NCBI GenBank assembly: GCA_000004695.1
Contig: CM000151.3
Coordinates: forward strand, 2,912,001 to 2,976,000
Length of the DNA stretch: 64,000 nt
Origin: Dictyostelium discoideum
Taxonomy: Eukaryota
Direction of reading: 5' to 3'
The notes under the pieces: model-generated
The model's database searches: none
Seen by the model: only the letters and a program-made list of their open reading frames with translations
What the model was told of the DNA's origin: nothing
Shown here: positions 1-64,000 of the stretch, piece after piece
Position numbering within the stretch: the first letter of the stretch is position 1
How the letters are laid out: the number at the start of each line of letters is the position of its first letter
Position numbers and translations under genes: made by a program

Positions 1-240
1 TTTTTTTTTTTAAAAAAATTATTTCTTTATATACAAATAATGTTTATGAGAGAAAAAAAAAAGAAAAATATAAAAAAATAAATTTATAATAAAAAAAGAA
101 AAAAGAAAAAAAAAGAAAATTTAATCAAAAAAAAAAAAAATAAAAATAAAAATAAAAAATAAAAAATAAAAAAAAGAAATTTGAAAATTAAATCAAAAAA
201 AAATAAAAAATAAATTTAAAAAATTAAATCAATCCAAAAA

Positions 241-860
241 ACTTAAATTTTTAAGCTTTAAAACTATTTAGGAAAAAGAGATAATAAATTTATTTTTTCC
301 AAACTTTTTTATGGATATAATATTAAAATACATTTTCATTCAAAAAAAAATAAATAAAAAGATAAAATAGTTGGAATCAAGGTTATGACAAAAAAAAAAA
401 TAAAAAAATAAAAAATGTAAAATAAAACCTTAAATATCAAAAAAAAAAAAAAAAAAAAAAAAAATTCATTAAATTTATAACTTGGGGAAAAAAAAAATGA
501 AAAATCAAAAACTAGGATATTTTATTTTCTTTTATTTTTTTTTATTATTTTTTGTTTTTATTTTATTTTTTTTATTTATTTACTTTTTCTTGTTCTGGGT
601 GGTTAGTGCTAATGTTGGTGATGTTGTTAGTGTTCCATATAATCATCCAAAAAAAAAAAAAAAAACATAAATTTTTAAGCAAAAAAGGGGGAATGAGTTT
701 GTTTTTTCCTAAACTTACAGAAATATAATATTGAAATACATTTTCATTGAAAAAATAAATAAAAAGATAAAATAGCTGAAATCAAGATTATGATTAAAAA
801 ATATAAAAAAAATAAAAAAATGTAAAACCTATAAAAAAAAAAAAAAAAGTCATTGAATTT
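241..860. repeat. Two copies of a ~200-bp AT-rich direct repeat spaced ~420 bp apart (about 241-445 and 661-860), upstream of the ADF-H gene.
   Basis: Copy 1: ATACATTTTCATTCAAAAAAAAATAAATAAAAAGATAAAATAGTTGGAATCAAGGTTATGAC...AAAAAATGTAAAATAAAACC. Copy 2: ATACATTTTCATTGAAAAAATAAATAAAAAGATAAAATAGCTGAAATCAAGATTATGATT...AAAAAATGTAAAACC. Each copy is followed by a CTTGG..(A/T)n segment. Confidence 0.6.
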
Positions 861-928
861 AAAATAAAACTTGGCTTTTTTTTTCAAATAATTTTTAATT
901 AAAAAAAAAAAAAAGATATTTTTGTGTA

Positions 929-931
<3 letters not shown>

Positions 932-988
<57 letters not shown>
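932..988. repeat. (T)~57 homopolymer about 45 bp upstream of the ADF-H gene ATG.
   Basis: Uninterrupted T run visible in sequence; an oligo(dT) promoter-proximal tract of the kind typical for Dictyostelium. Confidence 0.9.
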
Positions 989-991
<3 letters not shown>

Positions 992-1031
992 CAAAGTGAA
1001 ACAAATAAAAAAAAAAAAAAGATAATACAAA

Positions 1032-1212
1032 ATGTCAACAGATGGCCAATTAAGATTTTCATTAGCTGAAAGAAAAGCAGGCTCAATGAGCACCCCAGGA
1101 GCTGGTAATTCCGTTTCTGTATCAAATCTTGAAGATTTTAATGATGCAGTTAAATCTGTCCACAAAACAGATAGTGCCACAAATTGGTTATTAGTTGGGT
1201 AATTTTATTTCT

Positions 1213-1244
<32 letters not shown>

Positions 1245-2005
1245 TAAAAAATCTCAGATATTAATTTTTTATTTTTATCTTTTTTTTCCTGTTTTTTTTT
1301 TATTTTTTAAAGTTATGATGGATCACCAGATAAAATTAAATTATTATCAACTGGTACTAAAGGTATTAATGAATTAATTGAACATTTTGATGATACATCA
1401 ATGGTTTATGCAATTCTCAGAGTAGTTGATCATGTTGATGGAATTCCAACTGATAGATTCGTTTATATTACATTTATTGGTGATAATGTTAAAGCCATTG
1501 AAAAAGCCAAATACAGTGTAAATAAAACATCAGTTACAAAATTACTTGGTCATTATAATGTTGAAATCATTGCATCATTAAAGAGTGAATTAAGTGAAAC
1601 TGAAATTATGAATTAAAAAAAATAGTTGAACAAGTTAAAACATCATCTGATCCAATTAATTGGATGTTAATTGGTTATGAAGATAAAGAAAGATTAGGTT
1701 TAGTTGGTAAAGGTACTGGTGGTCTTCAGGAGTTAGTCTCACATTTAAAGGATCAAAATGTAAACTATGGTATCGTTGCGACCACTGATGTTATCGATGG
1801 TATCGTTCAACCAAAACATGCTCAAATTACCTTTGTTGGCGTATCAGTTTCACCAATGGTTAAAGGTCGTCTAACAACTCATAGAGGTAAGATTGATGAA
1901 TTCTTTTCACCAATTCATGTTTCATTATTTTCTGAAAATCCTTCACAAGATTTAACTGATGAAATTTTAGCTCAAAAAGTTCAACAATTAAAAGGTATGA
2001 AATAA
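1032..2005 (+). CDS. Actin-binding protein with two tandem ADF-H (coactosin-like) domains. Exon 1 is 1032-1198; a GTAATT...AAAG intron spans 1199-1312; exon 2 is 1313-1616 (stop TAA at 1614-1616). The second ADF-H domain is in a different frame at 1604-2005.
   Basis: Translation reads MSTDGQLRF...TNWLLVG|YDGSPDKIKLLSTGTKG...FVYITFIGDNVKAIEKAKYSVNKTSV, a typical coactosin/Abp1-type ADF-H pattern (NW.L.GY...G.GG..EL...FI.W.G.N). A second copy (INWMLIGYEDKERLGLVGKGTGGLQELVSHL...ITFVGVSVSPMVKGRL) follows 47 nt later in frame -1. The poly-T promoter, ATG context and splice phases are consistent. The domain call is inference from motif memory. Confidence 0.55.
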
Positions 2006-2215
2006 GAGAAGAAACTTAAATAAAACAAAATTTTAGGTTTAATCAAAAGTTGTAAAATTATTAAATAAAATTCAATTTTTTTATACACAAAAGTAAAGGT
2101 TTGGGGGGTGGAGAAAATTATGAAAGTAATGTTTTTTTTTATTTTATTTTTTATTTATAGAACAAAATTAATATTGTGTTTGTTTATTTTTTTTATTTTT
2201 TTATTTTAAAATTTT

Positions 2216-4403
2216 TTAACTACCAAGTGAACCACAATCTAAATAATAATCAATTCTTTCACCACCATCTGAATCTGAATCTGAAATATCTGAATCATCG
2301 TCATTATCTTCATTACTTTGATTATTACCATTATTATGATTTTTATCATTTAATGAGGATTTCTTAACACTATTACCATGGTCACCAACTGAACCAGATT
2401 CATTACCTCTAATTGAATCATCTTCATGATCATGTTCATCATCGCTATTGAATGCTTCTTCATCATCTTCAATTGATTTATTATTATTATTTAAATTTTG
2501 TTGTTCTTCTTGTATTTGTTGCTTTTTTTGTTGTAGTTGTGGTTGTTGTTGTGATTGTTGTGGTGGTTGCTGTTGTGGTTGTTGTTGTGGTTGTTGTTGT
2601 CCCTCGTTTGGTATGGTTTTAATATTATTATTATTATTATTATTTTTACAATCATTTTCATTGTTACCATTCATAGTGGTATAATTATGATTACCAGTGG
2701 TATTATCAGTGTTATTCTTTATATTGTTATTGTAGCTGATGATGTTGTTATTGATACAACCATTAATATCACTATTTTCGGTTTCATTTTTTATATTGCA
2801 ATGATTGTCATTGCTATTCTTGTATTCATTATCGTTACTACTACTATTATTATTTTTATTGTATTCAACCTTAATTAATATATCGCTATTACTATTATTA
2901 CCATTTACAACATTACAATTATTACTACCCTCATTACCATTATTACTATTAATACTATTATTACTATTAACACTATTATCACTATTATCGTTATTATTAT
3001 CAACATTACTATTATCATTATCATTATTATTATTATCATTATCATTATTAATATTACTAATATTATTACTATTATTATTATTATTGTCATTATCATTACT
3101 ATTATTATCAACATTACTATCACCATTATTATCACCATTATTATTATTGACATTATTGTTGTTACTATTGCTATTATTATTATCTACATCGCCGGTGACG
3201 TTATTATTTCCATGAGGACTAACAGTTTTTTTTTTTTGAATTAATCTCAACATACCCTTTGATGACCAAAATTGATGTTGAATTTGTTCATATTGATTAT
3301 ATAACATATTCATTCTAAATAGTTTTTTTTTTTTTTTTTTTTTTTTAATGTTAGAAATTATTATTATTATTAAAAAAGGATCAATAATACATACTTATCA
3401 GTTTCATGATTATAATAAGATTCACCACATTGTACTTTTCTCTTTAAACAAGCAAAGATGGTGCCATGAATTGTAGCTAAAGATCTATCAATACTTGTAT
3501 TATCAATTTGTGGAATCTAAAAATATATGTATCAATATTTTAAATATAAATTGGAATATTTATTAATCAATCTTTCTATCAATCAATATTTCTATCCTTA
3601 TATATTTATATTTAAAAAACTTACCATATGTTCATCAGCGCCATGACATAAATGATCATTAATGATACGAATATTTTTAAAGTATTTTGTATATTTATTT
3701 TGATGAGGATCGAGAGTCATATATTTTGAACGAATTGCAAATCTTTCTTTATGTTTTGCTTCATTACTAATGTACATTAAAAATGGAATACAAGATGGAT
3801 GTTTCTTTACTAATCTTAGAATGAGTTTAGTATCTAAATGAACACCTTCAACAATTAATGATTCTTTTCTCTTTTCATAATGTCCAATTAAAATATCTAA
3901 TTTATTAAAAATCATTTCATTTTGTGCTTCATAACCTTGTAAAATCTATAAAATAAAATTAAAAATAAAAAGTTATTAATTATATATATATAACATTTAA
4001 AAAAAAAAAAAAAAAAAGAATTAATTACTTTTTCTTTATGTGATAATGATGGATTTGAAATGATTTCACCAGCATGATAAGTTGAAGCCCAAAGTATAGG
4101 TGATTCTTGTCTACTAATGAATTTTCTTAGTAATTGTCTAATGTTATCAGTAGAGATAACAGCAGTGAAACCGATTCTTGAGGCTAATAAAGCAGTGAGT
4201 GTTGATTTACCACAACCAGATGTACCACCCAATAAAATGGTAAAAGAATGTTTTTTATCTTGAACTTCACATGATACAGGGAAATCAATTATATATTGTG
4301 GCTTTGAATATTGATAACATGATAGTATGTGACCAATGATATAATAGAAAATATTTCTTTGAATTGATACACAATAAATTGGTGGTTGTGTTGTTGTTGT
4401 TGC

Positions 4404-4448
<45 letters not shown>

Positions 4449-5110
4449 TGATTGTTCAGTTTTTGTAATTGAATCAGTTGTAACAATTGCATTATTATTT
4501 GTAGCAGTTAATTGTTTGTTTTGTTCAATTCTACACTTTTCAAGTTGTTCAAACACTGTATTTGAAATTTGTCTTGCATGAATTGATTTACATCCCATAA
4601 ATTTCAATGTTAAATTCAAATGAAATCTTGCATATCTTTTAATTGAATCTACACAATGAAAATCTCTACAATCTTTAATTTCAAAACAATTTATATAATT
4701 ATAAATCTATATAAAAATATTTTTTAAAAAAAAAAAAAAAAATTAATTATTTTATACTTTTTTTTTTTAAAAAAAAAAAAATATATAATGAATAATTATT
4801 AAATATTTACCTCTTTAACAATTGATAAATTCTCATTGTTTTGTTGAAATTGGAATGGATAAGGTGTGGTTTTATTTGGTGTGGTTGAATATAGTTTCTT
4901 TGGTAATGGTATCAATGATGGGAATTTTGGATTTGGTTGGTGTTGTTGTTGTATATATGATTCATCTACCAAATATATATATGCCATTGTACCATCTCTA
5001 ATACAATCTACTATTGGATTACTTGGTGAATGTATGGTAGGTATATTACTATTATTGTTCAATGAAAATGAAGACACTCCATTGTTAATAATATTTGTTG
5101 TTGTTGTCAT
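2216..5110 (-). CDS. P-loop NTPase of the 2-phosphoglycerate-kinase-like family with a long Asn/Gln-rich C-terminal extension. Five-exon model: 4811-5110, 4029-4706, 3625-3945, 3395-3516, 2216-3314.
   Basis: Exon 2 carries a Walker A motif (ILLGGTSGCGKSTLTALLASRIGFTAVISTDNIRQL). Exon 3 carries LIVEGVHLDTKLI...HPSCIPFLMYISNEAKHKERF, which is 2PGK-like. All splice junctions are in phase (GTAAAT/GTAATT/GTAAGT/GTATGT donors, TAG/AAG acceptors). The last junction (donor GAT AA|GTATGT at 3394, acceptor TATTTAG|A at 3315) joins the kinase-like domain in phase to the MNMLYNQYEQ...poly-N ORF at 2216-3313. Without that splice the protein would end DKYVLLILF* at about 3370, so the alternative is two separate genes (2216-3313 and 3370-5110). 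Confidence 0.55.
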
Positions 5111-5204
5111 TATATGTTGACAATATATATGTATAAATTTATGATATAAATTTTTTTTTTTTTTTTTTTTTTCCAATATTGCTATTAATAATGCAACTTT
5201 TTTT

Positions 5205-5236
<32 letters not shown>

Positions 5237-5405
5237 TTAATTTTTTTTTTTTTTTTTAAAAATTCAAAAAAAAATTCAAAAAAAAAAAAAAAAAAAAAGA
5301 AATCAAAAAAAAACTGTTGTTATTTTATTTATTAGGTTATATACCTAAAAAAAAATATATTATTTTATTTTATTTGGCAATGATATTAATACTGAAAGAG
5401 AATTA

Positions 5406-5442
<37 letters not shown>

Positions 5443-5687
5443 TTTTTATGATAATAATTTATTTTAATACAAAAAAAAAAAAAAAAAAAAATAAAAATTA
5501 ATTTTTATTTTTATTTTTAATTTTCATTTTTTAATTTTTTTAATTTTTTTTTTTTTTTTTTTTTTGGAAATTGCATGTGGAAATAAATCAACTTTTTTAA
5601 TAAAAAAAAAATTATAGTGACAGTGAACTTAAATTTGGTTTATTTTATTTTTTTTTTATTTTTTTAATTTTTTTTTTTTTTTTTCCA

Positions 5688-7460
5688 ATGTTAAAAAAAG
5701 TTTTTAAATTAAAAAATTTTGTTGAAAATAAAAATTTTAAATTTAATTCCCTTTTGATATTAAACAATAACAATAATAATTTCTATAACAATAAAAATAA
5801 TAATAGTTTTAATAAAAGATTTTATTCAACAAATAATTTAATAATGTCAGTACCATCATCAGTAATAGAGAATCATCTTGTACCAAAGGAGATTCCAGTT
5901 TATCGTTTAAATGCTCGTGAATCATTCAATCTATTAACAGAGAAAGAACAACTCTATGCCCATCATATTAGTGTTGCCTGTTGGTGGGGTTCAAAAATTT
6001 GTCTTGGTCAAACATCTATTGAAAGTGGTCCAATCTTTAATCTCTTTCAAAATCTTTTCTCAATTCAAAATTTAAAATCAACTGTTGTTCCAAATATTGT
6101 TTCTGAAGAAGAATATTCTGATTTATTATCATATGCTGCAACTTTTTATGGTAATATGGGTAATTACTTAAGTTTTGGTGATAGTAAATTTATTGTAAAG
6201 TATATTTTTTTTTTTTTTAAAATAAAATAAAAAAAAATAATAATAGTTTATTAATTTTTTTATTTTTATTTATTTTTATATAGCCAAGAATTTCAAAAGA
6301 AAAATTACAATTAATTATTAATAAAGTTAATGATAATAAAGTCAATGAATATTGGGGTAAATGTAGTGAATTAATGTATTCATTAGATAAACAAGTAAGA
6401 GAATTGGGTATTGATGGTAATGGTATTTCAACCTATTATTCACCAAATATTACAAAGGTTGAAATTGAAAAAGTACAAAAGTTTATGGACTCAAAGAGCA
6501 TTTCACCATATAATACTCGTTTATTCAAAGTTTCAGAGAATAACTATAACCTTTTGATTGCTAGTGCTTCAACTTCAACTCCAACTGTCTCTCATCAATT
6601 CGATGGTTACACCATTAATATCGTCTATGGTGATTGGAATAAGAACTTAACCAAAGTAGTAGATAATCTTAAATTGGCTTTACCATACGCTGCAAATGAA
6701 AATCAAACAAATATGCTCAAGAAATATATTGATTCTTTCTATAGTGGTTCAATTGATGATCATAAAGATAGTCAAAGATGGTGGATTAAAGATATTTCTC
6801 CGTAAGTTTTTTTTTTATTTTTATTTTTTTTATTTTTTTTTTTTTAGTTTTATTTTTTATTGTTAATCAAAATTAATTAATTTACTAATTTATTTATTTA
6901 TTTTTATTTAGAGCTGTTGAAACTAATATTGGTTTCATTGAAAGTTATCGTGATCCATATGGTGTAAGAGGTGAATGGGAAGGTTTCGTTTCAATGGTTA
7001 ACAAAGAAATGAGTTTGAAATTTGGAAAATTAACAGATAATGCCACTACTTTCTTATCAAAATTACCATGGGACAAGAGCTTTGAAAAAGAAAAATTCAA
7101 CAAACCAGATTTTACTTCTTTAGAAGTTTTAACATTTGCTACAACTGGTATTCCAGCTGGTATTAATTTAAGTAATTGTAAGGTTTATTTATTTTTTTTT
7201 TTTAATATTAATTTTTTTTTTTTTTAAAAATTATTTCTAACTTTTTTTTTTTTTTTTTTGTTTTCCATTTTTTAAATTGAAACCAAATAGATGATGATAT
7301 TCGTCAAACTGAAGGTTTCAAGAATGTATCATTAGGTAATGTTATTGCCGCAAGAAAGGATGAGTATGTTACTTTTATCCAAGAAAGTGATCAAAAATTA
7401 TTCAATGAATTATCAACTGAAGCATTCGAATTACAAGTTGGCATTCATGAAGTAAGTTTC

Positions 7461-7492
<32 letters not shown>

Positions 7493-8307
7493 TATAAAGT
7501 ATTAATTATTATTTTTTATTTATTTAGTTATATGGTCATGGTTCAGGTAAACTTTTCACAACAGATGCTAATGGTAATGTTAACTTTAAAGTTGGTGAAG
7601 TTATTAATCCACTTACAAACAAACCAATTGACCCAAAGACTGAAGTATATAAATTTGGTGAAACTTATGACAGTGTTTTCAAATCATTGGGTTCACCAAT
7701 GGAAGAATGTAGAGCAGAATGTTGTGGTATCTATTTATCACCAGATGAAAAGATTCTTGAACTCTTTGGTTTCACAGATCCAAAGAAAGCTGAAGATGTC
7801 TACTATGTCAATTGGTTGATTATGGCACGTGCTGGTGTCTGTGCATTGGAATTTTATAGTCCACCAAGTGAAGGTGCACCAGGTAAATGGAGACAAGCTC
7901 ATATGCAAGCCAGATATTGTATTTTAACAACATTCTTACGTTCTGGTATTGTCACTTTAGACAAGACTGCCGACGATGTAATTGTCAAACTTGATAAAAG
8001 TAAAATTAGAGGTATTGGTGTTAAAGCTGTTGGTGATTTCCTCAATAGATTAATGGTTTACAAAGCAACTGCAAATATTGATGCCTCAATCAAATTATTC
8101 GATGAATATACTCATGTCAATGAAGAATTCCTCGCCATTAGAGATATAGTTTTGGCTAAAAAGAAACCAAGAAAGGTATTTGTTCAAGCTCATACATATC
8201 TCAATTCAAATGGTAAAGTTTGTCTTCAAGATTTTGATGACTCAACTCAAGGTATGATCGATTCAATGATCACCAGATTTGGTAAAGATGATTCTGATAT
8301 GTTATAA
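5688..8307 (+). CDS. Dipeptidyl-peptidase III (M49 metallopeptidase). Five exons: 5688-6194, 6284-6801, 6912-7177, 7291-7451, 7528-8307.
   Basis: The zinc motif [11 protein letters not shown] is split by an intron (QVGIHE|gtaagt...ag|LYGHGSGKL). The second motif [13 protein letters not shown] is present. Every exon junction is in phase with GTAAAG/GTAAGT/GTAAGG donors. Total length is about 740 aa, typical for DPP III. Confidence 0.85.
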
Positions 8308-8334
8308 AGCTTTTTATTAAATTTCCAAAAAATA

Positions 8335-8428
8335 AAATAATATAAAATAAAATAAAATAAAATAAAATAAAATATAAAATAAAATAAAATATAAAATAAA
8401 ATAAAATATAAAATAAATAAATATTATC
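8335..8428. repeat. (AAAAT)n / (ATAAAATAAA)n microsatellite in the 3' flank of the DPP III gene.
   Basis: ataaaataaaataaaataaaataaaataaaatataaaataaaataaaatataaaat... Confidence 0.85.
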
Positions 8429-9092
8429 TTTGAAAAAAGGTAAAAAATTTTAAAAAAATATTGTTTGAGATTTACTATTTTTATTTTTTGGTATGGAAGA
8501 AGATATTTAATTTTTTTAAATAAAATACAATATTTTTTATTTTAATTTAATAAAAACACACCAATAAGGATATAGATTTATTTATATTAAAAAATTAAAT
8601 ATTATTATACATTTATTTTTTTCGAGTTATATTTGGTAATTTCTTTGATAAAAATCATTTTGAATCAATTTCTGGCTCTCTAGCTCTGGCCCAAAACAGT
8701 AATCCAATGTGCCGGTATTAATAAAATGATCAACACCATACAACATTAAACATGCCATATATGCTTTTGGTGAGTCTAAATTTCAATAACCAGAACTTTG
8801 AAATTTTTTTAAAAATGAGAAAAACAATTATAAATCTTTTCAAATCTTAATATTGTTTTTTTTTATAAAAATATTAATTATTAATATTTATTTTATTATA
8901 ATTAAATCATTTTTTAATAATAATAATAATTATAAAAACCAAATAATTAAATTCAAAATTGGTAAATTTCTATAATCTATTTTTGAATAATAAATATTTA
9001 TTAAAATATAATAATATTCTAATATTATTACATTTATTAAAATATAATAATATACTAATACTATTATATTCATTACTTTTAAATTTCTTTTT

Positions 9093-9794
9093 TTACAGAA
9101 ATTTGTTGACTGTAATTAATAAAATACCATTAACATATCTTGCTTTAATTGTATCTTTGTCAACAGTATTTGAATTAAATTCCAATACTCTTTTGTAAAC
9201 ACCAATTGATTTTTCATGTCTTTTAAATTCACACATATTTTGAAATAATGGATAAACTGATTTCTTCTTTGCTACAATTGTAAGAATATTGTTAGTGAGA
9301 TCAACTTTAACATCATCTTTATCGACCCCTGCTATCTCTAATTCAATATGAATAACCTTATTAATTTCATGAATAAAAGTAAGTGGTTCAAAGAAAGTGA
9401 ATAATGGAATATCCTGAGATTTCAATTTTTGATGAGGTGGTTCATTATTTCCATTACAATCTTCACATTTATATGGTATTGAATTATTCAACCAAGATGA
9501 AATATTTCCAAATCCATTTTCAAAATCATTTTCATAAAATTGAGCCTTATTTTTCTTTCTAGTTTCTTTTTCTTCGTTTCCTTGGAATGATGAAGAAGAT
9601 AAACTTCTTTTATAATTACATATTTTATTATTATAATTTTTAAAATTGTTTTGTTTGGGATTTTTAATTAAATAAACCAAAGAAGAATTTTCATTATCAC
9701 TATTATATTGATATTTATAATTTGTTTTTTGAATGGGATTAAAATTGTTAAATTGTTTTATTTGGTCTTGAATTTGGTAAGTAACTTCTGTCAT
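9093..9794 (-). CDS. Small heat-shock protein of the Hsp20/alpha-crystallin-domain family (HspG-type). Single exon.
   Basis: The C-terminal half reads FHEINKVIHIELEIAGVDKDDVKVDLTNNILTIVAKKK...CEFKRHEKSIGVYKRVLEF..VDKDTIKARYVNGILLITV, an alpha-crystallin-domain signature. The N-terminal half is Asn-rich and unrelated to it. Stop TAA is at 9090-9092. Confidence 0.8.
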   Translation of the reverse strand: MTEVTYQIQDQIKQFNNFNPIQKTNYKYQYNSDNENSSLVYLIKNPKQNNFKNYNNKICNYKRSLSSSSFQGNEEKETRKKNKAQFYENDFENGFGNISSWLNNSIPYKCEDCNGNNEPPHQKLKSQDIPLFTFFEPLTFIHEINKVIHIELEIAGVDKDDVKVDLTNNILTIVAKKKSVYPLFQNMCEFKRHEKSIGVYKRVLEFNSNTVDKDTIKARYVNGILLITVNKFL

Positions 9795-10561
9795 TATATT
9801 TAAAAATTTCTAGTGATATATGTGTATTATAAAATCCAGTTTTTTAATTGTTAATTATTATTTTTGAATATTTTGATAATATTTTTTTTTTTTTTTTTTT
9901 TTAAAACTTTTTAATTATTTATAAAAAAAAAAAAAAAATTAAAAAAAAAATTAAAAAAATTAATTAATAAATAGTTGGTTTCTTAAAATGTAATAACTTA
10001 AAACTTCAAACTGGTACTATGTCCCTTAGGGGGTATTTTTAAACATAATTAATATAAAAATACCTAAAAAATAACAATATTTTAATTGTTTTTTTAACCC
10101 ACAACTTAATTTTTTAAGAAAAAAAAACTTAAATTTTAATAATTTTTTTTTTTTTTTTTTTTTTTTTCAACACAAAAACCAAATTATTTTAAATCCTAAA
10201 AAAAAAAAAAATAGTTACATTTTGGAAAATAAAAAGTTTCTTCCCAAACCAAAAACTTTAAAATATCTCAAAAAGATAAACTGGCTGAAATTAAGGTAAG
10301 ATTTGTATTAAAATAAAATTTGATTTGTTATTTTAAACTATAAACTTAAAAAAATAAAAAAATAAAAAAAAAAAAACTTTAATTACAAATTGTTTTTTAT
10401 ATTTTTTTTTTTTTTTTTTTTTAAGTTGGTCTATTAATATTTAAAATAATCACTTTTGGAATAATATTTTATTCATATTTAGGGTAATACAATTTAAAAT
10501 CTTTTTTTATTATATTTTATTAAAAGTTTTTTTTTTTTTTTTTTTTTTTTTTTATTATTTC

Positions 10562-12019
10562 TTATTGTTGTTGTGAAAGTTTATTAAAAATATCCTGACC
10601 CATTTTAGATTCAAGAGTTCCAATAAAAGCAAGAGTATTCTTTAAATATGTAATTTCATTGAAACAGGTTGATGGTATAATTTTCTTTGCCATATTATAT
10701 AAATTGAAAATTAATGATGCTGTCTTACTATTTAATTCACCAACATTTAATAATGCATTTATTAAATCAATACAAATGATACCAACTTTTTTCTGTGTCT
10801 ATAATATATTTTTTTTTTTTTTTTTAATAAATGTTAATATTAAATAACATAAATAAATAAAAAATGAAAAAAAAAAAAAAAATAAAATACCTTACTAAAT
10901 TATCTGGTTCATCTTTCAAAAGATTTAAATCATATAAAATTTCTTTAATTAATGAATTATAAAATTCTGTTAATTCTGTATTAAACTCTGGATCTTCTGT
11001 AAATAATTGATCATTTGATTCAACTTTTTCAATATGATATGGTAATGAAGTTTGTGCCCTTTTTTTTTTTAAAAAAAAAAATAAATATATAATAATAAAA
11101 TTAATAATTAAAAAAATTTTTTTCACTATAATTTAATAATAATAATTTTTAATAACTTACCAAGAAGAACAAAGTAATAATAATTGAATAAATAATTTTG
11201 ATTTAGCAGTTGAACTTGATTCCCATTGATATTCTTTAATGACTTTATAAAGAGCCTTTACTAAATAGAAAGGACCACTTTCAGGATGACCAGGAGTTAC
11301 AACTAAAAGTGAGATAAAATCAGAGACATAAGAGATTGTCCAATCTTCAGTTGATTTAACTTGTTTAAACTCCAAGATTGGAGGGATTTCTTGAATAAAA
11401 GTGATGGCAGCCTTTAATAAAGCATCGGCTTGAGAGAGTGCTTGATTTTGTAAAGCCACAGATGAAGAGACTAAATAAAGATTCATCTTTAAAAAGATAT
11501 CATCAATTGATGGAATTGTAATGAAGCAATAGGCAACACAAGCACGAATAAAAGAGGTAGTCTTTGGAGTATGTTTACCTTTTACCAAATTTAAAGTTTT
11601 CTCACAAATTTCACAAACACCATAGACCAATCTATTCTTTACACCATCGAAATTGATAAAGGTTTGTCTACACTCTACATAAAAGTTTAACTGTTTTTCA
11701 ACATCTCTTCCGAAATCAATCTTATTGATACAATTTACAACCAATTGAGTGACTTGTCTAACTTCATCTTGGAAACTAAGACTATTCAATGAATCATGTA
11801 ATGCTTTACCATAGGTAAGGAATGTATTTATCAATATTGGATCTGATGTCATAACTTTTGATGTTGATAATGCTTCTAATGTTGATCTACTAATTTGTTT
11901 TTGTGATTCACCATTAAATAAATCTAATAATGGTAAAAAGTTTGTCTAAATAATATTATTTAAAATAAAATAAATAATAAATCAATAATTATTTTTTAAT
12001 TTAATCAATAATAATTAAA

Positions 12020-12068
<49 letters not shown>

Positions 12069-14126
12069 ATATAGTTCAAAACTTACAAACGAAACTAATT
12101 TACCAAAATCAGAGATATGTGTAAAAATTTTTAAAACAATTGATTGAAGATGTGATTGAATTGTTTCATAACCTTTATCTGGTATAATATGTCTAAGAAT
12201 ATCTTTTAAGAAAACATCTGTTTCTTTTTCCTATTAGATAAAAAAAAAAAAAAACTATTAATAAAACTATTTTTTTTAATTTTTTTTTTTTTTTTTAATT
12301 TAAAAAACAACTTACAGAACAATGAGTTAAAACATATTCAATAAAAACTTCAGCAACAGAAATATAATCTTTAATATTTTCAAAGTTTGTAACAACTTTC
12401 CAAACATCATTTAAAATTGATAAGATTTGATTCTTTGGAGGTTGACCTAAAACCAAATTAACACCAAAAGTACTATAGAGTTGATATTTTGGATAGGAGA
12501 GAGTATCGGCATCCTTTATGAAATTTGAAAACATTGTTGAATTACTACAAATGTATTCTGGTGGGAAAGAACTAATGATATGATTTAAGAGGAGAGAATT
12601 CTTTGATTCTCTGAAAAGTTCTAAAACCTCTTCCAAAGTTTCAGGTGTTGCTTTATGAGCCAAACATTGTAGTAACCATTCCAATGATGGTGAATATAGT
12701 CCCATATAATCAGTGAGAGTAATTCTATACATTGACAAGGTATTCTCTAAATATTTTGATTTCTCGTATGATTTTTGAGTGAAAACGAAATCTTTCAATA
12801 ATTGAATGACGAATTTCTTATACTCTGGACAAAGATCGAATGATCTTCTTGTCAAATAAGCTCTAATGTAATTTGCAACCAATGGATTACCAATACCTCT
12901 AATCATTTCACTGATACGATTAATCACTTGTTTTGGTTCAGTGTTTACATCACCTTGAATGAATTCATAACATTTTAAAATTGAAATCTCTACAAACAAT
13001 CTTGGTAATAACTCTCTAATCGATGCAATCTTATAGAACCAATTTCTACAAGTTTCCTTTGCTTGTTCCTTTAGTAATATTTCATGATTTTTACTTTCTT
13101 TTGATGATTGTAATCTCTTTTTAATTCTATCATATACTAAATTACCAAATGTATCTAATATCTCTGTTGCAATTACAAATTTACTTGGATAAAATTTAAT
13201 TAATGATGTATCTGATAATAATTTTGCTGTCTAAAAAAAAAAAAAAAAGAGATATATTAATAAATTTTACTTTTAATTTTTTAGTTTTGAAAATTAGTAC
13301 ATACTTGAATTGCAATTTTTAAAGATCTAACTCTTTCTTCAGCAGCCCAAGCTTTTAATAATTCAGAATGTAAAGTTTCTAAATCCATAATGATATCAGG
13401 TTGAGAGAATTGTGTTGATTTTGAATCTTCTTTATCTTGTTCCAATTCTTCTAAAATCTTATTTAAACGATTGATTGGAATTTTAATTTTACCACTTGTA
13501 CCAGTTGACATAAAAGAAACTTGAATTGGATTTGAATCATCAGAGGTATATTGTTGAAGAATCGATGGTTTCAATGTATCCCATGGCATAAAATTCTCAT
13601 CAACATAATTTGTTAAATGATTTTCTTTTATTAATTTTAATCCACCCATTGTTGCAATTGTTTCTGAAAGTGGATCATGTTTTTTTTCTAATGGATTATT
13701 TAATGGATCAATATCTGTATTATTATTATTATTGTTGTTTAATGGATCAATATCTGTTGTTGCTGTTGATGATGATGCTGCTGCTGCTGCTGATTGAAGT
13801 GAACTTGCATTTGATGATAATGATGATTGTTTTGGTTTACCTGTATCCTCTGTTTTTGTAATTGAATTTAATGGGTGTCTTTCAACTTCTCTACCATTTA
13901 ATACTTTTACTTTAAAATTCTTTTTTGAATTTAGTAAACTAAAATAAAATTTTAAAAAAATAATTTATTATTAATATTTTGATCTCTGTGGATAATCCAA
14001 ATAATTTTTTTTTTTTTATTTTTTATTTGATCAATCATACTATTGTGGTGGTTGTTGAGGTGTTTGTTGTTGTTGTTGTGGTGGTGAAGAAGGAGTTGGT
14101 GATGATGCTGATTGTCTTTCAGCCAT
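10562..14126 (-). CDS. VPS35L-like retriever/retromer-family subunit. Seven exons: 14041-14126, 13305-13938, 12316-13230, 12087-12230, 11161-11945, 10896-11058, 10562-10798; about 987 aa.
   Basis: Motifs shared with VPS35/VPS35L: LLSDTSLIKFYPSKFVIATEILDTFGNLVYDRI, TCRNWFYKIASIRELLPRLFVEISILKC, MIRGIGNPLVANYIRAYL, KTTSFIRACVAYCFITIPSIDDIF. All six introns were reconstructed with in-phase GTATGA/GTATGT/GTAAGT/GTAAGG donors and TAG/AAG acceptors. Start is MAERQSASSP..., stop TAA at 10562-10564. Confidence 0.7.
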
Positions 14127-14564
14127 TTTATATTTTCTAAATAGATATTTCTATGTGCCAATCAACACATATAAAGAAATCACTTTGTAGAGAAATAAAT
14201 TTGTAGAAAAAAAAATATAAAAATTAAAAAAAAAAATAAATATAAAAAAATCAAAAATAAAATTTTATAAAAAAAAAAAATAAAAAAAAATAAAAAAAAA
14301 ATAAAAAAAAATTGAAAAAATCATTTGAAAAATCATTTTGGCCCTTTGGTTTTTTTTTTTATTTTTTTTTTTTTTGTGAACTTATTAACCATTTTAAAAT
14401 ATCGATCAATACTAATTTTGGTAAAATTTAAAATAATAATGATATTCGATATTGAAAAAAATAAATTAATAAAAATAACAATTTTAAATTAAATACTTTG
14501 ATTTCAAAAAAAGTATTTTTTTTTTTTTTATTATTATTTAAAAAAATTAAAATGGTTTTAAGAT

Positions 14565-15414
14565 TTAAATACGAATTTTTTCATTATTTAATTCTTGTTG
14601 AGTAGCATCAATACTATTGCTATTATTATTATTAACAGGGTTACTTGAATTATTGTTATTATTATTATTATTTGTATTATTATTATTATTATTAATTGTA
14701 TTTTTATTTTCATTTATTGTAGATGATGAACGATTTTCTTCAATATATTTACAGATTTGAGTATTTATTACTTCATATAATAACTTTGGGTTAATTGGTT
14801 TTGTTACATAATCATCAACACCAGATTCTAAAAACTTTTCTTTATCACCTTTCATTGCATGAGCAGTTACAGCAATGATTGGAATATGACCACCTTCATT
14901 TGCTTCGATTTCACGAATTGCACAAGTTGCTTCTAAACCTGATAAAATTGGCATTTGAATATCCATTAATATACAATCATAAAGTATTGATTTATTTTTA
15001 CTTTCATGATAGAAATCTAAGGCTTGTTTACCATCTTTTGCAATGGTAATATCAAAACCTCTTTTAGTTAATAATGTCTTTATTAATTTTTGATTCATTG
15101 TATTATCTTCTGCTACCAATACTTTTTGTGGAATCATTTGACTACCACTAATTTCAATTCCACCGCTGCTTGTACCATTACTACTTAATAAATTAATATT
15201 ACCACTATTTCCTGATAAAATTGGTGGTGATTGGAATTGTGGTGTAGTAATTGTTGATGATGGTTGTGGTGGTGTTGTTACTCCTACTATTGTAGTTAAA
15301 CTACAATTATTATTATTATTGCTTCTTGGTGAACTAATTGGTGGTGATGTTTCAGGTGTTGAATTTGATGATTTTGATGGATCAGATGTATGATTATTAC
15401 TTGTATTTGTAGTG

Positions 15415-15503
<89 letters not shown>

Positions 15504-18455
15504 TAAAATTAAATTATTTGAATGAACAGTAGTATTATTATGTTGTTGAGATTGTTGTTGATGAATATGATGATGATGAATATGATGAAGATTTGTACTA
15601 CTTAAATTGGATTTATGTGGTGACATTCTTCCACTCAATTGTTCTAATTGTTGTTGTTGTTGTTGCTGTTGTTGTTGCTGTTTTGGTGAATATTGTTTTG
15701 GTGAATATTGTTGTTTTGGTGAATATTGTTTTGGAGAGTATTGCTGTTTTGGTGAATAACCACGTTGTGATTGTTTTGGTGATGAAGCAGATTGTAAACT
15801 TAATAATGGAACTATAACTATTTTTTTACCATTTGGAGTAACTGGATTATTATTTATAATTGTTATACTATTACCATTATTAATAATATTTGAACTGCTT
15901 TGAGTTACATTTGTTGAGGTTGAATTTGAAGAATTTGGTGTTAAACTATTAATATTATTTAAATCAGAGATATCAATTGAGTTATCTTTTAATGGTAAAA
16001 TTGGTGATAAAATTGGTTGTGTTTGTTGTTGTTGATTATTATTATTAACATTATTTGATGATATTGAAACTGGTGATGGTGTATTTGAAGATGTTAATGG
16101 AGTTGAGGATAATGAAGATGATGAAGGAGTTGAATTATTTGCACTACTATTACCACTATTGCTACCATTTGTACTGCTACCACCCCCACTACTACTACTA
16201 CTGTTGATAGGTGGTGAACTATAACCAACACCACCTCTAGGGGTACTAATTAAATTTGAATAATTTTTACCACCGTGACTTAAACTACGACCAGGTGATT
16301 TTGGTGGTGAATAAGCTGGTAAATTATTTAAACCACATTCTTTGGAAATTGGACCACGTGGTGTACAAATTGAATGAATTCTTTGAATTAAATCCATTGG
16401 ACAACTATGTTGTTTTTTAACATTTTTAGTTGAAGGTGTTGAAATTAAACTTGAACCACGACTATTATTTAAACCATTTGGAGTTTGAATATTATTATTA
16501 CTATTATTTAAACTTATACCACTATTATTATTTCCATTGGTATTATTATTTCCATTAGTATTACCAATTATATTATTAAGATTATTTGGATTATTTGATA
16601 AATTACTAAGATTATTTAAACCACTAATATTTAAATTTGAAATACCATTAAAACCAGTTGGACTTGAACTAAGAGTATTATGACTTGAAGATTTTAATGA
16701 TGTATTATTTAAAGAGGCAATGAAATTATAATAACTATTTGATGGTGTACGACTTGTTAATGGACCATTATCATTTGAATTATTATTATTATTAATACTA
16801 TTATTATTATTTAATGTACTACCATTGATATTTATATTATTCATACTATTACTTAAAGAAATACCATAATTTGTTGAATCGTTATTACCATTATCATTTG
16901 AATCTTTTTTCACTTTTTTAGTTTGAACATTTGGAAGTGATGGAATATAAATTTCATTTTTTAATCTACTAGATTCAAATAATTTAGTGGTTGAATTGAT
17001 TGAACCATTACTTGATTGTAATGAAGGTGATTTTGGTGATGGTGCTTCAACACTTTTAATTGAGAGAATGAAATGAAAAGTTGAACCTTGTGATGCTTCA
17101 CTTTCAAACCAAATTGCACCACCAAAGAATTCAATTAACTTTTTGCAAATACTTAAACCTAAACCAACACCACCTTGAACACGACTATATGAACCATCAA
17201 CTTGAAAGAATCTATCGAAAATGAAATCATGTTTATCCTCTGGTACACCAATACCACGATCTTTAATTGAAAATTTTAGATTAACAAACCCTTCACGATC
17301 TTTTTTTTTAAATTTTTCACGTTTATTAATACCACCTCCACCACCACCACTGGTATTATTATGAAATAATAAATTATTACTTATATTATTTCTTGAAGTG
17401 TTTGATGATGTATCGTCGTCGGTATCATCATCATTTTCATCAGTTTCATCATTTTCATCATCATTTTCATCATCATCATCACTATTATCTTTTTCATCTA
17501 ATTCACTAAAACCACCAACAGCTGATTCATTATCTGAAACATTAATATCTCTACCAAAATAAGAATCATTATTATCTTGATCATCATAATCACCATCGAT
17601 ACTATAATCATCATGTGAATTTAATCTACTATGAGTCTTTGAATTTGATCTAAAAGAGTCTTTATATTTTTTAAATTGATTATGAGTTAATTGTTCAACA
17701 ATGATTGAAATTGAATTATTTATATTTGAAGAATTTGAAAATTTTATTGCATTATCAATTAGATTTGAAAGGATTTGTTTTAAACGATTTTGATCACCAT
17801 AGAAATCATCGGCAATATTTGGATCGATTGAAAAGGTTAAACTAATCTTCTTTTCAATGATACGTGTATAGAAAACTTTAAATAATTGATTGAATGTATC
17901 ACGTAACTTGAATGGGAAAGGTCTAACTGCCAATGAATTTGATTCCAATGTTGTGAAATCTAAAATTTGGTGAAGTAAATCCAATAGAATCTTTGACGAC
18001 TCCACAACATCATTTAACATTTCCTTTAGATTCCTTGGTGCAACATCTAAACATAAACCAACCATACCAATGATTGAATTCATTGGACTCAATAATTCAT
18101 GACTAATATTTGCCAAAAATTCACCTTTTAATTGATTAGCCCTTTGTGCCTCCTCTGTTGCATTCTTTAGTATAACTTCATTACGTTTTCTTTCAGTAAT
18201 ATCATGTAAGGCTACAAATGCACCAATGGTTTTACCATCTTTTGAAACAATCTCTTGACCACTTGCCAAAACTAAAAATTCATTATCATTTATCTTTGTT
18301 GGAATTTTAGTTGCAATTGGTATTTGTTGTGGTGATGTTATTGTTGCTGCTGCTGCTGTTGTTGATGTTGTTGCACCACCTATTCCATTTGTTGTATTTT
18401 GTTGTTGTTGTGTTTGTTGTGTTGATACTTGTGTTTGTTGTTGTTGTGAAATTGA

Positions 18456-18519
<64 letters not shown>

Positions 18520-19880
18520 GTTGTTGTTGTTGTTGTACTATAATTTTTTGATAATCTATTTTGTGATTTATTACCATTTGAACAATTTGATTGTGATCTT
18601 GGTCTATTTGATTTTGATAATGATGATTGTTGTTGATTTGAAGTTGGAGTAATTATAATTTCTTGATCATTTATAAATTCACCACTTAATGCTCTAATAA
18701 TTGGTGTACCTGATTTTTCTAAATTTATTTGTTCATATGGTGATCTATAACATTTTAAAATTTGATCTAATAATTGTTTTCTATCGGTTTTATCGTTCAA
18801 TTCTAATCCATGTAAATCTTGTGCACTCTTATTGAAATGTGTTAAATCACCATTTGAATTACATGCAACAATGCCTGCTTTTAAACAACCAATTAATGCT
18901 TCAACAAATTTACTCTCTTCTTCTAATTTATCTTTTGCTTCTTGAATTTCACTAAAATCATGACAAACTCCTAAAACTTTAAAAACTTTATCATCTTTTT
19001 TAATAATTTCACCTCTTTTTTTTTTCATTGAAAAAAAAAAAAAAAAATAAAAAAAAAAGTTTGGAAATTAATAAATAATTAATAAAAATGATAATTATAA
19101 TAATAATAATAATACAAACTTTAATTGAATATATCTAACTAAATTATCATTTTTTCTATTAATTCTTAATGGATATTCAAATGAAGAACTATTTGATTCT
19201 ATACAATTATTAATTATTGGTTGAATTTCTTGAATACCAAGTTTATTAATAAAATCATTAAAATTCAATTTTTTATTAAAATCATTTTCAATACCAATTA
19301 TTTTATAAAATTGATTAGATGCTTTAGTTGTATCATTTTGAACATTCCATTCCCAAGATCCCATGTTTGATGGTTCTGGTCTATTATATTGTCCTTTATT
19401 ACTACTATTAATATTTACAGAATTTTGATTATTTTGATTATTATTTATATTATGATTTTCAATTGATGATGATAATGGTGATTGAATAAATTTAATTTCT
19501 TCAATTGCTTCTACTAATATAAAAATTCGTTTACCTTCGTAATCTAAATAATGACTATCTTGATTTACTAATAAATTAATACTAGTATCCAAATATAATT
19601 GTCTTGCATCCATATCACTAATATGTATTGATGAATATTTAAATATCATTTGTTTTAAAATCTCTCCATTTTCGTTGGATTCTATTATATCGATGTGTTC
19701 ATGTTTTGATTTACCATTTCTAATATCATTTATTAAATTTGAATTATTAAATAATGATGTTATTGATTCAATATTTTTATATTTTTTACATGATTGATTA
19801 CCCCAAATCAATACTCTTTTATTTATATCGAATAACCAAATTGCTTGATTTAATTTTTCTAATATTTTTAAATAAATCAT
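14565..19880 (-). CDS. Hybrid sensor histidine kinase (dhk family): PAS/PAC regions, HisKA, HATPase_c and a C-terminal receiver domain. Two exons: 19120-19880 and 14565-19014; about 1736 aa.
   Basis: H-box FLANISHELLSPMNSIIGMVGL. ATPase N/G boxes LSNLIDNAIKFS...DRGIGVPEDKHDFIFDRFFQVDGSYSRVQGGVGLGLSICKKL. Receiver KVLVAEDNTMNQKLIKTLL...ILMDIQMPILSGLEATCAIRE...PIIAVTAHAMKGDKEKFLESGVDDYVTKPI. The intron is TTA AA|GTTTGT...AG|A GGT in phase 2. The ATG at 19878-19880 opens a PAS-like exon (MIYLKILEKLNQAIWLFDINKRVLIWGN...). Long poly-Asn/Gln/Ser linkers are present. Confidence 0.85.
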
Positions 19881-20454
19881 TTTTCTTTAAAAAAAATATT
19901 TTTTTATTTTTTTATTTTTATTTTTATCTTTTTATCTTTATATATCTTTAAAAATCTTTTATTTTTTTTTTTTTTGTTTTTTTTTTTTGTTTTTTTTTTT
20001 TTTTTTTTTTTATATTATTACAAAAATAAATAAATAAATAAATAAAATTACAAGAAAAAAATAAAAAAAAAAAATAAAAACTATAGTTTTTAAACTATTT
20101 TTTTTTTCTTTTTTTTTTTTTTTAGATTAATGACTTTGAACGATTAAGGAAAAATAAAAAAATAAAAAATTAATAACAAAAAAAAATTATTTAATCATTA
20201 ATGGTTTCTATTATTTTTATTATTAATATTACTATTACTATTACTATTGTTTTTTTAAATATTATTAGGTTATTTATTTTTTGTGTAAATATTAGAATGA
20301 ATTTTAAAAGGATGTAATAGTTGACGATAAATCAAAAACAAAATTACAATGCAATTAATTATTTTTTTTTTTTTTTTATTTTTATTTTTTTTAAAAAAAA
20401 TTTATATATATTTTTTTTTACAAAGGTAGGTGTACAATACCGTTATAAAAAAAA

Positions 20455-20545
20455 GTGTTAATGTTGGTTTTAATGTGTGGTGTGGGTAATTTAAATTATT
20501 TGTGTTTAAAATAATTTGTGTAGAGAATGTGTGAGTTATTGTAAT
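20455..20545. promoter_or_regulatory. GT-rich (G-box-like) module 590-665 bp upstream of the histidine kinase ATG. A near-identical module lies at 54535-54600, upstream of carA.
   Basis: 20471-20545 reads TAATGTGTGGTGTGGGTAATTTAAATTATTTGTGTTTAAAATAATTTGTGTAGAGAATGTGTGAG. 54536-54600 reads GATGTGTGGTTTGTAGTGGTAAATTATTTGTGTGTTTAAATATTATTGTGTGAGTGGTGTGGGTG. Both lie in otherwise poly-A/T intergenic DNA. Confidence 0.45.
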
Positions 20546-20572
20546 AGTTATTTTATTATTTTTATAATGTGA

Positions 20573-20603
<31 letters not shown>

Positions 20604-21550
20604 GGTTTTTTTTGATTTTTTTTTTTTTTTTTGATTGATACTGTGGGTGGTGTTTATTATTAATAATTTATGATTAATGTAAATTATTTAATAAAAACAG
20701 TATACATATATTAAAAATATTTGTGAGGACACTTTTTTTAGAAAAAAAAAAATTATTACATTAAAAAAAAAATAAAAAATAATAAAAAAAAAAAAAATAG
20801 AAAAAAAAAAAAAAAATAGAAAAATAAAAAAAAAACAAAATAACTTTTTAGATTTAAAATGTGTACTCATTATTTTAAAAGAAATTTTGATGATATGTTT
20901 GCCAATTTACTAATTTTTTAATAATCATCCAGTGCACTGGATTACAAAATTGTTTTTTTTTTAAATTTTAATATATTTTTTTTTTTTTTTATAAATATCT
21001 TAATTTGGCGAGATTAAATATTTTTTTTTTTTTTTTATTTCTAATTTTTTTTTTTTTTTTGATCATAACTAGATTTTTTCCTTTTTTTTTTTTTTTTTTT
21101 TTTTTTTATTAAAAAAAAAAGATTAAAGTTTATGAGAAACAAACAAGTTAAAATTAAATCACATTCCTCAAAAAAGATTCTTTGTATAGTTTTTGGTGAT
21201 TTGCCTCATTGTCCTTTTAATGTGAAAGTAAAATAAAAAAAAAACTATTAAAAAATACAAGCATAATTGTAAATTATTAACCTTTATTAGGGAATTAATA
21301 AATCTAAATAATTTGATTTAAAAAAACTGATAATTGTATCTTCGTAAAAAAGCTTTAAATTAAATTTTTAATTTTCCAAGATAATACAAAAAATAATAAT
21401 AATTTTGGAAAAAAGAAAAAAAAAAAATAAATAAATAAATAAATAAATTTAATAAATTAAATTAAATAAATAATTAGATAAAAATAGAAAGAATTCTTAA
21501 TTATTATTTATTTAAAAAATAAAATATTGAAATTATTTTTTTTTTTTTTT

Positions 21551-21903
21551 TTAAGAATTAATATTATTATTAGTATTATTATTATTAATATTAATATTAT
21601 TATTACTATTATTGAAATTAAAAAGTTTAATTTTTAAGTTGAACAACCACCCTTTATCGTATGGGTTTATTTGGTTTTCGAAAATCTTTTTAAAATCCTC
21701 GATTGTTGATTTATTTGAAAGAGTTAATCTTATATGATATGATACTAAAAATCCTAACAACAGTGACATTATAAAACCAAAAATAATTATAAAAATACTA
21801 AAAATAAAAATTATTAGTAATCAGGAAAATTAAGAAAAAGTTAATTGATTTATCTTTTTTTTTTTTTTAAAAAAAAAAAAAAATCAATAATTAAAAAAAA
21901 AAA

Positions 21904-21935
<32 letters not shown>

Positions 21936-22422
21936 GCACAGTGTGGGTGATTAATCACATTGATTTGAGATTATCTTTAAATTAGATTTTTCGACTTACC
22001 ATAAACCTCCACTTGTAGTTCTTAAAGCATATAAAATATTATTTATTGATTTTTCAAACTTTTCATTTAAATCATTACTACTATTGTGATTGCTACTATT
22101 ACTATTAATATTATTATTATTAATTTTATTTGCAGGTGATTCAGTTGTATTTACAATTTGATTTAAAAATACAATTGACATTGATAAAAGATATAGTGCA
22201 TAAATTAAAGTTGTTGTTATAAAATAAAAAAATTCTCTATAATTTCTACGACCAATACAATTTCCAATCCAAACACAATGATGATCAAAATTCTCTACAC
22301 AATTATTACAAGTTGAGCAATGAAAAGATCTTGGTTCTCTATATAATCCACATGTAATACAAAATTTACATTTATATTTAAAATCACTATCACCAATTTG
22401 AATTTCTTTATATTTTGATTGA

Positions 22423-22454
<32 letters not shown>

Positions 22455-23380
22455 GTTATTATTTCTATTTCTATTTTTATTATTATTATTATTATTATTA
22501 CTGTTGTTGTTGTTACTATTTGTGGGTTGTTCCATTTCTACGATGAAATCACCACTATTTTCAAAACTATTTCGAGCACTACTACTACCACCTTGTTCAT
22601 CTTGATCATCATCATCGCTATCACTAAAATCAGATGATGATGAAATTGGATCATCATTTGCAATTTCATCCATACCTGATGTTATAAATTTCTTTAAAGC
22701 TTTTTTAGTTGCTTGTAATTTTGTTAATTTTATTTTATCTTTTTTACTTTCTTCAATATTATTTCTTGTAATTATACCTGGATTTGTAAATGCGCATTTA
22801 TATAAATTATAAAATATAAAAACCAATAATGTTAAAGTAATGATATAATTTGAAATTTCTAATTTTTTTGAAATTTCTAAACTTATTGGTACCCTTTTTT
22901 TTTTATTTAATTTAATTTTATTTAATTTAATAAAATTAATAAAGAAAATAAATAAATTGTTAATATATGTTATAATTAAAATAATTTAAAAAAAAAAAAA
23001 AATTAAACATACAATTTGATTTCAAAAAATAATGATGGAACTAATATAAAAATTTGAGTAACTATAAAAAATAATTTATCGGGCCCTGTAACACATTTAT
23101 AAAAATAAAGACTTTTGGTTTTTTTTATTTTTCTTTTTTTTAATTTTTTATTATTTTCATTTGTAGATTCTTCTTGTATTTCAGAAATATCACCCTCTTG
23201 TGTATCATTACTATCTCCGCTTGTATAAATAAAATTTTCATTTTGGTAATTATTATTTTCATTATTATTTTCATTAATTCCTATTTTATTTTCATATATT
23301 TTATCCTTTTTTTTATTTTTTTCATTTTCTTCATTTTCTCTGTCATTAATTTTATTATTTTTATTATTATTATTTACCAT
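21551..23380 (-). CDS. DHHC-type protein S-acyltransferase (zf-DHHC) with four predicted TM helices. Exons are roughly 23010-23380, 21999-22826 and 21551-21797; the exon1-exon2 junction is not resolved.
   Basis: Catalytic core CKFCITCGLYREPRSFHCSTCNNCVENFDHHCVWIGNCIGRRNYREFFYF. TM helices before it (LFFIVTQIFILVPSLFF, ISNYIITLTLLVFIFYNLY) and after it (TTTLIYALYLLSMSIVFL, IFIIIFGFIMSLLLGFLVSY). The post-TM4 NKSTIEDF (TTxE-like) motif is present. Exon 2/3 splice is TTA TG|GTAAGT...TTTTAG|T in phase. Confidence 0.75.
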
Positions 23381-23948
23381 TTATATACAAATAATATCCA
23401 TATATAAAAAAAAAAAAAAAAAAAAAAAGGTAAAAAAATAAAATTAAAAAAAAATAAAATTAAAAAAAAAAAAAAAAAAAATAAAACTAAAAATTGGTGG
23501 AAAGATATTTTTGATTTCACATTTTTTTTTTTTTTTAATATTCAAATTTAGATTTATTTTCTCGTAGCCCTTTGAGAAAAAAAAAAAAAAACGGTAGATA
23601 TTTTTTATTAACCTTTTTCAATAAAGTTTTTAATCAATTAAAACTTAATTGGAAAAATTAATTTAATAAAGAAAAATAAAAAAGATAAAAAAAAATAAAA
23701 AAATAAAAAAAATAAAAAAAACAATTTGCTTAATCAAGAGAAAATGAAAGTGCTAAATAATATTTGGATTTTTTTTTTTTTTTTTTAATATAAACCCAAA
23801 TAAAAAAATAATTAAAAATAATAAAAAATAAAAAAAAAAATAAAAAAAAAAAAAAATCCAAATTGCTTGGAAAAAAAAAAAAAAAAAAAAATTTCAACAT
23901 TTATTGTTTTTTATTTTTTAAAATAATTTATAGTAACAACTGAAAAAA

Positions 23949-24409
23949 ATGAATAAATTTTTAAAAGCATCAACAAGTATTACACGTTTAATAAATAGAC
24001 AACAATCAACTATTGAAACATGCCAATATGCAAAAAGATTTCAAGAGATTGAAGCAAGTGAATTAAAGAAAGGTATGTGGATTGAACATAAGTCCAAATT
24101 ATTCCAAATTGAGAAAGTTGTACATCAAAAGGTTGCAATGAGAGGTGGTTTCATCATTACCGATATGAAGAATGTTATTGATGGTTCAAAAAGTAATATT
24201 AAATTTAGAAGTGCAGAGAATATAGAATTAGTTGATCTCTCAAGAAGTACTTATAATTTCGTTGAAACTATCAAAGATGGTAAAGCTTTTGTTTTTAGAA
24301 GAATTGATAGTGAAGGTGATGAAGAAGATGATGAAGATTTTGTTTGTACAAATATTTCACAATTAGATGGTTATTCACCATATTTATCTTTATTCGGTGA
24401 AGGTATTGT

Positions 24410-24501
<92 letters not shown>

Positions 24502-24770
24502 TTAAATAAAAAAATAAAAACTAATTATATTCATTTGTTTTTTCCAATTAAATAGATACTGAATTCCATTTTAGAACATATAATGGTAATGTAATTGATT
24601 TTAAAGGACCAACACAAATTGATCTTACTATTAGATCTGTATCAGATCTCCAAAACAATAATGTTCTTCATTTTGAAAATGGTCGTTCTTGTAAAGGTCC
24701 AATTTATTTAAAACCTGGTGATAAAGTTCAAATTCGTTTACCAGAGGAAGTTTTCATAACAAAAGTTTAA
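23949..24770 (+). CDS. Bacterial-type elongation factor P (EF-P)-like protein with an N-terminal presequence, probably mitochondrial. Two exons: 23949-24402 and 24556-24770.
   Basis: KOW-like domain I reads KVAMRGGFIITDMKNVIDGSKSNIKFRSAENIELVDLSRSTYNFVE..DGKAFVFRRIDS, to be compared with E. coli [52 protein letters not shown]. The C-terminal OB domain reads GPIYLKPGDKVQIRLPEEVFITKV, to be compared with [24 protein letters not shown]. The intron (GAA G|GTATTG...(ATT)n...AATAG|AT) is in phase 1. Confidence 0.65.
24414..24503. repeat. (ATT)~28 microsatellite inside the EF-P-like gene intron.
   Basis: Perfect ATT array between the GTATTG donor and the AATAG acceptor. Confidence 0.9.
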
Positions 24771-24898
24771 ATAAATAAATTAATATATATTAAAAAAAAA
24801 AAAAAGTGATACTATTTGGTTGGAATTATATTACAAAAATTTTATTAAGGAGAATTGGAGTTGGGAAATAAATAAAAGAAGAGGAAGATCTATTTACT

Positions 24899-24935
<37 letters not shown>

Positions 24936-24961
24936 TGTTTTTGTTTTTGTTTTTTTTTTTT

Positions 24962-26513
24962 TTAGCCAACCATTGTAAAATCATCGATTTCACCATCACT
25001 AGAAAAATCAGGTTGATAAGTATTTAATTTTGGTGGATAGTTTGGAGTTTGTTGTTGGTTAGTGTTGTTGTTGTTGTTTTTGTTGTTGTTATTATTATTA
25101 TTTTGATTATTATTTTGATTATTATTTGGATTATAGGGAATATGATGATGAACTATAAATTCTTCATCATCAACAACAATATTTTCAGGAATACAAGAAT
25201 GATTATTTCCACCATTTGCAATAGTGATTGCAAGCATTTCAGTTGTTTCACTCTCTGCATAATCATCAACCAATTCACATTCGATTTGATAATCTGGTAA
25301 CTTTTGACAAACTGAAATGATTGGAAATTCACAATTATTAATTACAGATAATCTATCACAAAGATCTTCAAAACTTGCTTGATCTCTACAATAAAATCCA
25401 ATTGATAAAGATGGATCTAATTGTGTAAATGGCATTTTTTGCGGTATACATCCACTATATGTCTATTTAATTATTATTTATAATATATATATAAATATAT
25501 ATTAATAAAACTTAGATTTGAATAATCGAATGAATTATTATTATTATTATTTATAAAACTTACATTTGAATAATCGAATGAATTTGGATTAACACTTTCT
25601 TGGACAAAATGAGGATCTAAATAAATGACTTGATCATCTTGAAAACCAATAAAATAAAATGATTGTTTTGGTTTACCACCAATAAAACCTAAACTTTGTG
25701 GTAATTTTAATAATAATTTTAATTTTTCAATATAGGTTGAGTTTAATTTATCTGCACCCAATTTCAAAGGTATCATAATAATCAATGATTTCCACTTTGG
25801 TGGTATTGAACTAATAGCTGTGTTATAGTCAAATAATGATTCATCATCAAATACTTGATTATTATATCCATTTGGTACTCTAGATGGTGGTGATTGATTA
25901 TTGTTATTATTACTACTTGTTGCTGTGGTTGTTGTAGTTGTTGTGGTTGTTGGGTTGTTGTTATTATTATTTTTATTATTATTTTGTTGAATATTTTGTT
26001 GTTCTCTTAAATGTTGTAATTGTTGTTGAATAATTTGATAATGATTATGTGTATTACTATTATTACATAAATTATTTATATAATCTTTATATATGACACC
26101 ATCAGTTGGAACGTACATTTCTAAATCTTCCAAATGTTGAAATTTAATTAATTGTCTTAAAATATTTGAAATTCTAGTTGGAGCTAACCATTCCTCTACA
26201 TTATCATTTATCTCTTCTTCTTTTTCTTTTTTCTTTTTTCCTTTAGAACTTCCTCCTCCTCCTCGATTTAATGAAATCACTTGTTCTCTTAAAATTTGTT
26301 GTTTTCTATTATTCTTTTCCATTGCTTGTTTTTTATTTACAATTTGATGTATACCATATACATGCTCCTTTGAAGGATAATCACTAAACCATGCCAACAC
26401 TTGGCTATAATTTGAATGTGGTTTCTTTCTTTCTATTTCTGGTACCATATCTTTTTTTTTTTTTAAAAAAAAAAAAAATAAATAAAAATAATTAATTGGT
26501 TAATAAAGTTTAA

Positions 26514-26571
<58 letters not shown>

Positions 26572-27556
26572 ATTATAAAATAAAACAACAAATAATCATA
26601 CCATTTTCTTTATAAAGATGTTTAATTAATGCTCTAGCTAATATCATTTGACCAGTTCTTAACATACAACCCCAACCAATATCTGTAGTAATATTTGTAT
26701 TTTCTATTGGTGGGAAATCTTTCCTATAACTAAACCATATCATTGAAGCTACATCTGATAAAAATCCTGATTCTATAGCTGGTCTATATATAAGATCTGT
26801 AGTTAAATTGTTGTTGTTATTATTATGATTATTATTATGATTATTATTATTATTACTATTACTATTGTTATTTTGAAAAATACCTATAGATTGTTGAAGT
26901 TGTGTTGGTTGGGTCTGTGGTACTTGATTATTATTACTATTATTATTACTATTATTATCTTTTGAGGTATAACACCTTCCCATTAACCAAATTGGTGAGG
27001 GTGAAAAATGTGGAGGCTCCGTTGGATCTTTAAATAAAATGTTAATATATATAAACGATGAAATAATAATAGAAAATAAATAATAATTCCTAAAAACATA
27101 CAATTTCTATAAAGATTATAAAAAGACATCATAATTTTTTGTTTTCCCTCTTTATATATATTTAAAATATTTGTTTTTTGTTTTTGTTCTTTTTGTCGTT
27201 GTTGTTCTTTAATTTGTGATTGTTGTTGTAATAATTGTTGTTGATAAAAAACTTGTTCTTGTAAAAATTGTTCTTGTTGTTGTTGTTGTTGTAAATTGAT
27301 TTGTCTTTGATTTTGGAATGAATTTCCCATTGCCGTTGATGATGATGGTGTTGATGATGATGATGTTGGTGAATTTGGTTGATTAAATCCATAAGAAATT
27401 TGTTGTGGTGCTTGTTGTTGTTGTCTCAAATATGATTGTTGATTATAAGTTTGTTGTTGATATTGAAAAGGTTGTAAATGACTTCCATCTAAACATATAT
27501 AAATATGATCAATCTATATTAATATAAATTTCATTATAAAAAATTTTTTTTTCTTT

Positions 27557-27587
<31 letters not shown>

Positions 27588-27655
27588 GAATAAAAAAAAT
27601 TATAATGAAAATACTTACCCTGATAACCATTATGGTGTGAATATTTCGTAAACAT
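24962..27655 (-). CDS. Autophagy cysteine protease ATG4 (peptidase C54). Five exons: 27619-27655, 27102-27488, 26602-27027, 25564-26450, 24962-25462; about 746 aa.
   Basis: N-terminal motif PSPIWLMGRCYTS. Catalytic block FLSDVASMIWFSYRKDFPPI...DIGWGCMLRTGQMILARALIKHLY. YGIHQIVNK block. C-terminal DPSLSIGFYCRD motif. All junctions are in phase (GTAAGT, GTATGT, GTATGA, GTAAGT donors). Confidence 0.8.
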
Positions 27656-28320
27656 TGTATAAATTTATATTATAAAAAAAAAACTATTGTTTTAAATTTT
27701 TTTTTTTCTTTTTTTATTTTTTTATTTTTTTATTTTTTTATTTTTTGAGAGATTGGGTTTACAAAAAAAAAGTCTATTTAATATATGATTTAATGCCAAT
27801 AGCCATTTAAACTTTTTTCCTTATTATTGTTATTACTATTATTATTATTACTATAATTATTATTTTATTATTATTATTATTATTATTATATGTGCAGTAT
27901 TTTTAAAAAGTGATTGTTACAAATTAATAAGTTAACTTGAATATTCCAATAAAAAAAAAAAATAGAAAAATAGAAAAAATAAAAAAAATAAAAAATTATA
28001 ATGTATTTCGAAATTGTGAGAGATATTAAAAAAAAATAAAAAAAAAATAAAAAAAAAAAAATAAATAAAAAATAAAAAAATTAAAAATAATTTTTAATTT
28101 TTTTAATTTTTTTATTTTTTTTTATTTTTTTTTTTTTGAGAGCCCCAACACCTGGGGCAAAATTTTAATTAAAATATCAATTATAAAAAAAAAAAAAAAA
28201 AACGTCGCAACACTTGTATATTAAAAAAAAAAAAAAAAAAAAAAGCAAAAATTAACACCTTAGTATATAAAAAAAAAAAAATAAAAAAAACAAATAACAA
28301 AAGACGATAAAAAAAAAAAC

Positions 28321-28384
28321 ATGATGATGGATTGCTTCTCAACACCAGTCCAAAGAAATAATAACATTAATAATAATAATAACA

Positions 28385-28419
<35 letters not shown>

Positions 28420-29173
28420 TGTACAATTAGTACTAGTGGTAGTAGTAGTAGTAGTAGTGGTGGTGGTGAAATTAATTGTAATAAAAATGAAAAAGAAGTT
28501 ATTGTTAAAGTATTAAAGAATGGATTAATAGAGAGTAATTCATTATTTAAAGTATATAGATTTGAAAAGAATATGTGTGACGGTGGAGGATTTGTATTGA
28601 ATAGATTAATAGGTGGTGATAAAGAGTTACAACATATTGATCCATTTGTATTGTTGGATGAAATTAATACCAATTCACCTCAAGAATATGAAAAAGGATT
28701 CCCAGATCATCCACATCGTGGTATTCAATTGGTGACATATATGTTGGAAGGTTTGATGGTACATAATGATTCGTTAGGTAATAAAGTTGTATTAAAGACA
28801 GGTGATCTTCAATGGATACTATCGGGTAAAGGTATAGTACATAGTGAGATGCCATCCTCGACAACCTCTAAACTTTGGGTCATTCATTATTGGTTAAATT
28901 TACCAAAACAATTGAAAATGGTTGAACCAGATTACCAATATGTATCGAATGAATCAATTCCATTAATTCAACGTACAAATGGTAATACTGATTTCATGAT
29001 TAAAGTTATCTCTGGTCAATATTTAGATAATGAAACAAAGATATTACATAAAAGTCCTTTAAAAAGTTTAGGTTTAAATCCTCAAGTTTTAGATATTGAT
29101 ATAAAATTAAATACTGATAATAATAATAATAACAATCAACTTATAAGTGCAGATAATGGTGATAATGGTGGTG

Positions 29174-29240
<67 letters not shown>

Positions 29241-29424
29241 TACTAATGATAATAATGGTGAAAATAATGAAGAATATACTTGTAAAAAAGAATCTACTAC
29301 TCCATTTGAAATTGATATAAATGAAACATTTGGTTCATTTTTATTGGTTTTAGATGGTCCAGTTTCAATAAATAATTCAAAACCTATTGGTCCTGGAAAA
29401 CTTATTGTATTTAATAGAAAATCA

Positions 29425-29457
<33 letters not shown>

Positions 29458-29691
29458 TGTACAAATAATAATAGTAATATAAATAATAATAGTGGTGGTA
29501 GTGATAATATAGATATAGATAATGAAAATTGTACCTTTAATAGAGTTTCAATAACATCTAAATCAAATTCAAGACTTTTATTCTTTTCATCAAAACAAAT
29601 TCAAGAACCAATATTTAAATATGGACCATTTGTAATGAGTGATATGAATGATATTCATCAATGTTTCATTGATTTTGAATATGGTCTTTAA
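28321..29691 (+). CDS. Pirin-family bicupin protein. Single exon with Asn-rich insertions.
   Basis: Pirin N-terminal cupin signature GFPDHPHRGIQLVTYMLEGLMVHNDSLGNKVVLKTGDLQWILSGKGIVHSE; a second cupin half is in the C-terminus (GPFVMSDMNDIHQCFIDFEYG). Confidence 0.8.
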
Positions 29692-29843
29692 AAAATAGAA
29701 AAAGAAAAGAAAATAAAAATAAAAAAACAAGATTTTGTAAATTTAAATAATCTTTAAATCAAAAAAAAAAAAATTTATGTTTATAGAGAATTCTCATTTT
29801 ATATTATCATTTTATTTAAAATTTTTTTATTTTTATTTTTATT

Positions 29844-30917
29844 TTATTGTAGATTTGTTGCTGTTGTGGTAGTAACAGGAGTATTCATTACTTTTTGCCA
29901 ACATTCATATGTACAAACTGGAAGATTATTTTTTGGACAATTATATCTTTTAATATTATTACAATTTAAAACTGAGCATTTAATTGGTGTATTGATTTTA
30001 ACTGTTGTCGTTGTTGTTGTTGTTGCTGTTGCTGTTGCTGTATTTTTACTTATTTCTTTATCTTTTTCAATTTGTTCAATCATTGGATGCCCAATCGGAT
30101 ATGATAAAGTTTTACCATTATCACTATCATCCTTATAACAAACTGTTTTACCATTTATTTGTTTTAAAAATAAATCCTTTAAAAATTTTAAATAATTAAA
30201 TTAATACAGAGTGTTTTTTTTTTAATATACATATATATATAAAAATAAACTTACATGTCTTGAGGGCTTTTTTTCATCCTCAGCAGATGTTTCTTTTGTA
30301 GCAGCTTTTCTATAAAATAATTGATTAACGACATCTCTCATACTCGCTTCATCTTCTTCTATCTTTTTATTTCTTCTATATAATGCAATTTCACTCTTTT
30401 TTTGTTTCATCTCATCTGTTAATACTTTTATCTTTTTAACTTCTTGTGGTATTGGTGCCAATAGTTTTTGATTTAATCCACCACCACTACCTCTTTTCAT
30501 ATCTTTTTGTCTACTTGTACCAATTAAATTATTATTATTATTTTTATTATTACCTTCAATTTCTTCATCTTCTTCATCGTCTTCTTCATCTTCTAAATCC
30601 TCTTCTTCTTCATTAAATTCTTCATCTTCATCTTCATTAAATTCTTCATCTTCATCTTCATTTTTATTTTTATTTTTACCTCCACTATTATTATTATTAT
30701 TTGATGTTGAATTTTCATCACCAATATCTAATTCTTCATCATCTTCATCTTCTTCCATTGGTTCATTGTAATTACTATTTTTACCGCCTTTTTTATTATT
30801 TATTTTATTATTATTATTATTTACATTTATTGGTTCATCATCACTACCAAAATCACTACTACTACTACTGCTACTTAATTCATCGTCACTAAATTTATTA
30901 TTTTTTATTGGTTTCAT
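29844..30917 (-). CDS. Highly acidic (D/E-rich) protein with a C-terminal Cys-rich, possibly zinc-binding, motif. Two exons: 30248-30917 and 29844-30190.
   Basis: Exon 1 has poly-Ser and long DEDEEF/EEDLEDEEDDEEDEE runs, and ends KKPSRH|GTAAGT. Exon 2 reads DLFLKQINGKTVCYKDDSDNGKTLSYPIGHPMIEQIEK...PIKCSVLNCNNIKRYNCPKNNLPVCTYECWQKV. The splice is in phase 0. Function is unknown; the pattern is only loosely HIT/zinc-ribbon-like. Confidence 0.45.
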
Positions 30918-31022
30918 TTGTTTAAAAGATTTTTTTTTTTTTTTTTTTGTGAGTTTTATAATTAATGAAAAAAATAAAAAAAAATAAAAAAAGTTAAAAA
31001 AATTTTAAAAAAAAAAACAAAT

Positions 31023-31062
<40 letters not shown>

Positions 31063-31448
31063 TTTTTAACCTTTTTTTAGTAAATTTATTCTCAAAATTT
31101 TTTTTTTTTAAACACCAAGAATTTGAAACTTTAAAAAAATAAAAAAAAATCTTTTCTTAAATATTTATTCAATAAATAAATAATTAATAATTACCTTTTT
31201 TTTTTTTTTTTATTTATTATTATTTTTATTATTTTTTTTAAAAATCATTAAAATAAATGAAATCAAATCTGGATTATTTTATTTGTTTTGGACTTTATTT
31301 TTTTTATGTACTAATGAAATTCTATTTATTTTATTTATTTTTAAATTTTTTATTTTTATTTTTTTTATTTTTTTATTTTTATTTTTATTTTTTTTTTTTT
31401 CAATTTTCATTTTCCGTTTTTTCATTTCAATCCAAATAAAAAAGGAAA

Positions 31449-33021
31449 ATGGCAGGGTCAATGAAAAATTTATTGGGATCATTGCAAACTAGTTTAAATT
31501 CCAAACCATATTCTCTTGGTAAATCATTTATAAAAGTTTTTAGAAAAAGTAATGGATTTTGTGATTTTGATTTCACATTAAAAGATGGTTCAGCCAAAGG
31601 TATAGCTTTAATTGATACAAACTTTGAACCCCCTATTAGAATCATGAACTATTGTAATGAAATATTTTCAAGAGATTATATTAAGTATGTTAAAAATCAT
31701 CAATAATATTATTTTCACAATTATATCTTATACTAATTTTTTTTTTTTTTTTTTTTTTTTTAAAACAAAAATAGAAATTCATTAAAAAAAGCGATGGAAC
31801 TTAGAGAAAAACTTTCAAATGATAAAATTATTGATATTGGACCAAAGTCAGCATATAGATTAGTTAATGATGGTTCAGATGGTTTATCAGGATTAACAGT
31901 TGATGTTTTTGCTGATTATTTACAAATTACTGTAATTATTATTATTATTTCCTATTTTTTTTTTTTTTAATTTATTTTATATACATATATTAATACAAAT
32001 TTATTAGACACTTTCAGATCATTGGCATCCTCATGTTAGATATATATCAGAATATTTATTAAATGAAACTGGTAAAAAAGGAATATATTGGAAAATTAGT
32101 ACAAAAGATCAACAAATGTCTAAACTTTATTTAGGAAAAGGTTATGAATTAGATGAAGCCAATCAAACAACATTGATAATTGAAGAGAATGGTATGAAAT
32201 CTTATATAGATTTATTGGATTTAAAATCAACAGGATTTTATTTAGAACATAGAGATAATAGACAAATTATATCAAACCTTTTCAAAGGTAGAAATGGTGG
32301 TTCAATTCTAAATTTATTTGCACATACTTGTTCATTTTCAATTGCACCTTGTGTCAATGGTCATAAAATTCAAACTTATAATATTGATGAGTCAATTAAA
32401 AACTTTAAATTTGCAGATAGAAATTTTAAATTGAATGGTTTAGATACAAATTATCATAAATTCTCTCAAAAAGATGTTTTCACACAATTGGATTATTTAA
32501 AATCTAAATCCACAAGATTTGATGTAATCGTTTTGGATCCACCACCTCGTACAAAAGGTAATGGTTTTGGTATATTTACAAGTAAAGATTGTTATAGAGA
32601 TTTATTACAATTGGCAATACCATTATTAAATCCTGGTGGTTTCATTGCTTCTTTTGTAAATACTCAATCAATATCTGAATCAAAATGGTTAAGACAAATT
32701 GGTGTTAAAAATGATTTAGAAATTAATGAAAATCATTCAAAAAAACAAATTACAATACCAACTGATGATAATAATAATAATGATGATTTAAATGAAATTT
32801 CACAATTAAATATTAAAGAAGCACAATTTTCAAATTTTACTAAAAATGTATCACCATTTATCAAATTACCTAAATTTAAAGCAGTTCAATATTTTGATCA
32901 ATCTCAAGATTTTAATGTAAGAAAAGGTGATGAAAATATTGCACAACAATTAAAAGGTGTATTGTTAAAGAATAAGGTTGACTATTCAAAAACTAAATAT
33001 TATTCAAGTAAACAAGATTAG
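31449..33021 (+). CDS. Class I SAM-dependent RNA methyltransferase of the bacterial RlmI/YccW (23S rRNA m5C1962) type. Three exons: 31449-31684, 31775-31931, 32008-33021.
   Basis: Close pattern match to E. coli RlmI. SAYRLVNDGSDGLSGLTVDVFADYLQ parallels [56 protein letters not shown] parallels [75 protein letters not shown]...[12 protein letters not shown] parallels [29 protein letters not shown]...FDVIVMDPPKF. Introns are AA|GTATGT...ATAG|A and ACT|GTAATT...TTAG|ACA, both in phase. Confidence 0.7.
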
Positions 33022-33278
33022 GAATAATAATAATTATATATATTGATTTTTAATTTTTTTAATTTTTTTTTTAATAATAATAATAATAATAATTTTTTTT
33101 ATTTTTTTTTATTTTTTTATACAAATAAAATCCTCATAAATTTTAAAATTAGATTTTACATATGTGTATTTATATATACATATATATTTGTTTTTTTATT
33201 TATTTATTTTTTTTGATTTTTTATTTTTTTTTTTTCCCAAATATCAATATAATGTAAGGATATTTAATTAATTATTTT

Positions 33279-35444
<2,166 letters not shown>

Positions 35445-35467
35445 TTAATTATATTTTTAAAAAAGTT

Positions 35468-35498
<31 letters not shown>

Positions 35499-35774
35499 TA
35501 CAAATTTTATTTTTTAATTATTTATTTATTTATTTATACAAATTTTATTTTAATTCTAATATTACAATTGTTTTTCAAATAAAAATAATTTAACAACAAA
35601 GAAATTTTTTTTTTTTTTTTTTAAAATAAAGATTTAGTTAATCTCCTTTTTTTTTTTTTTTTTTTTTTTATTTTTTTTATTTTTGTTTTTTTTTTTTTTA
35701 TTTGACAGGTTGTTTTTATATTTTTCCTTAAATAAAGAAAAAAATGGTTTATAGATAAAATAAAATCAACAACT

Positions 35775-35809
<35 letters not shown>

Positions 35810-36886
35810 TAGTTATGGTTTTTTATTTGGATTTTATCAAATCATATTTTATTTTTTTAAAAAACTGATAAAACCAAATTATTGCTATTGGTTTGCTTTT
35901 TTGTTTTCCAAAAGGAAAAAAACAAAAAAAAAAAAATTAAAAAAAAATAAAAAAAAATTAAATTATTTTAAATGTTAATTTTAAAAATTAATTTAAAAAT
36001 TAATTTTAGAAATTAATTTAAAATAAAAACAACTGATCGAAAAAAAAAAAAAAAAAAAAAAAAATAAGTTGTTGAATTAAGGAAAAAAAAAAAAACAATA
36101 ACAACAACAACAACAACAGAAATATTGATAGTTATTTTATTTTAAAATAGGTGGGTTTTATATTGCTGATAGTGTTTAAGGGTAATGATAAAAAAAAACA
36201 ATGGTTGAGGTATATAATTTTTTTAATAATTTGAAAAATATGAAAAAAAATAAATAAATAAAATAATTGAAAAAAAAATAAAATTTTAATACAAGGTTAT
36301 TATTTACTACCACACTATAAATAAATAAAAAAATTTTAAACCTTGGAGGTTGCTTATGTATTTGAATAATTTTATTATTATTATTATTATTTTTATTTTT
36401 ATTATTATTTTTTTTTTTTATTTTATTATTTTTTTTATTTTTTTTTTTTATTAATTTATTTTATTAATTTATTAATTTATTTTATTTATTACTATTTAAA
36501 AATAATAATTTTGGTATTGAATGAAGATCTCGAAAAAAAAAAAAAAAAAAAGTGTGAGATTCTAAAGTTTTTTTTTTTTTTTTTTTTTCTTTCTTTCTTT
36601 CTTTCTGAGATTACTAATTTATTCGAAAAAATATAATTATGTTCTTTAATTGCGAATAATGTGGAAATTAGATCTTTTACCAATCACTAAGATTAGTAAG
36701 ACAATGGAAAAAAAACAATAAATTTATTATTGACTTTTTATTATTATTATTTTATTATTTTTATTTATTTTTATTATTATTATAACAAATGTGTTTTTTT
36801 TTTTATAATTATTTCTTATATGAAATTATTTTGACGCAATTGTTGAAAATCAAAATTATTATTTTTAAAAGAAATTTTGTAAAATG

Positions 36887-36921
<35 letters not shown>

Positions 36922-36986
36922 ATTTATTATTATCTATTGTTATAGGGAAAGAGGATTGTAATTTTTAAAAAATTACAAAGGCTAAA

Positions 36987-36988
<2 letters not shown>

Positions 36989-37060
<72 letters not shown>

Positions 37061-37066
37061 ATTATT
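36989..37066. repeat. (ATT)n microsatellite in the intergenic desert.
   Basis: gttattattattatt... about 25 perfect units; a second (ATT)n array lies at 37947-38000. Confidence 0.85.
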
Positions 37067-37211
37067 ATAATTGTTATTGTTATATTATTTAAAACCACAC
37101 AAACACACAGCACACAAACCACACTTTTTTAATCATATAAATTTTATAATTATAATTATTTATATTAAAATGGAAAAAAAAAAAAAAAAAAAAAAAAGTG
37201 AATGGAAGAAG

Positions 37212-37242
<31 letters not shown>

Positions 37243-37517
37243 GAATAAATTTATAAAATATATGAAATATATAAAAAATAAATAAATTTTATAATTTAAT
37301 TATTTATACTCTGTAAAGGTAGTTACTATTTGAAATTTATAGCCGACTGTTTTATAATTCCTTTTCAGGTTTATTTTTTAGTATTTATAATTGTTTAAAT
37401 TTGATTTTTTATTTTTTATTTTTTATTTTTTTGGTTTTTTTTTTTTTTGGTTTTTGATTTAATTAAAAATTATTTAAAAAAGATGGTATAAATACTACTA
37501 AATAATGATAGTTAAAC

Positions 37518-37738
37518 AACACACACACACTCTCTCTCTCTCTCATTCACACTCATTCACACAAAGACACCACTGATATTATTTTTTATAAAAAAAAAAG
37601 AAAATAAAAATATGATAATTGTGATAGTGAGTTAAGATGGCGAATATAAATTAAGTGTGAGTGTGTTTGAGAGAGACAGACAGAGAGTGTGTGTGTGTAG
37701 TGTGTTTGAGAGAGAGTGTGTGTATGTGGTTAAATTTA
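37518..37738. promoter_or_regulatory. Inverted complementary simple-sequence pair: a (CA)n(CT)n tract at 37518-37574 and a (GT)n(GA)n tract at 37655-37738, giving a potential long hairpin or paired CA-rich and G-box elements.
   Basis: First arm: cacacacacactctctctctctctcattcacactcattcacacaaagacacc. Second arm: gtgtgagtgtgtttgagagagacagacagagagtgtgtgtgtgtagtgtgtttgagagagagtgtgtgtatgtgg. Confidence 0.4.
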
Positions 37739-37947
37739 TATTGGTAGGAGGTGGTAAAGAAAAAATACTTTAAATTAAAATAAATATGTTTCTATAATAT
37801 ATTTTTTATTGTTATTGTTGTAGTTGTTGTTGTTAAAATTGTATTTGAAATTTTGATAGTTTAATAATAGTCATTGACTGGTTGGTTGTAAGAGTGGTTG
37901 GTTATAATAAATGGTTGGCTGTTTAGTTTGGCTGCAGCAAAACAATG

Positions 37948-38001
<54 letters not shown>

Positions 38002-38040
38002 GTAGTTGTGGTTAGAAAGAGTTGTTAAAGTGTTATAAAA

Positions 38041-38077
<37 letters not shown>

Positions 38078-38588
38078 CCATATTCACCTTTTTATTTATT
38101 ATTTTTATTTATTTTTATTTTTATTTTATTATAATGTCATGATATTTTAGTATATCCATCTACAAAACAAATATAAAAGGATTAAAAACAAAAAGAAATT
38201 GAAACAACAAATGAGATGAGAGTAAAAAAAAAAAAAACAATAAAAAACAATAAATAAATAAACAAAAAAAAAAAAAAAAATTAAAAAATTAAAAAATTAA
38301 TATTTAAACATTATAAATAAAATCCACAAAAAAAAAAAAGAATACTATTTGAAAACCATTTATTGTAGTTATAATTTATAAATTTATTCAATGGGAGTAT
38401 TATTATTAGTAATATTAATTTTTTATTGTTGTTTTTGTTTTTGGTGTTATTAAACACCATTTATTAACCACTATATAACACACTCACACTATTTATAATA
38501 TTATAAAATAATTATTCCCATTTGTAGATATGATTGTCAATTTTTTTATTTATATTTATGTGTGTAACATATCACATATATCATATAT

Positions 38589-38647
<59 letters not shown>

Positions 38648-38990
38648 AAAATAAAAAATAAAAAATAAATTTTATTGCTATTGTCTCACTACAATAAAAT
38701 AACAATAAAATTTTAACCAAATATTTTTCTTCTATGAGGAAATAAACCTCTGAATAAGTTTTTAACAATATATTCTTTTTTTCTATATCTCTTTTTATTT
38801 TTTTTATTTTTATTTTTATTTTTATTTTTATTTTTATTTTTTGTGAATTCTTAAAAATTTTACTTAAAAATCTAAATGTAAAAAAAAAAAATAATAATTA
38901 TAATAATTTGAGGGATAAATATTGTTAAGGTAAAATTTTATTAATTTTTATTATTTTATTATTTTATTATCATTTTATTATTATTATAAT

Positions 38991-39033
<43 letters not shown>

Positions 39034-39457
39034 GTATTAAGCAGATCTACATCTTGAAAATTGTATGGGTTTGTGTAATGCATTTGAAAAAATTTCCCAA
39101 AATAAAAAAAAAAAAATTGGTTTTTACAATAAAATATTTTAGTACAAATTCACATATCTAAGATTTTAAAAATTTCATCCCATATTGATATTATGGGTGT
39201 ATTAAAAAAGGATTGTTTCCCATAAAATTTAAAAAACAATTTTTTATTTTTTGTTTAATTTTATTTTATTTCATTTCATTTGGTTGTGGTGTTTTGTCGG
39301 GTGGTTAAAAAAATAAATAAAAAAAAAAAACAAATTTCTAAAATTTCGTTAGTTTTTACAATTTTTATTTTATTTTTTTTTTTATTTTTTTTTTTATTTT
39401 TTTTTTTATTATTATGATCAAATATCACACCTATCTAAATTAGTATAATAAGATAAT

Positions 39458-41000
39458 ATGATACGATTAGTATATAATAATTTTCGAAAACTTCCAAAAA
39501 CGCTTTTAATACCATCATTCCAAAAACAACCACATCCCATACATTTTAATTTCAACAAAAAACATTTTTTTACTACTATTAATAATAATAATACCAATGA
39601 AACAATATTAACAACTGAAAATACCCCCACCAATTTAACCCCAAATAATAATAATAAAATAATAATTAAAAATACTGAAGATGAAATTAAAGAAACAATA
39701 TTTTCTGTTCAAAGGTTTTTATTTATTTATTTATTATTTTTTTTTAGAAAATAATATTAATAATTTTCTTTTTTCTTTTTTCTTTTTATTTTTTTTTTTT
39801 TATTTTTTTTTACTTTTAATAATAAAGGGAATTAAATATTATAGAATTAAATGATTGGTATAATGTTAATATTACAAAAATATTTTCAGAGAATAAAGAA
39901 CTTAAAAATAGTGAAATTAGTAAACCAATTTTAAAATTACAACAAATATTTAGAGATAATTTTGAATATTCATTTTATGAGATGTTAAAATTTGCATACC
40001 CTAAAGAAGAATGGGATAGAGTTAAATTGGTAAAATCAATTGATAGGAATAAATATTTTTGGTTAAATCAAGATAATATTGATTCTTTTATTCAATCTTT
40101 TACAACTGATATGAAATTCGATCAAACTCATCGTAAATTTGATAGGTTTCGATATAGTGATGAAAATGAAACTGATAATGAATATCTTAAACAATGGTAT
40201 AAAGTTCAAAAAAATGATTTTATAAAATTTAAAGGTCGTCCAATAATTGCACAATTTAATGATTCAATTTATGGTTTTCTTTGTAGTTATTATCCAAATT
40301 ATAATTTTAAACCTTGGTTATTTACATCAGCTCCAAGGTATACCTTATTTATTATTAATTTATTATTAATTAATTATTTATTAATTTATTAATTATTTAT
40401 TAATTTTTTTATTATTATTTTTTATTATTTATTAGAAATTTTTGGAAACCAATTGAAAATCAAAAACAATATTTACAATGGTTAGGTAAACAAATAGGAT
40501 TCACAGAATATAACCATTGGTATGGTATTGGTAAAAATGATTTTGTTAAAAATAATGGATCATCTTTATTATTATTATATAATGGATCACCAGCAAAAGT
40601 GATTATAGAAGTTTTTAAAGATGATTATGATTGGAAAGTTTGGAAATTTAATAATTTACCAATATTAAATGATAATAAAAATAATGTTGATAATAATAAT
40701 GATAATAATAAAAATAATAAAATTGAAGAAATTAAAGATGAATTAAAAACTTTAAGAGAATTTTTTAAATTTGCAGGAGAATATTATAATATTTTAGATA
40801 TTAAAGATTGGTATAGAGTTTCAAATTCACAAATTCAATATATTGGTGGATCACAACTTGTTAAAAAACATGGTGGATTATTTAATTGTTTAGAGATTTT
40901 ATATCCAGAAGAGAAATGGGATTATCATATTTATTCACAACCTGGTAAAAAATCATCACAACGTTTATTATCAATTTATTTAAATCATTTATTTATTCAA

Positions 41001-41035
<35 letters not shown>

Positions 41036-41407
41036 TAATAATAATATTGAAATATTTGAAGATTATAGACATCCAAATTTAAAATATCAACAATTAAGTA
41101 ATCATTCATTTCATTTAGATTTTTTTATACCTCAATTATCATTAGCATTTGAATATCAAGGTAAACAACATTATATGGATGTTCCACGTTTTGGTGATTC
41201 TACAATATATCAAAATCGTGATAATGAAAAAAGATTAATTTGTAAGAATAATAATATCACAATCATTGAAATTCCATTTTGGTGGGATAATCAAATTGAA
41301 TCTTTAATTGGTACAATTATCACTGAATTACCAAATTTAAAAGATCAATTATTAATAAATTATAAAAATTATTTATTAAATTATAAAAAAAATAATAATC
41401 AAATTAT

Positions 41408-41438
<31 letters not shown>

Positions 41439-41693
41439 CAAATTATTAATAATAAAAATGATAATAATAATAATAATAATAATAATGGTGATAATGGTGA
41501 TAATGGTGATAATAATAAAAATAAAAATAATAATAATAATAATAATTTAAAAAATATTAATGATAATAATAATAATAATGATAATAATAATAAAAATGGT
41601 AATAATAATCAAATTGATTTTGACACTTTTTTACCAATATCAAAAACACCACAAAAGGTTAGTAATCGTAAAAGACTTTTCAATAAAGAATGA
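39458..41693 (+). CDS. RAP-domain (PD-(D/E)xK, Vsr-like) protein with three upstream tandem ~55-aa repeats and a basic N-terminal presequence; probably an organellar RNA-binding protein. Three exons: 39458-39714, 39828-40337, 40434-41693.
   Basis: C-terminal block HLDFFIPQLSLAFEYQGKQHYMDVPRFGDSTIYQNRDNEKRLICKNNNITIIEIPFWWDNQ fits the RAP/DUF559-type module (..DF..P...L.IE.DG..H.......D..R...L...G..V..IP..EW). Repeats: NDWYNVNITKIF...FAYPKEEWDRVKL; NHWYGIGKNDFVKNNGSSLLLLYNGSPAKVIIEVFKDDYDWKVWKF; KDWYRVSNSQIQYIGGSQLVKKHGGLFNCLEILYPEEKWDYHIYS. The N-terminus MIRLVYNNFRKLPKTLLIPSFQKQPHPIHF is basic and lacks acidic residues. Introns are in phase. Confidence 0.6.
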
Positions 41694-41807
41694 TTTTTGA
41701 ATAAATCTAAAATTTAATCTTAAACAAAAGAAAAAAAAGTGGTTGGAAAATTTTTTTTAATTTATTTATTTGTTTAAAGAATAAAACAAATATATTATTT
41801 TTATTTC

Positions 41808-41838
<31 letters not shown>

Positions 41839-42865
41839 TTAAAATAATCTTTTAACTATAGTACTCAAATAAATAAAAAAATAAATAAAAAGTCATAAAA
41901 GAATAAAATTAAGGTTTGGAGAAAAAAAAAAAAAAAAAAAAAAATTTATTTATTTTTTTATTTATTTATTTTACAACCAATTATAACCACCATTAGATTT
42001 AAAAATTTTTTAATAAAAATTATAATATTTATTAACTTTTTGATTTATTTGAAATCAATGATTATTAATATAAATATAGCACCATTAACCACTTATCCCA
42101 CAATAAAATAAAATATAAAAACTAAACCATGTAATCTTTATTTCCATCTCTATCAATTGCGATAGATAAATCTGATTGAGTTTTTTTTTTTTTTTTTTTT
42201 TGTTTTTTTTTTCCTTTTTTCATTTTCTTTTTTTTATTAAAAAGGTGAAGACGGTAATACCAATAAAAGCAATTGTAAGTTTTTTGTAAATAAGATAAAT
42301 TATATATAATTAACAATTATTTAATATTTTTTTAAAGATACAAAATGGTGCATGTATTACCATTTTTATTTAATTTATTTTATTTTTTTTTTATTTTATT
42401 TTATTTTTTATGAACCTAGTGCGTGTGTGTATGTGTGTGGTTATTAATTTGATATAACCCACCCAGAATATCTAAATAAGCCAGTTGTTTTACCTTTTCT
42501 TTTTTTAATTTCCTTTTTATTTTTTTTAAATTTTTCATTTTTCATTTTCGAAATGACTTTCCCACATTATCTTATTTTTTTTTCCATTATTTTTTTTATT
42601 TGCAAATAAAATTTTTTTTTTTTTTTTTTTTTTTTTAATTTTTTTTATTTTTTTTTTATTTTTTTGGTATTTTTTTTTTTGTATAAAATTCACCTCTTTC
42701 ATATTCTCTCCTCTGCAATATAAATTTTTTGTTTAACAAATTTTTTTTTTTTTTAATGTTTTTTTAAATATTAATTATAATTTTAATTTAAAATAGAAAA
42801 TAAAAAATTAAAAAAAAAAAAAAAAAAAAAAAACGCACATTTTACTTTTGCACAAATTAAAAAGG

Positions 42866-42903
<38 letters not shown>

Positions 42904-43220
42904 GAAATCAATTAAACAATACATTTCGCAATATTTATTATAATTGTAATATTACATTAACAAAAGATAAAGTAGAGGGAAATAAAGGATATAAATAGAA
43001 AAAGAAGGAGAAGAAGTGGTGCGTAGTTAAATTATTATTATAATTTTATATTATAATAAAAAGATAATTTATTTATTGGTCATAATAATTTTACTTTTAA
43101 TATAATAACTTTTATAATTAAAAAAAAAAAAAAAAAAAAAAAAACAAAAACAAAAAAGTATATATTAAATAAATTTAAAAAAACACGCGTGTATATCCCC
43201 ATATATATATACGAAAAGAA

Positions 43221-47208
<3,988 letters not shown>

Positions 47209-47460
47209 TTATAATTTTAATAATTATAAATTCTATTTTTCTTTTTTTTATTTATGTTTAAATAAAAAAAAAAAGTAAAGTTATTTATAACTTTTTTAGT
47301 TTGATTTTTTTTTATTATCTTTTTTTTTTTTTTTATTAATCTTTTTTTTTTTTTTTTTTTTGTTTATTTTTTATTTTTTATTATATGTCATATTTTATTT
47401 GTTTTATAAATTATTTGGTATTAATTTTTTATTATTTTTTTTTTTTTAAAGTACTTTGCT

Positions 47461-49113
<1,653 letters not shown>

Positions 49114-49236
49114 TTTTTATTTTTTAATTAAAAAAAAATATATATATATAATTTTAAAGTAGTTTAAAGTGACTGGTTGTGTGCTGAGAAAAATAAATTG
49201 AAAAATTTTGAAAATAAAAAAAAAATTTGAAAAAAA

Positions 49237-49284
<48 letters not shown>

Positions 49285-49761
49285 AAGATAATATATTGTG
49301 AAAAACGAAAAAAATTGATTAATTGTTTTTATTTTTTTTATTTTTTTATTTTTTTTTTTTTTTCCTTTTTTTTGTTTTATACTGGGACTTTGTGTTTTGA
49401 TTAAAAAAAAAAAAAAAAAAAAGAAAAAAAGAAATAAAAATAGTCAAATGAAAAAAAACCAAAATTAAAATTTTAAAAATTATTTTCATTTTTTGGCCTG
49501 GTTATTTTTAACCAGGAAATTAAAAAAAAAAAATTAAATTAATTTTGGTTTTTAAATAGAAAAGATTTTTAATAAAAAAAAAAAAAAAAATAAAAAAAAA
49601 AAAAAATAAAAAAAAAGATTTGTTTGAAAAATTAGTAATAGCACCTTTTGTTTTACTATTGACTTTTATTTGGTTATTATTTTATTATTATTATTATTAT
49701 TTTTTAAAAAATAATTATTATTTAGTTTAAATGTACAGAATGATAATATTGAGCTAGATTA

Positions 49762-50361
49762 TTAAATATAAATAGGATGATAAGGTTTTTTTCCATGCAA
49801 TTTTGCATTGCAGACCGGACAGCTTTTTTTCTTTTTTAAGGCATTGACGATACAATCAGAGCAAAATATATGCCCACAAAGAGTTGAGACATATGGCTTT
49901 GTATCTTCAAAACAAATTGGACATTCCAAATTTTTTGATTTTTTATCACCGCCATTGGATTGCGTATCAATTGCTTTCTTTGATTCATTTTCTTTTTCCA
50001 TTTCTTTTTGAAGTTTCCAAAGTTCTGAATTTTCAGATATCGAGGATAATGATGAGTTACCTTGTTTTTCGAGTATATGAATTACCTCTGGTTTAGTTGT
50101 TTGGATGGATGCTGTTGCAGTAGTGTTGTTGTTATTGCTATTATTGTTATTTCTGACAGCTGAACGATTTGTGCCAACCAAAGATTGACGATTTGTTGGT
50201 CTAAAAAATGAGTCGTCGCTTGAGTCACTATTGCGGTCCCTACCACCAAACCCAAAACTAATGTCAATATTTTCATCAAAAAGATCCTCTGGACTAATTG
50301 GGAATTGATTTCTACGATCAAAGTGAACATCATCATCATCATCGTCTTCATCATCATCGTC

Positions 50362-50394
<33 letters not shown>

Positions 50395-51492
50395 GTCATC
50401 GTCGGTATCAAAATTATGATAATGTTTTCTCTTTTTTAAACTATTACCACCATTACCATTATTACCAATAGGGCCATTTCCTACAGCACTACCACTATGA
50501 TTATTAAAAATGTTTAATACTATTGGAAATTGTTGTTGAGATGGTGGTGGTGGTGGCTGATGTTGTGTTCTAGAATTAAAGAAACTATTATTTCTAAAAA
50601 AAGTAAAGTCATTCGCTTGTCTATTAAGGAATCTATTATTACTATTATTATTACTATTATTATTTCTATCATTATTATGATTATTATTATTATTAGCTAA
50701 ACGTGTTGCTGTCAGTACTAAAACTGGTGATTGTGGTGGAGAAAGAGTAAGATCCACAACTCTGTCATATAAAAAAAAAAAAAAAATTAATAAATCAATG
50801 TCAACAAAAACCGTGGTGTATATTATAACTTACTCTTTATCTTGATTGTTGTTTTGGTTATTTACATTTGTGGTGGTGGTAGTGGTAGTTGTGGAAGTTT
50901 CAGTAGTTTCAGTATTTGAAATAGGTGTGGGTTTATCATTATCATTTTCACCATCATCATCTTCATCATCTTCATCATCATCACTCAAATCTATAATAAC
51001 TACCTGTCTACTTGATTGGCGTTGATTCTGTTTTTCACCCTCTTTTTTGATATTAAGGTCTATTTGTTGTGATTGTTGTGATTGTTGTGATTGTTGTGAT
51101 TGTTGTGATTGTTGTTCCTCTTCTTTATTTTGTTCTCCATTTTGTTGTTCATTTTCTTCATTATGTTGTTCATTTTCTCTATTTTCTTGTTTCTCCTCTA
51201 CATTTTGCTTCACCTCTTCATTTTGTTTCTCCTCTTCATTTTGTTTCACCTCTTCATTTTGTTTCTCCTCTTCATTTTTTTTCTCCTCTTCATTTTGTTG
51301 TATTGGGTTCTTCACACCAAATGCGAAATCCTCTTGTGGGTTTTCATGTTGAACTAATTGAGAGGTACCATGAGCAATTGTTTTATTTTTATCATCTTTT
51401 TGTTGCTTATTTTCTTCATCTATCTGCCTATCCATCAATTCAAATATATCATTTAAAATTTCGGGTATATCTTGTGATGTTTGGCTGTCCAT
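49762..51492 (-). CDS. RNF4-like SUMO-targeted ubiquitin ligase (STUbL): N-terminal SUMO-interaction motifs with acidic runs, C-terminal C3HC4 RING. Two exons: 50834-51492 and 49762-50761.
   Basis: RING finger at the extreme C-terminus, ECPICFEDTKPYVSTLCGHIFCSDCIVNALKKKKSCPVCNAKLHGKKPYHPIYI*, ends in the same HPIYI tail as metazoan RNF4. SIM-like hydrophobic cores sit next to acidic stretches: VVIIDLSDDDEDDEDDD, PVLVLTAT, FPIVLNIF, EVIHILEK plus a D20 run. The intron GA|GTAAGT...ACAG|A is in phase 2. Confidence 0.7.
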
Positions 51493-51681
51493 TTTATAAT
51501 AATATTATTTTATTATTATTTAATATATACTTTTAATATTAGATGATATCTTTAATTCTGTATAACTTGTAAACTTGGTTTTTATAATTTGAAGGTGTGA
51601 AACATTTATTGTGTATATTTTTTTTTAATTTTTATCTTTTGAAATATCTCTTTGAAAAATTCAAGTTTGAAAAAATATGAG

Positions 51682-51712
<31 letters not shown>

Positions 51713-52189
51713 ATTTTAAAAAAATTTTTTTTGTATTTATTTTTATTTTTATTTAATTTTTTTTTTTTTTATTTTTATTTTTTTTTATTTTTTTTTCTGA
51801 CCCATAAATAGTAGTTCGATTTATTCCAAGCATTGTTGGAAGAAAGAAAAAAAAAAAAACAATAAAATAACCAACTTGGTTCATTTCCAATATTTTGAAA
51901 GTTTTTTTGATTATAAAAAAAAAAAAAAAAAAACCATAAATAAAGTTTAGTCCAACCACAAAATTTTTAATTAACAAAAACATAGCCCGGCTTTTAAAAG
52001 CCACAATTTATTACAAAAAAAAAAAAAAGACAGAAAATTAAAATATGGAAATTGTATTTTTTTTTAAAATTTTTTTGTTTTTTTATTTTTTTTATTTATT
52101 TATTTATTATATTAATAATAATTATTATTATTAATTTTATAAATTGGTAATTATAATAGTACATGGGTTTTTCTTTTTTTTTTTTTTTT

Positions 52190-52239
<50 letters not shown>

Positions 52240-52373
52240 AAATTTATATTGTACAGAAGTTTAGGGAAAAAAATCACATCGTGAATTAATTTGTTTTTTA
52301 AATTTTTACAAATAATTAAATATATATACTTGGTTTTTTAATTTTTTTTTTTTTTTTCTTTTTTTTTTTATAA

Positions 52374-53274
52374 TCAATTATTTCCTTGACCATTTGTTGA
52401 AGTGGAAATTTGAATATTTTGCATTTCAACAGTCTGTTTTTCTTCATCAGATGATGATAAAGAAGATGAAGATGAACCTTCATCATTATAATTTTGTTGT
52501 AAACCATAATTATTATTTAGATTTTGTTGATTATTTACCATATTTGGATGTCTTTCCAAAGAACATTGCTCCATATCGGAACTACATTGCACATCATCAC
52601 CAGTTGGATGACCACCCATAGTTTTACCAGAAGTACCACGACTTGAACTATATGGTGATGGATTGTTATTGTTTTTATTCTTTTCCAATTTCTTTTGTAC
52701 ATCAGTAAAGTAACCAAAGAATGTGAAAACTGTTAAAATCTTTGCACCAAAATAACGCCACATTAATGGATTATTATAGATAAATGTGACAGATGCCCAA
52801 AAACCATGGGATACACTCAAATAGGTGTGGAGAATATTGAGTGCTGGTGGAAACATATTTAAACCATTTACAATACGATTAACAACTGCAAATACCCAAC
52901 AAACAAGGAAAACTATGATATAGTTGATCAATTTGAATTGGTATGTTAAATGTTTCTCTTTATTATCACTAACACCATTATGAATAACAACATAGGTATA
53001 ACGTGATGTTAAACCAACCAATACTGCTGAAATTGCCCAAATAAATAAGAATGGACCATAGAATAACCCAAATCTATATCCAGTGAAACTTACACCAATC
53101 CAACACCAATTACCAACAAATTGTACTGTATTTTTTGCCAACATAACAATTGTTGAAATTAATGGTAAACCCCAACATAATAAATAATAATATTTTTCAA
53201 ATCTTTCTGGTTCTGGTTCTCTTTTTACAATTAACATATAAATACTAATTGCTAAAAAAAAAAATTTTTAAGAG

Positions 53275-53307
<33 letters not shown>

Positions 53308-53343
53308 AGCACATTTTCAAATAATCTGATCAAATCTTTTTTT

Positions 53344-53383
<40 letters not shown>

Positions 53384-53695
53384 TTTAAACTTACCAAGAC
53401 ATAAAGTCCACAACCAACATGCAAAACTACCATATGTAATTACAATTGCATATAAATAACAAGGGAAACCACCATTGACAGCTGTATTTGTTAAAGTTAA
53501 AATTGTTGAAGGAAAATCTTTACAAAAGGAGGTAGCACAAAAACATGCAATTACTTTTGTAACATGATTACGCAAAAGTTTTAATCTCCAAAAACCAATC
53601 AACACTGCCATACAACCCAACATTGAAGAAAAATCGGCAAATAATAATAAAACCAATGATGTTTCATTGGCTGGATTTCCATCTAAAAGACCCAT
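52374..53695 (-). CDS. carA: cAMP receptor cAR1 (7-TM GPCR of the cAR/Crl family). Two exons: 53395-53695 and 52374-53251, giving exactly 392 aa.
   Basis: The N-terminus [61 protein letters not shown] and the remaining TM helices match my memory of D. discoideum cAR1. A single phase-1 intron (CTT G|GTAAGT...TTTTAG|CA) joins ...WTLCLA|[17 protein letters not shown]. The Ser-rich C-terminal tail [11 protein letters not shown] is the known phosphorylation cluster. Confidence 0.8.
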
Positions 53696-54158
53696 TTTAT
53701 TTTTTTATTTATATATATATATGTGTGAAAAATCTAGATAGTTTATGTATGTGATTGTATTTTAAATAATTTTTTTTTTTTTTTTTTTATTGTATTAATA
53801 CAAATTATTTTTTTAAATTTAGCGTTCTATAATTATTTGAAAATAAAAGAAAAGAGAGGAAAAAAAAAAATAATAATAAAAAATATGTGTAAAAAAAAAA
53901 ATAAGAAAAAAAAAAAAATAATATAATATAAAATAAAGAAAATAAAAATAAAAAAAAAAAAATAGATTAATATTTTGTAAATTGTGATTGAAAAAAAAAT
54001 TTTATTTTATTTTTTTCAATTTTTTTTTATTTTAATTGATTAATCACCTTTCAATCTCGATTGATTGAAAAAAAAATAAAAAAAAATTGGATAATCTACA
54101 AAAGTTTTTATTTTTTTTTGAAAGTTTGAGACCAAAGTTTTTTATAATAAACAATATA

Positions 54159-54194
<36 letters not shown>

Positions 54195-55655
54195 TAATAA
54201 TTTGGTTGTTTAGAATTTTATATAATGTGGAGTGTAGTGGTGGTGAACGAAGATGAAAGAAGGGGTGATTTTTTATTTATATTGTAAATAAATTTTTTTA
54301 TTCGATATAAAATGGTTTTAATTAATTTAAATTAATATCAAACAATAAAAAAAAAAAAAAAAAATTATGTAATATAAAAAAATAAAAAAAAAAAAAAAAA
54401 ATTAAAATTAAAAAAAAATTAAAAAAATAATTAATTAAAAAATATTTAATAAAATAATTTAAAAACCATAGTATCACAATTATTATTGAATCAAATAAAT
54501 TGAATCTTGGTAGTTAAAAAAAAAAGCCCACTTTTGATGTGTGGTTTGTAGTGGTAAATTATTTGTGTGTTTAAATATTATTGTGTGAGTGGTGTGGGTG
54601 AAAAAAAAAAAAATCCACATTCAAAAAAAAAAAACTTCAAGTGTGTTATTATTATTTTTATTATTATTATTATTATTAATTTAAATCAATTATAATTGAT
54701 ATTTATAGAACCACCCTAAGAAAAAAAAAATTTTATAATCTTTTTTTTTCTTTTTTTTTTCTATAATTTTTAGGGGTATATATATGAACAGGATGTTTTA
54801 TATCTGAGATATGGATATAACCGACAATAAACAAATAATAAATTTTTTTGAAAACAATTTAACAACATAAAAAACAACATACAAAAAAAAAAAAAACCTC
54901 CTTTGAATTGTTATTATTATTATTATTATTATTTATTTTTTTTTATTTTTTATTTTTTTATTGATTATTAAATACAAAAGAATACAAAAGAATCAAAGAA
55001 AAAAATTATTAAAGTGCAACATTTATGATGACGGTTTATAATTATTTGTTATCTCGAATTTTTGATTCTATTTATTAATAATATTAATTACCTTAAATTT
55101 ATTCGATTTATCGTTTTGATTTGATATTAGAGAGAGAGAGAGAGATAAAGTTTTAATTATATTATTATAAAAAGGATTAATTTTTATATTATTTTTTTTA
55201 TAATAAATTTAAATTTTAATTTTAATTTTATTAATTTAGCCTATTGGAAATAATTTGAACCTTTTTATTTTAAATTAAACTTTAATGATAATAATTATTA
55301 AAAAAAAAAAAAAAAAAATTATTTATTTAAAAAAAAAAAAAATAAAAAAAAAAAAAATAAAAAAAAATGATTAAAAAAAAAAGTATTTTTAAAAAAATTT
55401 ATTTTTAAATGTGAATCAAGCTCGAATCTCCATCATAAAATAAAAGGTTAGTAAAAAAAATGAAAATAAAAAAACATATTATATCATTTTGATTGCTGGG
55501 CAAATTAATCATTAGTTCTAAGATTTTTTTTTTTTTTTTTTTTTTTTTAATTTTTAAAAAAAAAAAAAAAAATGTTGTAAGAGCATTACCGTTTCACAAA
55601 ATGAAAAGACACAAAATTGAAATTAAAAATATACAGTGAAATGATTTAGTGAGTA

Positions 55656-55690
<35 letters not shown>

Positions 55691-56487
55691 GTTTAAATTA
55701 TTATAATTTTGTGTGTTTTTAAATAAATAAATTATATTTTTTTTTTTTTTTTAAGTGTCGAATTATTTTCTATTAATATCATCGATAGTGTTGAATGTGG
55801 GTTTATGATCACCCCTCAAACTTTGAAAAAAAAGACTTTTTTTATTTTTTTATTTTTTTTATTTTTTTTTTTATTTTTTTTGAATTTTGATCATTTGTGT
55901 TGATTGATTAATTTTTTTTTTTTTAACTTTTTGATTAAAAAAAAAAATCTTTACTACTCGCTTGATGGTTCCCAGCATCTTTTCATTTTTTACACTCCTA
56001 TAGGTCAAAAAGTCTATAAAAAAAAAATAAAAAAAAAAAAATAAAAAAAAATAAAAAAAAAAAAAAAAAAAAAAAAAAATTAAAAAGAAAAAATAAAATA
56101 AAATAAATAAACAAAGAGTTTTTTTCTAAAGCAAAACATACATTCATTTATTAATTAATAAATAAACTAATTATAATTATTATTATTATTTTAATTTTTT
56201 TTACTTTTAATTTTTTTTTTTTTTTTTATAAAATTTAATTTTTAAAGATTTTAACAAAATACAAAATTTTTGAATAAAACAGTGTAGTGATCTAAAAAAA
56301 GGGGCTTTTTGTTGAATTGATTAATCTATCCTTTTAAATCAGTTACAGTAGTTTGGAAATAATTAAAAATAATATTTTTTTATTTTTGACTATAGATTAA
56401 AAAAAAGGATCACAATTTCCAGATTTTTTTAAATTGTAAAAAACATGTGATTTTGATATAGTATTGAATGTCACATCTATTTTTACA

Positions 56488-56526
<39 letters not shown>

Positions 56527-56958
56527 TTTTGGGGTTTTCAGAAGTTGTTTATTAAAAAAAGAATAGAAATTAAAAAAAAAAATAATAATAAAATAAAAAT
56601 AAAAATTTAAAACATTAAATTAATAATAAATTATTAATTCTATAGAATTTTAAATTAAACAAACCACACCAAAGGCTTATTTTTTTTTTTTTTTTATTAA
56701 AAAATTTAAAAAAAAAAAAAAAAAAAGTGAAGGATAAAATTTTTTTTAAAAAATATTATTTTTATATTATTATTATTTATATTTATATTTAAAAGTATCT
56801 TCATAATAAAACTTTTTTTTTTTTTCACACAAAAAATTAATTTCTACCATTTTTTTAGTGGGGCAAAAAAGTTGATTAAAAGATATTTCATTCAGGGTAA
56901 TAGTTTAGAAAATATCAAAATAACCTCGAATCATAGGCACCCGAATTCCGGGCTTGGA

Positions 56959-56959
<1 letters not shown>

Positions 56960-56989
<30 letters not shown>

Positions 56990-57115
56990 TATCAAATAAT
57001 TTTAAAAAAAAGAAAAAAAGAAAAAATCCAATCAAATAATTTTAAAAAAAAAAAAATCCAATCAAATAATTTTTTAAAAAAAAAAAAAAAAAAAAATCTA
57101 ATCAAATAATTATTT
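56960..57115. repeat. Four tandem copies of an ~22-bp unit AAAAATCCAATCAAATAATTTT, each separated by A runs (period about 30-40 bp).
   Basis: atcctatcaaataatttt / atccaatcaaataatttt / atccaatcaaataatttt / atctaatcaaataatta at 56985, 57026, 57056 and 57096. Confidence 0.8.
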
Positions 57116-57376
57116 TTCAAAATAGAAAATTAATTATTTTTTTTATTATTTATTACATAAAAACCATTTAATACAATTAATATATTATTTTTTGTTTCAA
57201 TTTTTTTTTTTTATTTTTTTTTTATTTTTTTTTTTTATTTATTTATTATTTATTTATTTGTTTATTTATTTGTTTATTTATTTATTTACTTATTAATATA
57301 AATATTTTTGGTAAATTAGTATGATAGATGGTGATTATAAAGTATTTAATTGGTGTAGTGTATGTAATCAATTGAT

Positions 57377-59620
57377 TTATTCTTGATTCTTTGGAAGTGG
57401 AACAATTAAATTATTCCAAGTTTGAATGTTGCTTCTATATTCATTTTCAATGGTAACCAATCTACTTAAAATATCGGTACAAGTTGGTCTATTTTCGAGA
57501 TTTGGATCCCAGCAATCTTGAATCAATGAAACCAATGACTCTGGACATGCATTTGGTATTGTTGGTCTAAGGTTTTTCTTTGCTGTTTGAATAATAATTT
57601 GGAAATCATGTTGTAAATTCTAAAATAATAAAAATAAAAAGAGTTAGAAATATATTTTTTTAAAAAAAAAAAAATTAAATTTTTAAAAATACAAACCTTA
57701 TATTCTGAAAAAGGTCTTTCATATCTACCATTTATACATCTTGTGACCAATTCCCATAGGATAACAGCGATTGAGTAAACATCAGATTTACCAGAGAATT
57801 GTTCACCATAATAAACTTCTGGAGCACAATAAGCAAAGGTACCTCTCATTTTTACCAATGTTTCTAAATTTGATCCTGTATTGAAACGACTTAAACCAAA
57901 ATCACAAACCTTTATTTCCCATTTATCATTTACCAATAAATTTAAACTCTTTAAATCTCTATGAACGATTGGTGGATCCCATTTATGTAAACATTCAATA
58001 CCTCTAACTGTTTCAATTGCAAATCTAAATGTTCTTTCCCATCCAATATCCAATGAATTATTATCCATAACATGATATAAACTACCTCTTGAACAATTTT
58101 CCATTACCATACATAATTTTGGTTCCAATACTGCACCATAAAAATGTACAACATGTTTCGATCTTATGGCACTATAAAAATTAAAAAAAAAAAAAAAATA
58201 ATAAAATTTTAGTTAATATACATATATATTTCTTTTTTTCATTTTCATTTTCATTTTTTTTTTTTTTTTTTTTTTCAAAAAATAATAATAATAAATATAA
58301 AATTAAATGCTTACCTCATAATTTGGAATTCTTTTTTAAATTCTTCAATTTCTTTTGATTCAGTCATTGATTTTAATACTTTAATTGCAACTTCTTTACC
58401 TCTATATAAACCTTTATAAACTTTACCAGAACTACCAGCACCCAATTTCTCAGTATACTCCAACTCATTATCATTAATAATATTTACTTCACCAACATGT
58501 CTTAGTGTATGTAATGAATGTCTAAGTCCACTAATATCTGGTGTATCTGGTGGTGTTGGATCTTCTTCTATTATAAGTTCTGGTGTTTTTGGTTTTTTTG
58601 TTTGTTCATCTAATAATAATTAATGATAAAAATAATAATAATAATTAATAATAATAATAATATTAGTAAATAAATAAATATTTTAAAAAATAAATAAATA
58701 AATAAATAATACATACTTGCTAAATTTGAAGTTTCTTTTAAAATTCTTAATCTTGTACCAGTAGAAGTAATACCCATTTTATTTAAAATATCTTCACTCA
58801 TTTCACCCAATTCATCTAAAAACATTTCTTCCTTTAAAAAAGCATCTTTGTATTGTTCGAAACCATGTTTTTGTAACCAATCAAAGAGATCTTTATACTT
58901 TTTGATACGAGCAGTCATATCCTTGTTACCCTCTTCAACGGCCAATTGATAAGGAGTTTTTCTCTCTTTTGTACCAACACAATCAACATCAGCACCAGCC
59001 TTCAAAAGTACAGACACTAAATCCTCACGACCTAAACGTACGGCATAGTGAAGTGGTGATTCTTGAAATTGAGTTGCCAAATTAACGTTGGCACCATTTT
59101 TCAATAAGAGACCAACCATCATAAGACGTACTGAATTGTTAAAGATTGCCTTGTGTAACGGTGTTTCACCATTCTTATTTTGAGCATTCACATTGACACC
59201 CTTTTGAATGAATAGTTGAAATGGTTCTTGACAATTTGGTGATCTAAATTTCTGGCAAAAGTAGTGAATTGGTGTGTTTAAATCATCGTTTTGTACATCT
59301 ACATTAATGTTTTCATATTGTAATACCCTCATCAATATCCTATCATCACTACTCACTGCTTGATGTAATGCTGAAAATCCATTCTTGTCAAAGGTATTTA
59401 TATCTGCCTTTAATGTTACACATAAACTCAACAAGAGTTCCACCATCTCTTCATTATTATTCTTTAATGCTATAGTTAATGCTGATTGTCCATATTGATC
59501 AAATGATGTTAAATTACTTTTACTAATCTTTTTTTTACTTGATAATTTCTTAACTTTTGTAACATCATTTTGTTCAACTGCACTAAATAATTGATGTTGT
59601 TGTTGTTGAGTTGATGACAT
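57377..59620 (-). CDS. Ankyrin-repeat / SAM-domain / protein kinase (TKL-like). Four exons: 58720-59620, 58316-58608, 57700-58175 (approximate), 57377-57610 (approximate).
   Basis: ANK repeats (GQSALTIALKNNNEEMVELLL..., GFSALHQAVSSDD..., GETPLHKAIFNNSVRLMMVGLLLKNGANVN, ESPLHYAVRLGREDLVSVLLKAGADVD). SAM-like YKDLFDWLQKHGFEQYKDAFLKEEMFLDELGEMSEDILNKMGITSTGTRLRIL. Kinase subdomains LGAGSSGKVYKG...VAIKVLK, HRDLKSLNLLV, DFGLSRF, APEV, DVYSIAVILWEL. Donors GTATGT, GTAAGC, GTTTGT. Confidence 0.8.
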
Positions 59621-59927
59621 TGTATTTTTATTATTAATATTTAATTTTTATTTTTTTTATTTTTTTTTTATTTAATTTTATGTGTGTGTTTTTAATATAT
59701 ATATATTTTTTTTTTTTTGTAATACAAACTGAAGTTTTTTTTTTTTTTTTTTTTTTAATCTTTCTTTAAAAAAAAAAAAGTGAATTATATAATGTACAGG
59801 GATATGTAAAAAAAAAAAAAAAAATATATAAAAAAAAACAAATAAATAAAAATATTGAAAAAAAAAAAATAATAATAATATTGATATTATACGCAAACAA
59901 TTAAATTTATCCTGAAAAAAAAAATCT

Positions 59928-59959
<32 letters not shown>

Positions 59960-60199
59960 AATTTTTTTTTTTTTAAAAAAAAAAAAAAAATAAATAAAAA
60001 AAATAAAAAAAAAATATTGAAGGTACAATAAACTTTGGATTGTTGGAAAAAAAAAAAAAAAATAATAATAATAATGATTAAAATAAAAATAATTTTTCTT
60101 TAAGTTGTTTTAATGTTATGTGATTAAAAAAATAATAATAATGATTAAAATAAAAATAAAAAATAAAAATAATAAAAATAATAAAAAAAAAACCCACAT

Positions 60200-60233
<34 letters not shown>

Positions 60234-60280
60234 CCATCAAAAAAAAAAAAAACTTTAATTGAATATATTATTATATATAC

Positions 60281-60360
60281 CGTTGACCAAGATTCTTCTC
60301 TCTCTTAGCTGTGGTTAATCATGCTCTTGGTTGGGCTCTCACAGCTAATATTCATTTTAT
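60281..60360 (+). ncRNA. Candidate small structured ncRNA (speculative). A GC-richer ~80-nt segment with a 9-bp terminal-type stem, about 80 nt downstream of a DUSE-like ACCCACAT motif (60192-60199), and flanked by ~35-bp direct repeats.
   Basis: Sequence ccgttgaccaagattcttctctctcTTAGCTGTGgttaatcatgctcttggttgggctctCACAGCTAAtattc. Stem TTAGCTGTG/CACAGCTAA (60305-60313 / 60340-60348). Inner complementarity CCAAG/CTTGG. No ORF. Strand is unproven. Confidence 0.25.
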
Positions 60361-60718
60361 TCGATTACAAACAAATTAAAAATATAATAGTCATAACAAT
60401 AAAAAACTTTAATTGAATATAATATATATATATATAACGAATTTCTATATTAAAATAATTTTATTTTATTTATTTTTTAATTTTTTTTTTTTTTTTTTGA
60501 TTTTTTTGATTTATTTTATTTTTGTTTTTATAATTGTTTTTATATTTATTTTATTTTAATTTTATACTTGAATGTTTTTTAAACATTATATATATATAAT
60601 TTGGGCTTTTTCATAGAAACTTATATTAATTTAGTCAAAAATGATTTAAAATTTCTAATAATAGTAAATATGAATCCATTTTTTTTATTTTTAATTTTAT
60701 TTTTTATTTTTAATTTTT

Positions 60719-60759
<41 letters not shown>

Positions 60760-60871
60760 TTCAAAAATTTCGCTGACACCATAAAAATTTTTTTATTTTT
60801 TAATTTAAATTAATTTCGAAAACAAGTTTTGGAAAAAACATATATTTATAGATATTAAAAAATTCTAAAAA

Positions 60872-63587
<2,716 letters not shown>

Positions 63588-63861
63588 AAAAAATAAAATA
63601 AAATAAAAATAAACAAAAAAAAAGATAAAATAAAACAAAGTATAATAATACTAATAGTAATAATAATAATAATAATAATGATAAAAACTAAATTATTATT
63701 ATTTATATTTTATCAAAATAATTTTAATATAAAAAATAAAATATTTTTAATTCTTTTTTATTTATATCTTTTTTTTTTTATTTTTTTTTTTTATTTAAAT
63801 AATTAAACTATATTTGTTTTTTTTTTAGTACAAAGTTTTTATAAATTAATATCGAGAATTT

Positions 63862-63967
63862 AAAATAATAAACTAATAATGAAGATAGCAATTAAAATAA
63901 CAGAGGAATTTACAATTAATTTTGAGGTTGAACTGTAAAATTCTTCATCTTGTTGAAATTCTTCTTC

Positions 63968-63999
<32 letters not shown>

Positions 64000-64000
64000 G
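63862..64000 (-). CDS. Partial 3' end of a minus-strand gene that runs off the window: a poly-Gln tract followed by a hydrophobic C-terminal tail.
   Basis: Reverse complement reads ...[45 protein letters not shown]. Only a fragment is visible. Confidence 0.3.

Follow-up and report, generated by a model that had tools for sequence, protein, structure and literature searches.

What does a change of reading frame between two adjacent actin-binding domains represent? In the stretch of Dictyostelium discoideum DNA analysed here (64,000 nt of contig CM000151.3, below referred to as the window), two ADF-H domains lie head to tail on the forward strand, the second one in the -1 frame relative to the first, with a run of eight adenines between them. 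The preliminary description of this locus left three explanations: a single two-domain gene split by a homopolymer error at 1611-1625, a recently pseudogenised tandem duplication, or genuine ribosomal frameshifting or slippage at the A-run. Removal of a very short intron would be a fourth. We find instead that the frame change is, in all likelihood, a 196-nt strain-specific deletion in a conserved two-domain gene, i.e., an ordinary broken allele.

Organisation of the locus in the window

The window is dictyostelid DNA, strongly AT-rich (GC about 20%), and a tRNA scan found no tRNA in it. The coding region starts with exon 1 (1032..1198, + strand), which includes the ATG at 1032, the N-terminal tail and the onset of ADF-H domain 1 (...TNWLLVG). 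Its translation is identical to the N-terminus of two proteins annotated in other D. discoideum assemblies, P0001 and P0002. Exon 1 is followed by a 114 nt intron (1199..1312, +; GTAATT...AAAG), the only genuine one in the gene. The first part of exon 2 (1313..1613, +) codes for the remainder of domain 1, up to ...SELSETEIMN (PF00241, E 2e-24). L002, the assembly GCA_054883475.1, has the identical sequence here, and all intact alleles a nearly identical one.

The transcript evidence comes from L003, an intron-less contig of 1139 nt (SRR24091723) which represents an intact allele and contains its full 351-aa ORF without interruption. It aligns to the window in three pieces, 999-1195, 1312-1613 and 1610-2052. 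Since L003 jumps from 1195 to 1312 and spans the linker between the two domains, the single intron at 1199-1312 is confirmed and the linker is exonic. The same alignment sets the minimum extent of the 5' UTR (999..1031, +) and of the 3' UTR (2006..2052, +), the latter with an AATAAA hexamer at 2019-2024.

Beyond domain 1 the two frames part. Frame 0 reads ...NVEIIASLKSELSETEIMN and runs into a premature stop, TAA at 1614..1616 (+), followed by AAA AAA TAG. Past TGA at 1601-1603 the -1 frame is free of stops from 1604 on, reads NYELKKIVEQVKTSSDPINWMLIGY... (also given as NYELKKIVEQVKTSSDPINWMLIGYEDKE...) and continues to TAA at 2003-2005. It holds the stranded ADF-H domain 2 (1622..2005, +; IVEQVKT...QQLKGMK plus TAA; PF00241, E 1e-15). 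The A8 run occupies 1615..1622 (+). All these elements are present in the sequence just as they were first described, and the same is true for the ATG at 1664, the only one in the -1 frame ahead of the domain core, which codes for the M of NWMLIGY. Domain 2 of the window is thus out of frame with domain 1 and has neither a promoter nor a usable start codon of its own. That it cannot be an independent gene is borne out by the intact alleles, where both domains share one ORF and one mRNA.

The intact gene in other strains and species

A hypothetical fusion of the two halves found in the window was used as the search query. It matched proteins of 352-356 aa from other D. discoideum assemblies (P0001, P0014), 'D. 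cf. discoideum' (P0015), D. firmibasis (P0003) and D. dimigraforme (P0004), as well as proteins of 334-343 aa from Tieghemostelium, Acytostelium and Cavenderia. At the DNA level, intact D. discoideum alleles, D. firmibasis, D. dimigraforme and D. purpureum have about 200 nt more than the window and one continuous ORF of 351-356 aa. After EIMN all orthologues proceed to KIQDASGSRNR, in which D160, S162, G163 and R165 are invariant; then come a Ser/Thr-rich stretch, ...NTKSVGLTFNNESELK(Q/K)IVEQVKT... and domain 2. As all relatives have both domains and the linker, this is an old, single, two-domain gene, the middle of which is missing in the window. The comparison with other dictyostelids proposed in the preliminary description, namely a search for a continuous two-ADF-H ORF, has therefore turned out positive for D. 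firmibasis, D. dimigraforme, D. purpureum, Tieghemostelium, Acytostelium and Cavenderia, in the last three at the level of gene models. The L003 contig shows that the intact two-domain mRNA is expressed in a strain with an intact allele.

The 196-nt deletion

The DNA alignment included the window, L001 (GCA_054859355.1), L002, six Logan contigs from six sequencing runs (L003-L008), L009 (GCA_054859385.1) and D. firmibasis (L010). The deletion is found in the window and L002; L001, L003-L008, L009 and L010 are intact. Between otherwise identical flanks, the alignment contains one clean gap common to the window and L002, where all the others have 196-199 nt. The interval from ATTATGAAT to ATAGTTGAACAAG is 8 nt long in the window and L002, 204 nt in L003-L008, 207 nt in L001, 213 nt in D. 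firmibasis and 219 nt in L009. Relative to the closest intact alleles (L003-L008) exactly 196 nt are missing, or 3x65+1.

The breakpoints share four bases. On the left the intact allele reads ATTATGAAT|AAGATT and on the right ATCGGAAT|TAAAAAAAATAG, the right side beginning with TAAAAA. The GAAT tetranucleotide forming this microhomology occurs twice in intact alleles, 196 nt apart, and once in the window, at the deletion junction (1610..1613, +); all positions of the breakpoint inside these 4 nt or at their edges are equivalent. When the 196 nt of L004 are inserted after position 1613 of the window, an uninterrupted 351-aa ORF results and no other lesion is left, so the deletion is the sole lesion. 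The premature TAA is its product: in intact alleles, the counterpart of 1614..1616 consists of the last two bases of TTA (Leu) and the first base of AAA (Lys). The earlier idea of a single two-domain gene that has been disrupted was accordingly right, except for the site of the lesion, which is not the A8 run itself but a 196-nt deletion immediately 5' of it.

The course of events may be pictured as follows. Replication slippage or microhomology-mediated end joining would have removed the 196 nt between the two GAAT copies, corresponding to residues 157 to about 222. This loss has set TAA directly behind Asn156 and shifted domain 2 into the -1 frame, and domain 2 is now a very young, still undecayed and presumably untranslated remnant. 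In all respects considered, the window allele is an ordinary case of the strain-specific pseudogenes or truncation alleles that arise by microhomology-flanked deletion, with no difference found: GAAT marks both breakpoints as a short direct repeat, of which a single copy is kept, the length is not a multiple of three, a premature stop follows immediately and the coding sequence downstream is undecayed.

The deletion is real

We have high confidence that the deletion is real. An independent assembly was to be inspected at 1611-1625 according to the preliminary description, and L002 does have the same junction there, together with the same A8. Over 5 kb, L002 and the window are set apart by 3 substitutions and 3 homopolymer-length gaps (24 nt; 99.46% identity); not being identical to the window over this distance, L002 is a different assembly of a very close strain. 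Two independent assemblies thus show the deletion, and a repeat of only 4 nt cannot make an assembly collapse. L002 would not be fully independent if it had been polished or scaffolded on the reference from which the window comes, but the assemblies are described as de novo (PMC12745789).

In that study, AX2-214, CR116C, OT3A, M4B, S6B and other species were assembled de novo from Nanopore and Illumina data (BioProject PRJNA1300491). CR116C, OT3A, M4B and S6B have all diverged from AX4, AX2-214 being the only strain near it, and AX2 and AX4 are 99.5% identical at another locus (PMC12745789). Judging by the strain list, species names and dates, it appears to be this project from which the series of accessions with L001, L002 and L009 comes. 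L002 is then probably AX2-214, and the window probably represents the AX4/NC4 lineage. No D. discoideum AX4 protein from this locus was present in the protein database searched, which would fit a pseudogene or an absent reference annotation and is no proof of it. Exact look-ups of the 156-aa, 113-aa, 71-aa and 56-aa products, of eight other ORFs of the window and of one 470-aa ORF gave no match there, and a homology search with part of the downstream gene returned no Dictyostelium protein, so some proteins evidently escape this search.

Age of the deletion and selection on the gene

Synonymous and nonsynonymous differences were counted by the Nei-Gojobori method. Between D. discoideum and D. 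firmibasis, pN is 0.008 and pS 0.28 in domain 2 (ratio about 0.03); in the exon 2 part of domain 1 they are 0.03 and 0.33 (ratio about 0.09). The intact gene is under strong purifying selection on both domains. The stranded domain 2 of the window shows no decay, with 7 synonymous and 0 nonsynonymous differences from L001 and 3 synonymous and 1 nonsynonymous from L004.

Over 1610-2646, identity to the window is 98.7% for the Logan genomic contigs that carry an intact A8 allele and about 93% for L001 and L009. Since domain 2 is undecayed and the alleles with A8 are the closest ones, the deletion is recent and arose within D. discoideum on an A8-type haplotype.

A 32-nt intron and two faulty gene models

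The preliminary description had noticed a GT/AG pair around the frame change, which would define an intron of 32 nt, and dismissed it as implausibly small. This stretch (1594..1625, +; GT at 1594, AG at 1625) has nevertheless been used in a public gene model. The GenBank protein KAM9952279.1 (P0002, 275 aa), from the annotation of L002, reads ...SEL|IEQVKT... and bridges the frameshift by means of the 32-nt stretch. Excising 1594..1625 would indeed join both frames, the GT and AG ends do exist, and an annotation pipeline has made such a model, so a real intron giving a 275-aa protein has something to recommend it. We consider it improbable all the same. In L003, the transcript of an intact allele, the stretch is exonic at both of its boundaries and throughout its left part. 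The stretch codes for SETEIMN, which is conserved in all orthologues and belongs to the last helix of domain 1. Its donor would be GTGAAA, compared with GTAATT for the real intron, and its length 32 nt compared with 114 nt. Spliceosomal introns outside ciliates and nucleomorphs usually have minimum lengths well above 32 nt, and homology-guided annotators commonly create micro-introns to bridge frameshifts. Our literature search returned no source on the minimum intron length in Dictyostelium. Very probably, the pseudo-intron of KAM9952279.1 is an annotation artefact, and the earlier dismissal was justified.

A related error is found in D. purpureum. The genomic ORF of this species is continuous through the linker, whereas the public model XP_003289527.1 (P0005, 300 aa) splices the linker out. 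This model is wrong: coding linker has been removed as an intron. Two faulty public gene models, KAM9952279.1 and XP_003289527.1, are exposed in this way.

Tandem duplication, sequence error and recoding

The locus could also be viewed as two former genes, a single-domain coactosin gene having been recently duplicated in tandem and the second copy pseudogenised. Two similar domains arranged head to tail, the second without a start codon, would give such an appearance. Against this, the two domains form one ORF and one protein in every other strain and species examined, distant dictyostelids included, they are found together on one mRNA, and the two-domain architecture recurs in hundreds of distant relatives. 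We regard this origin as very unlikely. What holds of the proposal is the recent disruption; the duplication itself is not recent, as the two-domain architecture is found across Dictyostelia and beyond. No paper on a coactosin-like pseudogene of Dictyostelium was found in our literature search.

The A8 run turned out to be part of the original coding sequence of A8-type alleles, in which ..TTA AAA AAA ATA.. is read as L K K I. L003-L008 have an identical TTAAAAAAAATAG with the intact linker and the same run in frame, read as L-K-K-I (P0016 and P0017: ...ESELKKIVEQ...). L001, L009 and D. firmibasis have AAAACAAA (K Q) in its place, so the run corresponds to a Q/K polymorphism. Its length is the same in the window, L002 and the six intact-allele contigs (8 sequences). 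The frame-0 stop is made of T1614 and the first two A's of the run, and TAA persists at any run length of at least two. As TAA survives any length of the A-run, homopolymer miscounting and transcriptional slippage are both effectively excluded.

A truly intact ORF split by a sequencing or assembly artefact, i.e., a miscounted A homopolymer or a collapse, is on these grounds hardly credible. Homopolymers of this genome are error-prone or polymorphic, to judge by T-runs near 931 and 1224 which differ in length between the window and L002. Yet no change in the count of A's can open the frame, the repair takes 196 nt and not 1, and the A8 is of equal length in the window, L002 and the six intact-allele contigs. 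The identical junction is also present in a second, non-identical assembly, and a 4-nt repeat is unable to collapse one. The homopolymer error suspected at 1611-1625 is thus refuted twice, by the persistence of TAA and by the in-frame A8 of intact alleles.

Recoding, by which programmed -1 ribosomal frameshifting or transcriptional slippage on the A-run would yield a fused two-domain protein, deserves next to no credence: A AAA AAA (1616-1622) formally conforms to X XXY YYZ in frame 0 and a -1 slip there reaches the frame of domain 2, but this heptamer starts with the last base of TAA, so two rare events (UAA readthrough and a slip) would have to coincide; within 1604-1613, outside of which no shift could be effective, there is no other slippery heptamer upstream of the stop; the RNA fold of 1623-1722 gives no stimulatory structure downstream (MFE -13.8 kcal/mol, z = -0.05 relative to shuffles); slippage in the transcript cannot remove TAA; and other strains and species have one continuous ORF. 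Since the juxtaposition is confined to this deletion allele, it is not an evolved recoding site. The locus can be struck off as a candidate for recoding, its frame change belonging to a plain deletion allele.

Architecture and relatives of the intact protein

Both halves found in the window score well above the cut-off of 22.4 bits for Pfam Cofilin_ADF (PF00241), with 86 bits for domain 1 and 57.6 bits for domain 2. The intact P0001 has two PF00241 stretches (141 bits). An AlphaFold2 model of P0001, built on a 12-sequence alignment, has two ADF-H folds (29-162 and 216-350; pLDDT about 85-93), a fold with helices on the sides of a central mixed beta-sheet, and a disordered region at 166-213. 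In the intact protein, KIQDASGSRNR and a linker of about 50 residues, disordered and Ser/Thr-rich, connect two coactosin/drebrin-type ADF-H domains. A Pfam scan of P0001 and nine relatives detected Cofilin_ADF and no other domain.

Orthologues bear the name 'Coactosin' in UniRef. A phmmer search against PDB ranked drebrin (5y1z, E 2e-11, to domain 2) and drebrin-like protein/HIP-55 (1x67, E 3.5e-11, to domain 1) among the nearest chains, further near ones by sequence being coactosin-like protein and yeast Abp1 (1hqz); twinfilin chains were absent at E <= 0.01. In Foldseek, TM values to solved ADF-H domains are 0.8-0.9 overall. Taken one by one, the domains match coactosin-like protein, drebrin, HIP-55 and Entamoeba coactosin best (TM 0.86-0.90, 19-30% identity), while the top match of the whole chain is full-length twinfilin (7ccc_B, 12% identity). 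Coactosin-like, drebrin and Abp1 domains are the top matches with similar scores. The label 'coactosin-like' chosen in the preliminary description is therefore a fair one, the nearest solved relatives being the ADF-H domains of coactosin-like protein, drebrin and Abp1.

Each of the three known families shares only part of this organisation. Coactosin has an ADF-H fold matching both domains (COTL1 1vfq and 1t2l, Entamoeba 4liz; TM 0.87-0.90, 19-25% identity), and the 156-aa truncation predicted from the window would have the size of single-domain coactosin. Coactosin, however, has only one ADF-H domain in about 140-150 aa, whereas intact orthologues have two domains in 334-356 aa, a motif between them and a long disordered linker. 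The ADF-H domains of drebrin and Abp1 are the best PDB sequence matches, and the DASGS motif behind domain 1 may resemble the ASG-type motif at the end of drebrin/Abp1 ADF-H domains. Drebrin and Abp1 differ in having one ADF-H domain, with helical or proline-rich regions behind it and, in Abp1, an SH3 domain at the C-terminus; the protein studied here has no SH3, charged/helical or proline-rich region. Twinfilin shares the two ADF-H domains, the linker and the total length of about 350 aa. Its sequence identity in Foldseek is only 12-17%, and the individual domains of our protein are nearer to those of coactosin, drebrin and Abp1. The linker is also much longer here and Ser/Thr-rich. The capping-protein-binding element of twinfilin is its C-terminal tail; such a tail is lacking here, as only 2 of the 352 residues follow the last helix of the model, which stops at 350. 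The architecture is twinfilin-like but made of coactosin/drebrin-type domains.

In an exhaustive phmmer search of 1.84 billion representatives, 1246 relatives came up, of which 129 reach E <= 1e-30. Many of the 1246 have more than two matched stretches, and the nine scanned in Pfam contain from 2 to 7 Cofilin_ADF stretches and nothing else. Apart from twinfilin, our literature search found no tandem or multiple ADF-H proteins, and the gmfA paper lists only five canonical ADF-H classes. The intact protein presumably binds F-actin, and its two sites might allow it to bridge filaments or decorate them cooperatively.

Consequences of the deletion allele

The predicted product of the window allele would be a protein of 156 aa with the N-terminal tail and ADF-H domain 1. 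The last helix of this domain (151-162 in the AlphaFold2 model) is cut at residue 156, and D160, S162, G163 and R165 are absent from the product. The second domain was initially described as complete. By Pfam this holds (E 1e-15), but in comparison with the orthologues domain 2 of the window has lost the conserved VGLTFNNESE, that is, a short strand and the first residue of the first helix. Reinitiation at the ATG at 1664 was considered as a way to express domain 2 and rejected: the resulting 113-aa fragment would be devoid of the first helix and of NW of the first strand.

The standard laboratory lineage probably lacks an uncharacterised, widely conserved tandem coactosin-type ADF-H protein. 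If the two deletion assemblies are AX4 and AX2, the workhorse strains of the field are without this conserved twin ADF-H actin-binding protein. Two linked readings go further, and we put them forward jointly as a tentative proposal that is rather less probable than not. According to the first, the intact gene may stand for an undescribed class of ADF-H proteins, in which 2-7 coactosin/drebrin-type domains follow one another without a domain of any other kind; such arrays would be kept under purifying selection across Dictyostelia and be abundant among the unnamed proteins of genome and metagenome data. According to the second, the standard axenic lineage (AX2/AX4, by extension probably NC4) may by nature be a knock-out or hypomorph of this gene. 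If true, the natural loss would explain why the gene has never been studied in the main amoeboid actin model, and it could add to the cytoskeletal differences between laboratory and wild strains. The twin ADF-H protein is expressed in at least one other D. discoideum-type strain, and its study by adding the intact allele back to laboratory strains is feasible.

Public gene models of the ADF-H gene

The deletion allele is also present in GCA_054883475.1, where the locus (L002) is near-identical to the window and carries the public gene model KAM9952279.1 (P0002) at L002 3001-3970, corresponding to window 1032-2005. In this model the frameshift is bridged by a 32-nt GT..AG pseudo-intron (window 1594-1625), giving a predicted product which is a 275-aa fusion. 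This bridging is very probably an annotation artefact.

The D. purpureum orthologue is located at L011 491-1438 (GL871119.1). In the genome of this species a single uninterrupted ORF runs across the Ser/Thr-rich linker between the two ADF-H domains (...SRNRTGDSKPTTTHISSNTN...SVGLTFKNESEIRAAIQKVKN...). The public 300-aa model, XP_003289527.1 (P0005), treats this coding linker as an intron and splices it out.

Comparison of the two deletion alleles and the upstream region

Over 5 kb, the window and L002 differ in length only within long T homopolymers: the T tract preceding the start codon (window 931-950) accounts for 20 nt, and those in the intron (window 1224-1228) for 1 and 3 nt. Three substitutions were found over the same 5 kb, at window 262, 479 and 482, all of them non-coding.

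Upstream of the ADF-H gene, in AT-rich sequence, a segment of about 170-200 nt occurs twice as an imperfect direct repeat (window 241-480 and 665-865), with sub-blocks 86-87% identical and a spacing of about 405 nt. The duplicated segment is intergenic or belongs to a promoter.

Poly-ADF-H relatives

Some of the twin ADF-H relatives encoded outside the window (among P0021-P0169, collected by an exhaustive phmmer search) have three, four, five, six or seven tandem Cofilin_ADF domains. Cofilin_ADF is the sole Pfam domain of these poly-ADF-H proteins, which reach 1504 aa in length. No description of such proteins was found in the literature searched.

Other genes in the window

The downstream neighbour of the ADF-H gene (window 3598-4619, minus strand) contains a P-loop segment resembling 2-phosphoglycerate kinase. 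When a 121-aa fragment of it was used in a word-indexed protein search, only three metagenomic matches and no Dictyostelium proteins were returned. In L002 a called 839-aa gene overlaps the position of this neighbour, so the protein word index seems to be incomplete.

Also on the minus strand, large ORFs of 1487 and 261 aa (window 14565-19880) code for a putative hybrid histidine kinase that has a receiver domain and long Asn/Gln/Ser-rich tracts. Further ORFs of the window contain long tracts of poly-N or poly-Q, as is typical of D. discoideum.

What the first reader, a model, noticed from the sequence alone, without database searches (positions are those of the whole stretch)
20455..20545. 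Conserved ~65-bp GT-rich module upstream of two signalling genes (histidine kinase and carA)
Two intergenic segments 34 kb apart share a near-identical architecture: ATGTGTGGT(G/T)TG..GGTAA(A/T)TT..ATTATTTGTGT(G)TTTAAA..ATT(A/T)TTGTGT..GTGAG, with GGTGTGGGTG at one end. Each sits 0.6-0.9 kb upstream of a minus-strand developmental signalling gene: the hybrid histidine kinase (ATG 19880) and cAR1 (ATG 53695). GT/G-box-like elements are the known targets of the G-box binding factor in post-aggregative promoters. A shared composite module suggests co-regulation or a dispersed regulatory cassette. Shorter GT-rich elements also occur at 20641-20660, 37655-37738 and 42425-42450.
Basis: partly seen in the sequence, partly recalled or inferred. 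Interest (0 to 1): 0.58.

Follow-up and report, generated by a model that had tools for sequence, protein, structure and literature searches.

The report
Shared GT-rich upstream module, carA and dhkI
Two short GT-rich stretches upstream of the Dictyostelium cAMP receptor gene carA and the histidine kinase gene dhkI really do resemble each other more than chance predicts, and they look like ordinary clusters of transcription-factor binding sites of the known G-box type rather than a new kind of element.

Summary
Segment A (20471-20536) and segment B (54533-54600) share three sub-motifs in the same order, plus a GGTGTGGGT box. They are each other's best non-self match in the window on both strands (score 54; next best 35-36). 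Shuffled queries reach 54 anywhere in the window in only 1-2 of 1200 trials. Both have the same orientation and polarity relative to a minus-strand gene: dhkI (ATG 19880, 0.59-0.66 kb away) and carA (ATG 53695, 0.84-0.91 kb away).

B lies in a non-coding block kept at the same position in D. citrinum, D. firmibasis and D. dimigraforme. Its core TTTGATGTGTGGTTTG is invariant there. A could only be checked in near-identical sibling strains. D. purpureum has no alignable copy of B.

Both segments contain clustered (T/G)G(T/G)G(T/G)G(T/G) half-sites, the published GBF response element. No RNA family, RNA structure, flanking homology or further copy was found in 85 kb of D. discoideum DNA.

The best reading is two upstream regulatory site clusters using the same factor grammar. 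The similarity is modest: about one equal match is expected by chance genome-wide. Factor identity, timing (late versus aggregation stage) and co-regulation are not shown, and genome-wide copy number could not be tested.

The parts
20471..20536 (+). Module A. The GT-rich strand is +, so the CA-rich strand is sense for dhkI. It lies 591-656 bp upstream of the dhkI ATG.
20459..20487 (+). Tandem pair within A: a degenerate core TAATGTTGGTTT followed by TAATGTGTGGTGTGGGT. The second copy holds three overlapping GBF-type half-sites (20474-20487).
20493..20517 (.). Perfect 9-bp AT-rich inverted repeat AAATTATTT-N7-AAATAATTT around GTGTTTA, inside A. The counterpart in B is imperfect.
20420..20555 (.). 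Non-low-complexity block containing A. It is 95-100% identical in two D. cf. discoideum assemblies, while the flanking homopolymer runs drop to 62-75%.
54533..54600 (+). Module B. The GT-rich strand is +, so the CA-rich strand is sense for carA. It lies 838-905 bp upstream of the carA ATG.
54533..54548 (+). Core TTTGATGTGTGGTTTG. It is invariant in D. discoideum, D. cf. discoideum, D. citrinum, D. firmibasis and D. dimigraforme. With up to 3 mismatches it otherwise matches only A in the window; in the long fetched loci it matches only the orthologues of A and B, plus one 3-mismatch hit in L014.
54591..54600 (+). G-box GGTGTGGGTG at the gene-distal end of B. Every species keeps some G-rich box here, but its sequence varies.
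54494..54623 (.). Conserved non-coding block around B. Its pieces are AATAAATTGAATCTTGGTAGTT, an A-run, GCCCAC, module B, an A-run and TCCACATTCA.
14565..19880 (-). dhkI coding region: two exons, with an intron at 19015-19119, encoding 1736 aa.
52374..53695 (-). carA (cAR1) coding region: two exons encoding 392 aa, 100% identical to D. discoideum cAR1.
20641..20660 (+). Second, shorter G-box island upstream of dhkI (TGTGGGTGG).
54226..54267 (+). Second GT-rich block upstream of carA (CA-rich on the carA sense strand), at -531 to -572. It is conserved and sits directly upstream of a TATA-like box and a long T-run.

Best explanation
A and B are upstream cis-regulatory modules: compact clusters of binding sites for sequence-specific developmental transcription factors, set in AT-rich spacer. 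Each has three parts. The first is a core T(A/G)ATGTGTGGT(T/G)TG. The second is an AT-rich, partly palindromic spacer around GTGT(G)TTTAAA. The third is (A/T)TGTGTGAGT. Each also has a GGTGTGGGT box. Several of these pieces fit the two-half-site G-box / CA-rich element read by the zinc-finger factor GbfA (GBF).

The modules sit in the same orientation 0.6-0.9 kb upstream of two genes of the cAMP signalling system, carA and dhkI. The proposed mechanism is that the same factor set occupies both modules once cAMP-receptor signalling activates it. Both genes would then be raised in parallel.

Shown: the similarity, the shared orientation and polarity, the half-site matches and the evolutionary constraint on B.

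Inferred: which factor binds, the developmental stage, and that the two genes are actually co-regulated.
For: - A and B are reciprocal best matches in the window. They score 54, against a shuffle mean of 23 for the pair and 36-37 for window-wide maxima.
- Both have the GT strand on + with the gene on -, and the ATGTGTGG end is gene-proximal in both.
- B is retained at -0.8 to -0.93 kb of carA in D. cf. discoideum, D. citrinum (two assemblies), D. firmibasis and D. dimigraforme. It is a conservation peak between poorly conserved homopolymer spacers, with an invariant 16-mer core.
- GBF-type half-sites are rare in the window (62 hits), and multi-site intergenic clusters occur at only a handful of places, A and B among them. 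The consensus is taken from PMC2257962. GbfA binds G-rich motifs of cAMP-induced prestalk and prespore genes (PMC6598861).
- TGTGTGGTK and GTGTGGTTT each occur 5 times, against 0.6 and 0.4 expected.
- ACCACAC lies on the sense strand upstream of carA in all group-4 species examined (in D. purpureum only inside a distal (CA)n run at -1760). It also lies upstream of dhkI in Tieghemostelium lacteum.
- carA has a post-aggregative proximal promoter (PMC5055082).
- The two genes are functionally linked, since dhkI-null cells are defective in cAMP chemotaxis (PMC6397043).
- There is no RNA family hit or stable fold, so a DNA-level role is favoured.
Against: - The similarity is modest. At p of about 0.001-0.002 per 64-kb search, one equally good chance match is expected in a 34-Mb genome.
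- B positions that match A are not enriched among B positions that are invariant across species (38 of 44 versus 33 of 43; Fisher p = 0.28).
- The A-B score falls to 25-35 when the D. firmibasis or D. dimigraforme version of B is used. Part of the resemblance therefore lies in unconstrained spacer.
- The best G-box of B is its least conserved part.
- Conservation of A was tested only in near-identical sibling assemblies.
- D. purpureum has no alignable copy of B, only a CA-rich cluster at -632 to -690.
- No binding or expression data were available.
- dhkI is absent from the alphabetical list of 561 GtaC direct targets. It appears only in a later list of that file.
Confidence: 0.5

Rival explanations
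1. Coincidence between two independent regulatory islands. Both are G-box-type clusters in AT-rich DNA. The collinear resemblance beyond the short GT motifs is chance and implies no common regulation.
For: - Expected genome-wide chance matches at this score are about 1.
- There is no enrichment of conserved B positions among A-matching positions.
- The similarity drops with other species' versions of B.
- GT motifs such as GTGTGGTTT recur elsewhere in the window.
Against: - Within this window, shuffled queries reach the score in only 1-2 of 1200 trials.
- Other GT/CA island pairs score 39 or less.
- Three sub-motifs occur in the same order and in the same orientation relative to the gene.
- Even metagenome sequences that share both anchor words align no better than 43.
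Confidence: 0.3
2. Common descent. A short promoter fragment was copied between the two linked loci (34 kb apart, same strand) by duplication or ectopic gene conversion, or both are relics of a dispersed repeat or mobile-element fragment.
For: - The collinearity extends over about 95 bp, including a GTTA-A(8-10)-G stretch on the gene-proximal side.
- The two copies lie on the same strand of the same chromosome region.
- Similarity is highest in the D. discoideum / D. citrinum lineage, at positions that vary in other species.
Against: - There is no similarity in the flanks other than homopolymer runs.
- No terminal repeats or coding capacity were found.
- There is no third copy in the window, in the carD locus or in any fetched locus.
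- Identity is only about 75-80%, with several indels.
Confidence: 0.12
3. Transcribed element. The modules are parts of 5' leaders or of small non-coding RNAs, and act at the RNA level.
For: - TATA-like boxes followed by T-runs lie near both modules. ATTTATATATA at 20400-20410 is on the gene-proximal side of A. A TATAAATA lies about 110 bp distal of B.
- carA is known to have a distal promoter whose start site I could not place.
Against: - No Rfam family reaches threshold anywhere in the window.
- Neither strand of B folds better than shuffles, and the sense strand of B has no structure at all. In A only a weak hairpin from the AT-rich inverted repeat (-2.4 kcal/mol, minus strand) exceeds shuffles.
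- Available RNA-seq contigs of carA carry only 23-55 nt of leader, contiguous with the ATG.
Confidence: 0.05

Closest known systems
G-box / CA-rich element (CAE) bound by G-box binding factor GbfA in Dictyostelium post-aggregative promoters (cprB, cotC/SP60, lagC, sigN genes)
   Same: Both are GT-rich on one strand and CA-rich on the other. Both have paired half-sites fitting (T/G)G(T/G)G(T/G)G(T/G), and both lie a few hundred bp upstream of developmentally regulated genes. From my own recollection of Powell-Coffman et al. 1994, whose title is cited in PMC6598861, the cotC minimal element also combines a GBF site with an AT-rich element. That resembles the GT/AT alternation seen here.
   Different: The most constrained piece, TTTGATGTGTGGTTTG, contains only one half-site, and the clearest G-box of B is evolutionarily labile. 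No evidence of GbfA binding or GBF-dependent expression was available for carA's late promoter or for dhkI.
Alternative promoters of cAMP-signalling genes (carA, acaA, pdsA): distal for aggregation, proximal for post-aggregation
   Same: B lies in the 3.7-kb carA upstream region, which is known to hold two promoters (PMC5055082, PMC2952602). That region is a mosaic of about ten conserved blocks.
   Different: The published work I could read does not give coordinates or element sequences. Louis et al. 1993 is not held; I did not attempt to retrieve Mu et al. 1998. Whether B belongs to the proximal or the distal promoter, or has already been mapped, could not be established.
GtaC (GATA factor) target promoters of early development
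   Same: carA-1 is one of 561 GtaC direct targets, and dhkI-1 is listed in the same supplementary file.
   Different: By eye I saw no GATA or GATC motif in either module (not formally scanned). dhkI-1 is not in the alphabetical direct-target list.

Membership tests
GBF-responsive G-box / CAE | Two or more closely spaced half-sites (T/G)G(T/G)G(T/G)G(T/G) | tested here: met
   A has 3 overlapping half-sites at 20474-20487. B has 4 between 54538 and 54599. Only a handful of such intergenic clusters exist in 64 kb. The consensus is from PMC2257962.
GBF-responsive G-box / CAE | Located in the 5' regulatory region of a developmentally regulated gene | tested here: met
   A is 591-656 bp upstream of the dhkI ATG and B is 838-905 bp upstream of the carA ATG. 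In each case the next upstream gene is on the same strand.
GBF-responsive G-box / CAE | Bound by GbfA in vitro or in vivo | not testable with these tools
   No binding data were accessible. EMSA or ChIP is needed.
GBF-responsive G-box / CAE | Target gene induced after aggregation by sustained cAMP and dependent on gbfA | tested here: inconclusive
   carA has a post-aggregative proximal promoter (PMC5055082), but I found no statement on its GBF dependence. The dhkI expression profile was not found. Its knockout phenotype is at the aggregation stage.
Conserved non-coding regulatory element (phylogenetic footprint) | Retained at the syntenic position with higher identity than the flanking spacer across species | tested here: met
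   This holds for B in five lineages. For A the test is weak, because only D. cf. discoideum assemblies could be fetched. D. purpureum has no alignable B.
Dispersed repeat / mobile-element fragment | Three or more copies scattered in the genome | tested here: inconclusive
   Only A and B occur in the 64-kb window plus the 21-kb carD locus. The whole D. discoideum genome is not searchable with these tools. A metagenome scan gave only chance hits.
Dispersed repeat / mobile-element fragment | Homology extending into the flanks, terminal repeats or coding capacity | tested here: not met
   The flanks share only homopolymer or AT low-complexity matches.
Structured non-coding RNA | Match to a known RNA family, or a fold more stable than shuffled controls on a plausible strand | tested here: not met
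   Rfam gave 0 hits in the window. The fold z-scores are about 0, apart from the trivial AT-rich hairpin of A at -2.4 kcal/mol.

The most novel reading that the evidence does not exclude
The ordered, oriented module marks a small regulon of cAMP-chemotaxis genes in group-4 dictyostelids. Its signature is the core T(A/G)ATGTGTGGT(T/G)TG, then an AT palindrome around GTGT(G)TTTAAA, then TGTGTGAGT. It would be read by a factor or factor pair not yet assigned to this sequence, possibly together with GBF. Alternatively, it arose by copying a promoter fragment between the linked carA and dhkI loci when cAMP chemotaxis was recruited to aggregation.
Probability: 0.15. Interest if true: 0.5.

Novelty: new member of a known kind. 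Interest (0 to 1): 0.3.

Why it matters
carA is a central gene of Dictyostelium development, and its two-promoter structure is used as an example of how cAMP chemotaxis was recruited to aggregation in group-4 species. A defined, conserved 16-nt core and about 65-bp module gives a concrete target for reporter mutagenesis in the carA upstream region. Its twin upstream of dhkI, a kinase recently tied to cAMP chemotaxis, gives a testable hypothesis of co-regulation. If the module is just one more G-box cluster, it adds a site to a known class and little else.

Tried and rejected
- **Whole-window repeat finding.** The tool's output was swamped by low-complexity families and was useless.
- **Homologue searches with DhkI.** Two searches with DhkI fragments returned nothing, not even self. 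The exact 1736-aa sequence is not in the collection either. Orthologous dhkI promoters from D. citrinum, D. firmibasis, D. dimigraforme and D. purpureum therefore could not be fetched.
- **Route via the neighbouring gene.** The neighbouring EF-P-like gene reached only D. cf. discoideum.
- **Representative-library search.** It gave a metatranscriptome contig without a promoter, and T. lacteum, which is too distant to align.
- **Metagenome scan.** The pattern ATGTGTGGTN{8,18}ATTATTTGTGT gave 28 hits. All were chance, with no extended similarity and none that looked dictyostelid (one had Dictyostelium-like GC).
- **RNA tests.** The Rfam scan and RNA folding were negative.
- **Flank comparison.** Comparing the flanks of A and B for a larger duplication found only homopolymer matches.
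- **carD (cAR4) locus.** There is no copy there.
- **blastn against D. purpureum.** The output was mostly low-complexity noise. It did reveal a different conserved proximal element.
- **Papers not held.** The primary promoter paper (Louis 1993, PMC46848), Alvarez-Curto 2005, Powell-Coffman 1994 and Schaap 2007 are not held. I could not check whether B was already mapped experimentally.
- **CRTF / early-promoter element.** My memory of its sequence is too vague to use, and literature searches for it found nothing.

Full report
**What the window is.**
The window is 21% G+C. The minus-strand gene with its ATG at 53695 encodes, after removal of one intron, a 392-aa protein. That protein is 100% identical to Dictyostelium discoideum cAMP receptor 1.

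The minus-strand gene with its ATG at 19880 has two exons (intron 19015-19119) and encodes a 1736-aa hybrid histidine kinase. Going by its length and my recollection of the dictyBase entry, this is DhkI (DDB_G0273475), the gene studied in PMC6397043. No direct sequence match to an annotated DhkI entry could be made.

The gene upstream of dhkI is a DHHC palmitoyltransferase on the same strand, with its stop near 21551. The gene upstream of carA is an ankyrin/SAM/kinase gene on the same strand. The dhkI upstream spacer is therefore about 1.7 kb and the carA spacer about 3.7 kb.

**Check of the observation.**
The two segments are present as described.

On the + strand, A reads:
- TAATGTGTGGTGTGGGT (20471-20487)
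- AAATTATTT-GTGTTTA-AAATAATTT (20493-20517)
- AATGTGTGAGT (20526-20536)

On the + strand, B reads:
- TTTGATGTGTGGTTTG (54533-54548)
- AAATTATTT-GTGTGTTTAAAT (54556-54576)
- ATTGTGTGAGT (54580-54590)
- GGTGTGGGTG (54591-54600)

Three sub-motifs are therefore shared in the same order. The GGTGTGGGT box is at opposite ends of the two modules. A also carries a degenerate tandem copy of the core, TAATGTTGGTTT, at 20459-20470.

With more permissive gap costs, the collinearity extends on the gene-proximal side through GTTA-A(8-10)-G. That gives about 95 bp in all.

**Is it more than chance?**
- The local alignment score is 54. In 5000 dinucleotide-preserving shuffles of A against B the mean was 23.2, sd 4.5 and maximum 49.
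- A and B are each other's best non-self match in the whole window on both strands. The next best scores are 36 and 35.
- The stricter control searches shuffled queries against the entire window and takes the maximum. Its mean was 36-37, and it reached 54 in 2 of 1200 trials for B and 1 of 1200 for A.
- Among 55 pairs formed from 11 GT/CA-rich islands of the window, A-B ties for first with a pair of simple (CA)n(CT)n repeats. All others score 39 or less.
- Even 28 metagenome sequences that contain both anchor words at the right spacing align no better than 43.

The resemblance is therefore real, but modest. Scaled to 34 Mb, about one equally good chance match is expected.

**Orientation and surroundings.**
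In both cases the GT-rich strand is + and the gene is on -. The ATGTGTGG end faces the gene in both.

The flanks share nothing except homopolymer and AT low-complexity matches, so there is no larger duplication. No Rfam family is hit anywhere in the window. Neither strand of B folds better than shuffles. In A only the small AT-rich hairpin formed by the 9-bp inverted repeat does, at -2.4 kcal/mol. A DNA-level role is the natural reading.

**Conservation of B.**
carA loci were fetched from:
- two further D. discoideum strains
- D. cf. discoideum
- D. citrinum (two assemblies)
- D. firmibasis
- D. dimigraforme
- D. purpureum

B is found at 0.80-0.93 kb upstream of the ATG in all of them except D. 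purpureum.

A profile of the whole 3.7-kb spacer shows about ten blocks of high identity separated by poorly conserved homopolymer spacer. B belongs to one such block, 54494-54623. Within that block the following are invariant or nearly so:
- AATAAATTGAATCTTGGTAGTT
- TTTGATGTGTGGTTTG
- GTGT(G/A)TTTAAAT
- TCCACATTCA

GTGTGAGT is kept in four of six sequences. The distal G-box is replaced by different G-rich strings in each lineage.

D. purpureum has no alignable copy. It has a CA-rich cluster on the same strand sense at -632 to -690.

**Conservation of A.**
DhkI and its relatives could not be retrieved from the protein index. Only two D. cf. discoideum assemblies were reachable, through the neighbouring EF-P-like gene.

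There A sits in a block (20420-20555) that is 95-100% identical, while the adjacent homopolymer tracts fall to 62-75%. Because these genomes are very close, this is a weak test.

A distant orthologue, Tieghemostelium lacteum, keeps the DHHC-dhkI synteny. It has a CA cluster containing ACCACAC on the sense strand at about -177, but nothing alignable.

**Relation to known motifs.**
The published GBF response element is (T/G)G(T/G)G(T/G)G(T/G), usually in pairs (PMC2257962). GbfA binds G-rich motifs of cAMP-induced prestalk and prespore genes (PMC6598861).

A contains three overlapping half-sites and B contains four. Comparable intergenic clusters occur at only a few other places in the window: 20642, 37095-37723 and 42424-42465.

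The 9-mers TGTGTGGTK and GTGTGGTTT occur 5 times each, against 0.6 and 0.4 expected. The 16-mer core with up to 3 mismatches matches only A and B in the window. In the long fetched loci it matches only the orthologues of A and B, plus one 3-mismatch hit in L014. The 21-kb carD locus of D. discoideum has G-box half-sites upstream of carD but no copy of the module.

**Arguments against over-reading.**
- B positions that match A are not significantly enriched among B positions invariant across species (38 of 44 versus 33 of 43; p = 0.28).
- The score of A against the D. firmibasis or D. dimigraforme version of B is only 25-35. Part of the similarity therefore sits in unconstrained AT spacer.
- The clearest G-box in B is its least conserved part.

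**Stage of action.**
The literature states that the promoter proximal to the ATG drives post-aggregative expression, and a more distal one drives expression during aggregation (PMC5055082; PMC2952602). I could not obtain coordinates for either.

By sequence alone, a TATA-like box (54216-54225 on +) and a 27-nt T-run on the sense strand suggest a start near -470. A conserved GT-rich block (CA-rich on the carA sense strand), 54226-54267, lies just upstream of it. B lies 270 bp further up. This is inference only. RNA-seq contigs carry only 23-55 nt of leader, contiguous with the ATG.

Functional links point at least as much to aggregation. dhkI-null cells have reduced persistence in cAMP gradients and delayed aggregation (PMC6397043). 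carA-1 is among the 561 GtaC direct targets. dhkI-1 appears only in a later list of the same supplementary file, which by the file description holds GtaC-bound genes.

**Verdict.**
The most likely explanation is a pair of upstream transcription-factor site clusters of the known G-box/CAE kind that share a specific core and sub-motif order. This suggests, but does not demonstrate, common regulation of two cAMP-signalling genes.

Chance resemblance between two independent G-box islands remains a serious rival. Common descent of a copied promoter fragment is possible, but nothing beyond the collinearity supports it. Nothing here is of a new kind. The useful product is a precisely delimited, conserved core and module for experimental testing.

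Noticed in passing
window 54038-54068: GATTAATCACCTTTCAATCTCGATTGATTGA contains the palindrome CAATCTCGATTG and lies about 345-370 bp upstream of the carA ATG. It is the best-conserved proximal block. It is recognisable in D. purpureum at the same distance (CATCGAGAT-AAAAGGTGATTA), unlike module B.
   Followed up: partly
window 53696-57450: The 3.7-kb carA upstream spacer is a mosaic of about ten blocks that are 85-100% identical across four group-4 species. Examples are 54255-54315, 55005-55035, 55425-55515, 55785-55815, 55965-55995 and 56325. They are separated by fast-evolving homopolymer runs. These blocks are candidates for the early and late promoter elements.
   Followed up: partly
window 54168-54267: This stretch looks like a core promoter for carA on the sense strand. 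A CA-rich block comes first, then TATATAAAA, then a 27-nt T-run, predicting a start near -470. D. purpureum aligns collinearly here.
   Followed up: no
window 37092-37124 and 37519-37725: The 4.5-kb spacer between divergent genes holds two copies of GTGTGGTTT on the minus strand. It also holds an inverted pair of compound simple repeats, (CA)n(CT)n at 37519-37560 facing (GA)n(GT)n at 37655-37725.
   Followed up: no
window 4864, 37092, 37116, 54539, 56661: The 9-mer GTGTGGTTT occurs five times, against 0.43 expected from shuffles. Two of the five lie in the carA upstream spacer.
   Followed up: partly
window 20400-20410: ATTTATATATA on + reads TATATATAAAT on the dhkI sense strand and is followed by a T9 run. 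It lies about 60 bp on the gene-proximal side of module A and is a possible dhkI core promoter.
   Followed up: no
window 53710-53722 versus L003-L005: The (TA)n run in the carA 5' leader is one unit shorter in RNA-seq-derived contigs than in the window. This is a small length polymorphism between strains.
   Followed up: no
L018 3969-10200: The DHHC-palmitoyltransferase to dhkI gene order and orientation is conserved in Tieghemostelium lacteum (group 3). In D. purpureum the neighbourhood downstream of carA is rearranged relative to D. discoideum (L007).
   Followed up: no
L048 3409-7330 and 17874-20257: The carD (cAR4) locus of D. discoideum is flanked by retroelement ORFs. One has reverse transcriptase plus a tyrosine recombinase, as in DIRS-type elements.
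   Followed up: no

Follow-up and report, generated by a model that had tools for sequence, protein, structure and literature searches.

The window, a 64,000-nucleotide stretch of Dictyostelium discoideum DNA, carries on its forward strand the gene for a genuine, highly divergent bacterial-type homologue of elongation factor P (EF-P), with all three domains of that family. The explanation that best fits the data, and which we consider probable, is that this nuclear gene encodes an EF-P targeted to mitochondria, passed on by vertical descent within Amoebozoa and of ultimately bacterial (probably alphaproteobacterial) origin. A reading frame of 154 codons opens with the ATG at 23949 and runs into a splice donor (GAAG/GTATTG). 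Exon 1 (23949–24402, +) contains codons 1–151 and the first base of codon 152; the intron (24403–24555, +) is 153 nt long, bounded by GT and AG, in phase 1 and only 5% GC, a perfect (TAT)28 microsatellite (24417–24501) making up its greater part; and exon 2 (24556–24770, +), preceded by the acceptor (AAATAG/AT), contains the rest of codon 152 through to codon 222, with a TAA stop at 24768–24770. When spliced, the two exons give an uninterrupted frame of 222 codons (222 amino acids), the product of which matches the annotated D. discoideum AX4 protein DDB_G0273555 with 100% identity over 100% of its length. The coordinates and gene model proposed in the initial annotation (intron GAAG/GTATTG...ATAG) are therefore correct. 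DDB_G0273555 is a ‘hypothetical protein’ at NCBI and has a UniRef name starting ‘Translation elongation’; a literature search found no mention of it.

The gene is a long-standing resident of a eukaryotic genome. G+C content is ~14–28% per 2-kb interval across the whole window, in which no tRNA genes were found, and so fits Dictyostelium base composition. Gene order in D. purpureum is the same as in D. discoideum—DHHC palmitoyltransferase (−), EF-P (+), Atg4-like Peptidase_C54 (−)—and the EF-P/C54 pair is kept in Heterostelium. The phase-1 intron occupies a matching place, to within 1 codon, in D. discoideum, D. purpureum and Heterostelium album. That the protein is of a bacterial type might suggest contamination of the assembly with bacterial DNA, or a recent horizontal transfer, but this would have to be reconciled with an AT-rich spliceosomal intron filled with a triplet repeat, with Dictyostelium-like composition on all sides, with orthologues in nine other dictyostelids that have intron position and neighbouring genes in common, and with an identity to bacterial EF-Ps of just ~15–22%. 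Conserved synteny and the shared position and phase of the intron exclude both contamination and recent transfer, to which we assign a negligible probability; the argument from Dictyostelium-style introns made in the initial annotation is thus upheld.

Membership of the EF-P family, which had been proposed from the sequence alone in preference to eIF5A, is clearest in the N-terminal domain. Pfam EFP_N (PF08207, KOW-like) matched residues 35–91 with 57.8 bits, against a cutoff of 23, while neither PF01132 (central OB) nor PF09285 (C-terminal OB) matched the Dictyostelium protein. The NCBIfam efp model (TIGR00038) nonetheless aligned end to end, residues 34–221 to model positions 1–183/184, with a score (62.5 bits) far under its cutoff of 185.8 and above those of the two NCBIfam EfpL/YeiP models (46.2 and 41.2 bits; cutoffs 216 and 264). 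Amoebozoan relatives from Ceratiomyxa, Vermistella, Balamuthia and Soliformovum do pass the cutoff of Elong-fact-P_C (PF09285), and as intermediates they connect the divergent domain III of Dictyostelium with other EF-Ps, lending it transitive support.

Structure prediction extends family resemblance to the whole protein. AlphaFold2 (AF2) models from a 10-sequence alignment (pLDDT 78.8) and from a 35-sequence alignment (pLDDT 87.7, pTM 0.74) both consist of one KOW and two OB domains behind a disordered N-terminus. In Foldseek searches, the top ranks were taken by solved bacterial EF-Ps (T. thermophilus, E. coli, A. baumannii), with target-normalised TM-scores of 0.76–0.79 over ~190 columns; the two-domain eIF5A and aIF5A proteins ranked below them, covering just ~140 columns. 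Domain I superposed on that of canonical EF-P over 64/66 residues at 1.1 Å. The fold is thus the three-domain arrangement superposable on solved EF-Ps, unlike that of two-domain eIF5A, at a sequence identity to bacterial EF-Ps of 14–22%.

The domains have diverged to very different degrees. Domain I (KOW-like, aa 36–96; 24054–24236, +) has 49% invariant columns among dictyostelids, compared with 7% in domain II (OB, aa 97–168; 24237–24605, +, spanning the intron), which contains a variable acidic insert (aa 117–130; 24297–24338, +), and 22% in domain III (C-terminal OB, aa 169–222; 24606–24767, +; delimited by HMMER, MAFFT and AF2). Within domain I, columns 56–70, comprising the hairpin, are 80% invariant, making this the most conserved part of the protein. 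In domain III, HMMER and MAFFT both show a 7-residue deletion that removes the region of d3 loop I (GDT). The equivalent loop in bacteria, PG(L/V)(K/R)GDT, touches the E-site codon (PMC11611912). Other amoebozoans retain d3 loop I, some of them in the alphaproteobacterial form KGQ...SYKPA. Elsewhere the domain III motif is kept (...ENGR..K.P...G...(I/V)R.P(D/E)E.(F/Y)..(K/R)), as is the C-terminal aromatic/basic motif of EF-P (EVFITK, compared with GEYVSR). The statement that both domain I and the C-terminal OB domain align ‘motif-for-motif’ with bacterial EF-P is accordingly too strong for the C-terminal OB domain, which has no Pfam match and lacks seven residues at d3 loop I.

Canonical EF-Ps possess a β3–β4 loop of seven residues (KPGKGQA in E. 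coli), of which the fourth is the modified residue, and EfpL a loop of nine (SPTARGAAT) with Arg33 at its tip (PMC11611912). The Dictyostelium loop, as defined by ungapped alignments and AF2 secondary structure, is K61-V62-A63-M64-R65-G66-G67 (24129–24149, +). It had been read as presenting an arginine at the position of E. coli Lys34, and this did not hold. An HMMER profile of ten dictyostelid orthologues aligned without gaps across the hairpin to the EF-Ps of C. thermocellum, S. aureus and T. thermophilus, pairing ...HQKVAMRGGF... with ...HVKPGKGAAF... and ...HQKLGRGGAK.... A MAFFT alignment of 92 sequences, among them those of E. coli and P. aeruginosa EF-P (both verified against PDB), recovered the same ungapped register. 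In all HMMER and MAFFT alignments to canonical EF-Ps, Met64 (codon 24138–24140, +) lies in the Lys34/Arg32 column and Arg65 (codon 24141–24143, +) in the Gly35/Asn33 column. Residue 64 is also the apex of the hairpin in both AF2 models, flanked by strands 50–62/66–75 in one and 50–61/67–75 in the other. The apex of this seven-residue loop is therefore occupied by neither of the residues expected of EF-P, Lys or Arg: Met64 is there, with Arg65 at +1. Arg65 met a tip arginine, that of EfpL (Arg33), only in the EfpL alignment, and then at the cost of a 2-residue gap after β4. A realignment placing Arg65 on the tip (VAM-RGG against -LGRGGA) was rejected: two indels would have to offset each other within 7 residues, the β4 register is ungapped (FIITDMKNV against KVVAKFKNL), and in both AF2 models residue 64 is the centre of the hairpin.

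The loop is under evident constraint, the string H59-Q-K-V-A-M-R-G-G-F-I69 being invariant in ten dictyostelids and identical in three further relatives (P0011–P0013, one of them Ceratiomyxa). Of 38 non-redundant relatives that carry an N-terminal extension, 20 had R in the tip column, 6 had M, 6 had Q, 5 had K and 1 had N; at the +1 column, 16 had G and 15 had R. Arginine was thus found at the tip or at tip+1 in 31/38, and from these sequence comparisons it appears that selection keeps an arginine near the loop tip, its exact position being somewhat free. Non-basic tips also occur in bacterial EF-Ps (M 0.77%, Q 0.6%, N 2.2%, A 0.5%), of which Met-tipped proteins form a rare known class that never has Pro at −2 (PMC6544042), and a Met apex consequently does not exclude membership of the family. 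The Dictyostelium protein is probably unmodified, or else modified in an unknown way.

Ahead of domain I lies an N-terminal extension that resembles a presequence. A putative mitochondrial presequence (aa 1–31; 23949–24041, +) is suggested by composition, disorder and low conservation: residues 1–22 include 4 K/R and no D/E, the pI of aa 1–34 is 10.0, residues 1–28 are disordered in AF2, and only 4% of the stretch is invariant among dictyostelids. Arg30 hardly varies among 35 relatives. If the presequence is cut after Arg30-Phe31 (an R-2 type site), the remaining protein would have an N-terminus equal in length to that of bacterial EF-P. A basic, S/T-rich, acid-poor extension is present in every complete amoebozoan orthologue and is lacking from bacterial EF-Ps. 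The phase-1 intron and this basic, acid-poor N-terminus are in keeping with the proposal of a nuclear-encoded protein, its gene interrupted by a Dictyostelium-style intron and its N-terminus extended in the manner of a presequence.

Used as the sole query, the protein found matches in only 10 dictyostelids. HMMER, run exhaustively over 1.84 billion representatives (E-value ≤ 0.001), returned 1035 matches, the best of which were proteins of 200–290 aa with N-terminal extensions. Named amoebozoan relatives came from eight genera (Ceratiomyxa, Soliformovum, Dermamoeba, Vermistella, Stenamoeba, Balamuthia, Phalansterium and Vannella), and Cyanophora was also among the named best matches. A second search, using a 35-sequence profile and governed largely by its word filter, contributed no more than a handful of EF-Ps from plants and metagenomes. 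The best matches of bacterial length, one of them from Ca. Pelagibacter, carry H(V/T)(K/Q)PGKGGA(F/Y)...RFRS(A/S)E, and several eukaryotic members have the alphaproteobacterial KGQ...SYKPA loop in domain III. In a neighbour-joining (NJ) tree (200 bootstraps; bacterial comparators chosen by similarity to the query), shallow nodes were well defined, with dictyostelids plus P0011 at 99% and these plus Ceratiomyxa and P0013 at 85%. Deep bipartitions had ~0–2% bootstrap support, those that bear on the origin ~1–2%, and distances were saturated; at this level of support, the eukaryotic sequences adjoined the PGKGGA-type bacterial group that includes Ca. Pelagibacter. These affinities suggest that the gene came from Alphaproteobacteria, and hence with the mitochondrion, a suggestion that by reason of the low deep support and saturation is put no more strongly than that.

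The loop arginine invites two readings in terms of known bacterial subfamilies, of which the initial annotation had favoured likeness to the Arg32-type EF-Ps that EarP rhamnosylates. To our knowledge, no EarP is known in eukaryotes, and none (PF10093) was found among the neighbours of EF-P in the window. Dictyostelium EF-P does have an invariant Arg in the loop, one that recurs at the tip or the next position in most extended relatives as described above, and it lacks Pro at −2 or −3, as do EarP-type EF-Ps (PMC6544042). However, Arg65 is at apex+1 rather than at the apex: Met64 aligns with P. aeruginosa Arg32, and Arg65 with Asn33. Since methionine stands at the modification position, with arginine one residue later, the protein does not fit a rhamnosylated Arg-type EF-P. 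Flanking loop residues influence recognition by EarP (PMC6544042), an enzyme defined in bacterial genomes (PMC11611912), and between KVAMRGG and KSGRNAA every other variable position differs, leaving in common just the leading Lys and the absence of Pro. The NJ tree places P. aeruginosa EF-P with EfpL, apart from the eukaryotic clade, a placement that counts for little because the deep nodes are unsupported. With tip residue, loop context and tree position all against it, rhamnosylation of the loop arginine by an EarP-like enzyme is very improbable. It is slightly less so, and still improbable, that the protein belongs with EfpL (YeiP)-like paralogues instead of being orthologous to EF-P, and presents an unmodified Arg at the tip of a lengthened loop. 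E. coli EfpL was the best single-sequence match in PDB (1.9e-6), with Arg65 on Arg33 and QKVAMRGG on QSPTARGA, and loops one residue longer and EfpL-like do occur in Balamuthia (QSRNTARGAAH), P0024 and Vannella. Against this, the Dictyostelium hairpin is not extended and has no insertion relative to canonical EF-Ps, with which domain I superposes almost completely; the Pro that is invariant at Arg−3 in EfpL is replaced by Val62, itself invariant in dictyostelids; the efp model outscores both EfpL/YeiP models; the top rank of EfpL disappeared once a family profile was used; and its position in the NJ tree is elsewhere. Loop length, the residue at −3 and model scores thus all fail to place the protein in EfpL.

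A more serious alternative, though one we consider unlikely, is that the gene is a degenerate or repurposed relic of EF-P that performs no polyproline rescue, and has, for example, a mitoribosome-associated or RNA-binding role, or is not mitochondrial at all. Domains II and III are invisible to Pfam, domain II has acquired a variable acidic insert, d3 loop I is deleted and the apex residue is non-basic; moreover, opisthokont mitochondria cope without EF-P by means of TACO1 (PMC11381339). Loss of d3 loop I and a non-basic apex could mean altered or reduced function. Against this reading, the hairpin is conserved more strictly than any other part, the geometry of three domains is intact, the aromatic/basic motif persists at the C-terminus, and the gene has been kept across Dictyostelia and eight further amoebozoan genera. 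Nor is a non-basic apex disqualifying, as bacterial EF-Ps with Met (0.77%) or Gln (0.6%) at the tip exist (PMC6544042).

If the protein is, as we favour, a mitochondrial EF-P, it may act much as its bacterial counterparts do. The basic presequence of ~31 residues would direct import and then be removed, after which the mature N-terminus would correspond to the one in bacterial EF-P. Bound between the P and E sites of the mitoribosome, the L-shaped protein with its three domains would insert the β3–β4 hairpin of domain I toward the peptidyl-transferase centre and so presumably relieve stalls at polyproline. Contact with tRNA would most likely be made by the unmodified guanidinium of Arg65, possibly with help from Met64, in place of a β-lysyl-Lys or rhamnosyl-Arg. 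Because the GDT loop of domain III is deleted in dictyostelids, contact with the E-site codon has probably been lost or replaced in this group. A broader proposal, which we offer tentatively and hold to be less probable than targeting itself, is that Amoebozoa, including Dictyostelium, have kept an ancestral EF-P in their mitochondria, one lost from animals and fungi, with no known modification of the tip, a Met-Arg (or Gln-Arg or Arg-Arg) loop whose functional Arg is at apex+1, and, in dictyostelids, no E-site-codon loop. If true, this would define a distinct organellar class of EF-P, and would contradict the textbook-style claim that mitochondria are without the factor.

Relative to bacterial EF-P (PF08207/PF01132/PF09285; T. 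thermophilus 1ueb, E. coli 3a5z and 6enj, C. glutamicum 6s8z), the Dictyostelium gene is distinguished by being nuclear, with an intron and a presequence-like extension. Its product has Met rather than Lys or Arg at the apex, followed by Arg at +1 and with no Pro at −2; it is without the 7 residues of d3 loop I (GDT/GQT), and has an acidic insert in domain II; and its domains II and III fall below Pfam thresholds, at the low identities given above. EfpL/YeiP (E. coli, PDB 8s8u) similarly has a loop arginine followed by Gly (ARG, compared with MRG in Dictyostelium), presumably unmodified in both, and in EfpL this Arg is functional despite the lack of modification (PMC11611912). The EfpL loop, however, is 9 residues long, its apex is occupied by Arg and its Pro at −3 is invariant, whereas the Dictyostelium loop has 7 residues, with Arg off the apex and no Pro. 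EarP-type EF-P (P. aeruginosa, 3oyy and 6j7m) likewise combines a loop arginine with the absence of a −2 proline, but has Arg at the apex, in KSGRNAA, where Dictyostelium has Met, in KVAMRGG, and shows no affinity with it by NJ.

Parallels also lie in other protists. The mitochondrial translation factors predicted for Andalucia godoyi include EF-P (PMC7050145), and the Plasmodium homologue PF3D7_0913400 ranked 30th in a compendium of mitochondrial proteins, where it was highlighted as the first of the family in mitochondria (PMC8550323). Like these, the Dictyostelium protein is nuclear-encoded, of bacterial type and has a predicted mitochondrial role, and belongs to a type absent from animals and fungi. 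Compared by description only, Plasmodium EF-P reportedly lacks the C-terminal OB domain and has a basic residue at 34, whereas the Dictyostelium protein has three domains and Met at that position. A literature search on mitochondrial EF-P as such returned nothing relevant. In animals and fungi, TACO1/YebC is presumed to perform the same task, the relief of mitoribosome stalls at proline-rich motifs, by means of an unrelated fold that binds the A site, and it serves lineages that are without mitochondrial EF-P. In recent TACO1 work, mitochondria are described as having no EF-P homologue (PMC11381339), which holds for humans and other animals and for yeast.

Dictyostelium EF-P therefore adds an uncharacterised protein to a class that has been noted only sparsely, and is not a new kind of system. 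Together with its amoebozoan orthologues, DDB_G0273555 joins the scattered predictions, from Andalucia and Plasmodium, that many protist mitochondria kept EF-P. As Dictyostelium is easy to manipulate genetically, this gene provides a practical entry point to mitochondrial EF-P: to whether the factor is functional, to how labour is divided between it and TACO1, and to how a mitoribosome may be engaged by a hairpin with a non-basic apex and an adjacent arginine, on a protein with no GDT loop. Its value lies in being a tractable model of a mitochondrial EF-P that combines an unusual Met-Arg loop with loss of the loop that, in bacteria, reads the E-site codon.

Immediately before domain I of the Dictyostelium EF-P homologue lies a short motif, (Q)Y.KRF.E (Dd residues 27–35, window 24027–24053), which is invariant among dictyostelids in the A2 alignment of 35 eukaryotic relatives; Arg30 is conserved at a level of at least 90% across these 35 sequences. 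The motif may mark the site of presequence cleavage or, alternatively, may contribute an extra β-strand packing on domain I, and the AF2 model places a strand at residues 30/32–35, a candidate for this additional element.

Convergent with the EF-P gene is one for an Atg4-like cysteine protease (Peptidase_C54 in Pfam; window 24962–27103, minus strand, at least three exons or ORFs), and D. purpureum and Heterostelium album keep these two genes side by side. On the other side, across an A/T-rich intergenic region of approximately 570 bp (23381–23948), is a divergently oriented DHHC palmitoyltransferase gene (minus strand, window 21996–22826, possibly extending to 23380), which neighbours EF-P in D. 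purpureum too. The bulk of the EF-P intron is a perfect (TAT)28 microsatellite (window 24417–24501). Elsewhere in the window are a large hybrid histidine kinase gene (HisKA, HATPase_c and Response_reg; window 14565–19028, minus strand, with a further ORF at 19095–19880), the product of which carries long poly-Asn/Gln tracts, and a pirin-family gene (Pirin and Pirin_C; window 28321–29691, plus strand), where long poly-Asn inserts break up the coding sequence.

Two further proteins are metagenomic and come from the profile search, not from the window. P0046 (479 aa) has a GAF domain (residues 100–233) fused N-terminal to an EF-P-like body (EFP_N at 293–346, Elong-fact-P_C at 419–470), with the loop QESSAGRRETF. 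P0133, an EF-P of 176 aa without an N-terminal extension, has the loop HVKIAMRGAMF, the A-M-R core of which is identical to that of the dictyostelid proteins; it could be a Met-tip EF-P from a bacterium, or else a eukaryotic sequence that is truncated.

N-terminal extensions are also borne by the EF-P homologues P0034 (Chromera velia), P0033, P0076 and P0153, which in the neighbour-joining tree cluster with non-alphaproteobacterial EF-Ps, away from the amoebozoan clade, on deep nodes that are unsupported. These may be plastid-type EF-Ps, in which case eukaryotes would possess two organellar EF-P lineages.

Follow-up and report, generated by a model that had tools for sequence, protein, structure and literature searches.

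The window analysed here, a stretch of 64,000 nucleotides of Dictyostelium discoideum DNA, contains a genuine nuclear gene of three exons (Table 1). It encodes a protein of 674 aa and is bounded by an ATG at 39458, the first after a stop, and by a stop codon ending at 41693. Only one in-frame model with GT-AG introns was obtained, and retention of intron 1 led to a stop codon (ORF 39458-39754). The D. citrinum orthologue, which shares 86% identity with the protein, begins with MIRLIYN and supports the start of exon 1. The three-exon model of the initial annotation is supported at both junctions (SVQ/R/ELN and SAP/R/NFWKP) in silico only, by orthologous dictyostelid proteins that are colinear across them. 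The protein search gave a single match in each of five dictyostelid species. Both introns are spliceosomal, the chromosomal neighbours are ordinary, and the gene is not located within an intron or intein.

Table 1. Features of the gene and the encoded protein (positions in the window)
Feature	Positions	Strand	Residues	Remarks
Exon 1	39458..39714	+	aa 1-85 and 2 nt of codon 86	Presequence-like N-terminus, start of repeat 1
Putative mitochondrial presequence	39458..39598	+	aa 1-47	No D/E, 7 K/R, net charge +7
Repeat 1	39671..40038	+	aa 72-156	Spans intron 1; most degenerate, NDWYNV...YPKEEWD; independent HMM E 1.3e-4
Intron 1	39715..39827	+		113 nt, GT...AG, GT donor at 39715, AT-rich
Exon 2	39828..40337	+	aa 86-256	Remainder of repeat 1, whole of repeat 2; colinear with orthologues at both junctions
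Repeat 2	40063..40335	+	aa about 165-255	YFWLNQDNIDSFIQSF..., ~20-aa insert, KQWYKV...YYPNYNFKPWLF; HMM E 3e-11 (aa 198-255); N-terminal helix placed by eye from the FW....N...F motif
Intron 2	40338..40435	+		98 nt, GT...AG
Exon 3	40436..41693	+	aa 256-674 and stop	Repeats 3 and 4, nuclease domain, Asn-rich tail, conserved basic C-terminus
Repeat 3	40437..40661	+	aa 257-331	Canonical, NFWKPIENQKQYLQWLGKQIGFTEYNHWYGI...NGSSLLLLYNGS...DWKVWKF; HMM E 1e-20
Repeat 4	40737..40943	+	aa 357-425	KDWYRV...GGSQL...YPEEKWD; HMM E 8e-12
Vsr/EDxHD-type PD-(D/E)xK nuclease domain	40941..41336	+	aa 425-556	
Asn-rich low-complexity insert	41376..41600	+	aa about 570-644	Read from the sequence; typical of Dictyostelium coding sequence
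Conserved basic C-terminal tail and stop codon	41601..41693	+		NNNQIDFDTFLPISKTPQKVSNRKRLFNKE; similar tails in orthologues

The basic N-terminus, free of acidic residues, resembles a mitochondrial presequence, as had been proposed. Of the four full-length dictyostelid proteins that were compared, three have a basic N-terminus of 46-61 aa without acidic residues; among the orthologues it is kept in P0002 (61 aa) and in P0005 (46 aa). A simple presequence-like start was present in only 36 of 132 close relatives. Judging from its N-terminus, the protein is probably imported into mitochondria. The basic C-terminal tail resembles those of P0002-P0005 (PIPK.YQK...KK), which are dictyostelid orthologues. 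A PCNA-binding PIP-box in the tail was ruled out by eye because the spacing of the motif does not fit. Searches with the whole protein as a single sequence against Pfam, NCBIfam and PDB returned only low-complexity Asn runs and a chance match to Avd.

Repeat modules upstream of the nuclease domain

Three tandem repeats of ~55 aa with a W-Y/GGS/YP signature had been described upstream of the C-terminal domain. The repeats are real, as an HMM built exclusively from other proteins matched those of the Dictyostelium protein with E values of 1e-4 to 1e-20. However, there are four of them, the second (KQWYKV...YYPNYNFKPWLF) having apparently been overlooked, and their period is about 75 aa. The signature is present but wider than was given, extending from FW....NQ to W..W.F (FW....NQ..F..WL...L......DWY.V....I..NGG..LL..Y..S....L...YP...W..W.F).

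Structure predictions were made for exon 3 and for a single repeat alone. Repeat 3 modelled alone with AlphaFold2 gave five helices with a pLDDT of 94.9, and repeat 4 showed this pattern of helices as well in the predicted model. The alpha-solenoid anticipated in the initial annotation was rejected: in PPR, OPR, HPR, TPR and mTERF proteins, hairpins of 30-40 aa form a superhelix, whereas the modules predicted here are discrete, globular, five-helix units of 75 aa.

Profile comparisons assigned the repeats to no named family, in agreement with the earlier view, and in the family comparison they were not FAST_1/2, OPR, HPR or PPR repeats. Pfam contains no model for the repeat, and we found no published description of the family. 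HTH_10 was considered and discarded, since it matched just 1 of 62 repeats; a precomputed 'faint' match to DUF4046 was not reproduced. The repeats are weakly helix-turn-helix-like and make up an unnamed domain family. Of the 139 closest relatives of the nuclease, 133 carry the repeat in 1-18 copies, and a giant-virus contig also carries the module. The family comprised 223 cluster representatives at E<=1e-30. In the Dictyostelium protein, repeats and nuclease domain alike are near neutral (net charge −3 to +2).

The C-terminal domain and its relatives

The C-terminal peptide on which the assignment to a Vsr-like PD-(D/E)xK fold had been based (HLDFFIPQLSLAFEYQGKQHY...IEIPFWWDNQ) was located at aa 482-541, and the assignment held. 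Conserved residues of the domain are Q431, D484, E495-Y-Q497-G, H501, D518, K521, P536, W538 and W539. The elements D, E-Y-Q-G, H and D..K were invariant across 17 family sequences. Across 139 relatives, D, E, G and H were invariant and the rest were about 90% conserved or more. The third motif position was occupied only by Q (111), H (18) or N (7). Conservation is complete or almost complete at D484, E495, Q497, H501 and D518 in relatives that share only about 25-35% overall identity.

Residue equivalences were set by motif order and spacing relative to PMC3239194, not by coordinate superposition; on this basis D484, Q497, H501 and D518 correspond to D51, H64, H69 and D97 of E. coli Vsr (PDB 1CW0, 1VSR). 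Q497 is replaced by H in the 18 relatives mentioned, and H and N at this position are the residues of Vsr H64 and I-Bth0305I N208 (PMC3239194). An additional acidic residue, E495, is found where Vsr has F62, as in I-Bth0305I (PMC3239194). In Vsr and I-Bth0305I, helix 1 carries a Glu where the present protein has Gln431, a replacement that could alter or weaken catalysis. Unlike Vsr, the protein has large N-terminal repeats, lacks the zinc site and the FxHGxxWHG motif, and showed no sequence-level match to it. Among the other proteins collected, P0007, for which no close viral relative was found in IMG/VR, has a C-terminal domain that the comparisons assigned to no family and that resembles Vsr by motif only (VDGF...FHGDYYHG).

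The domain is similar in sequence to phage and viral nucleases. The domain matched phrog_559 (E 1.9e-13), phrog_9084 (E 6.8e-13) and phrog_7140 (E 1.4e-6), the latter two labelled 'homing endonuclease' and 'intron encoded nuclease' in the database, which are labels and not tested functions. Alignment with hhalign to the nuclease domains of viral zinc-ribbon proteins gave 99.7% probability (E 1e-26). Related loci numbered 476 in viruses and 209 in prokaryotes, and in the viral ORFs that were read the nuclease domain was C-terminal to arrays of zinc ribbons. The protein resembles the EDxHD homing endonucleases (I-Bth0305I, PDB 3R3P; phage Hef; PHROG 559/9084/7140) in significant similarity to phage families (E 2e-13), in its Vsr-like catalytic fold, in putatively equivalent catalytic residues (D, acidic, N/H/Q, H, D) and in a bipartite plan with binding modules at the N-terminus and the nuclease at the C-terminus. 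It differs from them in several respects. In place of NUMOD/HTH modules or zinc ribbons it carries four five-helix domains of 75 aa at the N-terminus; Gln stands where they have the helix-1 Glu, and an invariant WW follows strand 4. It is the presequence-bearing product, to judge from its N-terminus, of a spliced nuclear gene that is conserved across Dictyostelia with one match per species and whose surroundings offer no intron, intein or mobile context. Profile searches of PDB with the family and viral domains gave no real match, and none of these profiles matched the sequence of 3R3P.

Membership in the RAP family, as initially assigned, was not sustained. PF08373 matched neither the protein nor any of the 17 family domains even at E<=10, a threshold at which the whole protein gave no Pfam match. 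Comparison by hhalign with real RAP segments from PDB entries gave 12.7% probability. Family profiles found none of the RAP chains in PDB, eight of which were matched by a hand-written RAP-like consensus. Among 119 domain relatives, 100 matched DUF2726 (E<=1), whereas two matched RAP weakly (best E 6e-4). Like RAP proteins (FASTK family, OPR-RAP, apicomplexan HPR-RAP), the protein has a presequence-like N-terminus and a C-terminal domain behind helical repeats, and both share an aromatic motif after strand 4 (IPFWW here, VPFYEW in FASTKD4). In RAP proteins, however, the repeats are helical hairpins of 35-40 aa, and neither FAST_1/FAST_2 nor OPR or HPR hairpins precede the domain here. RAP itself has a Vsr-like fold, and the Vsr-like site of FASTKD4 is reported to be inactive (PMC11879112), in contrast to the catalytic set here, which is fully conserved; the T. 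gondii RAP segments retrieved look degenerate at these positions. By its sequence, the domain is only a distant cousin of RAP and not a RAP domain.

Of all Pfam families, DUF2726 (PF10881) alone was matched consistently, by 9 of 17 relatives in one set and by 100 of 119 in another. The relative P0027 cleared the gathering cut-off (28.6 versus 24.7 bits), whereas the Dictyostelium domain scored 15.0 bits (E 0.021), below the 24.7-bit cut-off, so it is an outlying relative and not a formal member. We take the DUF2726 model to have E-x-D where the present family has E-Y-(Q/H/N). DUF2726 belongs to the PD-(D/E)xK clan; Steczkiewicz et al. 2012 (PMC3424549) place it together with Vsr and DUF559 and describe it as bacterial and of unknown function.

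Possible functions of the protein

We tentatively favour, at slightly under even chances, a domesticated modular endonuclease, encoded by a single-copy nuclear gene, that is probably mitochondrial and acts more likely on DNA than on RNA. We infer that the protein would be imported into mitochondria and that its four tandem five-helix modules of ~75 aa would bind nucleic acid and position it on a specific site, which a catalytically active Vsr/EDxHD-type domain would cut or nick. D484 would be a metal ligand (equivalent to Vsr D51) and H501 the general base (Vsr H69), with E495, Q497 (Vsr H64, I-Bth0305I N208) and D518 (Vsr D97) also belonging to the putative catalytic set. The domain may represent a eukaryotic, domesticated offshoot of a nuclease patchily spread in phages, giant viruses, bacteria and archaea, whose non-eukaryotic copies would lie behind zinc-ribbon arrays and carry the homing endonuclease label. 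P0027, P0053 and P0061 carry an ATP-dependent DNA ligase (PF01068 above cut-off; PF14743 also in P0053) in the same polypeptide as repeats and nuclease. Together with the closest characterised relatives, these fusions would indicate DNA at least as strongly as RNA, and the presence of the repeat module in a giant-virus contig is a further hint of DNA. The substrate is thus more likely DNA, the protein serving in repair, recombination or site-specific nicking of mitochondrial DNA. A near-neutral charge is unusual for an array that binds nucleic acid and counts against our preferred reading, as do the scarcity of simple presequence-like starts among close relatives (36 of 132), Gln431 in place of the helix-1 Glu, and the fact that the ligase fusions belong to distant relatives and not to Dictyostelium.

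A putative role in mitochondrial RNA processing, as first suggested for this gene, is possible but rather unlikely. The helical modules would then bind a specific mitochondrial transcript, which the Vsr-like domain would cleave or hold, by analogy to FASTKD5/FASTKD4, OPR-RAP and HPR-RAP proteins. In protists, repeat-plus-domain families that have expanded within one lineage usually consist of organellar RNA binders, and we know of no nuclease that processes the polycistronic mitochondrial transcripts of Dictyostelium. The order of presequence, helical repeats and C-terminal Vsr-like domain fits this role, as do the two weak RAP matches among relatives and the Vsr-like fold of RAP (PMC11879112). 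Against it stand the RAP searches described above, the unrelated repeats, a sequence kinship that lies overwhelmingly with DUF2726 and the DNA endonucleases of phages and viruses, and the fact that the ligase joined to relatives is a DNA and not an RNA ligase. If the domain were catalytically dead, the protein could be a scaffold binding nucleic acid or protein, for example an accessory of the mitoribosome or nucleoid, like FASTKD4 and the mitoribosomal RAP proteins of T. gondii. The inactive site reported for FASTKD4 (PMC11879112), structural neighbours that are mitoribosome subunits, Gln431 and the near-neutral charge are in keeping with a scaffold. We nevertheless consider it very improbable, as D, E-x-(Q/H/N), H and D..K persist in relatives of such low identity, whereas the T. 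gondii RAP segments retrieved look degenerate there.

A nuclease working outside the organelle, either as a nuclear DNA endonuclease for repair or for protection from mobile DNA or giant viruses, or as the remnant of a free-standing homing-type selfish gene, also appears improbable. The patchy occurrence of the domain in viruses, bacteria and archaea is like that of a mobile-element nuclease; most close relatives are without an obvious presequence, and the repeat is present in a giant-virus contig. Several relatives appear to come from one uncultured eukaryote, with both P0008 and P0012 lying on contigs from sample ERZ25074310. On the other hand, the single match in each of five dictyostelid species, the shared architecture and acid-free N-terminus of orthologues, and the spliceosomal introns and ordinary neighbours all argue against this reading, as does the lack of any match to PADLOC defence models.

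At present, the finding of a domesticated, probably mitochondrial endonuclease stands at the level of annotation. If mitochondrial and active, the protein would be a nuclear-encoded organellar endonuclease combining a homing-endonuclease core with an undescribed repeat. To our knowledge, few enzymes that process mitochondrial DNA and RNA have been identified in Amoebozoa. The family lies between the homing endonucleases of phages and the RAP proteins of eukaryotes and may therefore illustrate how organelles came to recruit Vsr-like nucleases. A further-reaching suggestion, which we regard as unlikely, is that the five-helix 75-aa module is a programmable unit of nucleic acid recognition. Its 1-18 copies, joined to an EDxHD/Vsr nuclease and sometimes to a DNA ligase, would then define undescribed modular site-specific nucleases of eukaryotes and giant viruses, and the dictyostelid member would be a domesticated cutter or nicker of mitochondrial DNA. 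Arrays of small, well-folded modules with a compact nuclease may be of interest to enzyme engineers.

Predicted gene and protein termini

The window is AT-rich and its coding stretches are Asn-rich. With a single combination of GT-AG introns, the frame stays open from the ATG at 39458 to the stop codon ending at 41693 (table), and splicing of the predicted three exons gives a product of 674 aa. Retention of intron 1 would introduce a stop codon. Protein searches found one match per species in five dictyostelid species. The best match was the D. citrinum protein (86% identity), which marks the window as chromosomal DNA of a Dictyostelium species; the other dictyostelid proteins shared 43-46% (BLAST), and that of Heterostelium album 37%. 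The predicted protein is colinear over both exon junctions with the proteins of D. citrinum and four other dictyostelids. Support for the three-exon model is in silico. The neighbours are ordinary eukaryotic genes, and no tRNA genes were detected in the window by ARAGORN.

Features of the window and of the predicted protein
Feature	Position	Strand	Basis
Exon 1	39458-39714	+	GT-AG in-frame model
Exon 2	39828-40337	+	GT-AG in-frame model
Exon 3	40436-41693	+	GT-AG in-frame model
Hybrid histidine kinase (HisKA, HATPase_c, Response_reg)	14565-19028	-	
Pirin	28321-29691	+	
SAM-dependent methyltransferase	32116-33021	+	
M1 aminopeptidase	45024-46436	+	
RING-finger protein	49762-50757	-	
Repeat 1	aa 72-156		HMM E 1e-4
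Repeat 2	aa 198-255		HMM E 3e-11
Repeat 3	aa 257-331		HMM E 1e-20
Repeat 4	aa 357-425		HMM E 8e-12

The basic, presequence-like N-terminus noted in the initial annotation was evident in residues 1-47, which include seven K/R and zero acidic residues. The acid-free stretch is also present in dictyostelid orthologues P0002 (61 residues) and P0005 (46 residues). We calculate a chance of ~0.3% for a 47-residue acid-free run at a D+E frequency of ~11-12%. Since Dictyostelium has no plastid, mitochondrial import is the natural reading of such an N-terminus and is probable. Just 36 of 132 distant relatives passed a crude presequence test. At the other end, the Asn-rich insert is followed by a basic tail (aa 645-674, window 41601-41690), FLPISKTPQKVSNRKRLFNKE; similar tails occur in other dictyostelid orthologues (PIPKEYQKLSTQKKIFY, PIPKSYQKLTTNKKKYF, IPIEYQKQRTNKKVHSLL). 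A PCNA PIP-box was considered for this tail and rejected, as the motif does not fit.

Branch and active site of the nuclease domain

The closest structural neighbours of the nuclease domain were a T. gondii mitoribosomal RAP protein (score 9.4), the I-Bth0305I homing-endonuclease catalytic domain (9.1), the DUF559 protein NGO0050 and E. coli Vsr (9.0 each), FASTKD4 (8.6) and Tetrahymena mL104 (8.4). Foldseek ranked Toxoplasma mitoribosome chains first, yet with a non-significant E of ~0.03. The modelled structure confirms a C-terminal Vsr-like PD-(D/E)xK fold, as initially proposed. The fold by itself names the superfamily and not the branch.

The branch can be told from the amino acid sequence. 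The whole protein had no match in Pfam, and the isolated domain had one, DUF2726, at 15 bits. DUF2726 was matched by 100 of 119 domain relatives (best E 1e-6; one relative above cut-off) and RAP by two (best E 6e-4). The window protein itself failed the test of formal DUF2726 membership. In the PDB, a hand-written RAP-like consensus picked up FASTKD4 together with seven RAP chains of T. gondii; the nuclease family profiles retrieved no RAP chains there, and hhalign against real RAP segments gave 12.7% probability. RAP membership, the most specific claim of the initial annotation, was rejected on the Pfam, relative and hhalign results. The domain matched PHROG families carrying the database labels 'HNH endonuclease' (E 1.9e-13), 'homing endonuclease' (E 6.8e-13) and 'intron-encoded nuclease' (E 1.4e-6), and eukaryotic and viral nuclease domains aligned at 99.7% probability (hhalign, E 1e-26). 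The window protein agrees with EDxHD-type nucleases in fold and homology and differs from them in genomic context. The nuclease is a member of a known superfamily; Vsr, DUF559 and DUF2726 have been placed in one group, with RAP listed apart (Steczkiewicz et al. 2012, PMC3424549).

All 17 family members share D484, A493, E495, Y496, Q497, G498, H501, D518, K521, P536, W538 and W539. A set of 139 more distant relatives retains D, E, G and H without exception, and the remaining positions are ~90% conserved or more. Reported equivalences between I-Bth0305I and Vsr are D196/D51, N208/H64, H213/H69 and D222/D97, with E170/E25 in helix 1 and an acidic residue of I-Bth0305I at the Vsr F62 position (Taylor et al. 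2011, PMC3239194). By order and spacing, D484, E495, Q497, H501 and D518 would fit this catalytic set. At the third motif position, 111 of the 139 relatives have Q, 18 have H and seven have N; this variation parallels I-Bth0305I, which has N, and Vsr, which has H. The helix-1 Glu of both enzymes is kept in the viral clade ('S.GE'), whereas the eukaryotic clade has Gln431 (nt 40959-40961). WW after strand 4 (aa 538-539, nt 41280-41285) is invariant in the eukaryotic clade; the viral clade has IPYWE or IPYT there.

Structure of the repeat module

An HMM trained solely on repeats from other proteins matched four copies in the window protein. The repeats of the initial annotation were therefore real, but their number and length, three copies of ~55 aa, are replaced by four copies with a period of ~75 aa. 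The first helix of repeat 2 lies further upstream, at ~aa 165, ahead of an insert. No Pfam family matched more than one of 62 repeats, in agreement with the earlier failure to assign them to a named family. AlphaFold2, given an alignment of the 62 repeats, modelled a single unit (pLDDT 94.9) as one long helix, four short helices and a short C-terminal turn, and the same helix pattern was seen twice in the exon 3 model (pLDDT 86.7, pTM 0.73). The modelled fold and its recurrence indicate that the repeat is a closed small domain; both a solenoid-type helical hairpin and an alpha-solenoid architecture were rejected. Hydrophobic core positions are conserved over 687 repeats (W28, GG40-41, LL44-45, Y48, L56, YP60-61, W66); on helices 2-4 the polar faces vary and are K/R-rich. 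The window protein's own repeats are near neutral in charge.

Repeats also occur apart from this nuclease. P0006 has six repeats and no nuclease and adjoins a 2056-aa RHS/YD-shell (RHS-toxin) gene and an ArdcN gene on locus L005 (contig ctg89006, 269 kb). These neighbours suggest that the repeat on its own has a bacterial or conflict-system setting. P0007 has six repeats ahead of a different C-terminal domain (VDGF...FHGDYYHG) with no match in Pfam, PHROGs or PDB. It lies on L004, a giant-virus-like metagenome scaffold (GROS21-1...scaffold_346, 117 kb) carrying two Bac_rhodopsin genes, dUTPase, small DNA ligase and dNK/thymidylate kinase.

Proposed function and spread of the family

Our preferred reading, tentative and rated at somewhat under even chances, is that the window protein is a DNA-directed organellar endonuclease. 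It would be a domesticated, probably mitochondrial, modular enzyme in which the helical modules select a nucleic-acid site and the EDxHD/Vsr-type domain nicks or cuts it. DNA is favoured over RNA as substrate because DNA is what the characterised enzymes of this branch cleave, viral relatives of the domain are annotated as DNA homing endonucleases, and in three relatives (P0027, P0053, P0061) the chain with repeats and nuclease also includes an ATP-dependent DNA ligase (PF01068 over cut-off; also PF14743 in P0053). P0053 and P0061 have a complete ligase motif I (KxDG), which is degenerate in P0027. Such a fusion would fit nick-and-reseal repair of the very-short-patch kind. A RAP-like RNA factor is a less probable but serious rival, since the protein is laid out as a whole like RAP/FASTK factors, and the structural-neighbour list is headed by RAP proteins. 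The FASTKD4 site is reported inactive (PMC11879112), whereas this family keeps its active-site residues. That degree of conservation, with catalytic residues invariant or nearly so, argues for a predicted active enzyme; an inactive scaffold is the least probable reading. A non-organellar or selfish nuclease is unlikely as well, by a slightly smaller measure.

The nuclease-domain profile matched 223 cluster representatives at E<=1e-30; relaxing the threshold to E<=1e-10 and E<=1e-3 raised the number to 5,274 and 32,900, respectively. Nuclease relatives are encoded at 476 IMG/VR loci (listed loci L008-L086); among the viral ORFs inspected, the domain is C-terminal to zinc-ribbon module arrays. 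The exact motif AxEYQG[KES][QH]H[YF] was found at 209 loci in unrelated bacteria and archaea (genome_contigs; listed loci L087-L166), including Promethearchaeota, Micrarchaeota, Blautia and Kuenenia. This patchy distribution looks like the pattern expected of a mobile-element nuclease.

Full-text literature searches on the related domain families and on Vsr-like protist nucleases turned up no paper describing the repeat module or its combination with the nuclease. The module, and its pairing with the nuclease in eukaryotes and giant viruses, thus seem not to have been described. These would be the new elements, the nuclease superfamily (Vsr, DUF559, DUF2726) being known already. The result is computational and offers a firm lead on a family yet to be characterised. 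Among the 139 closest nuclease relatives, 133 have 1-18 repeats, typically 3-9, and four have two nuclease motifs. Some chains among P0024-P0028 and P0030 have two nuclease domains, with EYQG..H lost from the inner copy in P0028 and P0030.

Follow-up and report, generated by a model that had tools for sequence, protein, structure and literature searches.

The closest described RNA genes in Dictyostelium are the Class I RNA genes (DdR-21 and relatives; Aspegren 2004; Avesson 2011; Kjellin 2021, PMC7919456), which are intergenic, as is the locus reported here. Class I transcripts are abundant and discrete, with lengths of about 42-140 nt. Their defining features are an invariant 5′ G, a 6-bp stem that joins the two ends, a 3′ CUGU, a size of ~60 nt and a G+C content of 32-41%, and an 11-nt motif, CCUUACAGCAA, is situated directly after the 5′ half of the stem (PMC7919456). 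Most members of the curated D. discoideum set start with GTTGAC-CTTACAGCAA and end with GTCAACTG (PMC7919456). Upstream, the genes display a DUSE at ~60 nt; those of D. discoideum may instead have a DUSE with a TGTG box (AAATGTG) ~60 nt after it. Canonical DUSE forms, with scores of 12.0-13.9, precede all expressed D. discoideum Class I genes, and candidates without a proper DUSE are not expressed, according to Kjellin et al. (PMC7919456). An Infernal score of at least 15 marks a Class I candidate and a score of at least 25 marks core or seed quality (PMC7919456).

A second described system is insertion by non-LTR retrotransposons, of which D. discoideum carries seven TRE families. Such machinery makes 5′-truncated elements, processed retrocopies and SINE-like copies. 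Its hallmarks are target-site duplications of variable length, 5′ deletions and nucleotides without a template at the 5′ end (PMC5391098). A third is formed by templated or filler-DNA insertions with a flanking duplication, which stem from the repair of double-strand breaks or from template switching in replication.

The locus resembles the Class I genes in being a G+C-richer island of ~60-70 nt in very AT-rich DNA, in starting with GTTGACC, in having a CCCA-containing octamer 80-90 nt upstream, and in carrying a string, CTCACAGC, that recalls the Class I motif. It differs from them in that the octamer ends in AT and not AA, and in that the whole locus is missing in D. citrinum. With the non-LTR insertions (TRE5/TRE3; PMC5391098) it shares a variable-length duplication, a relative with an empty site, possible additional nucleotides on the 5′ side, a short insert and a lack of coding capacity; the A-run that opens the duplication and the A-rich 3′ end against the right copy of the repeat are compatible with such insertions but not discriminating in this DNA. 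Filler-DNA insertions are similar in being single-copy, lineage-specific and ~100-130 bp long, with a duplicated flank in a microsatellite-rich spacer. The reading preferred here, to which we give about even confidence, is that of a lineage-specific foreign insertion of ~133 bp that duplicated its target, most likely by target-primed reverse transcription, and that is probably neutral.

Gene context and structure of the locus

The window, i.e. the whole stretch of DNA that was analysed, is 64 kb long. The host spacer, 59621-60871 (1,251 bp), is intergenic between a divergent gene pair on D. discoideum chromosome 2. The features of the locus and its two neighbouring genes are listed below.

ATG at 59620, minus strand: ankyrin/SAM/protein-kinase gene, on one side of the spacer
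60192-60199, plus strand: DUSE-like octamer ACCCACAT, 7 of the 8 positions of [A/T]CCCA[C/T]AA, last A replaced by T
60201-60233, plus strand: T33 homopolymer between the DUSE-like motif and the presumed insertion site; T9 in D. citrinum
60247-60267, plus strand: left copy of the predicted target, AAAAAACTTTAATTGAATATA, contiguous with upstream sequence that aligns to D. citrinum
60268-60279, plus strand: AT-only junction stretch TTATTATATATA, 12 nt, between left repeat and core
60280-60352, plus strand: G+C-richer core, 73 nt, 43.8% G+C, starts CC-GTTGACC, contains CTCACAGCTAA, which agrees with the Class I motif at 8 of 11 positions
60305-60348, plus strand: predicted hairpin, 10-bp and 7-bp helices with a 4-nt bulge, 17 bp in all
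60353-60400, plus strand: AT-rich 3′ part of the insert, 48 nt, ends ...AATAGTCATAACAAT against the A-run that opens the right repeat
60401-60421, plus strand: right copy of the predicted target, AAAAAACTTTAATTGAATATA, contiguous with downstream sequence that aligns to D. citrinum
ATG at 60872, plus strand: gene for a Q-rich protein with Cys-rich and zinc-finger-like regions, four exons, on the other side of the spacer

The order on the plus strand is AAACCCACATG, T33, CCATC, an A14 run, the first repeat, 12 nt of A/T, the island, 48 nt of AT-rich sequence and the second repeat. The core lies 520-590 bp from the downstream ATG (60872), and the site is within the divergent promoter region. Elsewhere in the window, the atg4 gene is found on the minus strand at 24962-27655, and the open reading frame at 25477-26448, also on the minus strand, is an exact fragment of D. 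discoideum Atg4. A Group 4 dictyostelid is likewise indicated by base composition, introns rich in (AAT)n and spacers rich in homopolymers. The atg4-2 gene has been placed at chr2:3,092,131-3,094,824, within the known chromosome 2 duplication (PMC7919456 supplement).

The direct repeat AAAAAACTTTAATTGAATATA is exact over 21 nt and has a period of 154. Looser copies extend over 60237-60271 and 60391-60425 (35 nt, 89% identity), and on the left the looser similarity over 60237-60271 possibly reaches the CG at 60281-60282. In 300 dinucleotide shuffles of the spacer, no repeat of at least 18 nt arose that was not low-complexity, which places the repeat beyond chance. Direct repeats around the segment had been proposed in the earlier note at 60245-60279 and 60409-60446; the repeats are real, but their register is shifted to that of the looser copies given above.

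The G+C content is 43.8% in 60280-60352 and 31.8% in 60280-60408, and falls to 9.3% in the rest of the 59621-60871 spacer. The contrast is beyond chance and bears out the description of 60280-60408 as a segment much less AT-rich than its surroundings. The same 129-bp stretch, which had been called unique, takes in the first bases of the second repeat. Three islands with at least 38% G+C are found outside open reading frames in the 64-kb window; the other two consist of simple-sequence repeats.

Between the two exact repeats, the insert at 60268-60400 (~133 bp) consists of the 12-nt AT junction, the 73-nt core and a 48-nt AT-rich tail that ends in A. The 12-nt stretch at 60268-60279 may consist of nucleotides added at the 5′ junction, or it may prolong the target duplication in a diverged form. 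The 3′ end of the insert reads ...GTCATAACAAT (the AT-rich segment ends ...CATAACAAT) and is followed by the A6 of the repeat. A long pure A-tail is absent, and 60353-60400 could be a degenerate A-tail.

The open reading frames at the locus are low-complexity only and include a 32-codon ATG frame at 60321-60416, which is the longest ATG open reading frame and is itself low-complexity. The statement that the locus holds no open reading frame therefore holds. A coding fragment or small open reading frame was considered and rejected, with stops present in all frames.

The orthologous spacer in D. citrinum

A search with the protein of the downstream gene shows orthologues in D. citrinum (84% identity) and in D. 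purpureum (59%), and the same divergent gene pair is kept in order and orientation in contigs of both species. The D. purpureum spacer is diverged beyond alignment and cannot polarise the indel. The D. citrinum spacer aligns to both flanks, with 79 of 89 positions identical in the left blocks and ~85% identity on the right, and leaves positions 60239-60401 of the window unmatched. These figures are from an affine-gap alignment, which was used in place of a MAFFT global alignment of the spacers that put the indel wrongly in low-complexity sequence. Two further related loci (L001 and L002), reached via the first exon of the kinase gene, are distant and G+C-richer, and a 12-nt match in them is due to chance. 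The first-exon search took in matches up to ~1.75 times the query length, so 639-aa orthologues were left out.

At the orthologous D. citrinum locus (L003), CCATC is followed directly by AAAAACTTTAATTGAATAT and then by TATGATAACGA, so that the repeat is present once and the core is lacking altogether. Positions 5470-5535 read ...AAAAACCCCCTCATTTTTTTTTCCATC-AAAAACTTTAATTGAATAT-TATGATAACGATTATTTC..., and nothing in them matches 60268-60400 of the window. The single copy is located as follows.

D. citrinum locus L003, 5497-5515: single repeat copy, continuous with both flanks

In D. discoideum the left copy adjoins the upstream flank (CCATC and the A-run) and the right copy adjoins the downstream flank (...ATAACGAATTTC). 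One repeat copy and no core in D. citrinum indicate that the flanking repeats are a target-site duplication around an insert of ~133 bp, and that the D. citrinum spacer represents a classic empty site. The suggestion in the earlier note that the segment looks as if inserted with a target duplication is upheld by this comparison. Both a target duplication and an empty site in a related genome, as expected of a target-primed insertion, are present.

A gain in D. discoideum would be favoured over a precise loss in D. citrinum, since a gain needs one event and since the copies show no difference in 21 nt, against a divergence of 10-15% in the spacer of the two species; this polarity rests on one two-species comparison without an outgroup. 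The opposite order of events is that the repeat-core-repeat arrangement is ancestral and was lost in D. citrinum by recombination or slippage between the 21-nt repeats. The core would then be older and possibly functional, e.g. as a cis-regulatory module or part of the downstream gene's 5′ UTR. A deletion between direct repeats leaves exactly one copy, as is seen, a comparison of two species cannot polarise the indel, and the position of the core in the divergent promoter region is compatible with a regulatory role. However, this order needs two events, an insertion that creates the repeat and then a precise loss. The identity of the copies against the divergence of the spacer suggests a duplication younger than the split of the species, and D. 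citrinum keeps the gene pair and the spacer without the core. An ancestral arrangement is rated as unlikely.

Comparison with Class I and other RNA genes

A further reading is that of a putative young small ncRNA gene specific to D. discoideum, Class I-like or otherwise DUSE-driven, that would start at about G60282 with ACCCACAT as a weak DUSE. The sequence AAACCCACATG, reported earlier as a DUSE-like motif at 60191-60201, is present at 60190-60200. However, the last consensus A is a T, and the match is at chance level. The window contains 148 one-mismatch matches to WCCCAYAA, where shuffles lead one to expect 188, so they are not enriched; for any given point, the chance that such a match lies on the correct strand in the preceding 150 nt is ~17%. 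In the published DUSE scoring ACCCACAT has a value of 7.55, vs. 12-13.9 for the canonical forms. The published candidate DpcR-31 does use ACCCACAT; against this stands the finding, cited above, on expression of candidates without a proper DUSE. The orthologous position in D. citrinum reads CCCCCTCA, and the motif is not conserved.

The distance from ACCCACAT to G60282 is 82-90 nt, which was put within the 67-88 range of the D. discoideum Class I genes that have a TGTG box. At the place of this box, ~60 nt past ACCCACAT, the sequence reads AATTGAA, and there is no TGTG box. The spacing from motif to core is set by the T33 and A14 microsatellites, which are T9 and A5 in D. citrinum, and is not conserved. 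The upstream ACCCACAT is read as a chance near-match to DUSE.

The core starts with GTTGACC, the same heptamer with which most Class I RNAs of the curated D. discoideum set begin. This 7-mer is found only twice in the 64 kb and is the one striking Class I resemblance of the locus. The 44% G+C and the size of the core were also counted as within the Class I range, and GTTGGGCTCTCACAGCTAAT is loosely similar to GTTGACCTCACAGCAAT of DdR-34. However, GTTGAC at 60282-60287 is followed by CAAGATTCTTC and the Class I motif is not adjacent to the 5′ stem. A motif-like string, TCTCACAGCTA, is found at 60336-60346 and agrees with 8 of 11 positions of the motif. The string reminiscent of the Class I motif is in this sense present, as had been noticed, but it lies 54 nt downstream and off the stem. 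Matches to the motif with up to 2 mismatches occur in the window at chance frequency. The locus shows no 3′ GTCAAC-UG(U) partner and no CUGU end; GTCAAC next occurs at 50800 and at 61893. A different closing stem, GUUGACCAAG with CUUGGUUGG, needs G-U pairs, gives a z-score of -0.27 and is not favoured.

A covariance model (R1), in which the terminal stem was specified, was built from 30 typical members of the curated D. discoideum Class I set; four long variants were left out. With filters off, a search of the whole window at E<=10 gave no match at the locus. Applied to 60230-60450 alone, the model gave 4.2 bits in local mode (60338-60378) and 1.1 bits in global mode from G60282, where the threshold is at least 15. 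Rfam 15 showed 0 matches at gathering thresholds in the whole window and 0 at E<=10 in 59600-60900. None of the published genome-wide Class I covariance-model outputs, the maximum-sensitivity run included, lists the locus at any of its four possible positions on chromosome 2 (PMC7919456), and neither the core sequence nor the flanking conserved strings are in the supplements of that paper. Reckoned from atg4-2, these positions of G60282 are chr2:3,127,451 or, in the duplicated copy, 2,374,500 for a window that runs with the chromosome, and 3,059,504 or 2,306,553 for a reversed one.

The 9-bp stem described earlier, TTAGCTGTG (60305-60313) with CACAGCTAA (60340-60348), pairs perfectly and forms part of the minimum-free-energy fold. 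The segment 60282-60350 folds with a predicted -16.9 kcal/mol and a z-score of -1.99, and 7 of 200 shuffles fold as well. This hairpin may be counted on the side of an RNA gene. For the full 129 nt the z-scores are -1.25 on the plus strand and -0.75 on the minus strand, no better than shuffles. Predicted folding of the locus is marginal.

Other classes of element were also considered. A box C/D snoRNA was rejected on account of the lack of C or D boxes on either strand, and a miRNA precursor on account of a hairpin of only 17 bp.

A Class I RNA gene at this locus is not supported, as every defining feature that was tested fails. The claim of a DUSE-driven, Class I-like small ncRNA is not borne out: there is no Rfam match, the model scores are 1.1-4.2 bits, the stem, motif and TGTG box are missing and the DUSE is at chance level. 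A young ncRNA gene of this or another DUSE-driven kind is judged very improbable.

Origin of the insert and its meaning

In the preferred reading, a target-primed insertion, the foreign sequence 60268-60400 would have entered the divergent promoter region with duplication of the target AAAAACTTTAATTGAATAT, at least 19-21 bp. The APE-type endonuclease of a TRE non-LTR retrotransposon would make a nick in the bottom strand where the T-run meets a purine, between TTTTT and GATGG. The T-run would then serve as primer on the A-rich 3′ end of a cellular RNA, short or 5′-truncated, which would be copied, and a staggered second nick ~20 bp away would give rise to the duplication. Extra nucleotides could be added at the 5′ junction, as is common in target-primed insertion. 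The favoured form of this step is one in which TRE machinery acts in trans. We know of no retrocopies of cellular RNAs and no SINEs described in D. discoideum.

The geometry of the locus is compatible with such a sequence of events. The duplication opens with an A-run, the A-rich end of the insert lies against the right copy and an extra AT stretch is present on the 5′ side. In D. citrinum, CCATC is followed by a target that opens with AAAAA, although in DNA of ~90% A+T, where A-runs are ubiquitous, such a run is weak evidence and does not discriminate.

Some observations weaken the target-primed view. Unlike the non-LTR insertions, the locus shows no clean poly(A) tail at the 3′ end of the insert. 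The flank similarity is maybe 35-45 bp, which is long for such a duplication. TRE elements integrate beside tRNA genes, whereas ARAGORN finds 0 tRNA genes in the 64-kb window.

Several known types of element were rejected. For a TRE5 or TRE3 copy, the criterion is integration ~50 bp upstream or ~100 bp downstream of a tRNA gene, and with no tRNA gene in the 64 kb the insert does not have this placement. For a DNA transposon or MITE, the criteria are terminal inverted repeats and a target duplication of fixed length, 2-9 bp. Neither end of the insert (TTATTATATATACCG... and ...AGTCATAACAAT) is an inverted copy of the other, and the duplication is 19-21 bp or more; inverted repeats at the locus are limited to A/T runs and the internal 9-bp stem. 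A plain tandem duplication was likewise rejected: the core resembles neither what precedes the repeats nor what follows them.

The source of the insert was sought at several levels. There are no further copies of the core in the 64-kb window or in loci L001-L004, and no copy in samples of 400 kb from the genomes of D. discoideum and D. firmibasis (PMC7919456 supplement). A search of plasmids and E. coli showed only noise from the AT tail and no copy of the core. Two 19-mer matches in metagenomes are inside prokaryotic genes and were dismissed as chance. The core sequence gave nothing in a search of full-text literature.

The serious rival to target priming is break repair at the DNA level (MMBIR, FoSTeS or NHEJ), in which ~110 bp would be copied from elsewhere and 20-45 bp of the flank duplicated. 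The process would begin at a double-strand break, staggered or resected, within the A/T-rich spacer, and would involve no RNA intermediate and no function. The D. citrinum empty site and the flanking duplication fit break repair equally well. The similarity of maybe 35-45 nt (60237-60271 vs. 60391-60425, 89%), possibly with TATATA[C/A]CG on both sides, is in keeping with it, as are the lack of a clean poly(A) tail and of a nearby tRNA gene of the kind that TRE elements target. On the other hand, the extension of the duplication into the A-run, TCATAACAATAAAAAAC vs. TCAAAAAAAAAAAAAAC, needs three substitutions in 10 nt beside 21 nt with none, and these mismatches are more simply read as an A-rich tail of the insert. 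The mechanism does not require the A-run/A-tail geometry seen here, and no donor is found within the 64 kb or the related loci. Repair of a break is considered a doubtful origin, yet more probable than either an ancestral arrangement or an ncRNA gene.

A far-reaching version is that the insert is a retroposed copy of an as yet undescribed small RNA with a Class I-type GUUGACC 5′ end, or else that it is now a putative transcribed ncRNA locus specific to D. discoideum. This version is given only a slight chance of being correct. Retroposition of such an RNA, if true, would mean that TRE-type machinery can act in trans on small RNAs of the cell and has given rise to a nascent SINE-like or retro-pseudogene class. 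To our knowledge, no such class has been described in the D. discoideum genome. Should a parent RNA come to light, the insert would be evidence for mobilisation of cellular RNAs in trans by the TRE elements, whose own targeting is otherwise strictly to tRNA genes.

Most likely, a single-copy, lineage-specific insertion in an AT-rich spacer is an ordinary event that matters little, and the insert is probably neutral. The locus does offer a lesson, that a G+C-richer island and a nearby CCCA box are insufficient to call an ncRNA gene in Dictyostelium. It is also of modest value as a clean, dated example of foreign sequence entering the very compact intergenic space of D. discoideum.

Copies of the repeat core and other G+C islands

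The core of the 21-nt direct repeats that flank the insert (60268–60400, approximately 133 bp) is found a third time in the window, 41 kb away.

19116–19134, plus strand: 18-mer AAACTTTAATTGAATATA, exact match to the repeat core

The match extends to 19 nt if the next T is counted, a T shared with the left repeat copy, and no similarity is found further out. This third copy is situated within a minus-strand open reading frame (19095–19880) or at its end, and adjoins a probable intron. By a rough estimate from composition, the chance of an exact 18-mer match in 64 kb is about 5e-4. Either coincidence or a recurrent motif may account for the third copy.

Apart from the island in the insert, the window has just two islands of at least 38% G+C outside ORFs, both simple-sequence blocks and roughly complementary to each other.

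37502–37586: CA/CT-rich stretch (ACACACACACTCTCTCTCTCTC...)
37620–37760: GT/GA-rich stretch (GTGTGAGTGTGTTTGAGAGAGACAGACAGAGAGTGTGTGTG...), about 35 nt beyond the CA/CT-rich stretch

By pairing with each other, these two islands could form a long, imperfect inverted repeat.

Chromosome 2 duplication

Strain AX4 carries a tandem duplication of approximately 753 kb on chromosome 2, with copies at 2,263,132–3,015,703 and 3,016,083–3,768,654 (script in PMC7919456 supplement). The presence of atg4 places the window within this duplication.

24962–27655, minus strand: atg4

The insert locus is therefore expected twice, i.e. the reference genome should hold two copies of it.

The downstream gene and scope of the protein searches

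The gene at the far side of the divergent spacer was reconstructed as four exons encoding 745 aa.

60872–61088, plus strand: exon 1
61311–62870, plus strand: exon 2
62950–63242, plus strand: exon 3
63420–63587, plus strand: exon 4

All introns are GT-AG, two of them being long stretches of (AAT)n. Conservation of the protein extends across Dictyostelia (D. citrinum 84%, D. purpureum 59%, T. lacteum 41%). No Pfam domain is on record for its closest relatives; the T. lacteum orthologue is listed with PF05142.

Both protein searches gave matches without D. discoideum's own proteins. In the first, with a 301-aa query, no match exceeded about 1.75 times the length of the query, 527 aa being the longest; D. 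citrinum and D. purpureum do have kinase orthologues, of 639 aa, which are absent from these matches.

Tracts and conserved blocks in the spacer

Comparison with the orthologous spacer of the sister species D. citrinum (contig L003) shows strong differences in homopolymer length. The T-tract is T33 in D. discoideum (60201–60233) vs T9 in D. citrinum (5484–5491), and the A-tract is A14 (60239–60252) vs A5 (5497–5501). Any motif spacing across such tracts is thus evolutionarily unstable. Two other segments of the spacer are conserved between the two species, the first of them perfectly.

59782–59814 (L003 5044–5076): 33-nt block GAATTATATAATGTACAGGGATATGTAAAAAAA
59890–59905 (L003 5126–5141): ATACGCAAACAATTAA

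The 33-nt block is situated in the same spacer as the insert, closer to the kinase gene. Both blocks make better candidates for genuine cis-regulatory elements than the insert locus does.
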